DNA from: Auanema rhodensis
Taxonomy: Eukaryota; Animalia; Nematoda
Assembly: GCA_964057225.1 (NCBI GenBank)
Contig: OZ059900.1
Span: forward strand, 7,068,001-7,132,000
Direction: 5' to 3'
DNA length: 64,000 nt
The position numbers were made by a program, and so were the translations under genes. The notes under the pieces are model-generated. The model did not search any database and was not told where the DNA came from. It was given only the letters and a program-made list of their open reading frames with translations. This document shows, piece by piece, positions 1 to 64,000 of the stretch (its first letter is position 1; the number at the start of each line of letters is the position of its first letter).

Positions 1-3000
1 TATCTTTTTGTATTCAACTCATGATTTAACTTATTAAAATCAAACGCTTGCTATAAAAAAATTTGATGAATCATATAAGAATTTATAAATCAATAGCTAA
101 ACGAGAAGTTTATTATCATTTTCAGTCAAAATCTAATGAAAAAAGGGTATAAATAAAATATATACTATATGTATCAAGCTAAATGAAAACGTAGCCCAGG
201 TGATAAAACGATTGATATCATCTGCTTTATATAAAATAATTTCAATCAATTACTTGTACGTAAAAAAAAACGAATTTTGACTTAGATATAGTTCATGTAT
301 AAGTAGGCAGCGTCAAAAAAACATTTGAATGCATTGGACTATTCAATAATTAATGCAATGAATCAGTTGATTGCTTCACAAATAAAACAGAAAAACGGAT
401 CTTTCATGCTCTTCTATCGTTAGGATAAGCGAAAATGACTATGAGAATGGAAAAATAAATCATGAAAAGGGAAAGTATTGGAATAATGACAGTTTGTAGT
501 TTTTTTGGTTTGAATTCCACATTATAATAATATTCTAAAATTGTTGATCAATAAAATTTTTGAGAGAAATTGAGCTCAGGCTTGCAACATCAGCAATTTA
601 TCCAAACAAAAAATTATTCTAATTAAATTGCAACTAAACTTGAATTGAATAGCTAATGCCTATTTTAAAATAGTTCAATGAATATAGTCTTCAAAAAAAG
701 AATATAAAGTGAGAATTCGAAAGGAGGGATTTGAATCACGATTGAGTGAAAGTTTGATCAGATTACAAAAGAGAATGCTCGAAATTTCTCAACATAAGAA
801 CAAAAAAATGTTTTAAAATACTAAAAAATGATTATTTATTAAATTATGAACATCTTCTGATCAATTTCAAAAAAACAGATACAAAAAAATTTGAAACGCT
901 TTAGTTTGTAGAAAGTTCGAATAGATAAATGTGATTGTTAATGGTGTAGGCGAGGAAAATGAAATTGACAGCTGCTTATCACGTGCGAACCATACATCAA
1001 ACGACACCAAAGTTAATTCATCTCATTAGAATTGTTCGAAATTAAACAAAATTGAATTAATACGAGAAACTCTGTTCATTCTAGTCTGAGTGAATCCAAA
1101 AGATGTTCGGATAGCAAAAAATTTTTAAACATGACCAATGAAGTCGAAATGAACAAGTGAAGATGTTGGAGAAAAAAATTGATAGAACTGATAAAAGAAA
1201 CCAATATATATGTCAAATATTGAAATAATCTGTTCATATAAACAATATTTTGAAATATTGATTGTTGCGCAAACAAAATTGAAAAGAAGCACAAGTTCTC
1301 ATTATGCTCATGTTTCCATTTTTGTTCAACAGTTTGGAAAATAGAATGCAAAAATAGAAAAAAACTCACGTAAGAAAGATAAATAGAGTCAGAGCAAAAA
1401 GAGATATATGAGAAGAGAGGTCAATTTTGGAGCGAAACTGTTGAATATTCCCCAACTGTCTTGATGTTTTTAATTCACCCGGCAAATGCTTTATATGTCT
1501 CCATGAAAACCTTTGTTCCTTCTTTCATCTATTTTTATCTCTCTATCTCTTTCTCGCACCCTTTAATTGTCCTCTGTCTGTTTCTTTTCCATACAACTCA
1601 CTGTTTTGGTCATGTACTGCAATTCGACAAGACAGCCACTTGAAATCAAATATCTGGAGAAAAAATCAAAAACTCAAGAGAACATGTAACCATCAATAGT
1701 TGATCTAAATCTGTTGACATACGTGTATGTTTAGGTGTCTCTATATATGTAACTAAAATTTTTGAATAGCGTTTTCTATATATTGACCCAGGTACATATA
1801 GGAAGCATATATTTCATTGTTTATCGTGTTCAGTGGCGAAAAAAAAAGAAAATATTACATATATGCGCACCATTCTAATTTTGAAAAGAGGACAGATAGA
1901 GTAGAGATGATCGTGAAATCGATTTGAAGACAAATAGCACATGCAAAAAATGAGAAAAAAACAGATAAATTGAAAGGTACACAACGGCAACGCCTTTTTT
2001 TATTTGAAGCAGACCAATTGAGGAAGATTTTTTCAAAAAAATTGAGAAAGCAAACAATAGTTAAATCTGTGTTGAGCTTAATAGCTGTTTTGCAGACATG
2101 TACGATCATGTAGTAATCGATCGAGCAAGTTTTCTTTATTGAACTTTGAGAAAAAACTGCTTTTGCATTCATATAATGACTGATAATTGTCTAGATTACG
2201 TCTATAGTTGCCAATCTCGTATGCCTTATCAGTTTATTGAAAAATTGCGAGAAAACTAAAATGAAAAAAAGGAAAAAAAATAAATGAACGAAAACAGATA
2301 GGATAATTAAGATATAATAATGAAGAGAGAGAGTATTAGTGTATGTATATAAACAAATAAAAAATTATTTTAATCACTAGTTAAGAAGAAAAACTATAAT
2401 CTTCGAAAAATGCAACAGGATCACACTTGCGGGTTCGTACTTTGCTTGTAAAATGAAATATCTTTATGACTTATATTTAAGTGTTGGTTGTTAGCTGCGT
2501 ACAATTAGAGTGCAAATAAAAATAAGTATCAAACATGAAAAACAAGCAATGAATAGCATTTGCGGTAAAAAAAACTAATGAAGACTGATCAATGGTGAGT
2601 GTAGTTTGATACAAACCTTGAGATGAACTAAAAACTATACAAACAATTGTGTGTAACCCGATTTAACATCAGAAGAAAAATGAAAGCAGCGCTTGTGAAA
2701 ACACAAAAACGGACAAAAAAAACGAGTGGAAGAGGGTGTGTGGTTACCTCCTTACAAAGAATTCAAGGTATTTCATTGAATAAATACACTGGCTAGATTG
2801 AGTATTGGCTTCATGAGTTACTACACTTCAACAAAGAAGCACATAAACACTCATACATATATTTTGTGTTTTTTATTCGATAATAGACGTGAAACCTGAT
2901 TTCATTGAAACGCATTGTAAAAGTTATTAATTATATCGGTGAGTAGTTGAGTAATTGCAAAAGATATGTTCGTACAAGCAAGTACTATAAATTCGATCTA

Positions 3001-4348
3001 ATGAAGTTAACGAAGAAGATTTTATTGCGAGGACTTTTAAGCGGAAATCTGTTGAATTTGCTTTTAGTTGAGTAATATATCTTGAAATCCAAAAGCTAAG
3101 AGATATTATTTAAAATGTTCTGATTCAAACACACTAAGATGCAGTGGATAGCCATTTGGTAAGGACAGTGTACGCGATCTAGGGAAATTGTTACACAAAC
3201 GGTTTGGCAGAGACAGAAGCAGAAACAATATAGTAATAAATAAATATAGCTTTCAGAGTCAATAATTTGTTGTTCTAATTTTTAAATTAAATATGATTTA
3301 AGAATACAAATCAAAATTCATATTTTAAAACCTATGAGATTTGAACAAAATTCAAAAGATGACTTAATGTTAAAAATGAAAAAATAATCTCTAAATGTTG
3401 TCAATATTTAATATTAAATAACATAACTAAAATATTATTTTTCGAATAAAATTTTCATAATAAATGAGATACTCATTAAAATATTCGATAAGGTTAAATG
3501 AATCAAAGACGCAATGAACTAAAAGTTCTTGAAAAGCACGCCACCTGACCGCGCGTCAGTTGTTCTGTACAATATGTAGAACCAAATGACTATGAAACAG
3601 ATGATGCAAAATAAAATATCAATACTCAGCGCATACCCTTTATCAACATACCATTAAAAAACATTTTTTGAGTTTTGGGTTGTTCTAAAACTCAAGATTG
3701 ATGAGGCAGTATTGTGAAATAATCATAATAACTTTTCCATACATAAACAATTACTTTTTGAAAAAATTAAAGTTTAATAAATTAAGAATTTATTACGGTA
3801 CTGTTTTCTTCATGTTTTCCGGGAGTTTTTTTCGTTTTCAGAAAACAAATTTTTTCTGTTATAATTGCATCATGTGCTCCAATCATAAAGCTTTGCTCCA
3901 ATGCAAATCCCATTTTAATGATTCAAACAGAAAAGAGAATTTAATGAAAAGTTTTTTTTGAAAATATTCCATTTTGTTCAAAATTTTACAGAATATGTTT
4001 TTGAATTCCAAAGTATACACATCGACTTTATTATTCGAGTAACAGATATTCTGTGAATTTTGACTATTTTATTATTTGCACTTAAATTTTGTTTACAAAT
4101 ATATACTTCTGTTATTCTGAAATTATTTCAAGAAGTTAGCGAAGTTTTAAGCATATACACAGAACAATAAACATTCTTTCTGTTTGAATTAAAGCTTCGT
4201 AAAGGTTTTAGGTAGTGCCTATGTTTACTTTTTTTCAGTATGTATGTACTCATAAAGCAGATTTTTAGCTGTAATTTCAAATATAAGAATATATTTGCAG
4301 TTTTATCGGCGTTTTCTTTTATATAGTAGGCTAATCAATTAATTTAAA

Positions 4349-7300
4349 ATGTTGGTACCTGTCTGTTGTGAGCGTTTACCTGTTCGACTGGAAGTCAAAG
4401 TAATTTCAGCGAAAGGATTACCTATAATGAATAAGGTATAGAATGAAAAAAAACAATAATCAATGTGATTTTCAGTCTGTTAATTCAACAGATGGTTATG
4501 TAGATATCCGATATGGAGATTTTGAAGAAAAAACTGAGGTATTTTATCAGAATGGATGAGTTTTAACCTTTCTTCCATTCTTCAAGGTTGTGACAAGTTT
4601 AAATCCTGAGTGGAATGATACACAACATGTTCTTGATACTGATGAGAAAGAACTTACAGAACAACTTCTGCAATTCAGGTTGGTGTTTAAATCTTCTAAT
4701 CTAATTAATCTATTAAAATTTATGTTTCAGAATAATGGATTATGATACTTACACGGCTAATGATGCGATTGGTCGTGTAGACGTTGATTGCAGTATATTT
4801 GTAGAAAAAATGAGAATGAATAGCGAGGAAGCGTTTGAAGACACATGCACGATGCCTATTTACGACTCAATGAATGGTTTTAATTTGTTATTAATCGGGT
4901 ATAAACCTTTTTTTTCATTTAGGATTCTGTGGTGAACTGGTTTTTCAACTGAATATTCATCTTTTAATCAATTTTGATCATAGAAATTATGTTCAAATTT
5001 TCTCAGGTAAATTAAAACGTAATTTTCTGATTTCACTATTTTTCTGTATTTTTAGAATTTCAAGTTCCACCTGGTCATAAAGTTGTAGAGATTGGCGGAT
5101 TAGTCAATGATTTGCGTTGCGTTGTTGATCCAGATCATGAGTGGATTGATAGGTAATCTGTGTATAATAACACTGTTTGAAGAAGTTATTCCAATTCCCT
5201 AACTTTAGAATAAGATCAAATCGAGCAACAAATTCTGCTAGATTAACAGTTATTAGGGAAAGCTTACGATTGGCTGCTGTTGCTCTAGCTTCAAAAGTTG
5301 GGAAAATGGATTTCAATGCTATTGTTGGGTAAAAACTGTTAAATTTGTAAAAGCTGAGTTATGAGGTATTTTTTAGGTATAACGAATGCATTGATATTGA
5401 AGAACCAAGTTCCCATTTCATTACTGTTCGTGTTATTGGGACAGCTATACGAACTGCTCCTATAATGGAAAACATTCTACCATTTCTAGAAATGTCACCA
5501 TTTCCTATTTTCACTATAAGCGCTATTCCTATACTCAGGTTAACTTTGATTTCTTGCATTTTGTTAATAAATCAGGATTTGTAGTCAGTTGGGTATTGGA
5601 GCTGTAGTATCTGCAAAAGCTGTTCATATTCTAGACGATGATGATGAAGAACCGGAAGCTGTACGGAGAAGGTATGTGAATGATTTGTATGAATGCTGAA
5701 GGTAGTTTAGTTGGTGGAACGAGCTGCGCGTTGAATTGAACCAGCAGTCATTAAGCTTGGGATGTAATATTGTTATTGGGTATTCCGAACAATTATATGT
5801 GAATAATGGTCGTTAATCTCAAGCCTTATACTGATTTTGAAGTTTATTAATTTAGGGTTAGCATTTTTGAGTTGTTTCGGCACAGCTGTATTAGTTGACT
5901 TTGAAATGACTTCGCGTTTTCATTATGGACTATATCAAGTACGTTCAGGATCGACAGCTATAAGCGAAAAATCAAGTCTGTTCATCATTCATTTTTTTAT
6001 CATTATTCTCATTATAGTTGGAAAACTAATCACGAAACAGTTAAATAGTGAAATTCATTGTAGTACATTCCACACAACATTAGCCGACGGTGATAATACA
6101 GTAAAATCACCTCATTTAGCTAAATGTACAAAGTGCAAGTAAATAGTTACTTGATTATTAGTTGTTTCACTATTATTTCAGCGAATCTGTTTCGAATTTT
6201 ATTTTTTCTACAACAGAATGTCCTCCATCATGTTATATTCAAGGCAATAATAGTTTTATACAGGTGATTTCTTGCATATTTATTTTATAATAGTGAGTGA
6301 ATAGGTTTGTGTAGCTAAAAAGCTGAATGATTGCGATGATCGAGATGATACTGGACAAGAATTAAGCACTGTTTGTTTTTCAAAAATATTTTGTGTATGC
6401 ATTCAATCTTTAGGCTTTGCCTTTTTTGGATCATGAACTTTTTAGTCGTCTTATGGCTGAATCAAAAGTTATTAATCCTTCAGCTAACGCTATTTTTGAT
6501 ATACGTTTCACATATGCAATCAACGAGGAGTTAATTATTTGTGTAGCTACTGGTATTCTTGTTCGTCTTGTAATAATACCGGTATAATTTTCAATAGTTC
6601 ACCTTTAAACTTATATTTTTTGAAAGAATCCAATTCCAACGACTGCTCAGTCCCCACTTGGTTTAAGCGCTTTTCAAAAATATAACGATGCCCGCAGATT
6701 TTCTTGGAGTAGCGTACGAGACGCTATTCGTTTTCGAGGTCAAGTAACAACACCCGGTGTTTCTATACGCACAATCAATCTGTAAATTTAGATTAGAAAT
6801 TAGAAATATCTTGGTTTATAAACATTTGCAGCAATTCACTAAACAAGATTGATGATGTTGATAAAATTAAAAAAAATGCGTGGTCAGATATTTTAAGAAG
6901 GAGGCAAATGGAGAAAGAGAGATTAGGTCAGATGTTATTCGAGCGTCAACTTGGAGCTTATATTGGATACATAGATGTAAGATTAGCACAAAATGGAAAC
7001 ACGGTAGAGGTTTAATGCTATGCATATCAAATTAAGTATTTTCAGGTCGCTGGTATTCATATAGCACCCACAGTGTTTACGTTTTTAAAGCCAAAAGATG
7101 ATGCAGGTCCACGTCAGTATCTTGGACGATGGAGTGATCTCATCATTCGGTATATAGTGGTTTTGTATTATATATTGAATATTTTGCTTCATTTGTAGAG
7201 AAGACGATGTTAAAGATGTGAATGAAGCAGAATACTTTATTGCCAATACATTAGAAGGGCAGCTGAATAATATTCGACGTATATCAGCATCATATTCTGC

Positions 7301-7412
7301 TGAAGGCTATGCAGCAAATTTTCGAATCAATGTTTGCCAATTTTCGATAAGCAGCCAAAAAGCATACCTCATCCTCAATTCAACTTGCAGTCTTTATAAT
7401 TCAGACTTCTAA
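4349..7412 (+). CDS. C2CD5: C2 domain-containing protein 5-like (C2CD5/KIAA0528 family), multi-exon
   Basis: Spliced N-terminus reads MLVPVCCERLPVRLEVKVISAKGLPIMNK|SVNSTDGYVDIRYG...LNPEWN...LLQFR|IMDYDTYTANDAIGRVDVD, matching the C2CD5 C2 domain (LPVMDR...TDAFVEVKFG...LNPQWN...DHDTYSANDAIGKV). It is followed by family-typical DPDHEWIDRIR, NAIVGY and RRSWWNELR...GCNIVIGYSE segments. Many ~40-50 nt introns; stop TAA at 7410-7412. Confidence 0.88.
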
Positions 7413-10400
7413 CTTTGACTCCTTATAATCCATATTTTATTTGTAAATATAAATATAGTTAATAATTATTAATATTAATATTTAAGCTTTAATTAACGTT
7501 TACTATAGCAGGAACTATTAATATTCATTCGTATATGTATAAATCTTTCTCAGCATAACAAATTGATTTTAAAACATCAATTTACTTTTAATATCTACAC
7601 GACTTGTTGATATTTTTGTTATACTTATGAGCTAAAACTATTTCATTTGAAAAGAAAGCTCTTTGTTTTAAATCTCATATGCCTATTGTTATAATATACA
7701 TAATGAATAAAAATATTGCTATTGAGTAAAAAAGTTTAATGAATAGACGCTAAACTGATTAATGAATTGAATGTACTAACCATTATATTCCAGAAAAGAA
7801 TGGCAATGAGATTTTATAGAAGATATGTTTGTCTTTTAAAATGCAAACGACAAAATTATTCGGAGAAGGAAATGAAACTCTTGTATAATTCTTAGAAAGA
7901 ATTTCCTTGTTTCCTTTTTTCCTTCGCTTTTCTTTTCATTTCATTTTAGTGCCTGCTAATCCTGATAGCAGGCTCATATCCAGTAACGGTTATCATTATA
8001 TAGCATTTGACATAAATATAGAATACACACACTTATTATATGTATATATATACGTGTGCTCAATATAATACTGAACTACTTCTCTTTTTTGAAAAAATTT
8101 TGAAGAAAGATTCAGAAAAGTGTAATTGCCTTTACAAATTTCTTTTGCTACATTTAATATAAAATTTTATTCGCTTATGCTTTGTGTATTTTAAGTCTTC
8201 ATTTTACATATATAGGCTAATTCTATTCAATATAGCGTTATTTTATATCTCTCAATATCCTATATTATCCTTTCTTTCTGTTAAAAAAGTTGTTAATTTT
8301 CACAGATGATTGATTAGGCCGCCAGGACATTCTATCATCCGATTGAACACCCTGTTCTTTTGAAAAAACTAGCGAAGATGGCACACGCCGACAATTATTC
8401 GTTTTTTCAAGGTTTCAATTGAAAGTATCGAATGACCTCACAATCACAATTTGAATAATAATGATATTTAGATAGCGGTAAAAGCAAAGATTTGCTTTTC
8501 AATGATTTTCAAATCATTGACATATCTTCTTATAGTGTTAATCGCCTTTTTCTAATATACATTACTTTTGATTATCTAAGTCCTATTCAATATGTAAGAT
8601 TATCAAAGAAAAGAACTTCAAAGACTATTTCCCGCCGGATTTGAGCAGAAAAAATGATTCAAAAAGTGAAAGAACAGATTATTAATATATGTAAATGTAT
8701 TCATTATAGTATAACATATATTTTTTTATTCAATCTCCGACTAGAATATGGATTTTGAATATCTTTTTCAATAACTTTTTTCCGTGAATACATATTTTTT
8801 TCTAAAATCAGTATAACAATAGCCTGAAATTGAAAATCATCATATTTGATAGCTTTTTTGAAAACTGAGTGGGATTTGAATTAAGATACACGACAGATCT
8901 TTTCACTTTTTTTACTTCCAGTGATATTTTATCCGGAATGTTGAATTTGGCGTACGAGTAGGAGAAATAAAAACTTTTTGTTTCGCTTTTTTATACATTT
9001 TGAAATCCTTGTCACAGGTGCGCCTTTATTCGTCACATTTGTTTGGATGTACTTTCTGTTCTGAACTATTCTTTCAGTTTCTAACATTCAACTATGCCCT
9101 TAACAAGCTTCCGTATGTTTTCCAGACTTTTCATGAAAAGATTATTTGAAATGTTGATACGCTCCGCCACAAAGCCATATGTAAAAAATTGGAAAAGAAA
9201 AAAAGATGATTTTTCTTGAGAAACCAGCTGGTGTGAATGTATGTATGTATCGTGAGTGGGTATATGTGTAAGCTTTCTTTAATCGTATTCTCTCTAATTT
9301 TCTTGTTCTTTCTTGAGCTCTCTGTTCTTAAGATATTTGTGTCTTTTCACTATAACATCATCATTTTCATCATCCTCATTATTATAACCAATTGGCTATC
9401 TCGAGCTGTCAGTATGTGATGTTCATGTTCAACGGATTGTTGCGGTTATCGGATCTTCTTGAGATACAACAGCAAGTGTCCACTATTTTTTGTTCTCGTA
9501 GATATTTCTTGGGCTGCTCAAGTTTTCAAACATTTTAAACTTGGCGCAAAAATAATATTTTGTTAAAAAAAAGTAAATTTATTACTGCGTTAAGTTTAAA
9601 AGAGATTATCTGTAGTTTTCATGACACTTTACATATCTTTCATGTTTTATCAACCCAATTTAACGATAGAAACAGTGATAATTAGAATTACGCGATAAGA
9701 CAAGATGATTCAATAGTCTTTGTTTTATATAGCATTAGCATACTCTTCAAGATGCAATCTAATACACAACACCAATGCTCATTAAAGTTGTTCATTATCA
9801 TTTTCTCATCTAGTTCTTACAAATGAGAATAGGTCAATATTAATAAGAAAAGCTTCTTGTGACGACTGTTTTAATAATTTGCTATGATCATTTCATTTCA
9901 CTTTATCATGCCGTTATTGTATGTGGCCCATATTTTCCGAAAACGTTTTTATTCAGATAACCATATCATGGACAAAAAAAAAGAAAATAGAAATCATATA
10001 CATAGCTCTATATATAAAAATAATACGTTTTATCTATTGTTTTTATAAAGATTTTACAACAAATTTTCTGATATAAAGCGAAGGATATACCTTTTTGATT
10101 ACCTAAATCGTATAATTATTTCCATCAACTGAGTTATAATACGCGGATGCTTACCGAGCTGTAATGTTTGATTCTTTAAAATATGCTATAATCATACATG
10201 CGAGACAGCCCAAATAATGAAATTGTTGCTTTGTGTAGTTTGCTTTATATGTATATATATATTAGTTATACCTTATTTAGTCATAAAACTTATAATTTGA
10301 GCTAAAAAAGATAAATGAGTGAAGGAATAGTATATTAATATGATTGCTATATAGTAGATTAGTTACATTCGAAATGTATTATCTTTAGAAAATATTATTG

Positions 10401-13389
10401 TTTTAGAACGTTGATATATGATGTTCTCAGCTTATGTGTGTACTTGACCTCAAGGAAGTGTTCATTATTACTAACTAATGCTTATTTTAAGCGCTTTATT
10501 ATTATTCAACTATAACTACTTAGTATAGCTTTATATAGTTGTAAATAGTATATTTTTTCATAGAACCATCTCTATTTCCTAATCTTGAGCTTATTTCTCT
10601 CTGTATCTGTCCAGAAAAAAAAATAATTGCAAACTTTCGTAATCAAATTAATAAGTTGTAAAATGTATATGGACTGTCTGCTAAACGTCTAAGTTTACAA
10701 CTTGATACTATTTCTATCATCTTTTCTTTCTTCGTTAATGTTATAGTGTTCATTTCTGTTATGAATTGTCTAGCATTGTAAACGAATAGGTGTCTGTCAT
10801 GTATACAACAGAATGTAATCAGGTTAATGAATGATTGTTATATGATCATAATTAAAATCTGATTAGCAAATCTGCTACCTGTCTTGTCAGCAATATTCTT
10901 ATGTCTGTATATTGTTCTTATTAAAACAAAAGATACAATTTATGTGCAAACATCCTATTACCTAAAGCTTAATATCCATATTTTTGCTCTCATAATTTCA
11001 TTCAAATCCAGTGCGAAATGATTATTTGAAGCAATAACTGATGATTAGAACAAAAAATTTCACATGCCCTTATCACCCCATTTCCGCACGACGTTTAAAT
11101 GTTCAGACTACAACCTGGACAGAATATAAAGAAAAATAGGAAATAAAAATTATAAATATCTCATTTTTATACTTATTACTTCATGTCTGATATCAAGCAG
11201 CATAACAAAGTGTCTAATTGTTTAACTTGTTTCACGCTGAATAAATAAGTGAAATGATGTGTGGTTTGTTGTCATTTTGTCAATTAAGCTGCCATTTCTA
11301 TAATCTTATATGCATTTTACCTTGATATCTTCTTCAACAAAATAACGAAAGGTATTTCATTTGAAAATTTAATATTGAATGCAATTTGAACTATATTAAC
11401 ACCGTTTGGCTATCTTTAGTTTTTGTTTCTGTTGGAAATCATGATGTGCCAATATTGCTAGAACAATCTTACATTAAAAATGTTCTCACTCTTAGCATAA
11501 ACATGCGCAAACTTGAGTTTTCTTGGATTCTTTTCATTGAACTAGAGCAAAAAAACGAGAAAACATAATTTTTAGAATTCCAATAAGTCTAAAACCGATA
11601 AACATAAACCTTGTTTGAATTCCACATTTAATGCTTTTACCATCCTCAGAATACAAGACTGGATATGTTTATTTGAATGTATATATGTTCCTTGAATAGA
11701 ATGACAAAGTCATTAGTCTACGCATTTGTATTATCTCTTCTTTCATTGTAAATCTTCTGTCAGAGACGGAAGACATGATTTGGTTCTGACAGATATGAAA
11801 GAATTTCAAATGTCAGCCGTGCTTCGTCAATCTGTCCGTCAATATTTAAACCACAAGTCGTCATCATTCTCGTTGTTAAATGATAAACATGTTGAGGTGG
11901 GGGCAGGACAGAGGGGAGTATGACTTTAAGCTACCGGAGGCTATCCAGTGTATGATTTTCTATGCGTTAATCTCAATTTATCATAACTTATACATAACAA
12001 ATAGTAACTATTTCATATAATTATATAGATTTCATAATGGATCCATGTAATAATATAATCTCACTGTTGCTCTCTTTTTCATTATTTTATCTCTGTTAAG
12101 GAACATTTAAAATTAATTGGTGTACTAATGGAATATTTTACTATTTCATGGTTACATTTGATACAGAGCAAACTCAAAAGTCAAGCTCATGCAATAACTA
12201 TGAGTGTTTATCTTGTATCACAATATTCTGTTTTGTCTACTGTCAGCGCCTGAATTGTTCTTTTTCAAATTTACTTCAACTTGAAACCAAATGAAATGCT
12301 GCTTCATCAAAATAAAAGAGCAATTCTCCCTTCTTATCTGTGCTCAAACATTGCATTGCGGCATAAAATCAAAATAGCTCATAACAGTCCCCTATACATT
12401 ATCATTGTTGTATACTTATATTGATATATTTCAATATTTTATGAAATATTTATGATTATTGTTAATGTACATTTTCGTTTTGTTGGCCCTTTTTTTGAAC
12501 CAAGTTGCATATAACCCAACTAATAATATTGAGCAGTTTCAGATCTTCTTTCTAGCGATGTTACTCAAAACCCTTTGATATTGTTTTTTTCATTCTATGT
12601 GGATATTAAACATTAATTTCCAGAGTATTGATATTTGATATTCTCAGTGATCTGCCAATAGTTTTAATATGTTGAAACCTTTGATATTAGGCTTGTCATT
12701 TGATATCTTTTCAAAATTTACACCAGAAGTCAAAGTCTTAATCTCGTGTTTCCCAATATACCTAAGCAAATTTTCATCGGCATCTATTGGATATAAGATG
12801 AAGATGCGTACACCTTATGCATCTAGTATTACTTTCTTCTTATCTCTATTTCTAGTAAAAGCAGTGCTATACGATAGTCTATCTCAGCTCTAATACCCAT
12901 TTTCTCTTCATCATATCTAATATTTCTTCTATTTCTGTTGATCTATCCTACCTTCCTTAATCTCTTACAAACTTTACTTTAATAATCTGTTTGTCTTTAT
13001 TTATAACGTTATAACGTAACACATCTCTATGCTTTTAGATTGCCGTGCATCCTAATAGTTGGACCGACAGACCATCAAAAGCCACTCTTCTTTGGTTTAC
13101 TCCTCCCCTTTTCTTTTCAACACATCCATACAGACAGGCTAGCTCACTCTTTTAAGCTCCGCCCAACGTGACTTTCTCATCTCCACATATTAACTATTCA
13201 GTCACGCCTGTTGCCCTCTTGTAGACGCACGGAGTTCAAACTATATTCTGTTCACGATATATAGATATTACTCTACCTATATCGTACCTTCCAAATCATT
13301 TTCTTGATTGGTCTGCCGATTCGTCATATATCTGTCACTCACTTGGACGTTGTTCTTCTTGTTTTAATCTTAATACAAAGCAGCTAAAC

Positions 13390-15353
<1,964 letters not shown>

Positions 15354-18184
15354 TAACTATATCTAATAGTTACAATTATAACTAATTATATATATATATA
15401 TATAACACAGTTTAGTATTAATAATGTAATTACCAGAGATCTCGCTTGTATACTGTCCACTAACTATATATCTTTTCCAATAGTTAGTGTAATGAATTTC
15501 TATGTTATGTTTTACTTTCCATGCAATGATTATTTATGATTTTTTTATATTTCTCTCTTTTTACAATTAGCCTTGTGTTCATTCGGTGGTTCTAAATAGC
15601 ATTATGTTAACCTGATTTGAATCATCATTATCTGCGTATTATGTCTTTTTTTTACTTTTTCTTTAAATTTATTGTATATAAATATAAATATGAATATTAA
15701 AATTTGTAATTTATAATTTTGTTTTCATTTTTATCTTTCAAGCTTAGTTCAGATTAATTATTAAGTTAGATGACATTTCATCCTTTCCACTCAAATAAGT
15801 AATGTTCATAAACTTCTATTATACCAGTAAACTGCTCACCTGAAAATCTTATAAGTTTATTTTTATATTTTTTCTGAACATCTGCTGTCGGTAAAATCAA
15901 TACAATACCAAACTACTTATATTATATTGAAACACAGTTAAGATGTTATTTCATACAAAGTATTATATGACGCCATTCCAATAGACGTGTTTCATGTAGT
16001 TTGTAGTATAACCACTTGAGAGTATTTTCATTCTTATATCAAAAATAGAAACAACATGAATATATGAATATGTGAACATCTGCTCAATCTAGGCATGCAG
16101 TCGGCATAGTCTGATGTACTCAAGTAGTAGATTATGCTACTTGAGTGTGAAATACAACATGTTACATCTGAGTAAACAATATGTGCTAGAATGCACATGC
16201 GGATGCTCTTTATAGCTTAGCGTGCCAATAGGACGTATTAGCGTCAATGAGCAAACTATAGGTGGCAAAGGGACAGTAAAAAGGTAAGTCTTACTACCTT
16301 ATACATACAGATCATACATAAATTTATATATTTGCCTAGTAGTTATAGTCAAACAACCCGATAGCGATCAGCTAGAAAGGACACCTCTTCAAGGTAGTTA
16401 ATCGTTTGTTATTTTAACATTTATGTTGTTTGTTTAGGTTTTTGTGATGTTGCCAAAAGTTTTGTCTAAAAGAAACCGAAACAGAAATGTAGATGAGGAA
16501 ACATATATTTGTAATAAATACCTAATAGCAGATGAGATCCACATTATCAATTATTGAAGGGGTAAGTTTTCATAACTATCAAACTTATTTTAATTATTAT
16601 TTTTTTCAAAATATTGTATATATCTAATCGCAACATTCAGCTTTTTTCTTAATACAACAGGCTGTTTTCAGTTTTGATGTCAGCCGCACAGACGAGAGAG
16701 ATATTGCAATTTTCAGATTAAAATATCTTGGCGGTGGGCGAACAGAAGCAAGGTGGGTTAAAAAAAACTTTTTTTATCTTTCCTCTGTCCGTCTGTTACT
16801 CCACATTTTTTTCATTGATTATAAACAGATGAGTAACTAAAGACAAAATATGAAATATAACGGATATTTGAGAGACGTGACCGGTGTGGGATAAAGAAAG
16901 ATAGGTTTTGGGTGACTTTATCTTCAAATATAAGCTATCTGGCATTCTGCTCTGTTGGATAGGGTCTAAGCCTAAAATGATTTTCTAAATAAGTTGCCGA
17001 CAAGATCAAAATGATTGGCAGAAAGCGTTGCCATCTGATCGCGGACAGGTGTGTGTCAATCTCGAAAGACCATTGACCGAAAGAACTTAGTGATATGACT
17101 TCTGTCAGCCAGGCAGCTCATTTGCCATTGTCATTTCAAGCTAATCAATTATATTTATGATATTGAACAAGTAAATGATGATATATGATATGAAGATTTA
17201 CAATGAATAATGAGTAAATGAGGTGAATATTAACTGTTTTAGTTTATGAAACAAATATTTCATCTCACTCTCTTCAGAATTAAAAAATTAAATATAGTAA
17301 TCAAGAGAAATATCGGTTTACATAGTTGAATTTTGTTCACTAATTATTTCCTTGTATAGGCTTAAAACTTCTGATATTTCTCTTTTCCTTGTGCTCCTTC
17401 TCTCTCTACAGCAGATGTCTCCTCATTCAGGACGTATGACAACAATTTCTTTCTGTTATAACAAACTTTTCTCCATTCTCTGGGGTTGCCAAAGCGTTTA
17501 GAGAGATTTAGTCTGCTGACAGAGAAAATGTAGTATATTCTGAAGTCAGATGGAGTGTCAACCAGATGCTTTTAGTTGTATCAAGTGTATTCGGTTGTTT
17601 AGCTCATTCCAAGCATTTCTAAAACTTTGTTATAACATTTTTGATCCATACCAGGATTAATTGAAGAAAATTCTGGCAAACAATTCTAATTTGGCGCGAA
17701 AGCAAGAAAACATTAAATACACATTGGGAGTTTTTCCTTCGAGATTTAAATAACATATGTCAAGATATTTCTGACATTTATAATTTTTTCTTTTTCGATG
17801 AAATAAAAACAAAAAAAAATAATAAAGGAAGAAAGGGGTTATGGAACGTATGTGTGTGTGTGTATCTGTGGGTGTATGTGTGCACGTTCGCATGTATATG
17901 TGGAAGAGAGATATTTGCAGAAATATGCTTGTGTACTTGGAAACATAATAATTTTGAAAAATACTGTGAAATGTTAATGAATTGCAAAATATCAATCATA
18001 TTATTTAGGATTTTCATATAAAATACAATTATGAAAGAAAAAGTGAGATAACAGACATTTTCAATTTTCTAACAGTGTTGAGTATAATCCAAACGTGAGA
18101 GTGAAAGCTCAATATGAACACAATTTTTGTTTTTATGACTATTTTATCTAAGTTATGCAATAATATGAATATCTATCAGTATGA

Positions 18185-20202
18185 TCAGTTTGTTTGAACA
18201 ACAGTTGCATTTGATGCTTCTGGACGCTTTGGTCTTTTTCTATTTGGATGCCGTCCTTTCAGCTAAAAGTGATAATTTTTGTATTTGTTTTTCAAGAAAC
18301 ACTATATAGTTAAAAATACTCACACATTTACGGGATGTTACTGGATATTGATCAGCCATATCACGATAGAATGCCTAGAATTGATTATAACAACATGTTT
18401 TCTAAATAATTATTATACCCATAGAGCACGTTTAGCTTGATACCAGGTACGTCCTCCTATAGCCCTAGCAATAGGAAAACGATGAATACCTTCATGAGAA
18501 TTAAATACTTCAGGTACTATAGCAAACTTATAACCAGCACAGCATAGATGCAGAGCCTAGAAATACAGCAACCTTAGATTTTCATTTGAGAAAGTTAGTC
18601 CAAGTTCCCAGCTTACCAATGAAACATGATTTTCTTTCCCATACAGAATGCGTTCATCATGAAATGGTATACTCTTGTGAGCTACAAACATTGGTTCCCA
18701 ATATGTTGTCTTGGATTTCTTGATATTTATCACTGTTTTAATTTCATCTCCTCTAGAATTGAAAAGGTTAGTTCAATTATATTTTTTAATTTAAATAATA
18801 TATACCTATAATCCATCCATTTATTTAAATTTGGCACCCAATGACCAACTCTCCAAAAAAACGAATGAAATACGTAAACATCATCATGATATCTTGTTTT
18901 CAATTCATCTAAATTTTTTGGTGCGCTGAAAGTCATTAAAATCAAACAAGCAGAATGTATTTATATCATACTTTGACGCTGTTTTATGCTCAAATCGTCT
19001 TATAGTTAGAGTCAAGTTTTTGTTTTTTATGTCATGTATCTCAATTAGTTTTCGTAGTTTAGCCTCAGCGCCTTCAGAAAACTCCTGTTCCATGTCAGCG
19101 TAGAGGAAGTATTCCGAGTTGTCAACCTTAAAATATGTTGTTCATAGTGGTTTGCTGAAAAAATTAAAACATTACCATTCGAGCAATGTTTCTTGCTGTA
19201 TTTACTGGATACAAACCAGATGGAGTTCGGAATTTAAACTTTTTCAATCGTTTAGACGTATCACATGTTTTTGGTGACTTAATTTCTGTAACAGTTTGAC
19301 TACATGTGTAATATACGCTTACGACTAGAACCAACCAATTGTGACGATTGGACAAACGGAATCCGGATATGTATTAGCCACGAATATGTGTGCAGCCAAA
19401 GCATTTTTTAGCGGCAGATTACAGTTAACCATATCATATATCTGGATAACAAAGATATATTTGCACAGACATGGATGAAAAATGATTTTTCATTCAAAAA
19501 CGTTTTGTTGATATGTAGATGAACATGAATTCTCGGGGTCATGGAAAAGGTAATATAACTCATGCCTTTTGAACTGTGTTTGGAATTCCAGCTGTATCAG
19601 GCTTCCTATCATTAATACTTGAAGAAGAAAAAATAGCTAAAGAGATGCGGCCATCCCAGCTCTTAGCCATTAACAACAAATTATCTCCTGAAAAAAGTGA
19701 GATTATTTAGCTCAAGATTTTCAAGTATGAATACCAAAATAATTAGCTGAGGTATGAAGAATCATGGGTAACTTGAATGCACGATGCTGAGTTTTGTATA
19801 CATTTGGATATAAACAATAATTATTATAATTCTGTGGTTTTAATGTTTTATTATAAGGCTCAAATGTAGGAATTTTTGTATAATTCAATGAAAAGTGCTG
19901 AAATATTTTACATATTTTTCAAATAATATAAGTTGACAAGCATACTTTGTCCTTAAACGATTTATCATAATCGGCCATAAACATTCCTACGGATTCGTTT
20001 TGAGGTATGATATCAGCTGTTATCGGAATTTTGATATTTTTACCTAGTTCTTTATCTGGGGTTGGCTGACACATCATTAGTTTTAGTATTAATTTTGTTT
20101 ATGATAGCAAACCTTATAGCTCATTCCTAAATTTGAAAATCTAAGGCATGTGGCAAGCGCAAAAAATATTAAAACGATTAGATGTGATATTTGTAATCTC
20201 AT
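18185..20202 (-). CDS. GT49-family glycosyltransferase (nematode bgnt-1 / B4GAT1-like), type II membrane protein
   Basis: Spliced minus-strand model: N-terminal signal anchor MRLQISHLIVLIFFALATCL, then ILHTS...WDGRISLAI, YPVNTARNIAR, YFLYADMEQ (DxD-like), LHLCCAGYKF...HEGI. These match motifs of nematode GT49 proteins. Stop TGA at 18187-18185. Confidence 0.78.
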
Positions 20203-20882
20203 TGATGTTTTAATCTGTGGAGCAGGTCAAGCTGAGAAATGTAATTGAAAAACAGCTTTTCTGCTATTTGATTATTTTAATTCTTCTTCTATCCAAGTAT
20301 TGCCTTAATTGTGAAATTAATGTTCTCGTGCAAAATATTTAACAACTACGGAATTTCGAAAATGAATGAAATAACTTCAGTGAAAGTAACTACAGAGTGA
20401 ATATGAAATAAGTGATGGATTATCTTTCATGAGTCTGTTGGTTGAGGAAAAGCAAAAAGAAATAGCAATTTCCATCATAATAATACGAAATACAAGAAGA
20501 ATTGTTTGATAAAAACGATTTATAGATATTAAATGAGTGGAAATTAAACAGACATTCTCATTTATTGACGTGGAATATAATTCGTTTTGTTTGTACATTT
20601 TCTTTTGCGGAATATTAGAAAAAGAGCAAGCAATATAGAATAGCTAAAGGCAATATTAAAACGTTTTTGGAATCTGTTCCCAACATGATTTGCCAATGTT
20701 TTTTTTGAGTTTTGAGCCTAAGACATATCAGTCAATAATTTATAAATAACAGTTGAAACAATCGTTTTTATAACAAATATAATAATAGATTGGAGTTCTC
20801 ACAAAACTTACAAAAAGTTTAACAAGGTTTAAGAAACACAATATTTATAAATAACCTAAAGGGAGAAGATCTTGATGGGAAT

Positions 20883-20927
20883 TTAGTTGGGAAGTTAGTT
20901 GGGAAGTTAGTTGGGAAGTTAGTTGGG
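20883..20927. repeat. 12-bp tandem repeat (TTAGTTGGGAAG) x ~3.75
   Basis: Read directly; lies just downstream of the MFS transporter stop codon. Confidence 0.9.
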
Positions 20928-21100
20928 CATGACAATATGCATAGGAAAGGTTATTTGAAAGAGGGATATACGACTTTCTTTTTTTTCAACTGTATTAATT
21001 ATGAGAAGTTGCGTTAAAGTTATTGAGAATTGTCTTAAACACCTATTCTTTACTTGAGAAGTTCTAGAGAATAGTATTTTACACATAAGAACTGATGATC

Positions 21101-23850
21101 TTAAATGGCGTCTACATTACTTTCCTGAGAATTAGATGAATTGATTAAGGCACTGTTTCTGGTATGCTGACGTCGGCGAGATTCAATATGGAAAAATACA
21201 ATAAAGATCAAGATGAGTGAAGTGACAATAGCTTGCCAAGCTATAAATGAGTCTGAAAAAGAATTTAATTTATATAAAAAGTTCTACACAGGATGCGGAA
21301 AATTAATTGAGCTGTTCGCTTACATTTGTAGTTTTTAACTTCTTGAATGTTTTCATTATTTAAAATGCATGTTTGAATGCCTAATGTGTGAGGATCAGCA
21401 TCCTGAATGACTAACTGGGTAATTGCTAAAAATATAATTCCTTCTATTTGTCTATAATTAATTCAAATTAGTAATACGTTTTATTTAAATAGTAGTACCC
21501 AAAGATCATGATGAATCCTGAGGATGTTGCTTCAGCAATAGGAGTTGTTACAGTTACTCCAGCATTAAGACCAAGGGGATAAACAGGGAAAGCAAAAAAT
21601 CCAAACATAGCAATGGATATTGCAATCCATGTTTTTTGATTTTCATAATTAATTGCTACTGTTAATGATGCAGCTGCTAAACCAGCACAAGCAAAACAAA
21701 GTTTCATTACCTGAACAATGTTATTTATTAAAACATTTGAAAAAGATCTCTACACTACCAATTCAGTTTTTTGAACTTTGTCATTGATTCCACATACAAT
21801 AAAAGTTCCAACAATTCCAGTTAAAATGAGCACAGTCCCCATTATTCCGTTGAATATAGGAGAATAACCCTACCAAAAGATATTATAGTGGTGAAAGCCT
21901 AACGCAACGTACTAGGGAACACATAGCAGGTTGAAGATTGCTGTATAATGCGCTAAAAGCTCCAACACCACCACCTAAAACGAGAGAATAGAACAACTGA
22001 GTTAATTGAAAATCATTACCTATGCAAAATGCAATGATAAGAAACCGACGTGATCTGAAGCATTTTTTCATTCCTTCCCATGTTGGAGTAACATTGGGTG
22101 GTTCACAAACCGGAGTTGGAGGAACAGAAGAAGTGATGATAAACGATAATGCGGCACAAAGTATTGCAAAAGCAAGACATGCACCAGTCTATAATGCAAA
22201 TGATAGTTAGTATAATTAATATATTATTTCAAAATTTTATATTTTAAAGTATTTTTAATATGTACATTTTTATCAACTTGTCGTTGATCATTCATAAAAC
22301 ACCACTGAACGATGAATCATTGTTGAACATTCGCTTTATTGAGCTTTGATTTTCATATAAATGCTTCATACACTGTAGTATAATATTATTTAATCGAATA
22401 TATAGTTTTGCTTATCACGATATAATTCTAGCTTATCGCAACCCCTCAAGACTTTTTTTTTACAAACCTCTAGTGATTTTTTTTCTAAGAATCAAAATAA
22501 TAGACAATGACCAAGATCTTTGTTTAAGATTCTGAGATGTTGTAAAATTTCATGCCTTTTTTGCTACAAGACCTGATCATGATGTCATACCGTTTCAAAC
22601 CAAAATTGATTAATGACCTAATCAATCACATGTTCAAACTTTTTTTTGATAATTTTCATTCACTAACTATTAAAATGAATGAACCCATTGTGTAAATTTT
22701 GCAAATATCAAACGTATAAATAAAACGTACAAGAGCAGCAAAATTGTCTGGATGACTTTCATTGACAAACAATGGAGCTACTGAGAACATTACAGCAATT
22801 CCGAGTGGATTCAGTAAACTAGCACCGGTAGCTAAATCACGTTGCTTTTCTGGGAACCAAATTGCAGCTACTTTGGTTGGAAGTACCAAAATGAATGGCT
22901 GAGCAAATGCAGCAATTGTTTGTCCAGACATAACAATTGGAAATCTGAAAATGTTCTTCAAGAATTTATCTCAATAATGTTTAACGATATTGCTCTTACA
23001 ACTATCATATTTGGGAGATACGTTTTGTTATAATATTACTTCAGTTGAGAACAAGAAGTTCATGATTTTAATAAAAACGAAAAACCTGTCTAGTCTTGCA
23101 TCTAAATAAAGCACAAAGAACTATCATTGTCTTAGCGAACAAATTGTCATTAAACTTTCTCGAATATTAGATTGAATTTGTTTCAGAAGTCAGTTTTTGA
23201 AACTTTTCGTTGTCAATATAAAAACTGTTCTAGAAGTTATTGAATGATCATTATCTCTATTAGTTTTTTACCGTCTGATTGTCTGAGAAACGTCATTATC
23301 AGTAATTCTACAGTTCACTGCAGTAGTTTTTTTAATGTGATAAGTCTACCCACCTCCAGTTTGGACTCATCCATGGACCAGAAGCGACAAACCGAAGAAT
23401 GTTTCCCAGCAAATTTGTCCAAATTCCGATATGAAACTGAAAATTGAAATTTGTATAGTTCTTAAAAGTACTTCACGTTTAAGTTCCCCTGCGGAACTAA
23501 AATAAAACGACTTCAAAATATTACCCCTAATCGGAGCCCGTATTTATCAGTTAACCACATTGCCAGAGGTCCAACAAAAATAGCCAAGACCAGAAAAATA
23601 GCATTCATACAGAGAGCTGCATTTTTATAATTGTAGAAATCATTTGTATAAAAATTGATTGAAGCAAATGTGATCCAAGTCTATAGAAACTATATAAAAT
23701 ATCATCATAAATAAAAAAAATGTGAGAAATCCTTGATGAAAATCCCAAATGACTAACATTTCCATTAGAGAAGTTAATAAGAGCAGCAACTAGCAAGTAA
23801 AGCAATCTTCGTTTATAGACTCGATATTGCGGCTGCTCCCCTGTAGACAT
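21101..23850 (-). CDS. MFS transporter, SLC49 (FLVCR/MFSD7/DIRC2-like) family
   Basis: MSTGEQPQYRVYKRRLLYLL...NFSN (YxVYxRRW-like start), TDKYGLR, GQTIAAFAQPFILVLPTKVAAIWFPEKQRDLAT, SVPPTP, VTTPIAEATSSG; multiple hydrophobic exons. TTTGCAG acceptor just upstream of the ATG; stop TAA at 21103-21101. Confidence 0.88.
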
Positions 23851-25522
23851 TCTGCAAATTGTCAAAGTATATAAATGAACGAGAAACAATCAAAAAAGTG
23901 ATCTTGAAAATGAAAATTGACGATTAGACTTGACAGCTTATAGAATAAAATGCCTTTTTTTAGTTCCTCATTGATAGTATATACAAGAGATAGATATTAA
24001 TCCATGATGTATTATTTCTTATCAAAGATAGGTCAGACTAACCCGAAAATTCGTTTGTTTTTGCTTCTTCAAATCTGAATTTTATTCTACTGCAGCTCAA
24101 AAAATTGGACTCTGCCCTGCAAGTCTTTTTCCAAATTGTAATTAGAGTTGATCTGTGTGTTATCATTCAAGGAAAATTGGTGAACAAGATATTGAAAAAG
24201 AGGAAAAGTGAATGAAAAAATGAGTGCAAGGTTGAGCAAACAAATACAAATTGTTGAAGTAAATAAAGAGTTGTTAATAAACAATAAAAAAGTGTGCGAA
24301 TATTTTACAATGAGTTCAGAAAAATCATAAAAATTGGTTGATATAATGCATGAACTACAATTCAAAAGCTTATCATTTGGTGATAGTGAGTACTTACAAC
24401 AATCCAGCATATTAACAAGATAATTTATCAATTATTTGATAATACATATGGCGAAGCCGCATTGTAGACCAGTGTATATTAGAATTGATAAGAAAAATAT
24501 TTATGTACACGAGTGGCAGGTTATGGCTTACTTCTTTTCAATCAATATAATAATGTTTGCTTTCTTATTATACAAGTATAGGAAGGGCATGCGAAAGTGC
24601 AACTTTCATACGTGTATCGACAAAAGAACAAGACCAATTCAATATAATTCAGTTTGCGAGAACAAATCAACGATAATAGGCATAATTTAGTGATTAAGAT
24701 CGAAAGCACAAAAAAAGCTGAAGATTAAAGCATAATTCAAGAAAATAGATTGGGAGTTAATCAATACAATACGATTGATTAGAAAAATGTAATCACTGAA
24801 CAAAGTCATAAAATTTTGTGCATTTGAAATACATACGTGGAGCCAGAAAGCAAGTGATAACTGAGTAAAAGTTTAATTTTTTCGAATAAAAGGAAATGTT
24901 GATAAGAAACTAGTATGCAATTACATTATATTTGCTGCAAGTATCTAGTATTGCCATGGTAAAAGAATGAATATTGTAGCAGCCAATAACTTTGAATTCG
25001 GCAGGCATGACTAGCAGAATGTGTTCATAAGATGACGCCCAAATTAATAACATAGCGAAACGCCAAAAAATCTATAATCGTGAGAAAGATTGTGTTGCCA
25101 AATAATTAAAATGAAGAGCTGTAAAATTGTTCTAACTAATATCTCATATCTACAGAAGGTGCTATTTCACTTTCTTTTTTTATGAATGGGACACTTCTTG
25201 CTATTGTATGATACTACATTCAATTGAATACAATCATACACGGTTTTTATGATTATTGCGATTTTCGCTCACAAAAAGCAAGAAAATGACTAATATGAAA
25301 GAAAGAGAAAGGCATTATTCAGAGATTCACATAAACAAAACAATTTCGCATACCTATAACAATGAATAATTTCACCATTGGACTTGATATTGATAACTGA
25401 AGCTGAATATACATAACAAGTATTATTCTTATTATTTCACCATGAATACTTGAAAAAATAAAGAAACTGAATGAATTCGAATATGCTCAGTTTTTAATTT
25501 TTTTTTTATTATAAAAGCTCGA

Positions 25523-26540
25523 ATATTCTGGAATGTTTAAATATTTTAGGATAATAGCTTGCAATAAAGATAATTAACAACACAGCTTTATTCAAATTGA
25601 TGCGACTCGCGATATGAAAAAGATAAACAAACAAATAGAGTCATTGCAGTGAATGAAAAAAAAATGAATTAAAGAGACGAGAGCTCAATTTTTTTATTTA
25701 GTAGCAATGAAGTCAGAAATGATAAAGTGTGTCAGTCACTAAACATTTTGTGACTAATAAACATTTTTCCAATGTTACAGATAACAACAAGAAATTGCAC
25801 AACAAATAAGTTAGTATGAAATAAAAAAATACATATAATGGGGCAAAGCTAAGTGTTGAGCACACTATATTCATTATATTAACACTGCGATCAAACTAGA
25901 TATACTTAAAGTTATGAACTTATTAGATCGTACGTTTGTCGTTTTATGGTTGCACATTTCGTTGTTATTCAAAAAGATAAAAGCTTTCTATTTTTCGAAC
26001 AGTCAAAATTCACTATGTGCCATTAAATTCTTAAAACGAAATACATATTCTGAATGTTTGAATATTTCAGAGTAATTGCTTGCAATAAAGATAGTTAACA
26101 ATATAGCTTTATTCAAATTGATGCAACTAGCGATATGAAAAAGATAAACAAACAAATAGAGTCATTGGAATGAATGAAAAAAGTGAATCTAGTAGCCCAA
26201 AGAGAAATGGTGTTATATAGTAGCAATGATATCAGAAATGATAAAGTGTGACAGTTATAGTGACAAAAAAACTTTGTGACAAATAAAAAATTTCCGAAAA
26301 GTTACAGATAACAGCAAAAAAATGAATGACAAATAAGTTACTAAGAAGGAAATAAGATAAATACATATATTGGGATTAAGCTAAGTGTTGAGCACACTAT
26401 ATACATTATATTAACACGGTGATCAAACTAGATATGCTACTTAGTTACGGTTACACATTTGGTTTTCATTCAAAAAAATAAAAACTTTGTATTTTTTGAA
26501 CAAATAAAATTGTTTTCACTATGTGTCATGAAACTCTTAA
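25523..26540. repeat. Diverged tandem duplication of a ~500-bp non-coding unit (copies ~25523-26034 and ~26045-26540)
   Basis: Collinear shared blocks, e.g. GCTTGCAATAAAGATA, AGCTTTATTCAAATTGATGC, GCGATATGAAAAAGATAAACAAACAAATAGAGTCATTG, AAGCTAAGTGTTGAGCACACTATAT, GATCAAACTAGATAT, TTCACTATGTG. Confidence 0.9.
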
Positions 26541-29500
26541 TATATAAGGCTTCTTTCATATGAGATTATTAAATATGCCATATAAGAGAGATTAAGGATT
26601 TATAAGAGTTAGATTATTGTTTTCAGCTTCAGGTTTGTAGAAAGACGGCTGATATTATTATAAATGGATAAATTTATTTTAAAAATTTTTATTTATGCAT
26701 TATATCTCTAATACGTGTTATATGACGCTCACATATTCGTTAGTTTTCTGAGCACAATGAACTTTTAAGCTACACTGAGCTTCAAAAGATTATAATGGGT
26801 AAACTGCTTTTTCATGAACAAAAGTTTTGAGAATTAGAAATTTAAAAAAAACTTCAAATCATACGTGATGAATATGAGATTATTTGTTAATCCTGCTCTT
26901 ATATGAATTCATTTGTTCTGATTATAATAAATTTCGTTCTTTCTGTCGTGTAGTTCTCTTGTTTTACTTGTGGAAAATTTATGACAGCTTGTACATATAT
27001 ATTATAGCTAGTATTATAAAAATTTCTATTATAACGTTTCAAAGTTTGAACTTTGTACTTAATTTTATGTTGGTTGCACATCCTCCTCACTTCTCAGTAA
27101 TTATATTTCATGATTGCTTATACAGCCATAAAAACTGTCTCCGATGGGATTAAGATTATTTGATTGGCTTGCCTAACCAAATACAAATAAGAAAATTTGC
27201 TTCAACAGCATAACAACAAGCCTTGATTTATACATATAGTGAGTTGGGAGTCAGTTGAGCAATCTCAAATTTAATTTCTTCACACACAAAATATTTCAGA
27301 ATTTATTTTTATACAATTCAATTTTCAACATCGATATGCTTATCATTTCGATTACACATTATAGAAAAACTGTTGAGCTTGTGTAGTATTCTTGTTTAAT
27401 TTTTTTATATCTCTTTTTGGCTTTTTTGATGTTACTGAGTCCATAAAGCAATATGAGAAAAAGAAATTTAAAAAAATTGTTTCTGAGATAGGTACTGTAT
27501 TATATCAAATACGTAGGCAGTGACAAGATTGCGTAATAATAAATATTATTTAATTTCAACTGTTTATATAATGATATATATTTTTTTGTCTCTTTTTCAT
27601 GTCGTATGCTTTTCATTCGTATGCATTTTGAAGATATTGAACTCTAATTTATAAGACATCAGTAAATTTTAGCATATACATATATCAGATTACTGGATAT
27701 ATTCATCAATAACAGCTAACATTAAGTGTTATCTGATACAAGTAGATAGCACTAGCAAATGGCAAGTGACAGAGAGCCATCCATTGCATTGCGAGAACAC
27801 ATCTCTTTGCTATCGCTTTTCCTTTCATTTTGCATTCCCTGTCCGCCACTTTGTCCTCTACCGGCCAGACAGCTCTCAGTTTTAGGATGTATATGCTCCA
27901 GATTATATCTCAATTCTCATTGTCCAACATTGTGGTAATAATATTAATACTATGCAGTGGTATTTAGTAAGTCCTTCCGATAGTCATGTATTTCATAATT
28001 CAAGCCTTGTCGTTTACTTTTAGTCAGAATGCAGAAATTCTTACATTAGTACAATAGCATTATATATTCAAATATCAGGGGCTCTTCATTTCTCACTTCA
28101 TCTGCTCTCACTGCTTTGTTATTAAATCTGATTGACGCATCATAGTAATGTTCTATCTTCGTTTATAAAAATATTCTTTCAAAATTATAAACAAACTGCG
28201 ACTCTTGTTCGTCTCTATTTTTATTAGAAATTTCATCTTTCGATTCAAATAGTTTAGAAATATTTTGTTGTCGTTATCAAACTTTTATAGTTTAATCAAC
28301 TACATGTTTCTTCTTTTTTTAGTCTTCAAAAGAACTTACTATCACTTGATTTCCCAAAACTTGGTTTTCAATTTTCTAAACTTTTTTCAATACACTATAA
28401 ATAAACCGAAAAAAGTTCAGAAAATGAAATTATGGTAAAAAGGGAAACTGGGATGTGCACTTGTGCACATCTGAAGCATACTTTACGTAAACCTTGTAGT
28501 ATCTATCTTAGATTCTGATAACTAACAATATTTTTCATATGACAGGAATTGGGCAAAACGATCGAACTTGATCAAAGACGAGAGAAAAAAAGCACGAATG
28601 AGTCAAAATATGAATAAATTTCATTCCAAGCGTTTTTTTTTAAGTTTGCTAATATTTTATAGTGAATATTGTCCCGTTTCTTTTAATAGATTTACTCGAC
28701 ATGAATTTCTTCAACTTCGCAGGTCGTTTTTCGTCTTTATCCCGTTCTTCTTTTTTTCTTTCTCTTTCACTCTCTCTCTCTACTTGTGCACATGTGTGGT
28801 TTCCCTCTATAGCTCCTTAAGTGCTAGAAGCTTAACGGGCTCGTTTCGCAAATTGTGTTGCAATCTGCCATTTTGTAAGTGTGTCCTTAACTTCGTTGGG
28901 CGCCTTCGTCATTCTTCTCTCCGCAATTTTTCCACGCATTTCTTCCATCTCTCTCTGTCATTCTTTCCGTCTCAACCTCTGTTTCTATACTTTACTCTCT
29001 CTTGCAACCTTTTCCGGCCAATTCGTTCTCTCTCTATTTTATTTTCCTTTTCTGTGCTATTCTTTACCTCTCTTCAATCACTCTTTCTCATCTTCGTCTT
29101 TCAGTTCATCTTAATACCAAAACTCTGTCAGAGAAAGCATTTTTCATTATTTGCCGCCAATTCAGAGTCTTTTCCCGTAAGCTGCTTAGGGCAGCTGCCC
29201 TTCAACGATCAACTGTCTTTTCTCTGTTTCCTGGTTCTCCTACTTTTTTGGCAAGTTCCATTCTCATCTGTTGGTTATTAGATTGAAATGGCTTCTACTG
29301 AAACTCTTCGGATCTCTTTCTCTTCATTATATAAAAGTATGACATAGCTACAAACACAATTCCTCACGTGCCTTTGTAGACAACCTTTCTACTATTCTCA
29401 TGACACTTTGAATGAATAAATGCTGAATTTAAGCTGATGAATAAAACTTCCTTATTTATCTACATATAATTACTTTTGCAACATTTTTCTAAGTCTCATC

Positions 29501-32500
29501 AAAGAGAGCAAAAAAATGAAAAAGATTCTTAAGAACCCTTAGTCATCTGCTTTAGCTGGCATTATCTCCTCAAGGACTTCTCGGTAGCACATGTCATATC
29601 TTTCAAAGTACAATGAAGATCTTCTGAATGTTTTTCAAAATAAGTGTCGCTAAACTAGCAGCAAATAAAGCTGAATTTTCTTTTTTCATTGAAGAACATT
29701 CTGTTTCTTGTTCTTTTACCAGAACACTCTTTTTTTCTAAAATAATCTGTTCAATTTTATTTTGAAAACAAATGTTTTGTAAGAACGCTAAATTGGTTAA
29801 CATTTACATATCAATATTAGCTATACTTTACTTTCAATATATCTTGCTTCAATTCTTACATTTTCCACATATTTTTCCAATTTTGATCTGTTTAGATGCA
29901 CTCTTTTCAGATTTTTTTTAAAAAAATGAGCAAAATAATCATTTCTTCTCGTTTTCTCTTCCGCAATGTTGTTCAGCAATTTTTCACTTGCTGGTAAGCA
30001 CATTTGGGCATGCATCATGGCATCAAATTGTCAAACCAAATCAAATGCAGTGATTTTCATTTAATACTCGTCTGAATCTTCGTCACTCATGCTCTTTCTA
30101 TCTGCTAACTATCTGTGATTCAGCTCTTCTCAACTTAGTTTTTTATTTGAAAGTTCTTTTTCTCTCTCTATCTCATCGCTCATTTCGGTTTCTTACTATC
30201 TATCTATTTTATTTCCCCTCTGTCATATTTGGCTGTATATGATGTGTATTCTACTGATTCCAATAATGACATTGATGTACTTGGTATATTAGCTGTTTAT
30301 TCGATTTTCACAGTTCTTTTCATTACATCAAATTGCTATAATTCGCGTTGAAGTCCAACGCTAACTGGTCTCAGCTGTAGTATACACGACAGCTCAAGAT
30401 AATCATTGATGTTTTAAGGATATCCCTCTTGAGTCATCTTCTGAATTTCTCTCATTTCTCTTTTTGGTTTTATCTCTCAAAACTGCAGAAGACGTGTCTA
30501 TATATATAGTATGTATATCTATATCAATATATATTTATATTTATAAATAGACATAGATACAATATATAAAGTCATGTGCTACGATTCCGTTTTCGCTTCA
30601 TTCATTGCCTTTTCTACCCGACTTTTCCCAAACGAGCTCTACGAGCTGATTTGATCTATCTATCTCCTTATTCCATCCACCCATTCTCTCATGCTTCATG
30701 CCATTTATCATTTGTGCCATGTACTTTGTGCTCAATTGAAAATTATTTGACACTAAAATTTATCTATTATTGTCCAGCTACCATATACCGACTACACATT
30801 CTTTAATTCGATATAAAACTTTCAATTTATTTTTTGATTTGTTTAGTATTATGTGTTATTTAAAATTATATCTAGAAAATTAAAAGATAAAAAGCAATAA
30901 AGTATTGAAATAAGTTCGAAAATGATAAAAATCATCAGCTAAATGAGTAGAATTCATTGAAAAAATATAAAGCATACAAATAGTTACTTTCATCGAATGT
31001 TAAAAAAAGAAGTTTTTGGATGAGATACTTTAGAATATACAATACATTGAGCCAAATTACTAAAAATTTCATTTTTCTTCCCATTTTACTTATCACACTC
31101 TGTCCTCTTCACTCTTTTTTTCTCGTTTGTTGTCGCATTCATTTATAAACTCATATCAGAACTGTTCATTATGCTTCTTCGTTCCAGAGAGATATATATA
31201 AACATGCTTCTCAATTTCTTAATCTCAACTTCTTCACATCTCTTCCCGAGCTCTCTGAAACGAATGTCTCCAAATGCAACTTTCTGTATATGTACATGTA
31301 TGTATATGTATATCTTCTCCTGGGAAAAGTATGCGTATACGACAATGCGGAGATTTCAAAGTCTCCTAAGCAATAGTTCTAAACAAATTGAGACATCTCA
31401 TTTCTGATCGAAAGGACCGATTAGGAATGTCATCCCAACAATTCCTTTGGGCTTCACATTCGTTTTCATTTTACATGATTCTGCCACATTTTCCGACATT
31501 TAGCATGACGCTATTCAGATATATTATGAAATCTTTCATCAGGTTGTATTTTGAAGCAACGATAGTCACTATGAGCTTATCTTGTTTAGTAATATTGAGT
31601 GTTGAATTTCTCTAAGAGTTTATGCATTTCAATTTTTGATAAGTCAGGTATCTGGCAAGTATCTCTTTCTGTTTATTTTGCTTGTTTACATAAAAAAAAT
31701 TTTAAAGTGAGTTCATCATTAAAATTCTTATTTTAATTTAATTTTGCTCATTTTGAAGCATTATTGTATATGGACATCTGGCTTATAACCCCTAGCTATT
31801 CTGCTTGCTTTTATCTATCTCTTTCTGTTCCTGTTCCGCATTCAATCAGCGTGCAAGATAATAATCCCATTATTGCCTCATTCAAGTTCACAAAGTTCGT
31901 ATAAAATCAACTACAAAATGTTATTATGTGCTCTTAGCCAATTATATACAATTCATTTTAACATATGCAATAACTTGTATTTAAATCCTCCCTCTTTTCA
32001 TTTAACAATAAAAGTTTGTGAGAGTAAAACTTACTGCAGCACCTCTGCTACATGTTCTAACGAGACTCATTGAGTTTCTTTACGACCACCATGAATGAGA
32101 AACAAAGGAAATTAGTTGTAAAGGCCTTTATTTGCCGGATGAGGAAGAAAAAAAACGTCAAAAAGCATAAACTGGGAAGAGATTAAAAAAAATTCTTTTT
32201 TTTTTGACTATAAACTTTTTTGTCTAGAAAGCGTAAGAGATATAGAAAAAGAGAGAAGAATATTATAGTAGAGAGAAAGTGAATCACACAGGAGCAGCCT
32301 TGAACTAAGCTCTGTCTTCACATGAACACAACGCCTAGTTGATATACCCTCTGCAATATGAACAAACGTTTTTGCGACTATTCAGCTCTGCACAGTTGGT
32401 GACCAAGAAATACATTTTGTCCCCTTAGTACTTGCTTTAACATGAAAGCAATTGTCCACTTATTGACTTTAATGTTCAAAGTTTTTACAAACAAAAAATT

Positions 32501-32962
32501 TGTTTAAATTTGATAAATAAACTTGTATGCATTTTAAATTTATAGTTTACATAAGCTGATATTGCTTCTTCAACTCTATTATCCAACTACCTTTTAAGTT
32601 GTAGGCATAAGCATATTCTTCTTATATTTTTAAATAAACTCTTGTCAAAATACGTCTTTCATTTGTTCAATCAGCAAGAATATTTTATTGTCACAGCATC
32701 AAATCATGTTGTTATGCATAAGATTGGGATATGGGAGAGAGTACGATTGTTACATATAAAACCAAAATACTGCTTGAATTATTTTTTCTTTACTCAGCTA
32801 TTGTATTGCAATACTTATCTCTTATTTAAAGTTATATGAAAAGGTTATAATCAAAAATAAATTCACTGCTATTTATAATTGTTTCTATTTTAATATTTAT
32901 CTCATTTACTTCATCTCGTTCTCTTTTTTTCTGGTTCTCTTATTTTCTCTCTTTCTTTTTTT

Positions 32963-32992
32963 TCTCTCTCTCTCTCTATCTCTCTCTCTCTC
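32963..32992. repeat. (TC)n microsatellite
   Basis: Interrupted TC dinucleotide run read directly. Confidence 0.85.
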
Positions 32993-35900
32993 TTTTTCTC
33001 TCACTTTCTATCTCATATATATACATCTATTTCGTTTATTTTTCATTTGTATTTGTAACTTCATCTAGCTGATCTTCAATTGAACCATGCCGCATTTTGT
33101 GAATATCTTTTTCTTATAACGAAGTAAAAATAGAGTGCATAATTAGCATAATGATGTAGATGTCCCCCCCCCCTCTTCATCCGTTTCTGCATTTATTCAT
33201 CGTTTTTCGCATTCAAATAATTTGCCCTCTTCATCATTGCAATTTCAGTTGTCATCGGCAATTGCTTTTTTCGATCCAATAACTGACCTTAAATGTATGT
33301 GCATGATGTATGCTTTTAGTCACGTTGCATTATAATCTTCTACGTTTATCTTTCCTGTAATAAGCGATTAAGCATTTTTCTTCTTAATGATAATGAATTC
33401 AAAAAATTATTATACTTTTTAATGCAAGCAGATAGCATATATGTATTATAATATATTCAAATAAATTAAATGTAATAGATTAATATAATAAATGTTCCAA
33501 GCTATGCATATACAGGTTTTCATTTTTTCACACCTTTTTCTCCTTATTTCGCTTAGCAACTTCTATTTCAATGTTATGTACAGATATACATAATTTAATT
33601 TTTAAATTCAATACTCACATCATATTCATTTATCATTTCATTTCTTTAGCTCACTACGAACTTTAAGGAATAATTCATTTGATTTCTTTTTTTAGAAATT
33701 ATACATACTAGCCTTTTGTCATGCATCTCAATTTTTAAATTAAAATATCCTATGATTTCATTCACAGAGAGAATAAAAGAAAAAATCCTAACATCGTTCA
33801 TTCCTTGTTCTGTTTCGCTTTCTTGCTCTTGTTCTCTCTCCACCCCTATCTTTACGTTACTTAAGAAAGTCTTAAAACATTTCGTTCACTTCCTCTACTT
33901 TTTATGAAAAGAAAAAAGTTGAATTATTTATTTATTTTTTGTTCTTGTACTTTTTCCAATCTTTTATTTGATCCAGTGAGCTTTCAAAGTTTGTAGTAAA
34001 CATAAGCAATTTTTTAAATTTTTTTCCATATTGCTTCTCTTTTTAAAAGGAGTGTTTGGACAATTGCTTTCCGCTTATATTCTCTTCACCCACCTCAGTT
34101 TTTCCAGTAGTATCTCTTTTTGCTCGTTAAGCAAACTCATATCCATTTCCTTACGATTTTACATTTCTTTTTTGTTGTTATTCTACGTTTGTGCATAATT
34201 TGAAAAAAAAAGTATAAAGTCCAATGTGAGAGAGGCTACGAAGCAGAAATCGTTTCAAACTACGTTTTTAAAACGACTAGAAATTAAAACAAACATCAGT
34301 GTGTATGTTTTTCTTCCTTTATCTTTTTTTTGTTCACTCAATGCTGCTTGACTCATGTTTAAAGAGAAACTGCTTGAGTAATAGTACTGCTAGTTTGAGA
34401 CAATAAAATTTGCCATTCTTTACAAACAAGAAAGAAAATAATGTTTCCGGAAATATTGAAAAAGTCAGCCACCCGGTCGGTAATCCTTCGATCAAGGGAA
34501 AATATGCAAATAATTTCTTCATGTATTGCTTAAGGAAGCATAACGACACTTCTTAGTAGAAGTTGTATTTTTTCTGTTTTGCTCCTGTTCTCTTAGATCT
34601 TGACTGTGCGTCACAAAGAAGGAACTAGGCAATGCGAAAACTATGGTATGAAAGTTACTCTACATATATGTCTTGCTAGGACGCGTTCGCTCTGAATGTC
34701 TGTGAGATTGAATGCTAGAACAGGTGTATACGCCGTTTTTGTTCTGAATGACAATAAGCTTTACTTGTATTAGATAAGCCACTAATGAACTCTGTTCCTT
34801 GTTTAATTTTCTTTTGTTACGATTTTGCTTTTTTTTTGCTTTTGTTTGAAGTTGTTTGAAATATTAATTTTCTTTTCCTTTTTATTTTTATTTTTGTTAC
34901 TCAATTTCATGTTCTTTTTTTTGCTTAGAAGATTGTATTCTTTTGGACACTAGTTATTAAAAGGCATCACTGGAGGCCATTTGGGTACTCTCATAACCAG
35001 TCATATGCCATTCTCGAACACACAATGAAAGCTACTCCAGAGAGTAGCCAAACTAGCCGATTGTGCAAAGTGAGCAATGAGAAAACATTAACCTAAATGA
35101 GAACATATGGCAAAAAGACTTTGGAAACACAACGGAAGAAATAGGGGAAATGGTTTTGGTGAGAGAAACACTTGTCGTCGAGGTAAAAGAATTGTATAAA
35201 ACAGAAGAGTGTTAAAAACTGAGAAGAGAGAAAAATTTGGAATTCAAAATGTTTGAGAAAATTTGCATTTTCAACAGACAATAAGGTTGAAGAACCGCAA
35301 AGACCCCCCTCAGTGTTGCTTTTGTTTCTGCTCAAGGCATTAACAAAGAATATTGTTCTCGTATTAATCAGCTGACGCATGACATAAACCGATTCTATAT
35401 GTATAGTCTTATCCACAAGTCGCATCTTACTGATACACCTTCAATAGCTCAAGAGGAGAAGTAAACGAAACTATGCTTCAAAAACAGAGTTATGCCTAAA
35501 ACTCATTAAATCTTGCCTTTTTTTAATTAACGGGCTATTTTGATTTATTTATGAATTTTTATAATTTTTATCATTATTAAACATCGGTTCCTGGTTCTTT
35601 TTTGCTTATCTGACTTAACTTGTTCTGAATTAAATTTGGTAACATGATCACGCATATGCCATGAATGCGTTCTTGTCTCAATAATCCTTCTATGTTGCTC
35701 AAGAAATATCTCAACTATATTGACTTGGTTTGTTGTTCTATCTGTTTAAGGCATTTCTTTTTCGGAATTCATAGAAATTTCTAGTATGTATCAGAATCGT
35801 TCTGAGATTGTTCCGTATATGTGCATGTGTTTCCATTTCTTTCCTGAGAGAGGCAAACGTAAAGTATCAAGATTTCTCGTTATTCCCATGATCTCCTTGT

Positions 35901-38900
35901 TTCCATACTTTTTGCTTTATGCTTTATCCTTTTTCCATTACAAAATATTTTTATTCCGGATTTTTCTCGAAATAACTCAATCGAGTTTCTGCAGCAATCT
36001 TCTTTCATGTTCTCTTTTTATGAATTTCAATGTAATCTTTTCTTCTGTATTAATATTTTAATTGTTTCACTTGTTTTCATATTCCGCTTCTATAATCTCT
36101 CAGGTGAGCTATCTATATTTTTTTTCGTTACTTTATCTTTCCAAGAAAAAAAAAACAAGTTAAAAAAAAAATGAAGTACGAATTTCAATCAAACAACATG
36201 ATTTAATACTTTAGATTGATTTTTTTAGTTTTCAAATAAATCTTTTAAGTGCGATTGCTTTCATCCTCTTAATTTGCATCATTTTTTCGTTCAAATTGCA
36301 GATCTTTCGTCATGATAAATGCAAATGAACTTGATAGATTCAAGGAACTTAATAGAATTACGTGCTTCACATGGCTTTTTTCTTATTTTTCTAAAAACGT
36401 TTCCCTTTTCTTGAGTTGTGGTTCCTTGTGAAAATAAAGATAAAGTTCAAATTTCAGTTTCCTAAATTGTCAAAGCTTTGCTGGCAATTTTGAATACAGC
36501 TCACACTATCTTAATATAATTTTCACATTGGTGGTTGATTTAATAGATGCGAAGCGATTATATTGTTGTGCAATTTCAAGCTTTCATTAGTTTCTCTCAT
36601 GCCTAGATTTTATGTTTTAATTAACATTTATTCATTCGTGGCTGCGGGGGTATAGCAAAAATATCTCTAGTTGAAACGTCAATTTATCTGACTTTAATCA
36701 TATCTGTTTATTTATTTTACATCAACTTTTTAAAAAAATATAAATCATTTATTTTATCTTTCATGGTGTGCACCTTTTGAGAATTCTTTGAGCTGTATTG
36801 TATTAATTCATACTTTGATGCCTGATCAGATGGTCATCTGGCTAACGTTTCATGAAGCTCACACGAAGATCAAATTCATCAATATCGCTGATATCATTTT
36901 TGTTTGGCTAACAGCTGCACATTGCATCTTATTTATTTCAAACTTAATCTCATGACTTATTCTCAATTACAAATCTTTTTTGACCAATCTTTTTTTTTCT
37001 GCGTAATACGCATATCCTGAGAACACTTATCGTATGGATTTCACTGGAAATAACTTGTGAAATACTCAAATATTCTTATATGTATGTTCGGTCGGATACT
37101 TTTCGTCTGCAATCCAATACTATTTTGTGGAAAACGCTGGGATCAATTTTTCTTGTTTTGTCAAGTTTCTATTCATTTAAGTGCATTTCAGTAGATATAA
37201 AGTTAAAGAAGCGTTAACTTTGCTATGTTATAATTCATTTACTTTTATTGAAGTATTTGATGAAAGTTGAATAGAATTTCAATGGAACTAGTAACAACTT
37301 GACAGACTATGCATTCCGGTTCACAGTTCATTTCATTTAGCCTTTAATATCTCATTGAATATATATTTAGTGTTTGTCACCCTATCAATGATATAAGGAA
37401 ATAAAGAGCTATCGATTTCTTATTTTTCTGAATGAAGAAATATTAGCTTACATATACAGTTTATTACTTGACGTTTGCTTTCAAATCATTTCATTTTAGT
37501 CAATACTTTACTAGCACAAACAAGCAAAAAATAGAAGATTTGAAACTATTGCTACACGTTATCTGAGTGTTGCTAATAATAGGAAGACAATTGATGAAAT
37601 GATAGGTTGAGAGAAAACAAGAGGAAGTGATGAAAGGGATGAAAAAGTTGAGAAGAGAAGACAGGATAGCAATCATTACATATAAAATCAGTTGAAAAGA
37701 CGATTATCACGAAAAGAGATGATGATATTGTCTGACACAACGTTGGAAGGAGGGTGGAGGGGACTTTCTTAGTTATCAAATAGCCAGACAGCTGAACAAT
37801 GTGGCATATACGTCATTTACTTAAAATGAAGCAAATGTTTGAAAACGAAATTTTACGAAATTATATGAATATTGTTGGAATTGCCGAATATTGCTGATGC
37901 AGATGATGTATTATATATCTAGTGCTGCTCACAATCGTTCATGCATTTGCACACAAACACCTTCAGCTCATTAATCTTGCTCTCAATAGGCAGACGAGCA
38001 TTATGATGGAAGAAAACAATGTATATATTTCATAGTGTTTTAATATTTCAAACATTTGTGTTAAGATCAGTTAGTTTGATAAACTAACATAAAAAATCAT
38101 CACCTGATATGATATGCATAAACCATTTATTGTTATATGTCGTAGTTTTTTCTTCGTTTTCCTTTTTTCTTTTACTGCATTTTCTCGTTCATTCAATTTC
38201 GCTTGTAATTAGACATTTTCCCAAACGTATTCCACTTTTTTTTAGCCATTTTCCAATTAATTCAGTCTGATATATTAAGAATATTTTTGCAATTATATTC
38301 ACCACCCTACCGCTTATTCTAGGTCTCTGATTTGTATCAAGAACAATGGCTCTGAAAACAATTTTTTCTCGTATTCTAATGCTGAGCATTGATGTACTTC
38401 TTCACAAGCACAAATATATTTTTTGTGTCATCATCTTCATTAGTGTTATTGTGAATGAGCATTTCTTCATTATTATCTGTTTATTAATTGCTTTTGATAC
38501 ACTGTATATGAAGTCAATAGCTCAATATCACAGGTTTCCTGTTATAGCAAGGTTTTCACTTGTTTTTTGAAGTTTTCCAAGCAGAAACAAACTCATTGTT
38601 GTGCTATCGTAATTTATTTAAGTTTTGTGCACAAGAAAAAGTTAGAGTACTACACTTAAGTGGACGACAACTCCAACAATCGCTTAGCCGGGTCAACGAA
38701 TGTGTTTTTTCTGTCCTAGTTTAGACCGATGTGTTCATTTTGTTTCTATAACTCTGTACCATTTTACTTCATTTATATTAGTTTGCTTTAACATTTAAAA
38801 ATATTTTCCAAACAACTTGGCGTAATTATGGTTGCGAACAATTTTTTTCAAGATTCATTATAATTTTCACGCAAAAAAAATGAGAGAAAAATAGGAAATA

Positions 38901-41408
38901 CACATCATGACGAAGCATTTTCCCATCTGAATAATACTTGTTTCTAAGCCCTCTCAGCTGTTTTGTTGCAACATCTACGATCATAAATCTACTTTTCACA
39001 TCATTTATTGCATAAATAGCGTCTAAAGTATCGATATTGTGTCGTAATTTCCTCAGACAAACTTACATGTTAAAAAATCAAGATGTTAAAAATGAGTCTA
39101 AGTTGTATATTATATATTCGGCTTTTTCTCTAATTTTCATATGAAAGTAGCATATTTCTTAATATTGATATGATATCATTACATGATTTTTACTACATTT
39201 TTTACGCGCCAAAAAAAGCGTTAATGTTTTCAAATTTAATATTCTTTTTTTTATTTCTATGATGTGTTAACAGAATTTTAGATTTTTTCGCTTTCACAAA
39301 TGAAGAAATACTCATATATTAAATTTTCACTCGTCATATTTATATATTCTTGATTTTCTGATATTTTTCCGAACATTGTTATGATGATATACTGCCAGCT
39401 GAAGTCCTAAATGCACAAAACAGGCGAACATCGTGGAATTTCTCATTTCAAACATAGACATTACAATAAAGATGAGCAAGTTTTCAAAAACAAGCTATGA
39501 GCGGACAAGTATCCGCAATTTTTCCATATATTCCTTAAATCAAGATTTTACACATGTAAAGTAAGTAACACTGATATTGAAATCACATCAGAAATGGCCT
39601 GATTTGTTGAACAAATTGAAAATGCTTTCTTGTAAGTTAAACGCGAGATGTTCAGCAGCATTGAAGAAAGCGACCAACAAATCAACAGACTTTGTTACTC
39701 TCACAACTCCTTACTCTCGTACTCCCTACTTTCTTTTTTTCCTGTCTTTCTCTTGCTTTTCCCAGCCTTTTTCCCCGTTCTTCTCTTATCTCATCTCATT
39801 TTCCAAGCTTTTGGCGTTTAGCATCTTTACACTACACTATATCCTCGATTGTACCCGCAGGGGACTGCTGTTCTACACACTTCCCTTTCTCTTCTTTTAT
39901 CCTGCTCTCCTTGCCAAATCACTTGGCCTCGTCTGCTTATCTAGTCATCTTCGTATTGTAGATGAGTGATTCTCACACAAATCTTCTCTCATCAACCTGA
40001 TACCTCTCTACTCTTCATTCCCTTTCTCACACCAGCACTCTCTATTCTGGGATGAAACTTCTGTTGTTTCTCCACCCTAATCACTGATCCTCCCTCGTCT
40101 TCGTATCCTGTCATTCTGTCTCTTGTTACCCCTTCTCTTTCATTGAAGCTCTGAGCTTGAGTCGCACTCTCTTTCAACTTTATTATGATCTATTCTCTCA
40201 CACTATTATCTTAACAACGTTAGTTTGTTTCAACCTTTTCATTACTCTTCCTTTGTTGTTCCTTGTATTCCCTCTATTCTCTGCATTTTGTATAACACTT
40301 CTAATCATATGCTTGAGTAAAACATATACACCACCCCACCCTATTACTCCAGTTCACAACTGCATATGAATCTTTTAGTAGTTGTCGCTGCTTCTCCGCT
40401 ACTTATTAAGATATCTGGCACCTTGACTTCACTCTCCGCATTCAAACTCTGCTGCCATTTTTTATTTGCCATAGGTACTACATCCATACCTATATGTCAT
40501 TTTGTTTCTACTTACTCTGCCGTCCGTCTATATGCCTTACTTACGCCATTCACTACCATGCGCTTGGAGAATTCACGAAACATGCTTTATTTTTCTACTT
40601 CTTCATTTCTTTCCATTTTCCCGCTTTTCTACTTTTTGTTAATGTTGTTACTACATTATGCGTCTTTCTTCTGTTCTCCTATAATTTTTCTCGTTCATTT
40701 TATTAACCTACAACCAAAGCTGTGAAAATCTTTCTTTTATGAATACAAAACAAATTTTTTTTTCTAAAAATAAGATTTGTTCTATGTGAAGAACTATTTT
40801 TGTTATCATTATATATATTTTGTTTCATGATTCATCGCTTTTTTTGCCGGTTTATTATCTCAGATCCACATGATACATTATCTCGAAATCTTCTGCTTGT
40901 TCACTTTTAAAATATGAGCAAAAAAGATTTATTAGTTTGTTTTCTATCCTCCCCACATTACATCTCATTGAGCTATATGTTATTGGTGATCTTTTAGGTG
41001 AAAAGTTTTGTTATCTCAACTTATCATCATATCATCTGCTACGATAAATCCGATATCACATTCGAATTTTAATTTTTTTGCTAGCTATAAGAATAATACA
41101 AAACGTTAACTATATACTTTTCCTTATCAGAACATTTTAATATTTATATTCGTTTCTGTTCTTATTCATCTCACGTTGTTCTTGTCGAACTTTCGAAAAT
41201 GAAATAATGACATATGCTATGTCATGCCGTTCGGCATTAAATTTTTCATGAATTCACTCATAAAATTAACTGAAATCGTATTCACGACTCAGAATTATAT
41301 AAACGAATTTTTGAATGTTCTTTTTTCTTTTTTTTTTCTTTTTTAGAAAAATGATTTTTCTATTTCATACATGAAATTTCAGATTGAAAAAATGACAAGA
41401 GGAAGATA

Positions 41409-44400
41409 ATGAATTTTCTTTTATTATACGCATTAGGTATATATTTATATCAGTTGAGAGTTTATGGAGATGATCGGGTATCTCTCTATATTGGTGGGAC
41501 ATTTCCGATGGAAGCTGGATCTGGAGGATGGGCTGGCGGTGTAGTAAGTTATTTTGATATTGCTCCCACTGTGAAATCCCATTCTTAATGTAATGATGAG
41601 ATAAAAAATGCATTATATTGCATTCAGTCACCTGTCTGAATTCGTTTTACTGCCTCGATAACTAGCGAATGTGAGAATTTCAAATTTTTACTTTTGTCAC
41701 TCAAATTTTAAGCAGATTGAATCTGTAGAATAAAGAAATCATACAACATTCAAAAGTTCAAGATAGACTGAGAATGATCAATAAAAGCAATAAAGAACTT
41801 CAACTCGAACTAACTCATTAATATTTTTATGAAGATTTTATGGTATTCAACTACATATACACATTTTTTATTTTAGCTTCTAATCGAATTAAAAACAAAT
41901 TTCCAGGCGTGCAAGCCAGCTGTAATGATGGCATTAGAAGACGTGAACACTCGAAGTGATATTTTGCCTGGATATTATTTGGCATTAAACAGCACAGATT
42001 CGAAGGTATGTGTCATATACTTGATATTTTTTGACGTTTAGAGAGATACTCTGCATTAAATATTCAAATCTGCCATGAAATATTTTTGGGAAATGAATTC
42101 GTAATCGACGTCTAAGATTTATATGTCTGTAAAACGCAAAATAGTGATTGATGTGTATAAGACAATCATGCCGAAATGCCTTATCTCGTAAATCTGTTCT
42201 AAAAATACTTGTCTCTAATCACTATACATTAAAACATTTCAATATCTAGAAGTTTACAATTTTTCATCAAAGGTTATATACTTCAAACAATTGAAGTTGG
42301 AATTTTTCATATTTCAAACATGAAAATTAAGTAGTTTATTAATCTCAATAGTAAAACTTGCTCTTCTAAGTAGAAAATATTCACATACTTTATCCTTCAT
42401 AGGTCGAATTAATCCTTTGAAACACCAGATTGTTCTTAAGAGCAACTAAATTTGATTTAAGCTGATTGATTGCGTTTTCACGAATGAAAAAAGAAAATAA
42501 TTTATTGTTTTACTTCTGAAGACTGTGGATTAAAATTTTTCGAGAATTGATAATTAGTTCAATGTTCAAAAAACAGAACAAAAAATGTTTGAAAGAATGA
42601 GTTGAAGAAATATGTAGTGCTATTCATAATAAAAGCAAAAAATTACAGTGTCAACCAGGATTAGCAACTCAACAGCTGTATGACTTGCTTTATACTCCAC
42701 CTGCAAAACTCATGCTTCTAGTTGGATGTAGTCCAGTGACAACTGTCATTGCTGAAGCTGCACCAGTTTGGAATTTAGTTGTTGTATGCGATTTTCTTAC
42801 TTTACGCTGAAATATACATTGTGATTTTCAGTTGGCATACGGAGCTAGCTCACCAGCTTTATCTAATAGGGAGAGATTTCCTTCACTGTTTCGTACCCAT
42901 CCATCAGCAAATATACAAAATCCAGCAAGGTTTCTTAGAAAAAATAATTCAAGTTTTAAATTTTTTTTTGTACTTTATAGAGTCAGTTTGTTTAAAAAAT
43001 TTGGATGGAAAAAAATAACCATTCTTCAATCAGTAGAAGAAGTATTTTCTTCAACAGCCAAAGATCTTGAAGTAAGTTTTATCGGTACTCTTTCTCGAAA
43101 AAATCATTTTGATGAATTAAAAATTTTATTTCGTAATTTTTTATACGTTTTTCTCAATTATCAGGAAGAATGTAAACGCTCGGGTATCAAAGCAGAACGA
43201 CTTAGTTTCTACGGTGATCCAGCTGATGCTATAAAAACTCTTGTCCGTCAAGATGCTCGAATTATTGTTGGACTTTTTTATGAAAAAGAAGCTCGTCGTG
43301 TGTTTTGTCAGGTATGCTTGTTATTTTAAGTTTGTAGAACTTTAACTTTAAATTAGGCTTACCATCATCGAGTGTTTGGACGCAGATATGTATGGATGTT
43401 AATAGGATGGTATGCTGATACATGGTATCTTCCAGTTCCTGATGAGCATCTCAACTGCACGGCAGATCAGGTACAAAATAAATAATGGATTATAAGTAAA
43501 AAAAACATTGTTCTAGATGAGAGAGGCCGCTTTGTATCATCTAACAACAGAAAGCTTAATGTTATCCACTGACGATACAGTTGCAATTTCGGGTATGACT
43601 GGGCGCGAATTTCAAAGACGCCTGAACGAAGTTCTTGATACTGATCCTGCAAACACTGGTGGATATCCTGAAGCTCCATTGGCATACGATGCCGTATGGT
43701 AATGAAAGCTTGGCTGAAATGTTTGAAACGTTTACATTTATTCGTTCAGGGCGTTAGCATTAGCTTTAAATTGTACTATAAAACATTTGCCACAAGGACA
43801 AAAATTAGAAGATTTTACTTATGAAGATGTTGCTACATATAATATTTTGTTCCAGTGCATGAAAAATACATCATTTCGGGGTGTTTCTGTAAGAAAAGTT
43901 AACATTTATCAAAATGTATACAATTGCTTTACAGGGACGTGTAATGTTTTCATTTTCTGGTGATCGTATAGCCAAAGTTATGGTTGAGCAATTGCAAAAA
44001 GGTAAACTCTCTGTCAACATTTTTTATGATTTAATATTTCATTACAGATAGCAAATACCACGTTATGGGTTTTTTCGATTCGTCTAGTCATCTTTTAGAT
44101 TGGACTGGAAAAGATCAGTGGTATTCTGATAAAGGACCACCAGCCGATTCCACGCTGATCCATGAAGCTGTTCTCACTGTATCAAATAGTGTAAGCATTT
44201 TAATTGTAAACAGCAAACTTCAATTTTGATATTTAGCTATTTTACGGAGTTTTATTCTTCTGCATCTCAGGAATAATATTTTCAGTTGTCATTATATCAA
44301 TTTTAGAGCATAATTCGGGAAGAATGTGAGTAAAGAAATTTGAAGAACAAAAAAATGTATGTATGTTTCACAGGATAATCAAACATTCCCAACCGGTATT

Positions 44401-47400
44401 TAATAATTGCACAATTGGTGGTTGTATTATTTGCTGGATAACATTATTTTTTATTGGTCTGCCTTCCGATCATATACCTGTTTCACATGGAGCTTTCACT
44501 ATAGTGTCATGTTCGATTTACATGCCATATACACATATATAATTATAATTCCTTTCAGACTCGTATATTTTTACTGATGATTGGATTCTCATTAGGTTTT
44601 GGATCAATGTTTGCCAAAGTTTTTATTGCTCATCGGATGGGTGCAGCTCAAAATCAGCAATTAGCCAATCGTCAAAAAGACGAGGTTAGTTTTTTCTTCT
44701 TACAAGTTTTGAAGTGATCATTCTTATCAATGGTAAGATAATCAGAATTAATGACGATTCGATTTTTTGATGTTATTATTAAAATTTTAAGGGTTTCATT
44801 TTTTATTTATAATGACATTTTTATTTAGTTTAAGTCGTGAACGTTTTTTTTTAGTTTGCAAAAAATAAAGACCATAAACTAACAATACAAACAATAGTTA
44901 CTAATCGCAAATTATGCTATCTGATGCACTTGATTGAGAATCGTTACGATAAACAGTTGTTATCCTGTAGCACATTGTTTCTCTATCATATTATTTTTAT
45001 ATTCTATTTATCAGTTGACGTATCGAGTATATTTAGTGTTGAATTATTTGTTTTATTTCCAAATTCTATGTTTTATTCTGCCGCTCTTTCCCTTATGGAA
45101 TGTGTATTTCTTCCATCCTGCATCATACCGAATTATGTTTATCCTCCTTGAATCATATAGGTATCTTAACCCCAGCTCTCCCTTTATTATTGTATTGTTA
45201 AGTCTCATCCCGTTTCCAGGCCAAAAAGCGAATCGTCATTCTAATTTCAGATCATATCTCGGCATAACTTTTACATTCAACTGTTTTTCATTGATCTTGA
45301 GTTGTTAACGTGATATTCCCATGATATCAAGATTAAATTTACCTGATACTTTATACCTTGGTGTACACAGTTACCTACAGGTGGATGGCACTCCCTGGGA
45401 AAGTATTCGAACCCTGATTGCATCTATGATTGGTCGTCCAGCTGCTTCACTTAGAAAAGCTTCCTTACATTCGCAGGGACAAATTCGGAACAGTGTTCTG
45501 AACCAGGTTGAGCATCGTCTATGTGTACTTATATGCGTGCAACCGTTACTAAAGTATATACAAAATCAAATGTTTCCTGATCTTTTCGGAATTTTTGACA
45601 GTTTCACTAGATGATTATTTTGCACAAAATTCGTATCATATTTTTTATTTAACTGCCAATTTAGCATCTAAAAACAGCCAAAAATAAACGAAATGTGTGT
45701 ATCTGCGTGTATACAGGTGCGTGTGCTTGCATACCTCTGCGTGTGTGCTGTGTGAGTATCAAAATAAAGTACACTATTTATTTTATAGCTATGAGCTGTG
45801 AGTTAAAAGAGAATCAAGTGGAAAAAAGTATATAGTTGAATTTAGTAATTTACATTTTGGTCAAATAAAAAAAATGCCATGATAGGGAAAAAACAAAGTT
45901 TAGAATGAGTTGCTATGTGATAGAGAGTATGTATGATAAGAAGCTTGGTTTAACATTTTCATTTTCGCCTTCTCTTCTATTATATAGTCCTATTCTTCTT
46001 TTGTTCACTGAAGTTATTCAGTTGATCTTGCATGGAGCATGAAGCATATGTTTATTCTTATATCTGTTAACTGCCTCTATTTGCTTATTCTAAGACTATT
46101 TTTCCCTTTCACTCTAATTATACCATTTCTTTGATGCTATTGCTATACCATCTTTCTGCTACATACAGTACTTGAAATAACAACTTCTCTGCACGTTACC
46201 TATCGAAGTGTATATATCAAATATTTTTCATGCACATCTGTGTGTTGCACTTAATATCTTTCTGTTTGTGTTTGAAATATGATTTTGGTCACATGTTTGA
46301 CACTGTCTATCGTTAAAGTCATGCAACACTACTAACATGTTGTAAGACCACTGTTATTACGCCTTGTCTAACAATCTTTTATTTGCTAACTTCTAGTGTG
46401 TGTTGCTAATGAGCTATACATTCTAATTAGCATAGTATAATTTTGAACAATGCATTCAAAAATTATATTATTTTCTTCTTTTATATTTTTTTTTCATATC
46501 TTACTTTGAATATTTTCAGCCAATCCCATCAAACAAATTTTATGCTGTTATAACAGCTTTCTTGATCTGTGATGCCATTATAAGTGTTATATGGGTCACA
46601 TTTGATCCACTAGTGGTGGATGAACAAAAATTTCCTCTACAGGTATTTTAATTTCGATCAATCTTTCTAAATATAAATGTAGGATCCGCCTGAGGGTTCA
46701 GATGATGATATCATGCTGTTGCCCAAACTGGAGCTGTGCAAAAGTGAAAATCAAGACGTTTGGACAGGTAGTTCATCTAAAACAGAAACTCATACAAAAG
46801 TAACCATTTTCAGCTCTTATATTGGGATATAAATGTCTTCTTCTCATTTTTGGTACTTTTTTATCATATGAGTGCCGAAATTTAAAATTGCGTCATATGA
46901 ATGATATTCGTTTGATTGGCTTATCCATATATAATGTAGCTATTCTTTCAATGATCACGGGACCTATTTCTGTATATTTGATTCGCAATCAACCAAATGC
47001 GTCTTTTGCTTTTATTTCTGTTACTGGTGATTCAAAATAATTTGGCATATGATGTTTTAACTTAAAATTTTCAGTCTTACTCTGTACATATATATCCTTG
47101 GGTCTCATATTTATTCCGAAAATTCGTCATATCTATACAGTACCTCCTTCTGAAGAAGAAGTTCGTTTAGTTCTGCTCAATCAAAATATTGTTATCATCA
47201 ATTTCAGATCCAAAACGGGGGTAATGGCGTAATGAAAGGTCTGACAAAGCCTGAACAACGTCGGTTCGAACAATTAGTTGCCGAAAATGAACATCTACAG
47301 AAGCAGATAGATGAGGTTTAGTTTTTTTTATTTTGAAGAAAATAAATAAATTTTATTAAGAAAGAAAAAAGAATACAGCAGTGTAGACAACGGTTGGATA

Positions 47401-47684
47401 CATTGAGAAGACGAAACTCAGTGCAGACTAGGCTAAATAATAATATAATAGAGAATGGTATAAACTCTCTAATAAGTATCAAAAAAATACATGTTCTTGT
47501 AGATGAAAGCGCTTCTAATGGAGCAAATACAACCACAACAACAGCATATATAGAAATGGATACATTTAATAAGAACAAAGGTATTGTATTCTATAAAAAC
47601 TTTAAAAAAATTGAAATTACAGGACGGTATGTAACAATACAAAATGATCTGTCATCTTGTTCATCTGATGAAATCCTTTTATGA
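41409..47684 (+). CDS. gbb-1: Metabotropic GABA-B receptor subunit 1 (class C GPCR)
   Basis: Signal peptide, then [20 protein letters not shown]|[115 protein letters not shown]...[16 protein letters not shown], a C-terminal coiled coil, and a SDEILL* end. There is one apparent 2-nt frame defect near 44505 (see findings). Confidence 0.95.
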
Positions 47685-47965
47685 TTTTTATGTTTAATTT
47701 TAATAACTTTTGATAGATATTAATAAAATTATATTGTTCTCTTCGTTTTGCTAAAATAACATTTCAAGTGGGAATTTGTAATATATTCTAATAAATTGAC
47801 TTTTTCACAGAAGGAAGTGATGAGTATGAATAAGTGTGAATTATTTGATAATAGTTTTCACAAAGAAATTCCGATCTTACTTACTGTAACTCAACTGAAT
47901 AATAATAACTATATAACTATATCATCTCAACATTCATATCTTCTTTCAAAATTGCATTGTCAATG

Positions 47966-48260
47966 CTAGCAAGCATAATGAACCACTTCAATCATACGAT
48001 CAATTTCTTTTTTATCTATCACTCTTAGAGCAGCCTTGCAAATCTCTTCAAATTCTCTCCTAAAAACGGTTTGTATCGAGAGCAGGCGCTGGTTCAAATA
48101 TACAATGGCGGTAGCTACATTATGATCGAATAAGTATTCGCTATCAAGACATTTCATTTTTGAGCACTCTCCCTTCAAATCGTAGTACACCTCAATAATA
48201 AATTGAAAGTTCATGTTCCGTAAGTTTGCTTTGCTTACGGGGTTTCAGAGAAACTCATCT
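47966..48260 (-). pseudogene. Decayed paralogue fragment of orphan gene A (82-aa ORF with an upstream in-frame TGA), lying in the 340-bp bulge of the left palindrome arm
   Basis: By-eye collinear similarity to gene A: MN..ECSKMKCLD / MN..ECLKARSSD; NVATAI / NVISSAI; RREF / DRIF; DRMIEVVHYA / DRVLEMIHHV, with near-equal spacing. Confidence 0.6.
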
Positions 48261-48539
48261 TTATTGAATTTTTTTATTTAAAAAATCAAAAAAAGTTTAA
48301 GACAATCATGGTCTGAGAAACAAAGAGATCTAATTAATGACTTGAAATGTAGAAAATAGCAAAAATCGGAAGACAGAAAAAGAAATGTATTTGCGTTATT
48401 GATTGGATATTGGTATATTGGTATATTTGTATTTTAGATTGAGTGTATATAACATCTTAGTCTAAATGATATGTTCTAGGTACAACGCATACATTCAGTG
48501 GATCGGATCCTCTACAGGTTAGTTTCAAAAATAAAAAAA

Positions 48540-48593
48540 TCTCTCTCTCTCTCTATACATCTCTCTCTCTCTCTCTCTATACATCTCTCTCTC
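48540..48593. repeat. (TC)n microsatellite in the left arm, mirrored as (GA)n at ~50884-50937
   Basis: Read directly; the TATACA interruptions are identical in both arms. Confidence 0.9.
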
Positions 48594-48768
48594 ACTTGAT
48601 TACTTTCTCACCTACTCTCTCATCAGTTCTTCTCTGAATATCTGTAATCAACTGTGAATGTTTCTGAAATTCTGGAGAAATTGTGAACTATTTACTGATA
48701 TTTCAATGTTTTTTTACATTTCTGTCTAAACTGTAGATCCTAAATTATTTGTTAACTCTAAGAGTATT

Positions 48769-48842
48769 GGCGTGATGACCAAGTGGTTATGCATGATGTC
48801 TTCCCCACTATCATCGAAAGTTCGATTCCTTCAATGAATTTT
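48769..48842 (+). ncRNA. tRNA-like RNA polymerase III module (box A + box B + T4), left arm
   Basis: Box A TGACCAAGTGG (48776-48786), box B GTTCGATTCC (48820-48829), an ATGAT/ATCAT stem between them, T-arm-like GAAAG-TTCGATT-CCTTC, and TTTT at 48839-48842. There is no acceptor stem, so this is not a functional tRNA. Confidence 0.55.
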
Positions 48843-49571
48843 GAAAAAATCAATACTAATTCTAAAATCTAAAAAACGTTTGGATGGATTTGGCTTGTAA
48901 AAAATGATATCTTTTGATGTTTATAGACGTACAAAACTTGTTCCACGCCGTGTTTTTGAATTATCTTTCTTTGTGTGAATAGCTAATGAATAGGTCTAGT
49001 CCAATGCAAAAGTTCATAACGATATCTCTGTTGGTACAAAAGTTATAACTTTCTAAAAATAAGACAAAAAGCAAAAACTTTGACTTTAAACGGCTTTATC
49101 TTCTTAACCAATGAGTTTTTTCAAAATGTTTAAACAGATCCGAGCTCTACTCGTAAAGATCTTTCGAATGAGTTGTTGATCTAAAGGATTAGAGCATTTT
49201 GAAATTTTAAGAAATAAAGAATTTGACCAATTTAGAATTAAAAAAATAAAATTTTTCAGTTTTCTAACATTTAAGTATTGCATTTGAATAAACTAAACAC
49301 GCTGATTTCAAATTTGCAAACAGAATTTTTCAATTCTCACGCTGAAAGGAGTTGTGAGACTTTGAAATTTTTGGCGTTAATCATTCAGAAGGCTATAACT
49401 CCGTTAAAATGGAATTTCAGAGACTCCCACTTAGTTTAATCGTCTTCTCCGTCTTTCATTCATCTTGAATGTTGTTTTCACGACTTTTCAACAAAATTTT
49501 TATGTTTTGTTAAAATTGTTCAATTCCATGTACTCCCCCCTTACCTACTTTTCGATCATAACAATCGATAT

Positions 49572-49905
49572 CATTGGAATTCTCAAAACATTTTCTAATT
49601 TCTTTGTTAACTATGTGGTACAATCTAGACTCAATAACGCTTAGATATATCATATAAGATGAAACTTTCATTGAAATTCTTAAAACATTTTCTACTTTTC
49701 TTGTTAACTATGTGGTATAATCAAGACTCAATAACGCTTAGATATATCATATAAGACACACATAGTAACAACACAAGGAAATTAGTGAATATTTTAAGAA
49801 ATCAAATGAAAGACTCATCTTATATGATATATCTAAGCGTTATTGAGTCTTGATTATACCACATAGTTAACAAAGAAATTAGAAAATGTTTTGAGAATTC
49901 CAATG
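49572..49905. repeat. ~98-bp unit repeated at the palindrome centre: two direct copies, then a partial and a full inverted copy
   Basis: Unit CATTG(G/A)AATTCT...GTTAACTATGTGGTA...GACTCAATAACGCTTAGATATATCATATAAGA at ~49572-49668 and ~49669-49756; inverted copies at ~49759-49808 (partial) and ~49809-49905. Confidence 0.9.
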
Positions 49906-50634
49906 ATATCGATTGTTATGATCGAAAAGTAGGTAAGGGGGGAGTACATGGAATTGAATAATTTTAACAAAAAATAAAAATTTTGTTGAAAAGTCGTGAA
50001 AACAACATTCAAGATGAATGAAAGACGGAGAAGACGATTAAACTAAGTGGGAGTCTCTGAAGTTCCATTTTAACGAAGTTATAGCCTTCTGAATGATTAA
50101 CGCCAAAAATTTCAAAGTCTCACAACTCCTTTCAGCGTGAGAGTTGAGAAATTCGGTTTTCAAATTTAAAATCAGCGTGTTTAGTTTATTCAAATACAAT
50201 ACTTAAATGTTAGAAAACTGAAAAATTTTATTTTTTTAATTCTAAATTGGTCAAATTCTTTATTTCTTAAAATTTCAAAATGCTCTAATCCTTTAGATCA
50301 ACAACTCATTCGAAAGATCTTTACGAGTAGAGCTCGAATCTATTAAAAAATTTTGAGAAAACTCATTGGTTAAGAAGATAAAGCCGTTCAAAGTCAAAGT
50401 TTTAGCTTTTTGTCTTATCTTTAGAAAGTTATAACTTTTGTACCAACAGAGATATCGTTATGAACTTTTGCATTGGACTAGACCTATTCATTAGCTATTC
50501 ACATGAAGAAAGAGAATTCAAAAAAACGGCGTGGAACAAGTTTTATACGTCTATAAACATCAAAAGATATCATTTTTTACAAGCCAAATCCATCCAAACG
50601 TTTTTTAGATTTTAGAATTAGTATTGATTTTTTC

Positions 50635-50708
50635 AAAATTCATTGAAGGAATCGAACTTTCGATGATAGTGGGGAAGACATCATGCATAACCACTTGGTC
50701 ATCACGCC
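50635..50708 (-). ncRNA. tRNA-like RNA polymerase III module, right-arm copy
   Basis: Exact reverse complement of 48769-48842. Confidence 0.55.
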
Positions 50709-51564
50709 AATACTCTTAGAGTTAACAAATAATTTAGGATCTACAGTTTCGACAGAAATGTAAAAAAACATTGAAATATCAGTAAATAGTTCACAATTTC
50801 TCCAGAATTTCAGAAACATTCACAGTTGATTACAGATATTCAGAGAAGAACTGATGAGAGAGTAGGTGAGAAAGTAATCAAGTGAGAGAGAGATGTATAG
50901 AGAGAGAGAGAGAGAGATGTATAGAGAGAGAGAGAGATTTTTTTATTTTTGAAACTAACCTGTAGAGGATCCGATCCACTGAATGTATGCGTTGTACCTA
51001 GAACATATCATTTAGACTAAGATGTTATATACACTCAATCTAAAATACAAATATACCAATATACCAATATCCAATCAATAACGCAAATACATTTCTTTTT
51101 CTGTCTTCCGATTTTTGCTATTTTCTACATTTCAAGTCATTAATTAGATCTCTTTGTTTCTCAGACCATGATTGTCTTAAACTTTTTTGATTTTTTAAAT
51201 GAATGTTGAGATGATATAGTTATATAGTTATTATTATTCAGTTGAGTTACAGTAAGTAAGATCGGAATTTCTTTGTGAAATCTCTATATTACTAGATTCG
51301 AACTCTTTTAATCAAAATTTTTTTTAGTGTTCTGGAGAGAGGCAGTGTCTTATTTAGCTTTCAAATAAGTAAATTTCCTTGTTTTTGAACCCCCAGTTGT
51401 TTCAGGAATACGTAGAATCAAATATATAATTCCTGAATATGCAACAAAAATTGAAAAAATAAACAAAAAATCATAACACTTAGTTCAAAGCTACTATAAT
51501 TCTAATAATTTTAAAAAATTGGCTATAACAGAAAATATTGAGTAATATTAATCGATATTCATAT

Positions 51565-52599
51565 TTAGTCTTCAATGTCGATAGTACAGATTTTGCGTTG
51601 ATTTCTTTCTTTGCCAAACATTCTCTGTTTAACAACTCTGATTTTGTCTCTTTCAATCTAAATATACCAGTAACCAATAGTAAACAAACAAGTTATTTAC
51701 AATGTCTTTTATAAAGTCCAGATCATCTTTGGAAAAGTTTATATTGTTTGCATAAATGTAGGGATTTTCTCGATGAGGAGCTTGCATAGAAATTTCAGCA
51801 AATTTGAGGTTCATCTTCAATTAAAAGGCAAACAAAGTTAAGAAAAAAATGTAACTAACAAACTCTCTAACTCTATAGAAGGTGAATGTACTAACATCTT
51901 TCCTTGAAAGCAATATCATTTTCTAAAGAATAATTTTCAATAAAGAATAAAAAATGTCTTGTACTTGAGTACGATCCGGGTTATCTCTAAGAATGCTCTA
52001 GAAAAATAATAATATTTTACAAAACAAATAGTTTCATCTTACCACATGATGTATCATTTCAAGAACCCTGTCAGTCGTTAATTTACTAGCAGGATCATCG
52101 TTATATTTCTAAAACCCCAGTCATCTGTCATTTGAAATAGCATAACATTATTCACCTTTTCATAACAGCGGCTAAAGATTCGGTCATTTTGTTTGTTAAT
52201 GGTAAAAATGTTCAAAGTTTCTTTCTTGATAGCACTTGAAATAACATTGCCGACTCTTCCTATGTCAGAGGATCTAGCTTTCAAGCACTCCGAAATTATA
52301 CTCATTGAATCTAGCATCTCCTCACACAATGAGTTCATTTTCAGCATTCGGTCGTTGATATTGAGATGACTAGGTGTTGCAAATCTCTCAGATTGGTCAC
52401 AAAAGGTCCAATGCTTGTATTCTTCAGTGTAAAAATCTTGTTCCTTCATTGTACGGAAATAGAACACACGTTCTTGTTCAACATTTCTATGTAAATTATT
52501 ATATTCATCTGACCGCTGTATAAATTCAGCTTCAAGTTCTTTCATATTTTTCACTGTGCGTGTGACTGAATCATAAGAATCATCATCGGTATTGTTCAT
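51565..52599 (-). CDS. Orphan gene A, ~270-aa predicted helical protein of unknown function, 6 exons
   Basis: MNNTDDDS...CYEK|KYNDDPASKLTTDRVLEMIHHV|SILRDNPDRTQ|KMILLSRKDVSTFTFYRVREF|MNLKFAE...FIKDI|IERDKIR...IDIED*. Five short GT-AG phase-0 introns keep the frame open; a TTCCAG acceptor lies directly before the ATG. Confidence 0.75.
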
Positions 52600-53369
52600 C
52601 TGGAAAGTAGTCCGACGGTATTACTATAATGAATTATTCTTAATTTAATAAAATAACAAATTAGCAGAAATATGAGATATGAGATATTAACAAGATCAAT
52701 CGATAATATTTTGTTGGATTTTGTATTTTTCCCTAAGACAATTTCCCGCGTAGCAATAGAGCACATATTCAATCTGATTAATCTGTACTACAGTAATCTG
52801 CTACAGTTCCTTTTAGATATGGAGCACAAATGTTATTCGTAAATAATTAAGATCATAAATGAAGAATCTATTATAGTAAAAAAATTTCTGAACAAAATTA
52901 CTAGTACTGGTTGAGAGATGCACGGATGTCAAAATCTATTATCCTTTTTTTCTGCAGTTTCAACCTACGTGGTGTAGTCTTCTATTCTTTCTTGAATGTG
53001 CCAGCTATAAAACATATTTAGCCCAATTCTCTCTTCTGATGGGGTCTGCTTTTTCTTCCTATTGTTTTATGTTGCCTGCTTCTTTAATACGTATTTGAAC
53101 CTCTGTGTTCTCTTGGTCTTATTTATCGTGATCAATATTCAGTATTTCAAATGTCAATGCTCCTCTTTTCTGATACTGATACGAAAGCTGTTTTACAAAA
53201 ATAAATAATTGATTCTGAAACTTTAGTTTTGTCTTGATAAATAATTATTGATAAGAATGAAGATATTCTATATGCAACAATGCCAAAAAAACAAGACAAA
53301 AAAAATTTTATTGATATGCGATGCAATTTACAAAGAAAAATATTAAAGGTACATGTAAGATATCAATAA

Positions 53370-54049
53370 TCACAATTCAGCTTTCTTCTCATCGAAGTTC
53401 TCACAATTTCTCAGACTTAAAGATAGTATAATGTTGATCAAAGAAAAAAAAACTCACTAAGTTGATTTCATAATTCCTCTCATTCGTTGAAAATATTTTT
53501 TGGTATACTTGAACTCCAGTATCATACCATCAGGGATAGGCAAATTCGCTTTTACATGTTTCTCAACTTGATTACAAATGAATTTCATATATTCAGAAAT
53601 GAGAGAATAGAGTTTACGATACTCATTTTGAATCAAATAATTGAATCTCTCCTCCTCATTCATATGTTCCGTATGTACTTGCATTAAAAATCGAATTTGG
53701 CCAATTGTTTGTCTTAGTTTAATTGAATCACTACAAGCTAGATTGCTTGAGCGTAGATCTGATATCACGTCATCTTCCTTGGCTGTCAATTTGGCATTGC
53801 CATCATTCAGTTCCTTCGCGAATGCTGGGAAAAGATTACGGAGACAATGAAGTCGTTTCTCACGATCAATTTTGTGAGCTTTAATTCGATCTATTTCCAT
53901 CATTTGTTCATCAACTTGTTTAGTCTGTGAGTTTTCATAAACTTCTTCTTCCATTTGAAAAAAATCAAAATTCCCGTAAAAAGGTACATCCTGAACAAGT
54001 CATTAACACCTATTAAATGTACAAATATGAAACAAACCAAATCAGACAT
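53370..54049 (-). CDS. Orphan gene B, ~195-aa charged helical protein of unknown function, 3 exons
   Basis: MSDL|DVPFYGNFDFFQMEEEVYENS...RGIMKST|YLRNCENFDEKKAEL*. Two short GT-AG introns; AATAAA on the minus strand ~60 nt after the stop. Confidence 0.72.
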
Positions 54050-54911
54050 TTTGGGAGGTTTGCAACAATGAATCAAAATTGATATTAACTATAAAAATAA
54101 ATATACACGTAGTAAATATATGCTATATAAATAGAACAAAGAGAACAACAACACAAATAACAACCAATGAATTTATAATTTTCTCAAGATGTAAAAGACT
54201 AATAAAGTCGTTCAAATTCATAAACGCTAATAAAGTCGTTGATTGGTCCCGCTTATTCCGACAAAGTGAACATGATATATTACAAGTTTGCTTACCGCCA
54301 AGAATCGCGTACGTGAGTAACTGTAACGTAATCCAATTACCGTACTACTGTTTTTTAGTAAAAAATAGTAATAAGAACAATTTGAAGTAATACTGATATT
54401 GTAGCATAAGTCCATAAATCTATTCAAATTGAAATTTTCCAAAAATATAAATGTTGAAAGATTAGATCCAACTATAAGTTATTCAAGAAGAAAATGTTGA
54501 ATAAAAATAACAGGTTTTAACTAAATAACTCACCAAGAACTGATTATATTTTCAAAAAAATCAAAGATAAAAATTTTTCTTGAATTTTTTAAAGTTCTCT
54601 TTGAACTGCTCTCTTTGTTCATGCCATACAATTTCATTGTCCTGTCTTCTACTGACCTACTGTCATTGCTTCGTTTCGAAAGTCTAACTTTGCATTTTTT
54701 CAATTCTCATTGAAACAGTATTAATCAGATGTTTGCAAGCCCGATACGTATACAATTCAAGCTATTTATTCCATGAAGTTCTTGTTTGTTCATGTTAAAT
54801 TAATCAATACAAAAATGTAGGCAATTTACATTCTGTTTATTTAACGGTACGAAAATTTAAAAATAATAACTTTACCAACATCTATATAACAACTATTATT
54901 ACAATGTATAT

Positions 54912-55885
54912 TCAGCATTGACTCCTGGTTTTTTTCATTTCCACCGACAATTCTAACAAATATTCTATGCATTCCGTCCTGAAATATCTTAATAAAACAA
55001 AATAAATATCTCAGAACTCTTTACATAATCTTTGTTTCTTCCCATGACGGTCCCCAGACAAATAATCCGTGATTCCTTACGAGAACTGCACAAGTTCGAG
55101 GAGATTCATCCAACATTTTTTCTATTCCGGGCTGAAATGTGTATTTGAAATCAGAATGTTCCTCTGGCTAATCAACTTTCAGCTGAGATTCGCTTGGCAT
55201 GTTATCTATTATAGGGATTGATAATGTGTCAGTGTTTGTAAGCATTTTCCCTGTGAATGGGTCCCAAATACCTAAAATAGTCTAAATGAACATACAAGAA
55301 AAAATTAAAGATTAGAAACCTTTTAAATATTCTTGATCGGAGATCTCAAAAACATTTCCATCTGTTAGTTGTGTTATAAGATTTGCAGCTATAGAATGCG
55401 TATGAATAACACATGCACAACCTGTTATAAATCATCAATATCAGCCACACATTGAATTTGAAACCTGTGCCATTCATCAGTAAAGTAAAAATTACAGCAC
55501 AAGATGAAACGGTAATTTTAGGATTTTCTGCTGACTGTACAAGAGATTTATTTGTTACATTGTAAATGAAAATGTCCTCCCTAAATATTTTTTTATAGTT
55601 CGAAATAAAACGATAAAAATACTTTTTTAATCTTTCCTTCTGTAATGCAGATGGCGAAACATATAAAAGATCATCCACTAAGCATCCCATTGCCCCTCCT
55701 GATCCTTTCATCCATCCTAACGAGTAGAACTGTTTCATTAATGAAACGAAAAGCTCTAGGTTCATTTCCTGAAATTGTCTTTTTGAATTAAAAAAAAAAT
55801 TTTTTTTTGTTAATACCTCATGCTTACTGGAATCCGCATAGCTGGAGAGTCCTTTGAAATTTGAATCATTCAACAAATCTGACAT
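54912..55885 (-). CDS. APIP: Methylthioribulose-1-phosphate dehydratase (APIP/MtnB, class II aldolase fold, methionine salvage)
   Basis: [26 protein letters not shown], zinc-binding [46 protein letters not shown]. Confidence 0.93.
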
Positions 55886-57268
55886 TTTATTTTTAAGTTC
55901 CTTTTCTGAATTTAAAATTGTATTAGATACAGTACATTTGATAAACACATTTTCAATAACACGAAACTCTATAAACCGTTTAAAAAGCGTTATATATTAA
56001 CTTCGATATGAACTGCTCTTTTAAAACTTTAATTATATACGAAAAAAGGTGAGTTATAGCCGTTTATTGCAAAATAAATGTTCAACGCGCAGTTAATTAT
56101 GAAAAAGTTCAGAAAGAAAATCCATATCCCAGTAACAAGTTTATAATCAATAAATGATTTGTTAGTTAGATGTATTTGGTATTTAGAGATCACATATTTA
56201 ATTCAGCTGAAATCAATATGAAAGTTTTCATATCTGATCAAAGGATGAATACAACAATCGATTAAATCCCATTTCATCCATTCACACAGCTGTGTTGATA
56301 CAAATAAATATATTATATAGCATTAACAATAATATGACAATTATTTATATATATTTGAAACATAATTTATAAAGAATTTTTTCATTTACTTCCAATATAA
56401 TACAAAGCTTTTGCAATACAATTTCAATAATAATTATGTGACCAGATTAGACTCATGTTTTGAAATCAATAAGTTTTACTAATGGGTTGGAAAAAAATAA
56501 AACATTGCTGTTTCTTTTGGAACATTTTGGTGAAAATGGTTTAGAAAATTTTGACATGAACAGTGACTTTAGTCCTTGATTTCCAGAAATCGAAACTTTG
56601 TGCTCAAAAGTATATTTCGATTAAAAATAAGATAATTAAGAGTGCATCATTCAGTGACTTTAGTATTAGAAAAGCATATACAAAAAGCATTACTATTCAC
56701 AGAATGAAACAATCATGACAACGAGTGCGTAAAAGGGAAAAGTTCCTTAAATTCAATTGACCATGCAATCTCGGCATTATATTTTAATATGAATACTCGA
56801 GAATTTGTCAGTTGTTAGCTTGAACAAAGGATAGTGCGGACTCTATGTGCAATTAATAATCAAATTTTGATAAAAAAAATATAGATAAGACTATAATTAA
56901 ATCAATACAACGAATTATAATAATAATAGTGTTAATTATGGTTATAATTATACCTGAAACGTATATATATTTATAAATATATACATACAAACCATCTTTT
57001 CCATTTCTATGTATATTAAAGCGTTAACATAACATGCTTAACTCCTGGAACTATTAATAATTTTTTATAAGAATAACTTGGAGAACAAAATGAGTGCTAT
57101 TTTATACTTAAATATACGTTGACCGGAATATAAAGGGGTCGTGTCGAGGGATAAGATGAATAAGAGAAGATAAAGAAAAAATGAATAAAGGAGGATCTAT
57201 TTGACTAGAATATACAAGCAACCACAGGATAATTGTCCGATTCCCATTCCTCTCCCTTAAATTTTTGT

Positions 57269-60200
57269 TTAACGATTTCTTTTAGTGACAAGTCGACGTT
57301 CAGATTGGTCAACGTCAATAAGCGTTTCTTCACTAACTGACCGATCTGTTGGACAATGATCAGCCAATTCCTTGAAAAAAAAACATAAATGGCATCTTTG
57401 TTATGAAACCTTACCTTATAATGATGCAGCTGCTGTTTGATTGTGCTAATTTCATTTTGTTGATCTTGGACCACTTGCATAAGCGCTTTTAAATGGTTCA
57501 TGAGAGGTGCGGCAACTGCAGTCAACTAAAAAATAGCATTACAGCATGTAAATAGTTTATGTGAAAAGTTACTTCTGAACATGATACTGTTGGTTCATTT
57601 GGTGGAGGACCTTGATTTTCAGCTTCTCTTTTCTTGTATTGATTGATTCCTAATATTAACAATTAATTGATAATAACATGAATTGCTGATATTCACCATT
57701 GTTAATACTATCCAATAAACGATTTCCATGCACTATTGCAGACATTGCTAACTCTTTGCCATTTTTCTGTTTCAAATCAACAACGCTGAGACCGCTCAGC
57801 AACTCATTCAATTTTTCAAGCTCTTCAGTTTTCCCTTGCTGAGTGCCAGGTAACATTTGCGCAAGTATCGCTTGCTTGGACAGCAACGCCTTCAAATGAG
57901 TTCTTTAATTTTGATAAATAATAGAGAAACATACTTGGAAAATTACTTCATCACTCCGCTTTAATCGTTCTGATAATGTCATGACAGGCTCGGCGTGTTC
58001 GAGTGCTGTTGGTTGATGAATAATGATTTCTGATGCGTTGACAAGTTGAGGATGTGTTAATACATGCACTTTATCCGAATCATCCATGCTGTTAGCTGTT
58101 CGAACACCCAAATCAAACATGTATTGACTGTAAAAATATTAAAATTATTATTGAAACTTCTGTCTTCCTTACTCTCCAGCGTGAATTCTTAACTTTTTAT
58201 CGTGTTCAATCTGTTCAGATAGTATTCGGAACCATCTGAAAAATATTGCTAATTAATGTGGGGGAGAGGTAAAATTACGTTTTGCGTTCTGTTGCTGTAG
58301 GAGCTACTAATTCGAAAATTTGAGCACCAAACTGACTATTGTGGACTAAAAAAAAGGATCGTTTATCATTTGCCTTTTCCTTAGCAATCAGTGGAGCCAA
58401 TGGTAAAATTGGAGACCATTTTGTTTCTTTTGAAGGCTCCAGGAACTGAAATTACTTTTTTTTCAAATAAAAAACCAATATTACGTACTTTAAGAAGTAA
58501 TTTTGTGCCATCGCTGTGTCTAGTCATCATGACTAACATGGTCTCCAGCAGGACAACATGAAGTTCAGTAATTTTTCCACGGTTGAAACGGCAAGATAAT
58601 GGTCCCTCATGTACTAATTGATGTCTAAAAATAAGCTCTAAATTTGAACATTAGCCATATGTGACGTACTTGGATAAGTCCAGATATGAATAATCGTGAC
58701 TACCAAATTCTTTATCAAACGGTGTTGTATCGACGCGTGATTGAAGTTCTTGTAGCCTGCGCAGATTTTCGGCATTTCTCTTGGCAGAATTAACAGCCAT
58801 TAATATTTTTTTGGCAGCCGCGATTGCTCGTTGTATACAGTCGGATTCCTAAAAACTGGCCGAATGAACAAAACATATTTTTTCTCTGTGAACTGACATC
58901 ACTAGGCTCTTGGGTATATTTGGCAATTCCTTCGAGTAGTAGCGGGTATTTAACTAGGCGCTGCATTTCTACAGGAAGCATATCTTTTAATTGTAGTTTG
59001 CGACATATATTAAATGATTCTGCTACCATCAGAAAACGTACGAGCTTATCTTCGCGGTCTTTTTTGTTTCTGCGATACAGTATTGAAGTGGGTTATTTTT
59101 ATAATGACTTACTCCAATTTAGATCGAAGTAGCTGCAACGCATGCTGCTGGTGCTGGCAGAAAGCTGATGTAACCTGAATTTTTCTCTGATTTGTTTTTT
59201 TACAATTGCTCTAACCTGCATGAGCTTTTCACCATCTTCTCCATCAAAAATACTTTCTAGCAGAGGCCCAATAGAGCCATATAAACCATTGAGATTCGGA
59301 TCACGTTTAAACTAAAATGTCAAAAACTTTTTTTGGTTATAACTTATATTTGAATACCATTGTTAGAGCTTCCAACATTTTGTCATTGATACTTGAATGA
59401 ACTTGGATAACCTCTTCAAGATTTGAAAAAATCAATTGAGCCATTTCAGTAGAAATTATATTTTGTGACATCATTGGACGATAAAACACTTTCCAAAGAA
59501 TTTTCAAATTTCGAAGATGAGTTCTTTCAGTATGGAAAAGCTCATTAATAAAATCTTGACGCTTCTTTTCTTTAGGTTTCAAAAGTTTAACAACATCCCA
59601 TCCCAAAAGAGATTCTAGCGCAGGAGTCTCAGTTTCGACCAACATATCAACGTCATTGTCATCTAACATACGTTTCACAACGCGACGGAACTGAAAAAAG
59701 ATTATTCATTTTCGAAATCGTTAAAAAATACGTTACTTCCATATCTGTTGTACTAGAATGTGAAACACTTGAGCTGATACTCTCTAAGTCCATAGGCACT
59801 CGGGTCGTTTCAATAATTCTAAAAAACATCTGTCAGCTGTTAAACGAGCTCATTGCTCTTAACCTTGATTCAGAACGACCATCAACAGAACCAGCTACAC
59901 GATCTTCTTCGTCGTTTTCATCAGCAGGCAATAGGTCCATACCCCACCATGACTGATCACGTTTTGTTCTGTCTACTACTAACTTAGTAGAGCTACCTTG
60001 TGATGACTGAAATCGGAATTAAGTGAAAATTATCAATAATATTCAATTAAGATACCAATTGACTGCGTACGCTTTGAGATCGGCCGACAGTTGTCTTCTC
60101 GGTAACGTCAAGGCTACTGTCGTAAATAGTAGATTTGCTGGAGTCGTGACGAAGATCACTGTCAGACAGTTCAGATTTGGAAAGTAAACCAGGCTTTCGA

Positions 60201-63200
60201 GACTGGAACAGGCGTAAACATGACAGTTTGAACGGCATTTGACGGAATTTACCTTCGTAGTTTTATTTTTCTGTGTTGCTGGGTAACACGCATCACTAAG
60301 GGCGGATGTGCACATTAAATGTATTTTAACGTCGCAATCTATGTAGAAACAATTTAAAAACTGGTAAGCATCAGTTCGAATTATTAATATTCTCTATTAT
60401 TCCATGGTTACTTCTTTTTGGTTTACATTTCACAGCTTTTCCATGGTGATTTTGTATGCTTAAAATGAGAAAAAAACTTACTGGTACAGAAATAAACCCA
60501 TGGTTGCATTCCCCATACTGCATCACGACAATGGTAACAGTAATGAACTGTGTTCACGGTGTGTATTTGAAATATATGTCCTTTTACCTGAAAAAAAAGT
60601 TTTGCATTAAAGAGATATAACCCATTATAAAAGAGTCCTCACTTGAATCTTTGTCTTCGCAAAACCAGGTGGCTTACGCGGTTTTCCCGCCCGCTCCTTT
60701 TGCAAGAATTGTGGACATCTGTCAAGCAGTTTTTCCCAAGCAGATGTGGATGGCTTGCCCAAAAGAATCTAAATATATTTGAGTTTGGTTTGGAGATTCA
60801 CCACAGGTAATATGCTCACTCGAACTATTGTCGCTAAGCTAGCAGCAATTGATTGATGTCTAGCACTACAGGTCTCGAGATCCGGTGTTACCATGTTTTC
60901 CAGAGAACGAAAGATAAGTTGCTCACCAACCTGGAACACATGGGCATGTATATACATAGAAATCTTACTTTATCTAAGCAAATCAATGCTTACCCTTGTT
61001 TCCATTGCTTTATCATCTCTCACAAGATAAGCTAGCTGATTAACATCCACCACCATACCAACATCTAAATCCGGAAAGATTTAGTATTATTCCAAATAGA
61101 TCAGATAATAAGATCAAAGTAAAGCTTACCTGATTGTCTAGCCTCCCGAAACTCTTGCAAATCTTCATTAATATTTTGAACAGCTCTCTGTCGCCCAGGA
61201 ACAAAGGATCGCTTTAGCATTGTCACATCTGATTCAGACGTTTGCTCAGTAGTCATTGCCAATATCTAATAAATACGATATATCATGTCTCAATCCCAGT
61301 CAAGTACAAACGATTACTTTATCAATTGGCTGAATGATATTTTGATCAGTGTTTGGAATTGACATAGGGGAATTAGGTACAATGAAAGTGGTAAAGATTT
61401 CAAATGCCCATCGTCTGAAATCTCTGGTCGAGCCGTCGATCGTCTGGTATGTGTCCGTAATAAGATAATAGAACTGAAAATAAGTTAGACTTGATTACAG
61501 CAAATATATTACTTAATGTTTTCGAAAATTTCCAAATAAAATGGAGAAATAATTTGAACAAATATAATTATAAGGCTAATTTTCCAAATATACACAATGC
61601 TTTAGGATTTTGTGAAAAGAACGGATCTATGACTTTCTTAATGTCGTTCATGATATGAGCTTTAAATATTTGTATAAATAGGAAAAAAGATAATATACCA
61701 ATATCAAGTCAACATGAAAAACATTTCACTCTCTCAATCTAATAATCGCTTGAACTTATAACACATTGAATCTATCTTTTTATATAATGAACGAGTAAAT
61801 AACTTACTAAGCTACTTGGGTTCTTATTCATTAGCAAATATTTTATGAAGACAGCCAAATGAGCTGGATGTGTCTTGAGACTAGACAGATTGGAGAAAGG
61901 ATCAGAGCGCTCTTTCTGAAATTGTGTATATGAAAACTACAATTGAATTTTAATAAAAAATAAACACAAAAACATGAAAATTTAATTTATTAGCAATTTC
62001 ATTCTTTGTTTTTTCCAACAATAAAGAATTTTCTGACAGAATTGTTTTATTGAAAAGTATAAATCATTTACTTACCCCCATCCAAGATTCGTCATCCATA
62101 TCTTTTATTTTGCCAAAATGTTTCAAATGATCATCGACTCCCTATAAATTAATGTTTTAGCTTCTAACAAGTGAAACTGTTATAAAAATTAAATATATAA
62201 GAAGAAAAAAGATAAGCATTTTCGAAAAATCTTTAAAACTTCTCAAAAAAATTCAGTTCATTCAGAATAATTCGAGTTAAAAAAAAGTAATAATGAACTT
62301 GCTACACAACCTCAGTATGCTTTCGTGGTGTGTCGTCCGATAGAGCTACCAAATCTCTACGCCGTTTCTTCCAGTCATCAGATAACTAAATAAAGCAAGA
62401 CATGCTGATGTCGTAATGATTTGAGTCAAAGCCGATGGTTCAGACGTTTGACCCAATTAAGATTGAAAAAGTTTCTTACATGTTGGAGTTCACCGGAATC
62501 AACACTAGAATCTGCCGTTGTCATGCCAGTGGCAGGACTAGCAACACTACCAGATGATCCAAGCGCCGCTGTCGAAGCGTTACCAGCGACCTCGCCTTTA
62601 TTACCAATAATGCAAATAGGTGTTTTTCCTAGCAGGGTGAGCACAACATTTTGACCACCTCAAAAATTATAATAGAATTCATCATACAAAGGGAAATTAA
62701 AAAAAACTGAGACAACAAGATTCAACAACTTAACACAACTAAATATGGTTTGAAAATAAAATCTAGCAAGTTATGAGATATGCAAAAAAAATTTTTTTAA
62801 GTTGGCCAAAGAGTGGGTTGGGGGTGAAGATTCAATTTGGAGCGAATCAAGTCTAAAATGAAACTTTTTCTGGCGCCCAATCCGTATCATTAGTAGAGCA
62901 TAGAAAGAGGCAGTTCCGTTTAAATAGCTGAATAGCTTTTTTAGTATTGAAGCGTCGAAAGCATAATGTTAGCCACAATATATATATCTAGCGAGTTTCA
63001 AGCACAAACTTCTGAATCAGCAAAGAAGATGATAGATTAATGAGGACGAGTGAGTCGCCCTCAGCTGAATAATGCGATTCAAAGCAGTAAGTGGTACCCA
63101 AACATAACAAAAAGAAATGAAGTACCAACCAAGCACTAAGCTTCTAATCTTTGAACAAAATAAGAGATAAAGTCATTGAAAGAATTAGAAGAAGCTCATC

Positions 63201-63808
63201 TCGTTATTCACAATAAACTAATATTGAACACGCACATCTCAAGGATTCTATTTCCTGTTAGACCAAGAGGAAAAAACAAAATTACAAACCCGATATCATA
63301 CGAACTACATCCAACTGATTGCTCTGCGAGACGGGCATGCCATTAACCTATAAAATACAAATAATCATGTGAACCATCAACAACTTTTTAATGTTTTTTT
63401 TTCAATTTCATTGAATTATGAATTGTTTATTAGAAACCTTTAATATCAACCTTTAATATCCTATCGCCTTCACGCACACCAGCACAATAGGCTGGTCCAC
63501 TCTTACGAACTGTATCCACATAAAAAGGAATATCCCCAGTCACTGTGAAGCCATAACCATCTTGATTACGTTGCACAATCACACATCGTTCTGTCATTAC
63601 TTCACTACTTGTGCTGGCTGAAAAAAAAAGGTTAAGAAAAACTTTTATTCAAGATTAGCTGTTGTTCAAAATATATTTCATGAATACCTTTAATGTGCGG
63701 TGAAAGAGGTGGACTTGTACGTACAAGAGCAACATCTTGTACGATCTGACATCGATGTTCATCCAAACGAACAGGTGTGTTTGTTACAAATTCGTAGGCA
63801 CCTATCAT
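57269..63808 (-). CDS. rhgf-1: PDZ-RGS-C1-DH-PH RhoGEF (ARHGEF11/12-like). The 5' end could extend beyond the window
   Basis: PDZ (ERCVIVQRNQDGYGFTVTG...GVREGDRILK|VNG), RGS-like (RRWAFEIFTTFI), C1 (KGHIF...HYCYHCRDAVWG...HLMC), DH (KRQDFINELFHTERTH...LKDMLPVEMQRLVKYPLLLE), PH (LVHEGPL), and a C-terminal coiled coil. Stop TAA at 57271-57269. Confidence 0.93.
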
Positions 63809-64000
63809 AACTAGCTAGGAGTGCCTAGTGAACAGAGAAGCATTCCCCAGAACAGTTCGCTCTCACTAATGCACTGGAACACATAATAATGATTAAATTA
63901 ATTCAAAAAGTATTAAAATACAAGAATTGTACACAAAATTTGAAATTTTAAGAGAAGAAACGAACAAATTTCCGAAATTGAACAGACGTAAGAAAGAGGA

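Follow-up and report, generated by a model that had tools for sequence, protein, structure and literature searches.

A family of palindromes on the probable X chromosome of Auanema rhodense with signs of gene conversion between arms

A genome-wide search of the 180.9-Mb germline assembly of the nematode Auanema rhodense showed that a 3.4-kb mirror repeat lying between two convergent genes is one of 28 related palindromes that, with one single-arm copy, make up a family whose members are all located between 5.65 and 10.33 Mb on one chromosome (C8), which is probably the X chromosome, as also suggested by the gbb-1-like gene next to the repeat. We consider it probable (at roughly 0.6) that these are sex-chromosome palindromes kept alike by gene conversion between their arms, and not a MITE or foldback transposon. 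This reading is drawn from patterns in a single assembly, which repeated fresh formation of palindromes from single arms would match equally well.

In the window (the whole 64,000-nt stretch of DNA analysed here), a repeat search recovered two inverted arms of 1427 nt each (48278–49704 on the plus strand and 49773–51199 on the minus strand), 97% complementary and 68 nt apart, together with an outer inverted repeat of 85 nt (47853–47937 and 51199–51283, 99% complementary) that prolongs them; the full mirror repeat spans 47853–51283. An earlier note on this DNA had described a near-perfect palindrome at 47856–51280 between convergent genes, with arms of ~1.44 kb and almost no spacer. The palindrome is present, its proposed limits were correct to within 3 nt and its arms are indeed highly alike, but a 340-nt insert in the left arm (47936/8 to 48275/7), absent from the right arm, had been missed; with the outer repeat and the insert included, the left arm measures 1.85 kb and the right arm 1.51 kb. 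The centre had likewise been taken for a near-absent spacer and is in fact the inner end of a 97-nt unit, found by repeat search in 1.9 tandem copies on the left (49571–49756, plus strand) and 1.4 inverted copies on the right (one at 49818–49906 and a partial one at 49773–49817); the 68 nt that separate the arms under ungapped scoring occupy 49705–49772. The convergence of the flanking genes was also correctly described: the left neighbour is on the plus strand and the right, orphan neighbour on the minus strand. The left neighbour, named as gbb-1, carries an ANF_receptor domain (42832–43326) and, further downstream, a 7tm_3 domain in its last open reading frames (46822–47684, plus strand), i.e., it is a class-C GPCR gene consistent with gbb-1, and these frames end ~170 nt before the palindrome, just as proposed.

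Differences between the two window arms are distributed very unevenly. Global alignment of the left with the right arm gave 40 substitutions, 39 of which fall in the inner ~1 kb (48727–49723), while the outer ~530 aligned nt contain only a mismatch at the very edge (47855) and one 1-nt indel. The 85-nt outer repeat is locus-private DNA, as the mirrored pair in the window represents its only two copies in the 181-Mb genome. The 340-nt bulge (47938–48277 in the arm alignment) sits within the identical tract and holds an intact 82-codon open reading frame (47966–48214, minus strand), for which a paralogous protein at C8:12.47 Mb (50% identity) was the sole relative detected; the genome search found no near-identical source of the bulge itself. 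A derivation of the bulge from the neighbouring orphan gene, as a dead copy, was rejected, since BLAST showed no similarity to any gene of the window. No perfect palindrome of 12 nt or longer was found in the central 300 nt, and neither TTAGGC nor GCCTAA occurs in 47853–51283.

Across the family, each locus has a core of ~2.7 kb, with arms of ~1.33 kb each, and between them a centre that varies from 0 to ~1.7 kb and often consists of tandem repeats; the 97-nt unit is expanded to ~16 copies in the paralogue at 6.99 Mb. Arms at loci other than that of the window are 1.2 to at least 5.8 kb long and 82–100% identical. The copies form four subfamilies, each locally clustered, with 82–97% identity within and 58–63% between them, and neighbouring copies are the most similar ones; the nearest copies are still 3–6% apart, which gives no sign of recent bursts. 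Conservation peaks near the axis and is lowest at the arm ends. Unit ends are common within subfamilies and partly between subfamilies II and III, but differ in subfamilies I and IV; at the window locus, the outermost ~120 nt of the unit could not be aligned to other subfamilies. The loci examined in detail comprised 13 palindromic loci and the solo-arm locus, all fetched whole with their flanks, the window locus, and the loci at 6.87 and 6.99 Mb, which were pieced together.

Two gene-rich blocks hold the whole family, which has no member beyond 10.4 Mb, though the chromosome has non-satellite DNA further on, at 10.8 and 12.0 Mb. The 15 loci at 9.14–10.32 Mb follow one another at even distances (mean 84 kb, CV 0.25; none of 100,000 random placements was as even), and the evenness of the 13 loci at 5.65–7.12 Mb is not significant (P = 0.09). 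Segmental duplication was considered as the cause of the even spacing and rejected, as the flanks of neighbouring loci have no DNA similarity past the unit. Exceptions to such dissimilar flanks are one pair of loci that share ~880 nt of flank on one side, and paralogues recognisable at the protein level.

Several observations point to copying between the two arms of a locus. The partner arm was the closest relative for 27 of the 28 arms tested, at 95.5–100% identity compared to 86–97% for the best other locus, which is a signature of arm-to-arm copying and answers, at the level of the family, the point raised earlier that the persistence of such a palindrome needs explaining. The exception is the locus at 6.63 Mb, whose arms are just 82% alike. 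Comparison of the three nearest copies revealed 52 sites common to both arms of a single locus only, and between-arm differences are patchy, with long identical tracts in between. Furthermore, the inverted repeat extends past the family unit into mirrored locus-private DNA at 11 or more of the 16 loci examined (solo arm excluded), a pattern that insertion cannot produce. At 6.87 Mb, for example, the outer 176 nt exist only as two mirrored copies, and at 9.14 Mb a tract of 1156 nt beyond the unit is mirrored at 100% identity and includes an unrelated repeat of ~490 bp (>300 first-look candidates genome-wide, with matches on six other contigs). Two loci have one arm that is 27–37 nt shorter and flanks that are unique, and one locus consists of a single arm only.

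These patterns would be accounted for if one arm were copied onto the other by intrachromosomal gene conversion or template-switch repair, a process that would keep the arms alike, could push the arm boundary into private flanks (in the window, as far as the 85-nt outer repeat) and could mirror insertions. In the window copy, the last copying event would have taken in the outer ~530 nt, with subsequent drift of the inner 1 kb to ~4% divergence, so homogenisation has not been continuous; the bulge, lying within the identical tract and having no near-identical source, requires an extra deletion or a template jump. The loci probably go back to an old module whose core was flanked on each side by two X-specific orphan genes directed inward; copies of this module may have arisen by duplication along this portion of the X and then decayed everywhere but in the core. 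The arms show no GC enrichment, though GC-biased conversion often yields one.

The most constant part of the family is a 27-nt motif located ~190 nt from the axis (TCCATGTACTCCCCCCTTACCTACTTT; motif search, left copy at 49525–49551 on the plus strand and right copy at 49926–49952 on the minus strand). All 56 copies of this motif in the 181-Mb genome lie inside family arms at C8 5.65–10.33 Mb, and the reversed control gave 0; the motif is thus strongly enriched on C8, but has no sites there outside this stretch. Each copy carries two mismatches at most, while identity between subfamilies is ~60% in the sequence around it, which suggests that selection acts on the motif. It is not self-complementary, and its string had no match in a literature search.

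An open frame of 94–121 codons recurs in distant copies and was rejected as an arm gene, because its substitutions are spread evenly over codon positions and it has no Pfam match. The enlarged centre at 10.32 Mb was considered as the site of a transposase and likewise rejected, its three open reading frames belonging to no Pfam family. A tRNA gene or tRNA-derived SINE was rejected as well: ARAGORN found none in 47000–52000 or at 12 loci, and Rfam searches gave no tRNA match at E up to 10 or 1, with generic hairpins as the only matches (gathering and E-value thresholds). The tRNA-like content therefore reduces to box-A/B-like strings, which subfamily alignment places in two stretches of the left arm, both on the plus strand. 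The first has A/B-box-like motifs at 48447–48512 (mirror copy 50965–51030), and the second, at 48767–48835 (mirror copy 50642–50710), has an A-box-like TGACCAAGTGG and a B-box-like AGTTCGATTCC and is followed by a T-run in other subfamilies. Between them, repeat search and alignment identified a (TC)n/24-nt repeat that is present in all subfamilies (48540–48593, plus strand; mirror copy 50884–50937).

Of the two options in the earlier note, a large non-autonomous foldback element and local palindromic amplification, the second is nearer the truth, with the correction that it is a multi-copy family without the marks of a transposon. A non-autonomous foldback element of the Tc6/FB/MITE kind, hopping locally on the X and served by a transposase encoded elsewhere, for which the 27-nt motif or another internal site would be the recognition sequence, seems unlikely to us, although it is the alternative to which we give the most weight. 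Such an element would be a multi-copy, discrete ~2.7-kb unit built of long terminal inverted repeats, with neighbouring copies the most similar and an invariant cis motif that could serve as transposase binding site, all of which is seen here. Within subfamilies the unit ends are also sharp and the flanks unrelated; this looks transposon-like, and the dispersal of the family is a feature for which gene conversion between arms does not account. However, no target-site duplication was found at either candidate boundary of the window palindrome (47853/51283 and 47856/51280), as already noted from the sequence, or where the unit itself ends, here (48278/51199) and at 12 other loci. No Pfam transposase was detected in any arm or centre examined, in agreement with the initial observation, and the arms of the window palindrome hold no long conserved open reading frame. 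The termini differ across subfamilies and are the least conserved part, most loci have mirrored private flanks, the copies are not dispersed and all lie in one 4.7-Mb stretch, and even the nearest ones have diverged by several percent. The family is also far from the hundreds of copies of a known MITE family that had been named as a counter-case, with its 28 palindromes and one half copy. Least probable of all is an assembly artefact, for instance from a long read that is a palindromic chimera. Palindromes can in general result when adapters are missed in PacBio libraries, but the window arms differ at 40 sites and by the 340-nt insert, and the architecture recurs at 27 further loci, where both arms carry locus-specific substitutions.

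Two further explanations assign the palindromes a function. A hairpin-RNA locus, in which read-through from the flanking genes or an internal promoter would yield long dsRNA and then small RNAs, is improbable, although the 1.4-kb near-perfect stem, the genes converging on it and the inward-pointing box-A/B-like stretches in each arm fit such a locus, and the idea that a transcript could be a substrate for ADAR or Dicer is physically plausible. The arms of hpRNA or endo-siRNA loci are homologous to a target gene, whereas in a genome search the arms here showed no similarity to neighbouring genes or to anything outside the family and thus have no evident RNA target; an hpRNA derived from the neighbouring orphan gene families (o1 and o2) was rejected for the same reason. 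In addition, no Rfam family or tRNA was detected, and the T-runs after the tRNA-like box in other subfamilies would halt Pol III long before the stem was complete. Somewhat less doubtful, though still a tentative suggestion, is that the paired 27-nt motifs are putative factor-binding or candidate landing sites that mark this X-derived segment, for dosage compensation or chromatin domains or in connection with unusual meiotic segregation of the X (drive), and that the palindrome with its arm copying serves as a device to keep two intact sites per locus. The restriction of the near-invariant motif to the arms, its zero count in the reversed control, the even spacing of 15 loci and the non-Mendelian X transmission in the genus (PMC11075566) are in line with this suggestion. 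Against it, the family occupies two gene-rich blocks only and ends at 10.4 Mb, the other 13 loci are not significantly even, Auanema is reported to be without the condensin-DC duplicate (PMC12629237) and the literature search did not find the motif. If it were true, function would explain why the spacing is an even ~84 kb, and the X-only orphan genes would belong to this system as well.

We return to the preferred reading, sex-chromosome palindromes maintained by gene conversion, and compare the family with known systems. Gene-converting palindromes occur on sex chromosomes in birds and willow as well as in mammals. In mammals, those of the human, chimpanzee and macaque X and Y and of the mouse X are maintained by arm-to-arm gene conversion (PMC8327919, PMC8981503, bioRxiv 10.1101/800185). 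The Auanema family resembles these in its (probable) sex-chromosome location, in partner arms that are far closer to each other than to paralogous palindromes, in structural change concentrated at the centre or spacer, and in linked lineage-specific multi-copy gene families, here found as mirror pairs inside the arms at several loci. Unlike the mammalian palindromes, they are 10 to 100 times smaller (~2.7–10 kb), have a non-coding conserved core, are all paralogues of one unit with an invariant 27-nt motif, sometimes have almost no spacer and are not GC-enriched; they also fall short of arms longer than 8–10 kb with >99% identity, those in the window having 1.5–1.85 kb and 97%. The inverted repeats of plastid genomes, whose boundaries shift by 'ebb and flow', offer another parallel, with homogenised arms, ends that move into single-copy DNA and an outermost part that is the youngest and most identical, but the present family is nuclear and multi-locus and has no large single-copy region between its arms. 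Foldback transposons (Drosophila FB; C. elegans Tc6 and PAL-type repeats) are built almost entirely from two inverted arms of great length and have tandem repeats toward the middle. The family has both these features, lacks coding capacity and is present in multiple copies as they are, and is unlike them in its absence of target-site duplications, unconserved ends, mirrored flanks, single region and lack of any autonomous partner found.

Two systems of short motifs in nematodes were also compared. The Sequence For Elimination (SFE) of Auanema and Oscheius is a 29-nt palindromic break-site motif (bioRxiv 10.64898/2026.08.27.747507), which shares with the 27-nt motif the genome, the short conserved sequence and, by coincidence, a number of 28 sites. 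The SFE is itself palindromic, marks gene/satellite borders on all chromosomes and is associated with telomere addition, in contrast to the 27-nt motif, which forms distant inverted pairs in gene-rich DNA with no telomere-like hexamers and, in the window, gene-bearing flanks on both sides. The rex sites of C. elegans and C. briggsae with their MEX and MEX II motifs (PMC10076027, PMC9477397) are similar in having motifs of 12–30 nt that are X-restricted and clustered at discrete spaced sites; we claim no sequence match to them, and the motif here covers only a part of the chromosome in a genus for which the condensin-DC paralogue is reported as absent (PMC12629237). In the publication of the assembly, the 29-nt break motif is the only context in which palindromes are mentioned, and a limited literature search found no description of nematode sex-chromosome palindromes with gene conversion.

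The family displays all stages of a palindrome's life: arms that are perfect, arms that are drifting, one that has decayed and one that stands alone, as well as growth of the boundary into private DNA, a foreign repeat that was mirrored and centres that have expanded. This range opens the birth, maintenance and loss of palindromes to direct tests, at loci small enough for whole-locus PCR and CRISPR in a culturable worm. The arm-only motif, together with the regular spacing seen in half of the loci, also raises the possibility of a cis-acting mark for part of the X, which matters because this genus transmits its X non-Mendelianly.

To the right of the window palindrome, the first long open reading frame of orphan family o1 (52078–52599) and that of family o2 (53457–53954) are both on the minus strand and oriented toward the palindrome, and the two families were found only at C8 6.18–10.43 Mb. 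Members lie within ~7 kb of 15 of the 29 loci, and, among the matches listed, each copy no more than ~15 kb from a palindrome is oriented toward it. Mirror pairs of o1/o2 genes are located inside the arms at 6.99, 9.43 and 10.32 Mb; the window arms contain no gene of either family. A database search for sister-species relatives of the o2 protein returned nothing, and the ESM Atlas gave no usable match. For the class II aldolase neighbour (55346–55858), the only proteins matched were from Caenorhabditis, at 48–50% identity.

The inverted repeat described in the earlier note is real. Repeat search recovered two inner arms of 1427 nt (48278-49704 and 49773-51199) that are 97% complementary, together with an outer inverted-repeat pair of 85 nt (47853-47937 and 51199-51283; 99%), and a 340-nt insert in the left arm (~47938-48277, hereafter the bulge) is missing from the right arm. 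The suggestion that there is almost no spacer holds insofar as 68 nt lie between the arms, but the palindrome centre is formed by the inner end of a 97-nt repeat unit, with 1.9 copies on the left and 1.4 inverted copies on the right. At the 6.99-Mb paralogue (Mb values are positions on C8, the contig carrying the window and probably the X), this unit forms ~16 tandem copies in a single orientation (C8:6,989,716-6,991,254). The neighbours are also as proposed, with a plus-strand class-C GPCR gene on the left, whose ANF_receptor and 7tm_3 domains are consistent with gbb-1, and a minus-strand orphan gene on the right. Global alignment of the two halves revealed 40 substitutions (21 transitions and 19 transversions), all of them within 48727-49723 bar one at the very margin; within the outer ~530 aligned nt there is a single 1-nt indel and no substitution besides the marginal one. 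As a uniform rate would predict about 14 differences in this stretch, the outer part was likely copied between the arms much later than the inner part.

Searching the 180,911,798-base assembly with one arm, the route to copy number that the note had proposed, returned paired matches in opposite orientation at many loci and exclusively on C8; counted through the 27-nt motif described below, the family comprises 28 palindromes and one solo arm. Identity is 93-97% at 6.87, 6.99, and 7.118 Mb (the three nearest loci, the last being that of the window) and 58-73% at the remaining loci. Half-units of 14 loci fell into four subfamilies (58-63% identity between and 82-97% within), which occupy 5.65-6.63 Mb (subfamily III), 6.87-7.12 Mb (IV), 9.14-9.74 Mb (II), and 9.83-10.32 Mb plus a single copy at 5.69 Mb (I); detailed examination covered 17 of the 29 loci. 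Across 9.14-10.32 Mb, the 15 loci follow one another at even intervals (49-118 kb, mean 84 kb, CV 0.25), with none of 100,000 random placements equally even, and the evenness of the 13 loci at 5.65-7.12 Mb was not significant (CV 0.67, P = 0.09). In the 2-Mb gap between the palindrome blocks, a 348-bp satellite was found at every point sampled from 7.4 to 8.6 Mb, and also at 4.0 Mb; other spot samples on C8 contained tandem repeats of 527-532 bp (4.8-5.2 Mb), a 371-bp repeat (10.5 Mb), or non-satellite DNA (5.5, 9.0, 10.8, and 12.0 Mb). Separately, two family loci 447 kb apart have ~880 nt of flank in common, on one side only and in opposite orientation (nt 350-1191 of the region C8:6,631,200-6,636,199 and nt 3837-4716 of the other region), which points to flanking DNA having travelled along in one or more dispersal steps.

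The best-supported reading is that of a palindrome family, on what is probably a sex chromosome, in which copying from arm to arm keeps the arms homogeneous. When both arms of 14 loci were compared over 1 kb outward from the motif (a 27-nt block in each arm, described below), the partner arm was the closest relative of 27 of the 28 arms (95.5-100%), with the best other locus at 86-97%. Derived states shared by the two arms of a single locus were counted at 33, 14, and 5 sites across the three nearest loci, and arm-to-arm differences are patchy, with long identical tracts between them. The arms of the 6.63-Mb palindrome (C8:6,631,200-6,636,199) are 82% alike, and by sequence it looks like a member that escaped from homogenisation; its left arm is 92% identical to another locus, and its right arm is ~82% from everything. 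The 9.916-Mb locus is the solo arm, with one arm and the centre and without a partner (nt 3507-5110 of C8:9,911,700-9,921,699). A 10-kb palindrome at C8:10,319,500-10,329,499 has arms of 4.8 kb (99.3%), each holding a motif pair 2.4 kb apart; the DNA between the two motifs includes ~1 kb with ORFs that match no Pfam family.

How the arms end bears directly on the alternatives. Within a subfamily the family unit has sharp ends, and the inverted repeat continues past the unit in at least 11 of the 16 loci examined (the solo arm aside). The two mirrored copies of the window's outer 85 nt are the only copies in the genome; at 6.87 Mb an extra 176 nt private to the locus are 100% mirrored, as are at least 1156 nt beyond the unit at 9.14 Mb, and arms reach about 5 kb or longer at 6.99, 9.43, and 10.32 Mb. 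At two loci with unique flanks, one arm falls 27-37 nt short of the unit. The mirrored flank at 9.14 Mb includes a ~490-bp dispersed repeat (C8:9,139,300-9,139,781) with 322 first-look candidates in a genome search, whose scored matches are 82-92% identical and lie on six other contigs (C1 and C3-C7), and the adjoining 680 nt match a tandem array with a 1,944-bp period at C5:7.677-7.689 Mb. The 9.14-Mb arms carry exact mirror copies of both, and since independent insertion cannot give such identity, the repeat was copied across.

Transposon insertion cannot make mirrored flanks, and this weighs against the foldback element offered as one option in the earlier note. That reading fails on four defining features, namely a target-site duplication, termini conserved across the family, flanks of ordinary DNA, and either dispersed copies or an autonomous partner; in agreement with the note on the first, no flanking direct repeat was found at any candidate boundary of the window palindrome. 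Arm-to-arm copying with tracts overrunning the boundary would mirror the flanks, as would, alternatively, template-switch repair that ends at varying points. The note's further proposal, that read-through transcripts would fold into dsRNA, is possible, but no target is visible. Under homogenisation by arm-to-arm copying, arm boundaries would ebb and flow. The closest known systems are the palindromes of mammalian X and Y chromosomes (PMC8327919, PMC8981503), from which the Auanema family differs in being small, in its non-coding core, in the common descent of all its members, and in its invariant motif.

This motif, TCCATGTACTCCCCCCTTACCTACTTT (49525-49551, ~190 nt from the palindrome axis), is the outstanding block of the family alignment, in which 23% of columns are near-invariant and the second-longest run of such columns measures 11 nt. 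With up to 3 mismatches allowed, a search of the whole genome found 28 forward and 28 reverse copies, each with at most 2 mismatches and all within C8 5.65-10.33 Mb, and a reversed control pattern had 0 matches. Pairing is convergent everywhere but at two loci, namely the solo arm and one where a copy carries a 4-nt deletion. Because the motif is invariant, the simplest inference is a putative sequence-specific binding site, and a candidate role in marking the chromosome deserves attention given the even spacing and the confinement to part of the X. A role like that of classical rex sites is disfavoured, as a condensin-DC duplicate is reported missing from Auanema (PMC12629237) and the family covers part of the chromosome rather than the whole. 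In A. rhodense APS4, ~61% of the genome present in the germline is discarded in somatic cells, at 28 break sites that each carry a 29-nt palindromic motif, and the text of the assembly paper mentions palindromes solely for this break motif (bioRxiv 10.64898/2026.08.27.747507). The 27-nt motif is not this published break motif (SFE), as it is not self-complementary and the palindrome region contains no telomere-like hexamers; its string was not found in the literature searched.

Two orphan gene families accompany the palindromes, represented to the right of the window palindrome by minus-strand ORFs at 52078-52599 (o1) and 53457-53954 (o2), for which no Pfam family, database homologue, or Atlas relative was found. 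With single ORFs rather than joined spliced models as protein queries throughout, all genomic matches (16 for o1 and 31 for o2) were on C8 at 6.18-10.43 Mb, and a member lies within ~7 kb at 15 of the 29 loci. Among the copies listed, all of the more than 30 within ~15 kb of a palindrome face toward it (plus strand on the left, minus on the right); even at the solo arm, three genes on the left (+) and three on the right (-) converge. Mirror pairs of o1/o2 occur inside long arms at several loci (6.99, 9.43, and 10.32 Mb). The family probably descends from an ancient module in which orphan genes faced a core from both sides. Paralogues at different loci share 25-48% protein identity against 82-93% DNA identity for non-coding cores within one subfamily, which indicates that the core is constrained or exchanged between loci; no similarity was found between the arms and o1/o2. 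At 9.326-9.335 Mb, four orphan-family copies stand in tandem, with an in-frame TAG.

The bulge holds an intact 82-codon ORF (47966-48214, minus strand) without a Pfam family, which has a protein paralogue (50% identical, 70% similar) at C8:~12.47 Mb, 5.35 Mb distant, and the bulge has no detected similarity to the neighbouring genes. As the genome search found no near-identical source, a fresh insertion is unlikely, and the bulge is more probably left-flank DNA of long standing; in the copy that gave rise to the outer 85 nt on the right, it would then have been either skipped or lost afterwards. The junction ambiguity is just 1-2 nt. Possibly the ORF is a genuine small gene that the palindrome has partly engulfed.

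An open frame of 94-121 codons recurs across distant family copies, and was rejected as a gene because substitutions are even over the three codon positions and no Pfam family matches. Neither ARAGORN nor Rfam recognised a tRNA or other RNA family in the arms. Each arm contains two tRNA-like stretches with box-A/B-like strings and a (TC)n tract between them, and in three subfamilies a T-run follows the second stretch.
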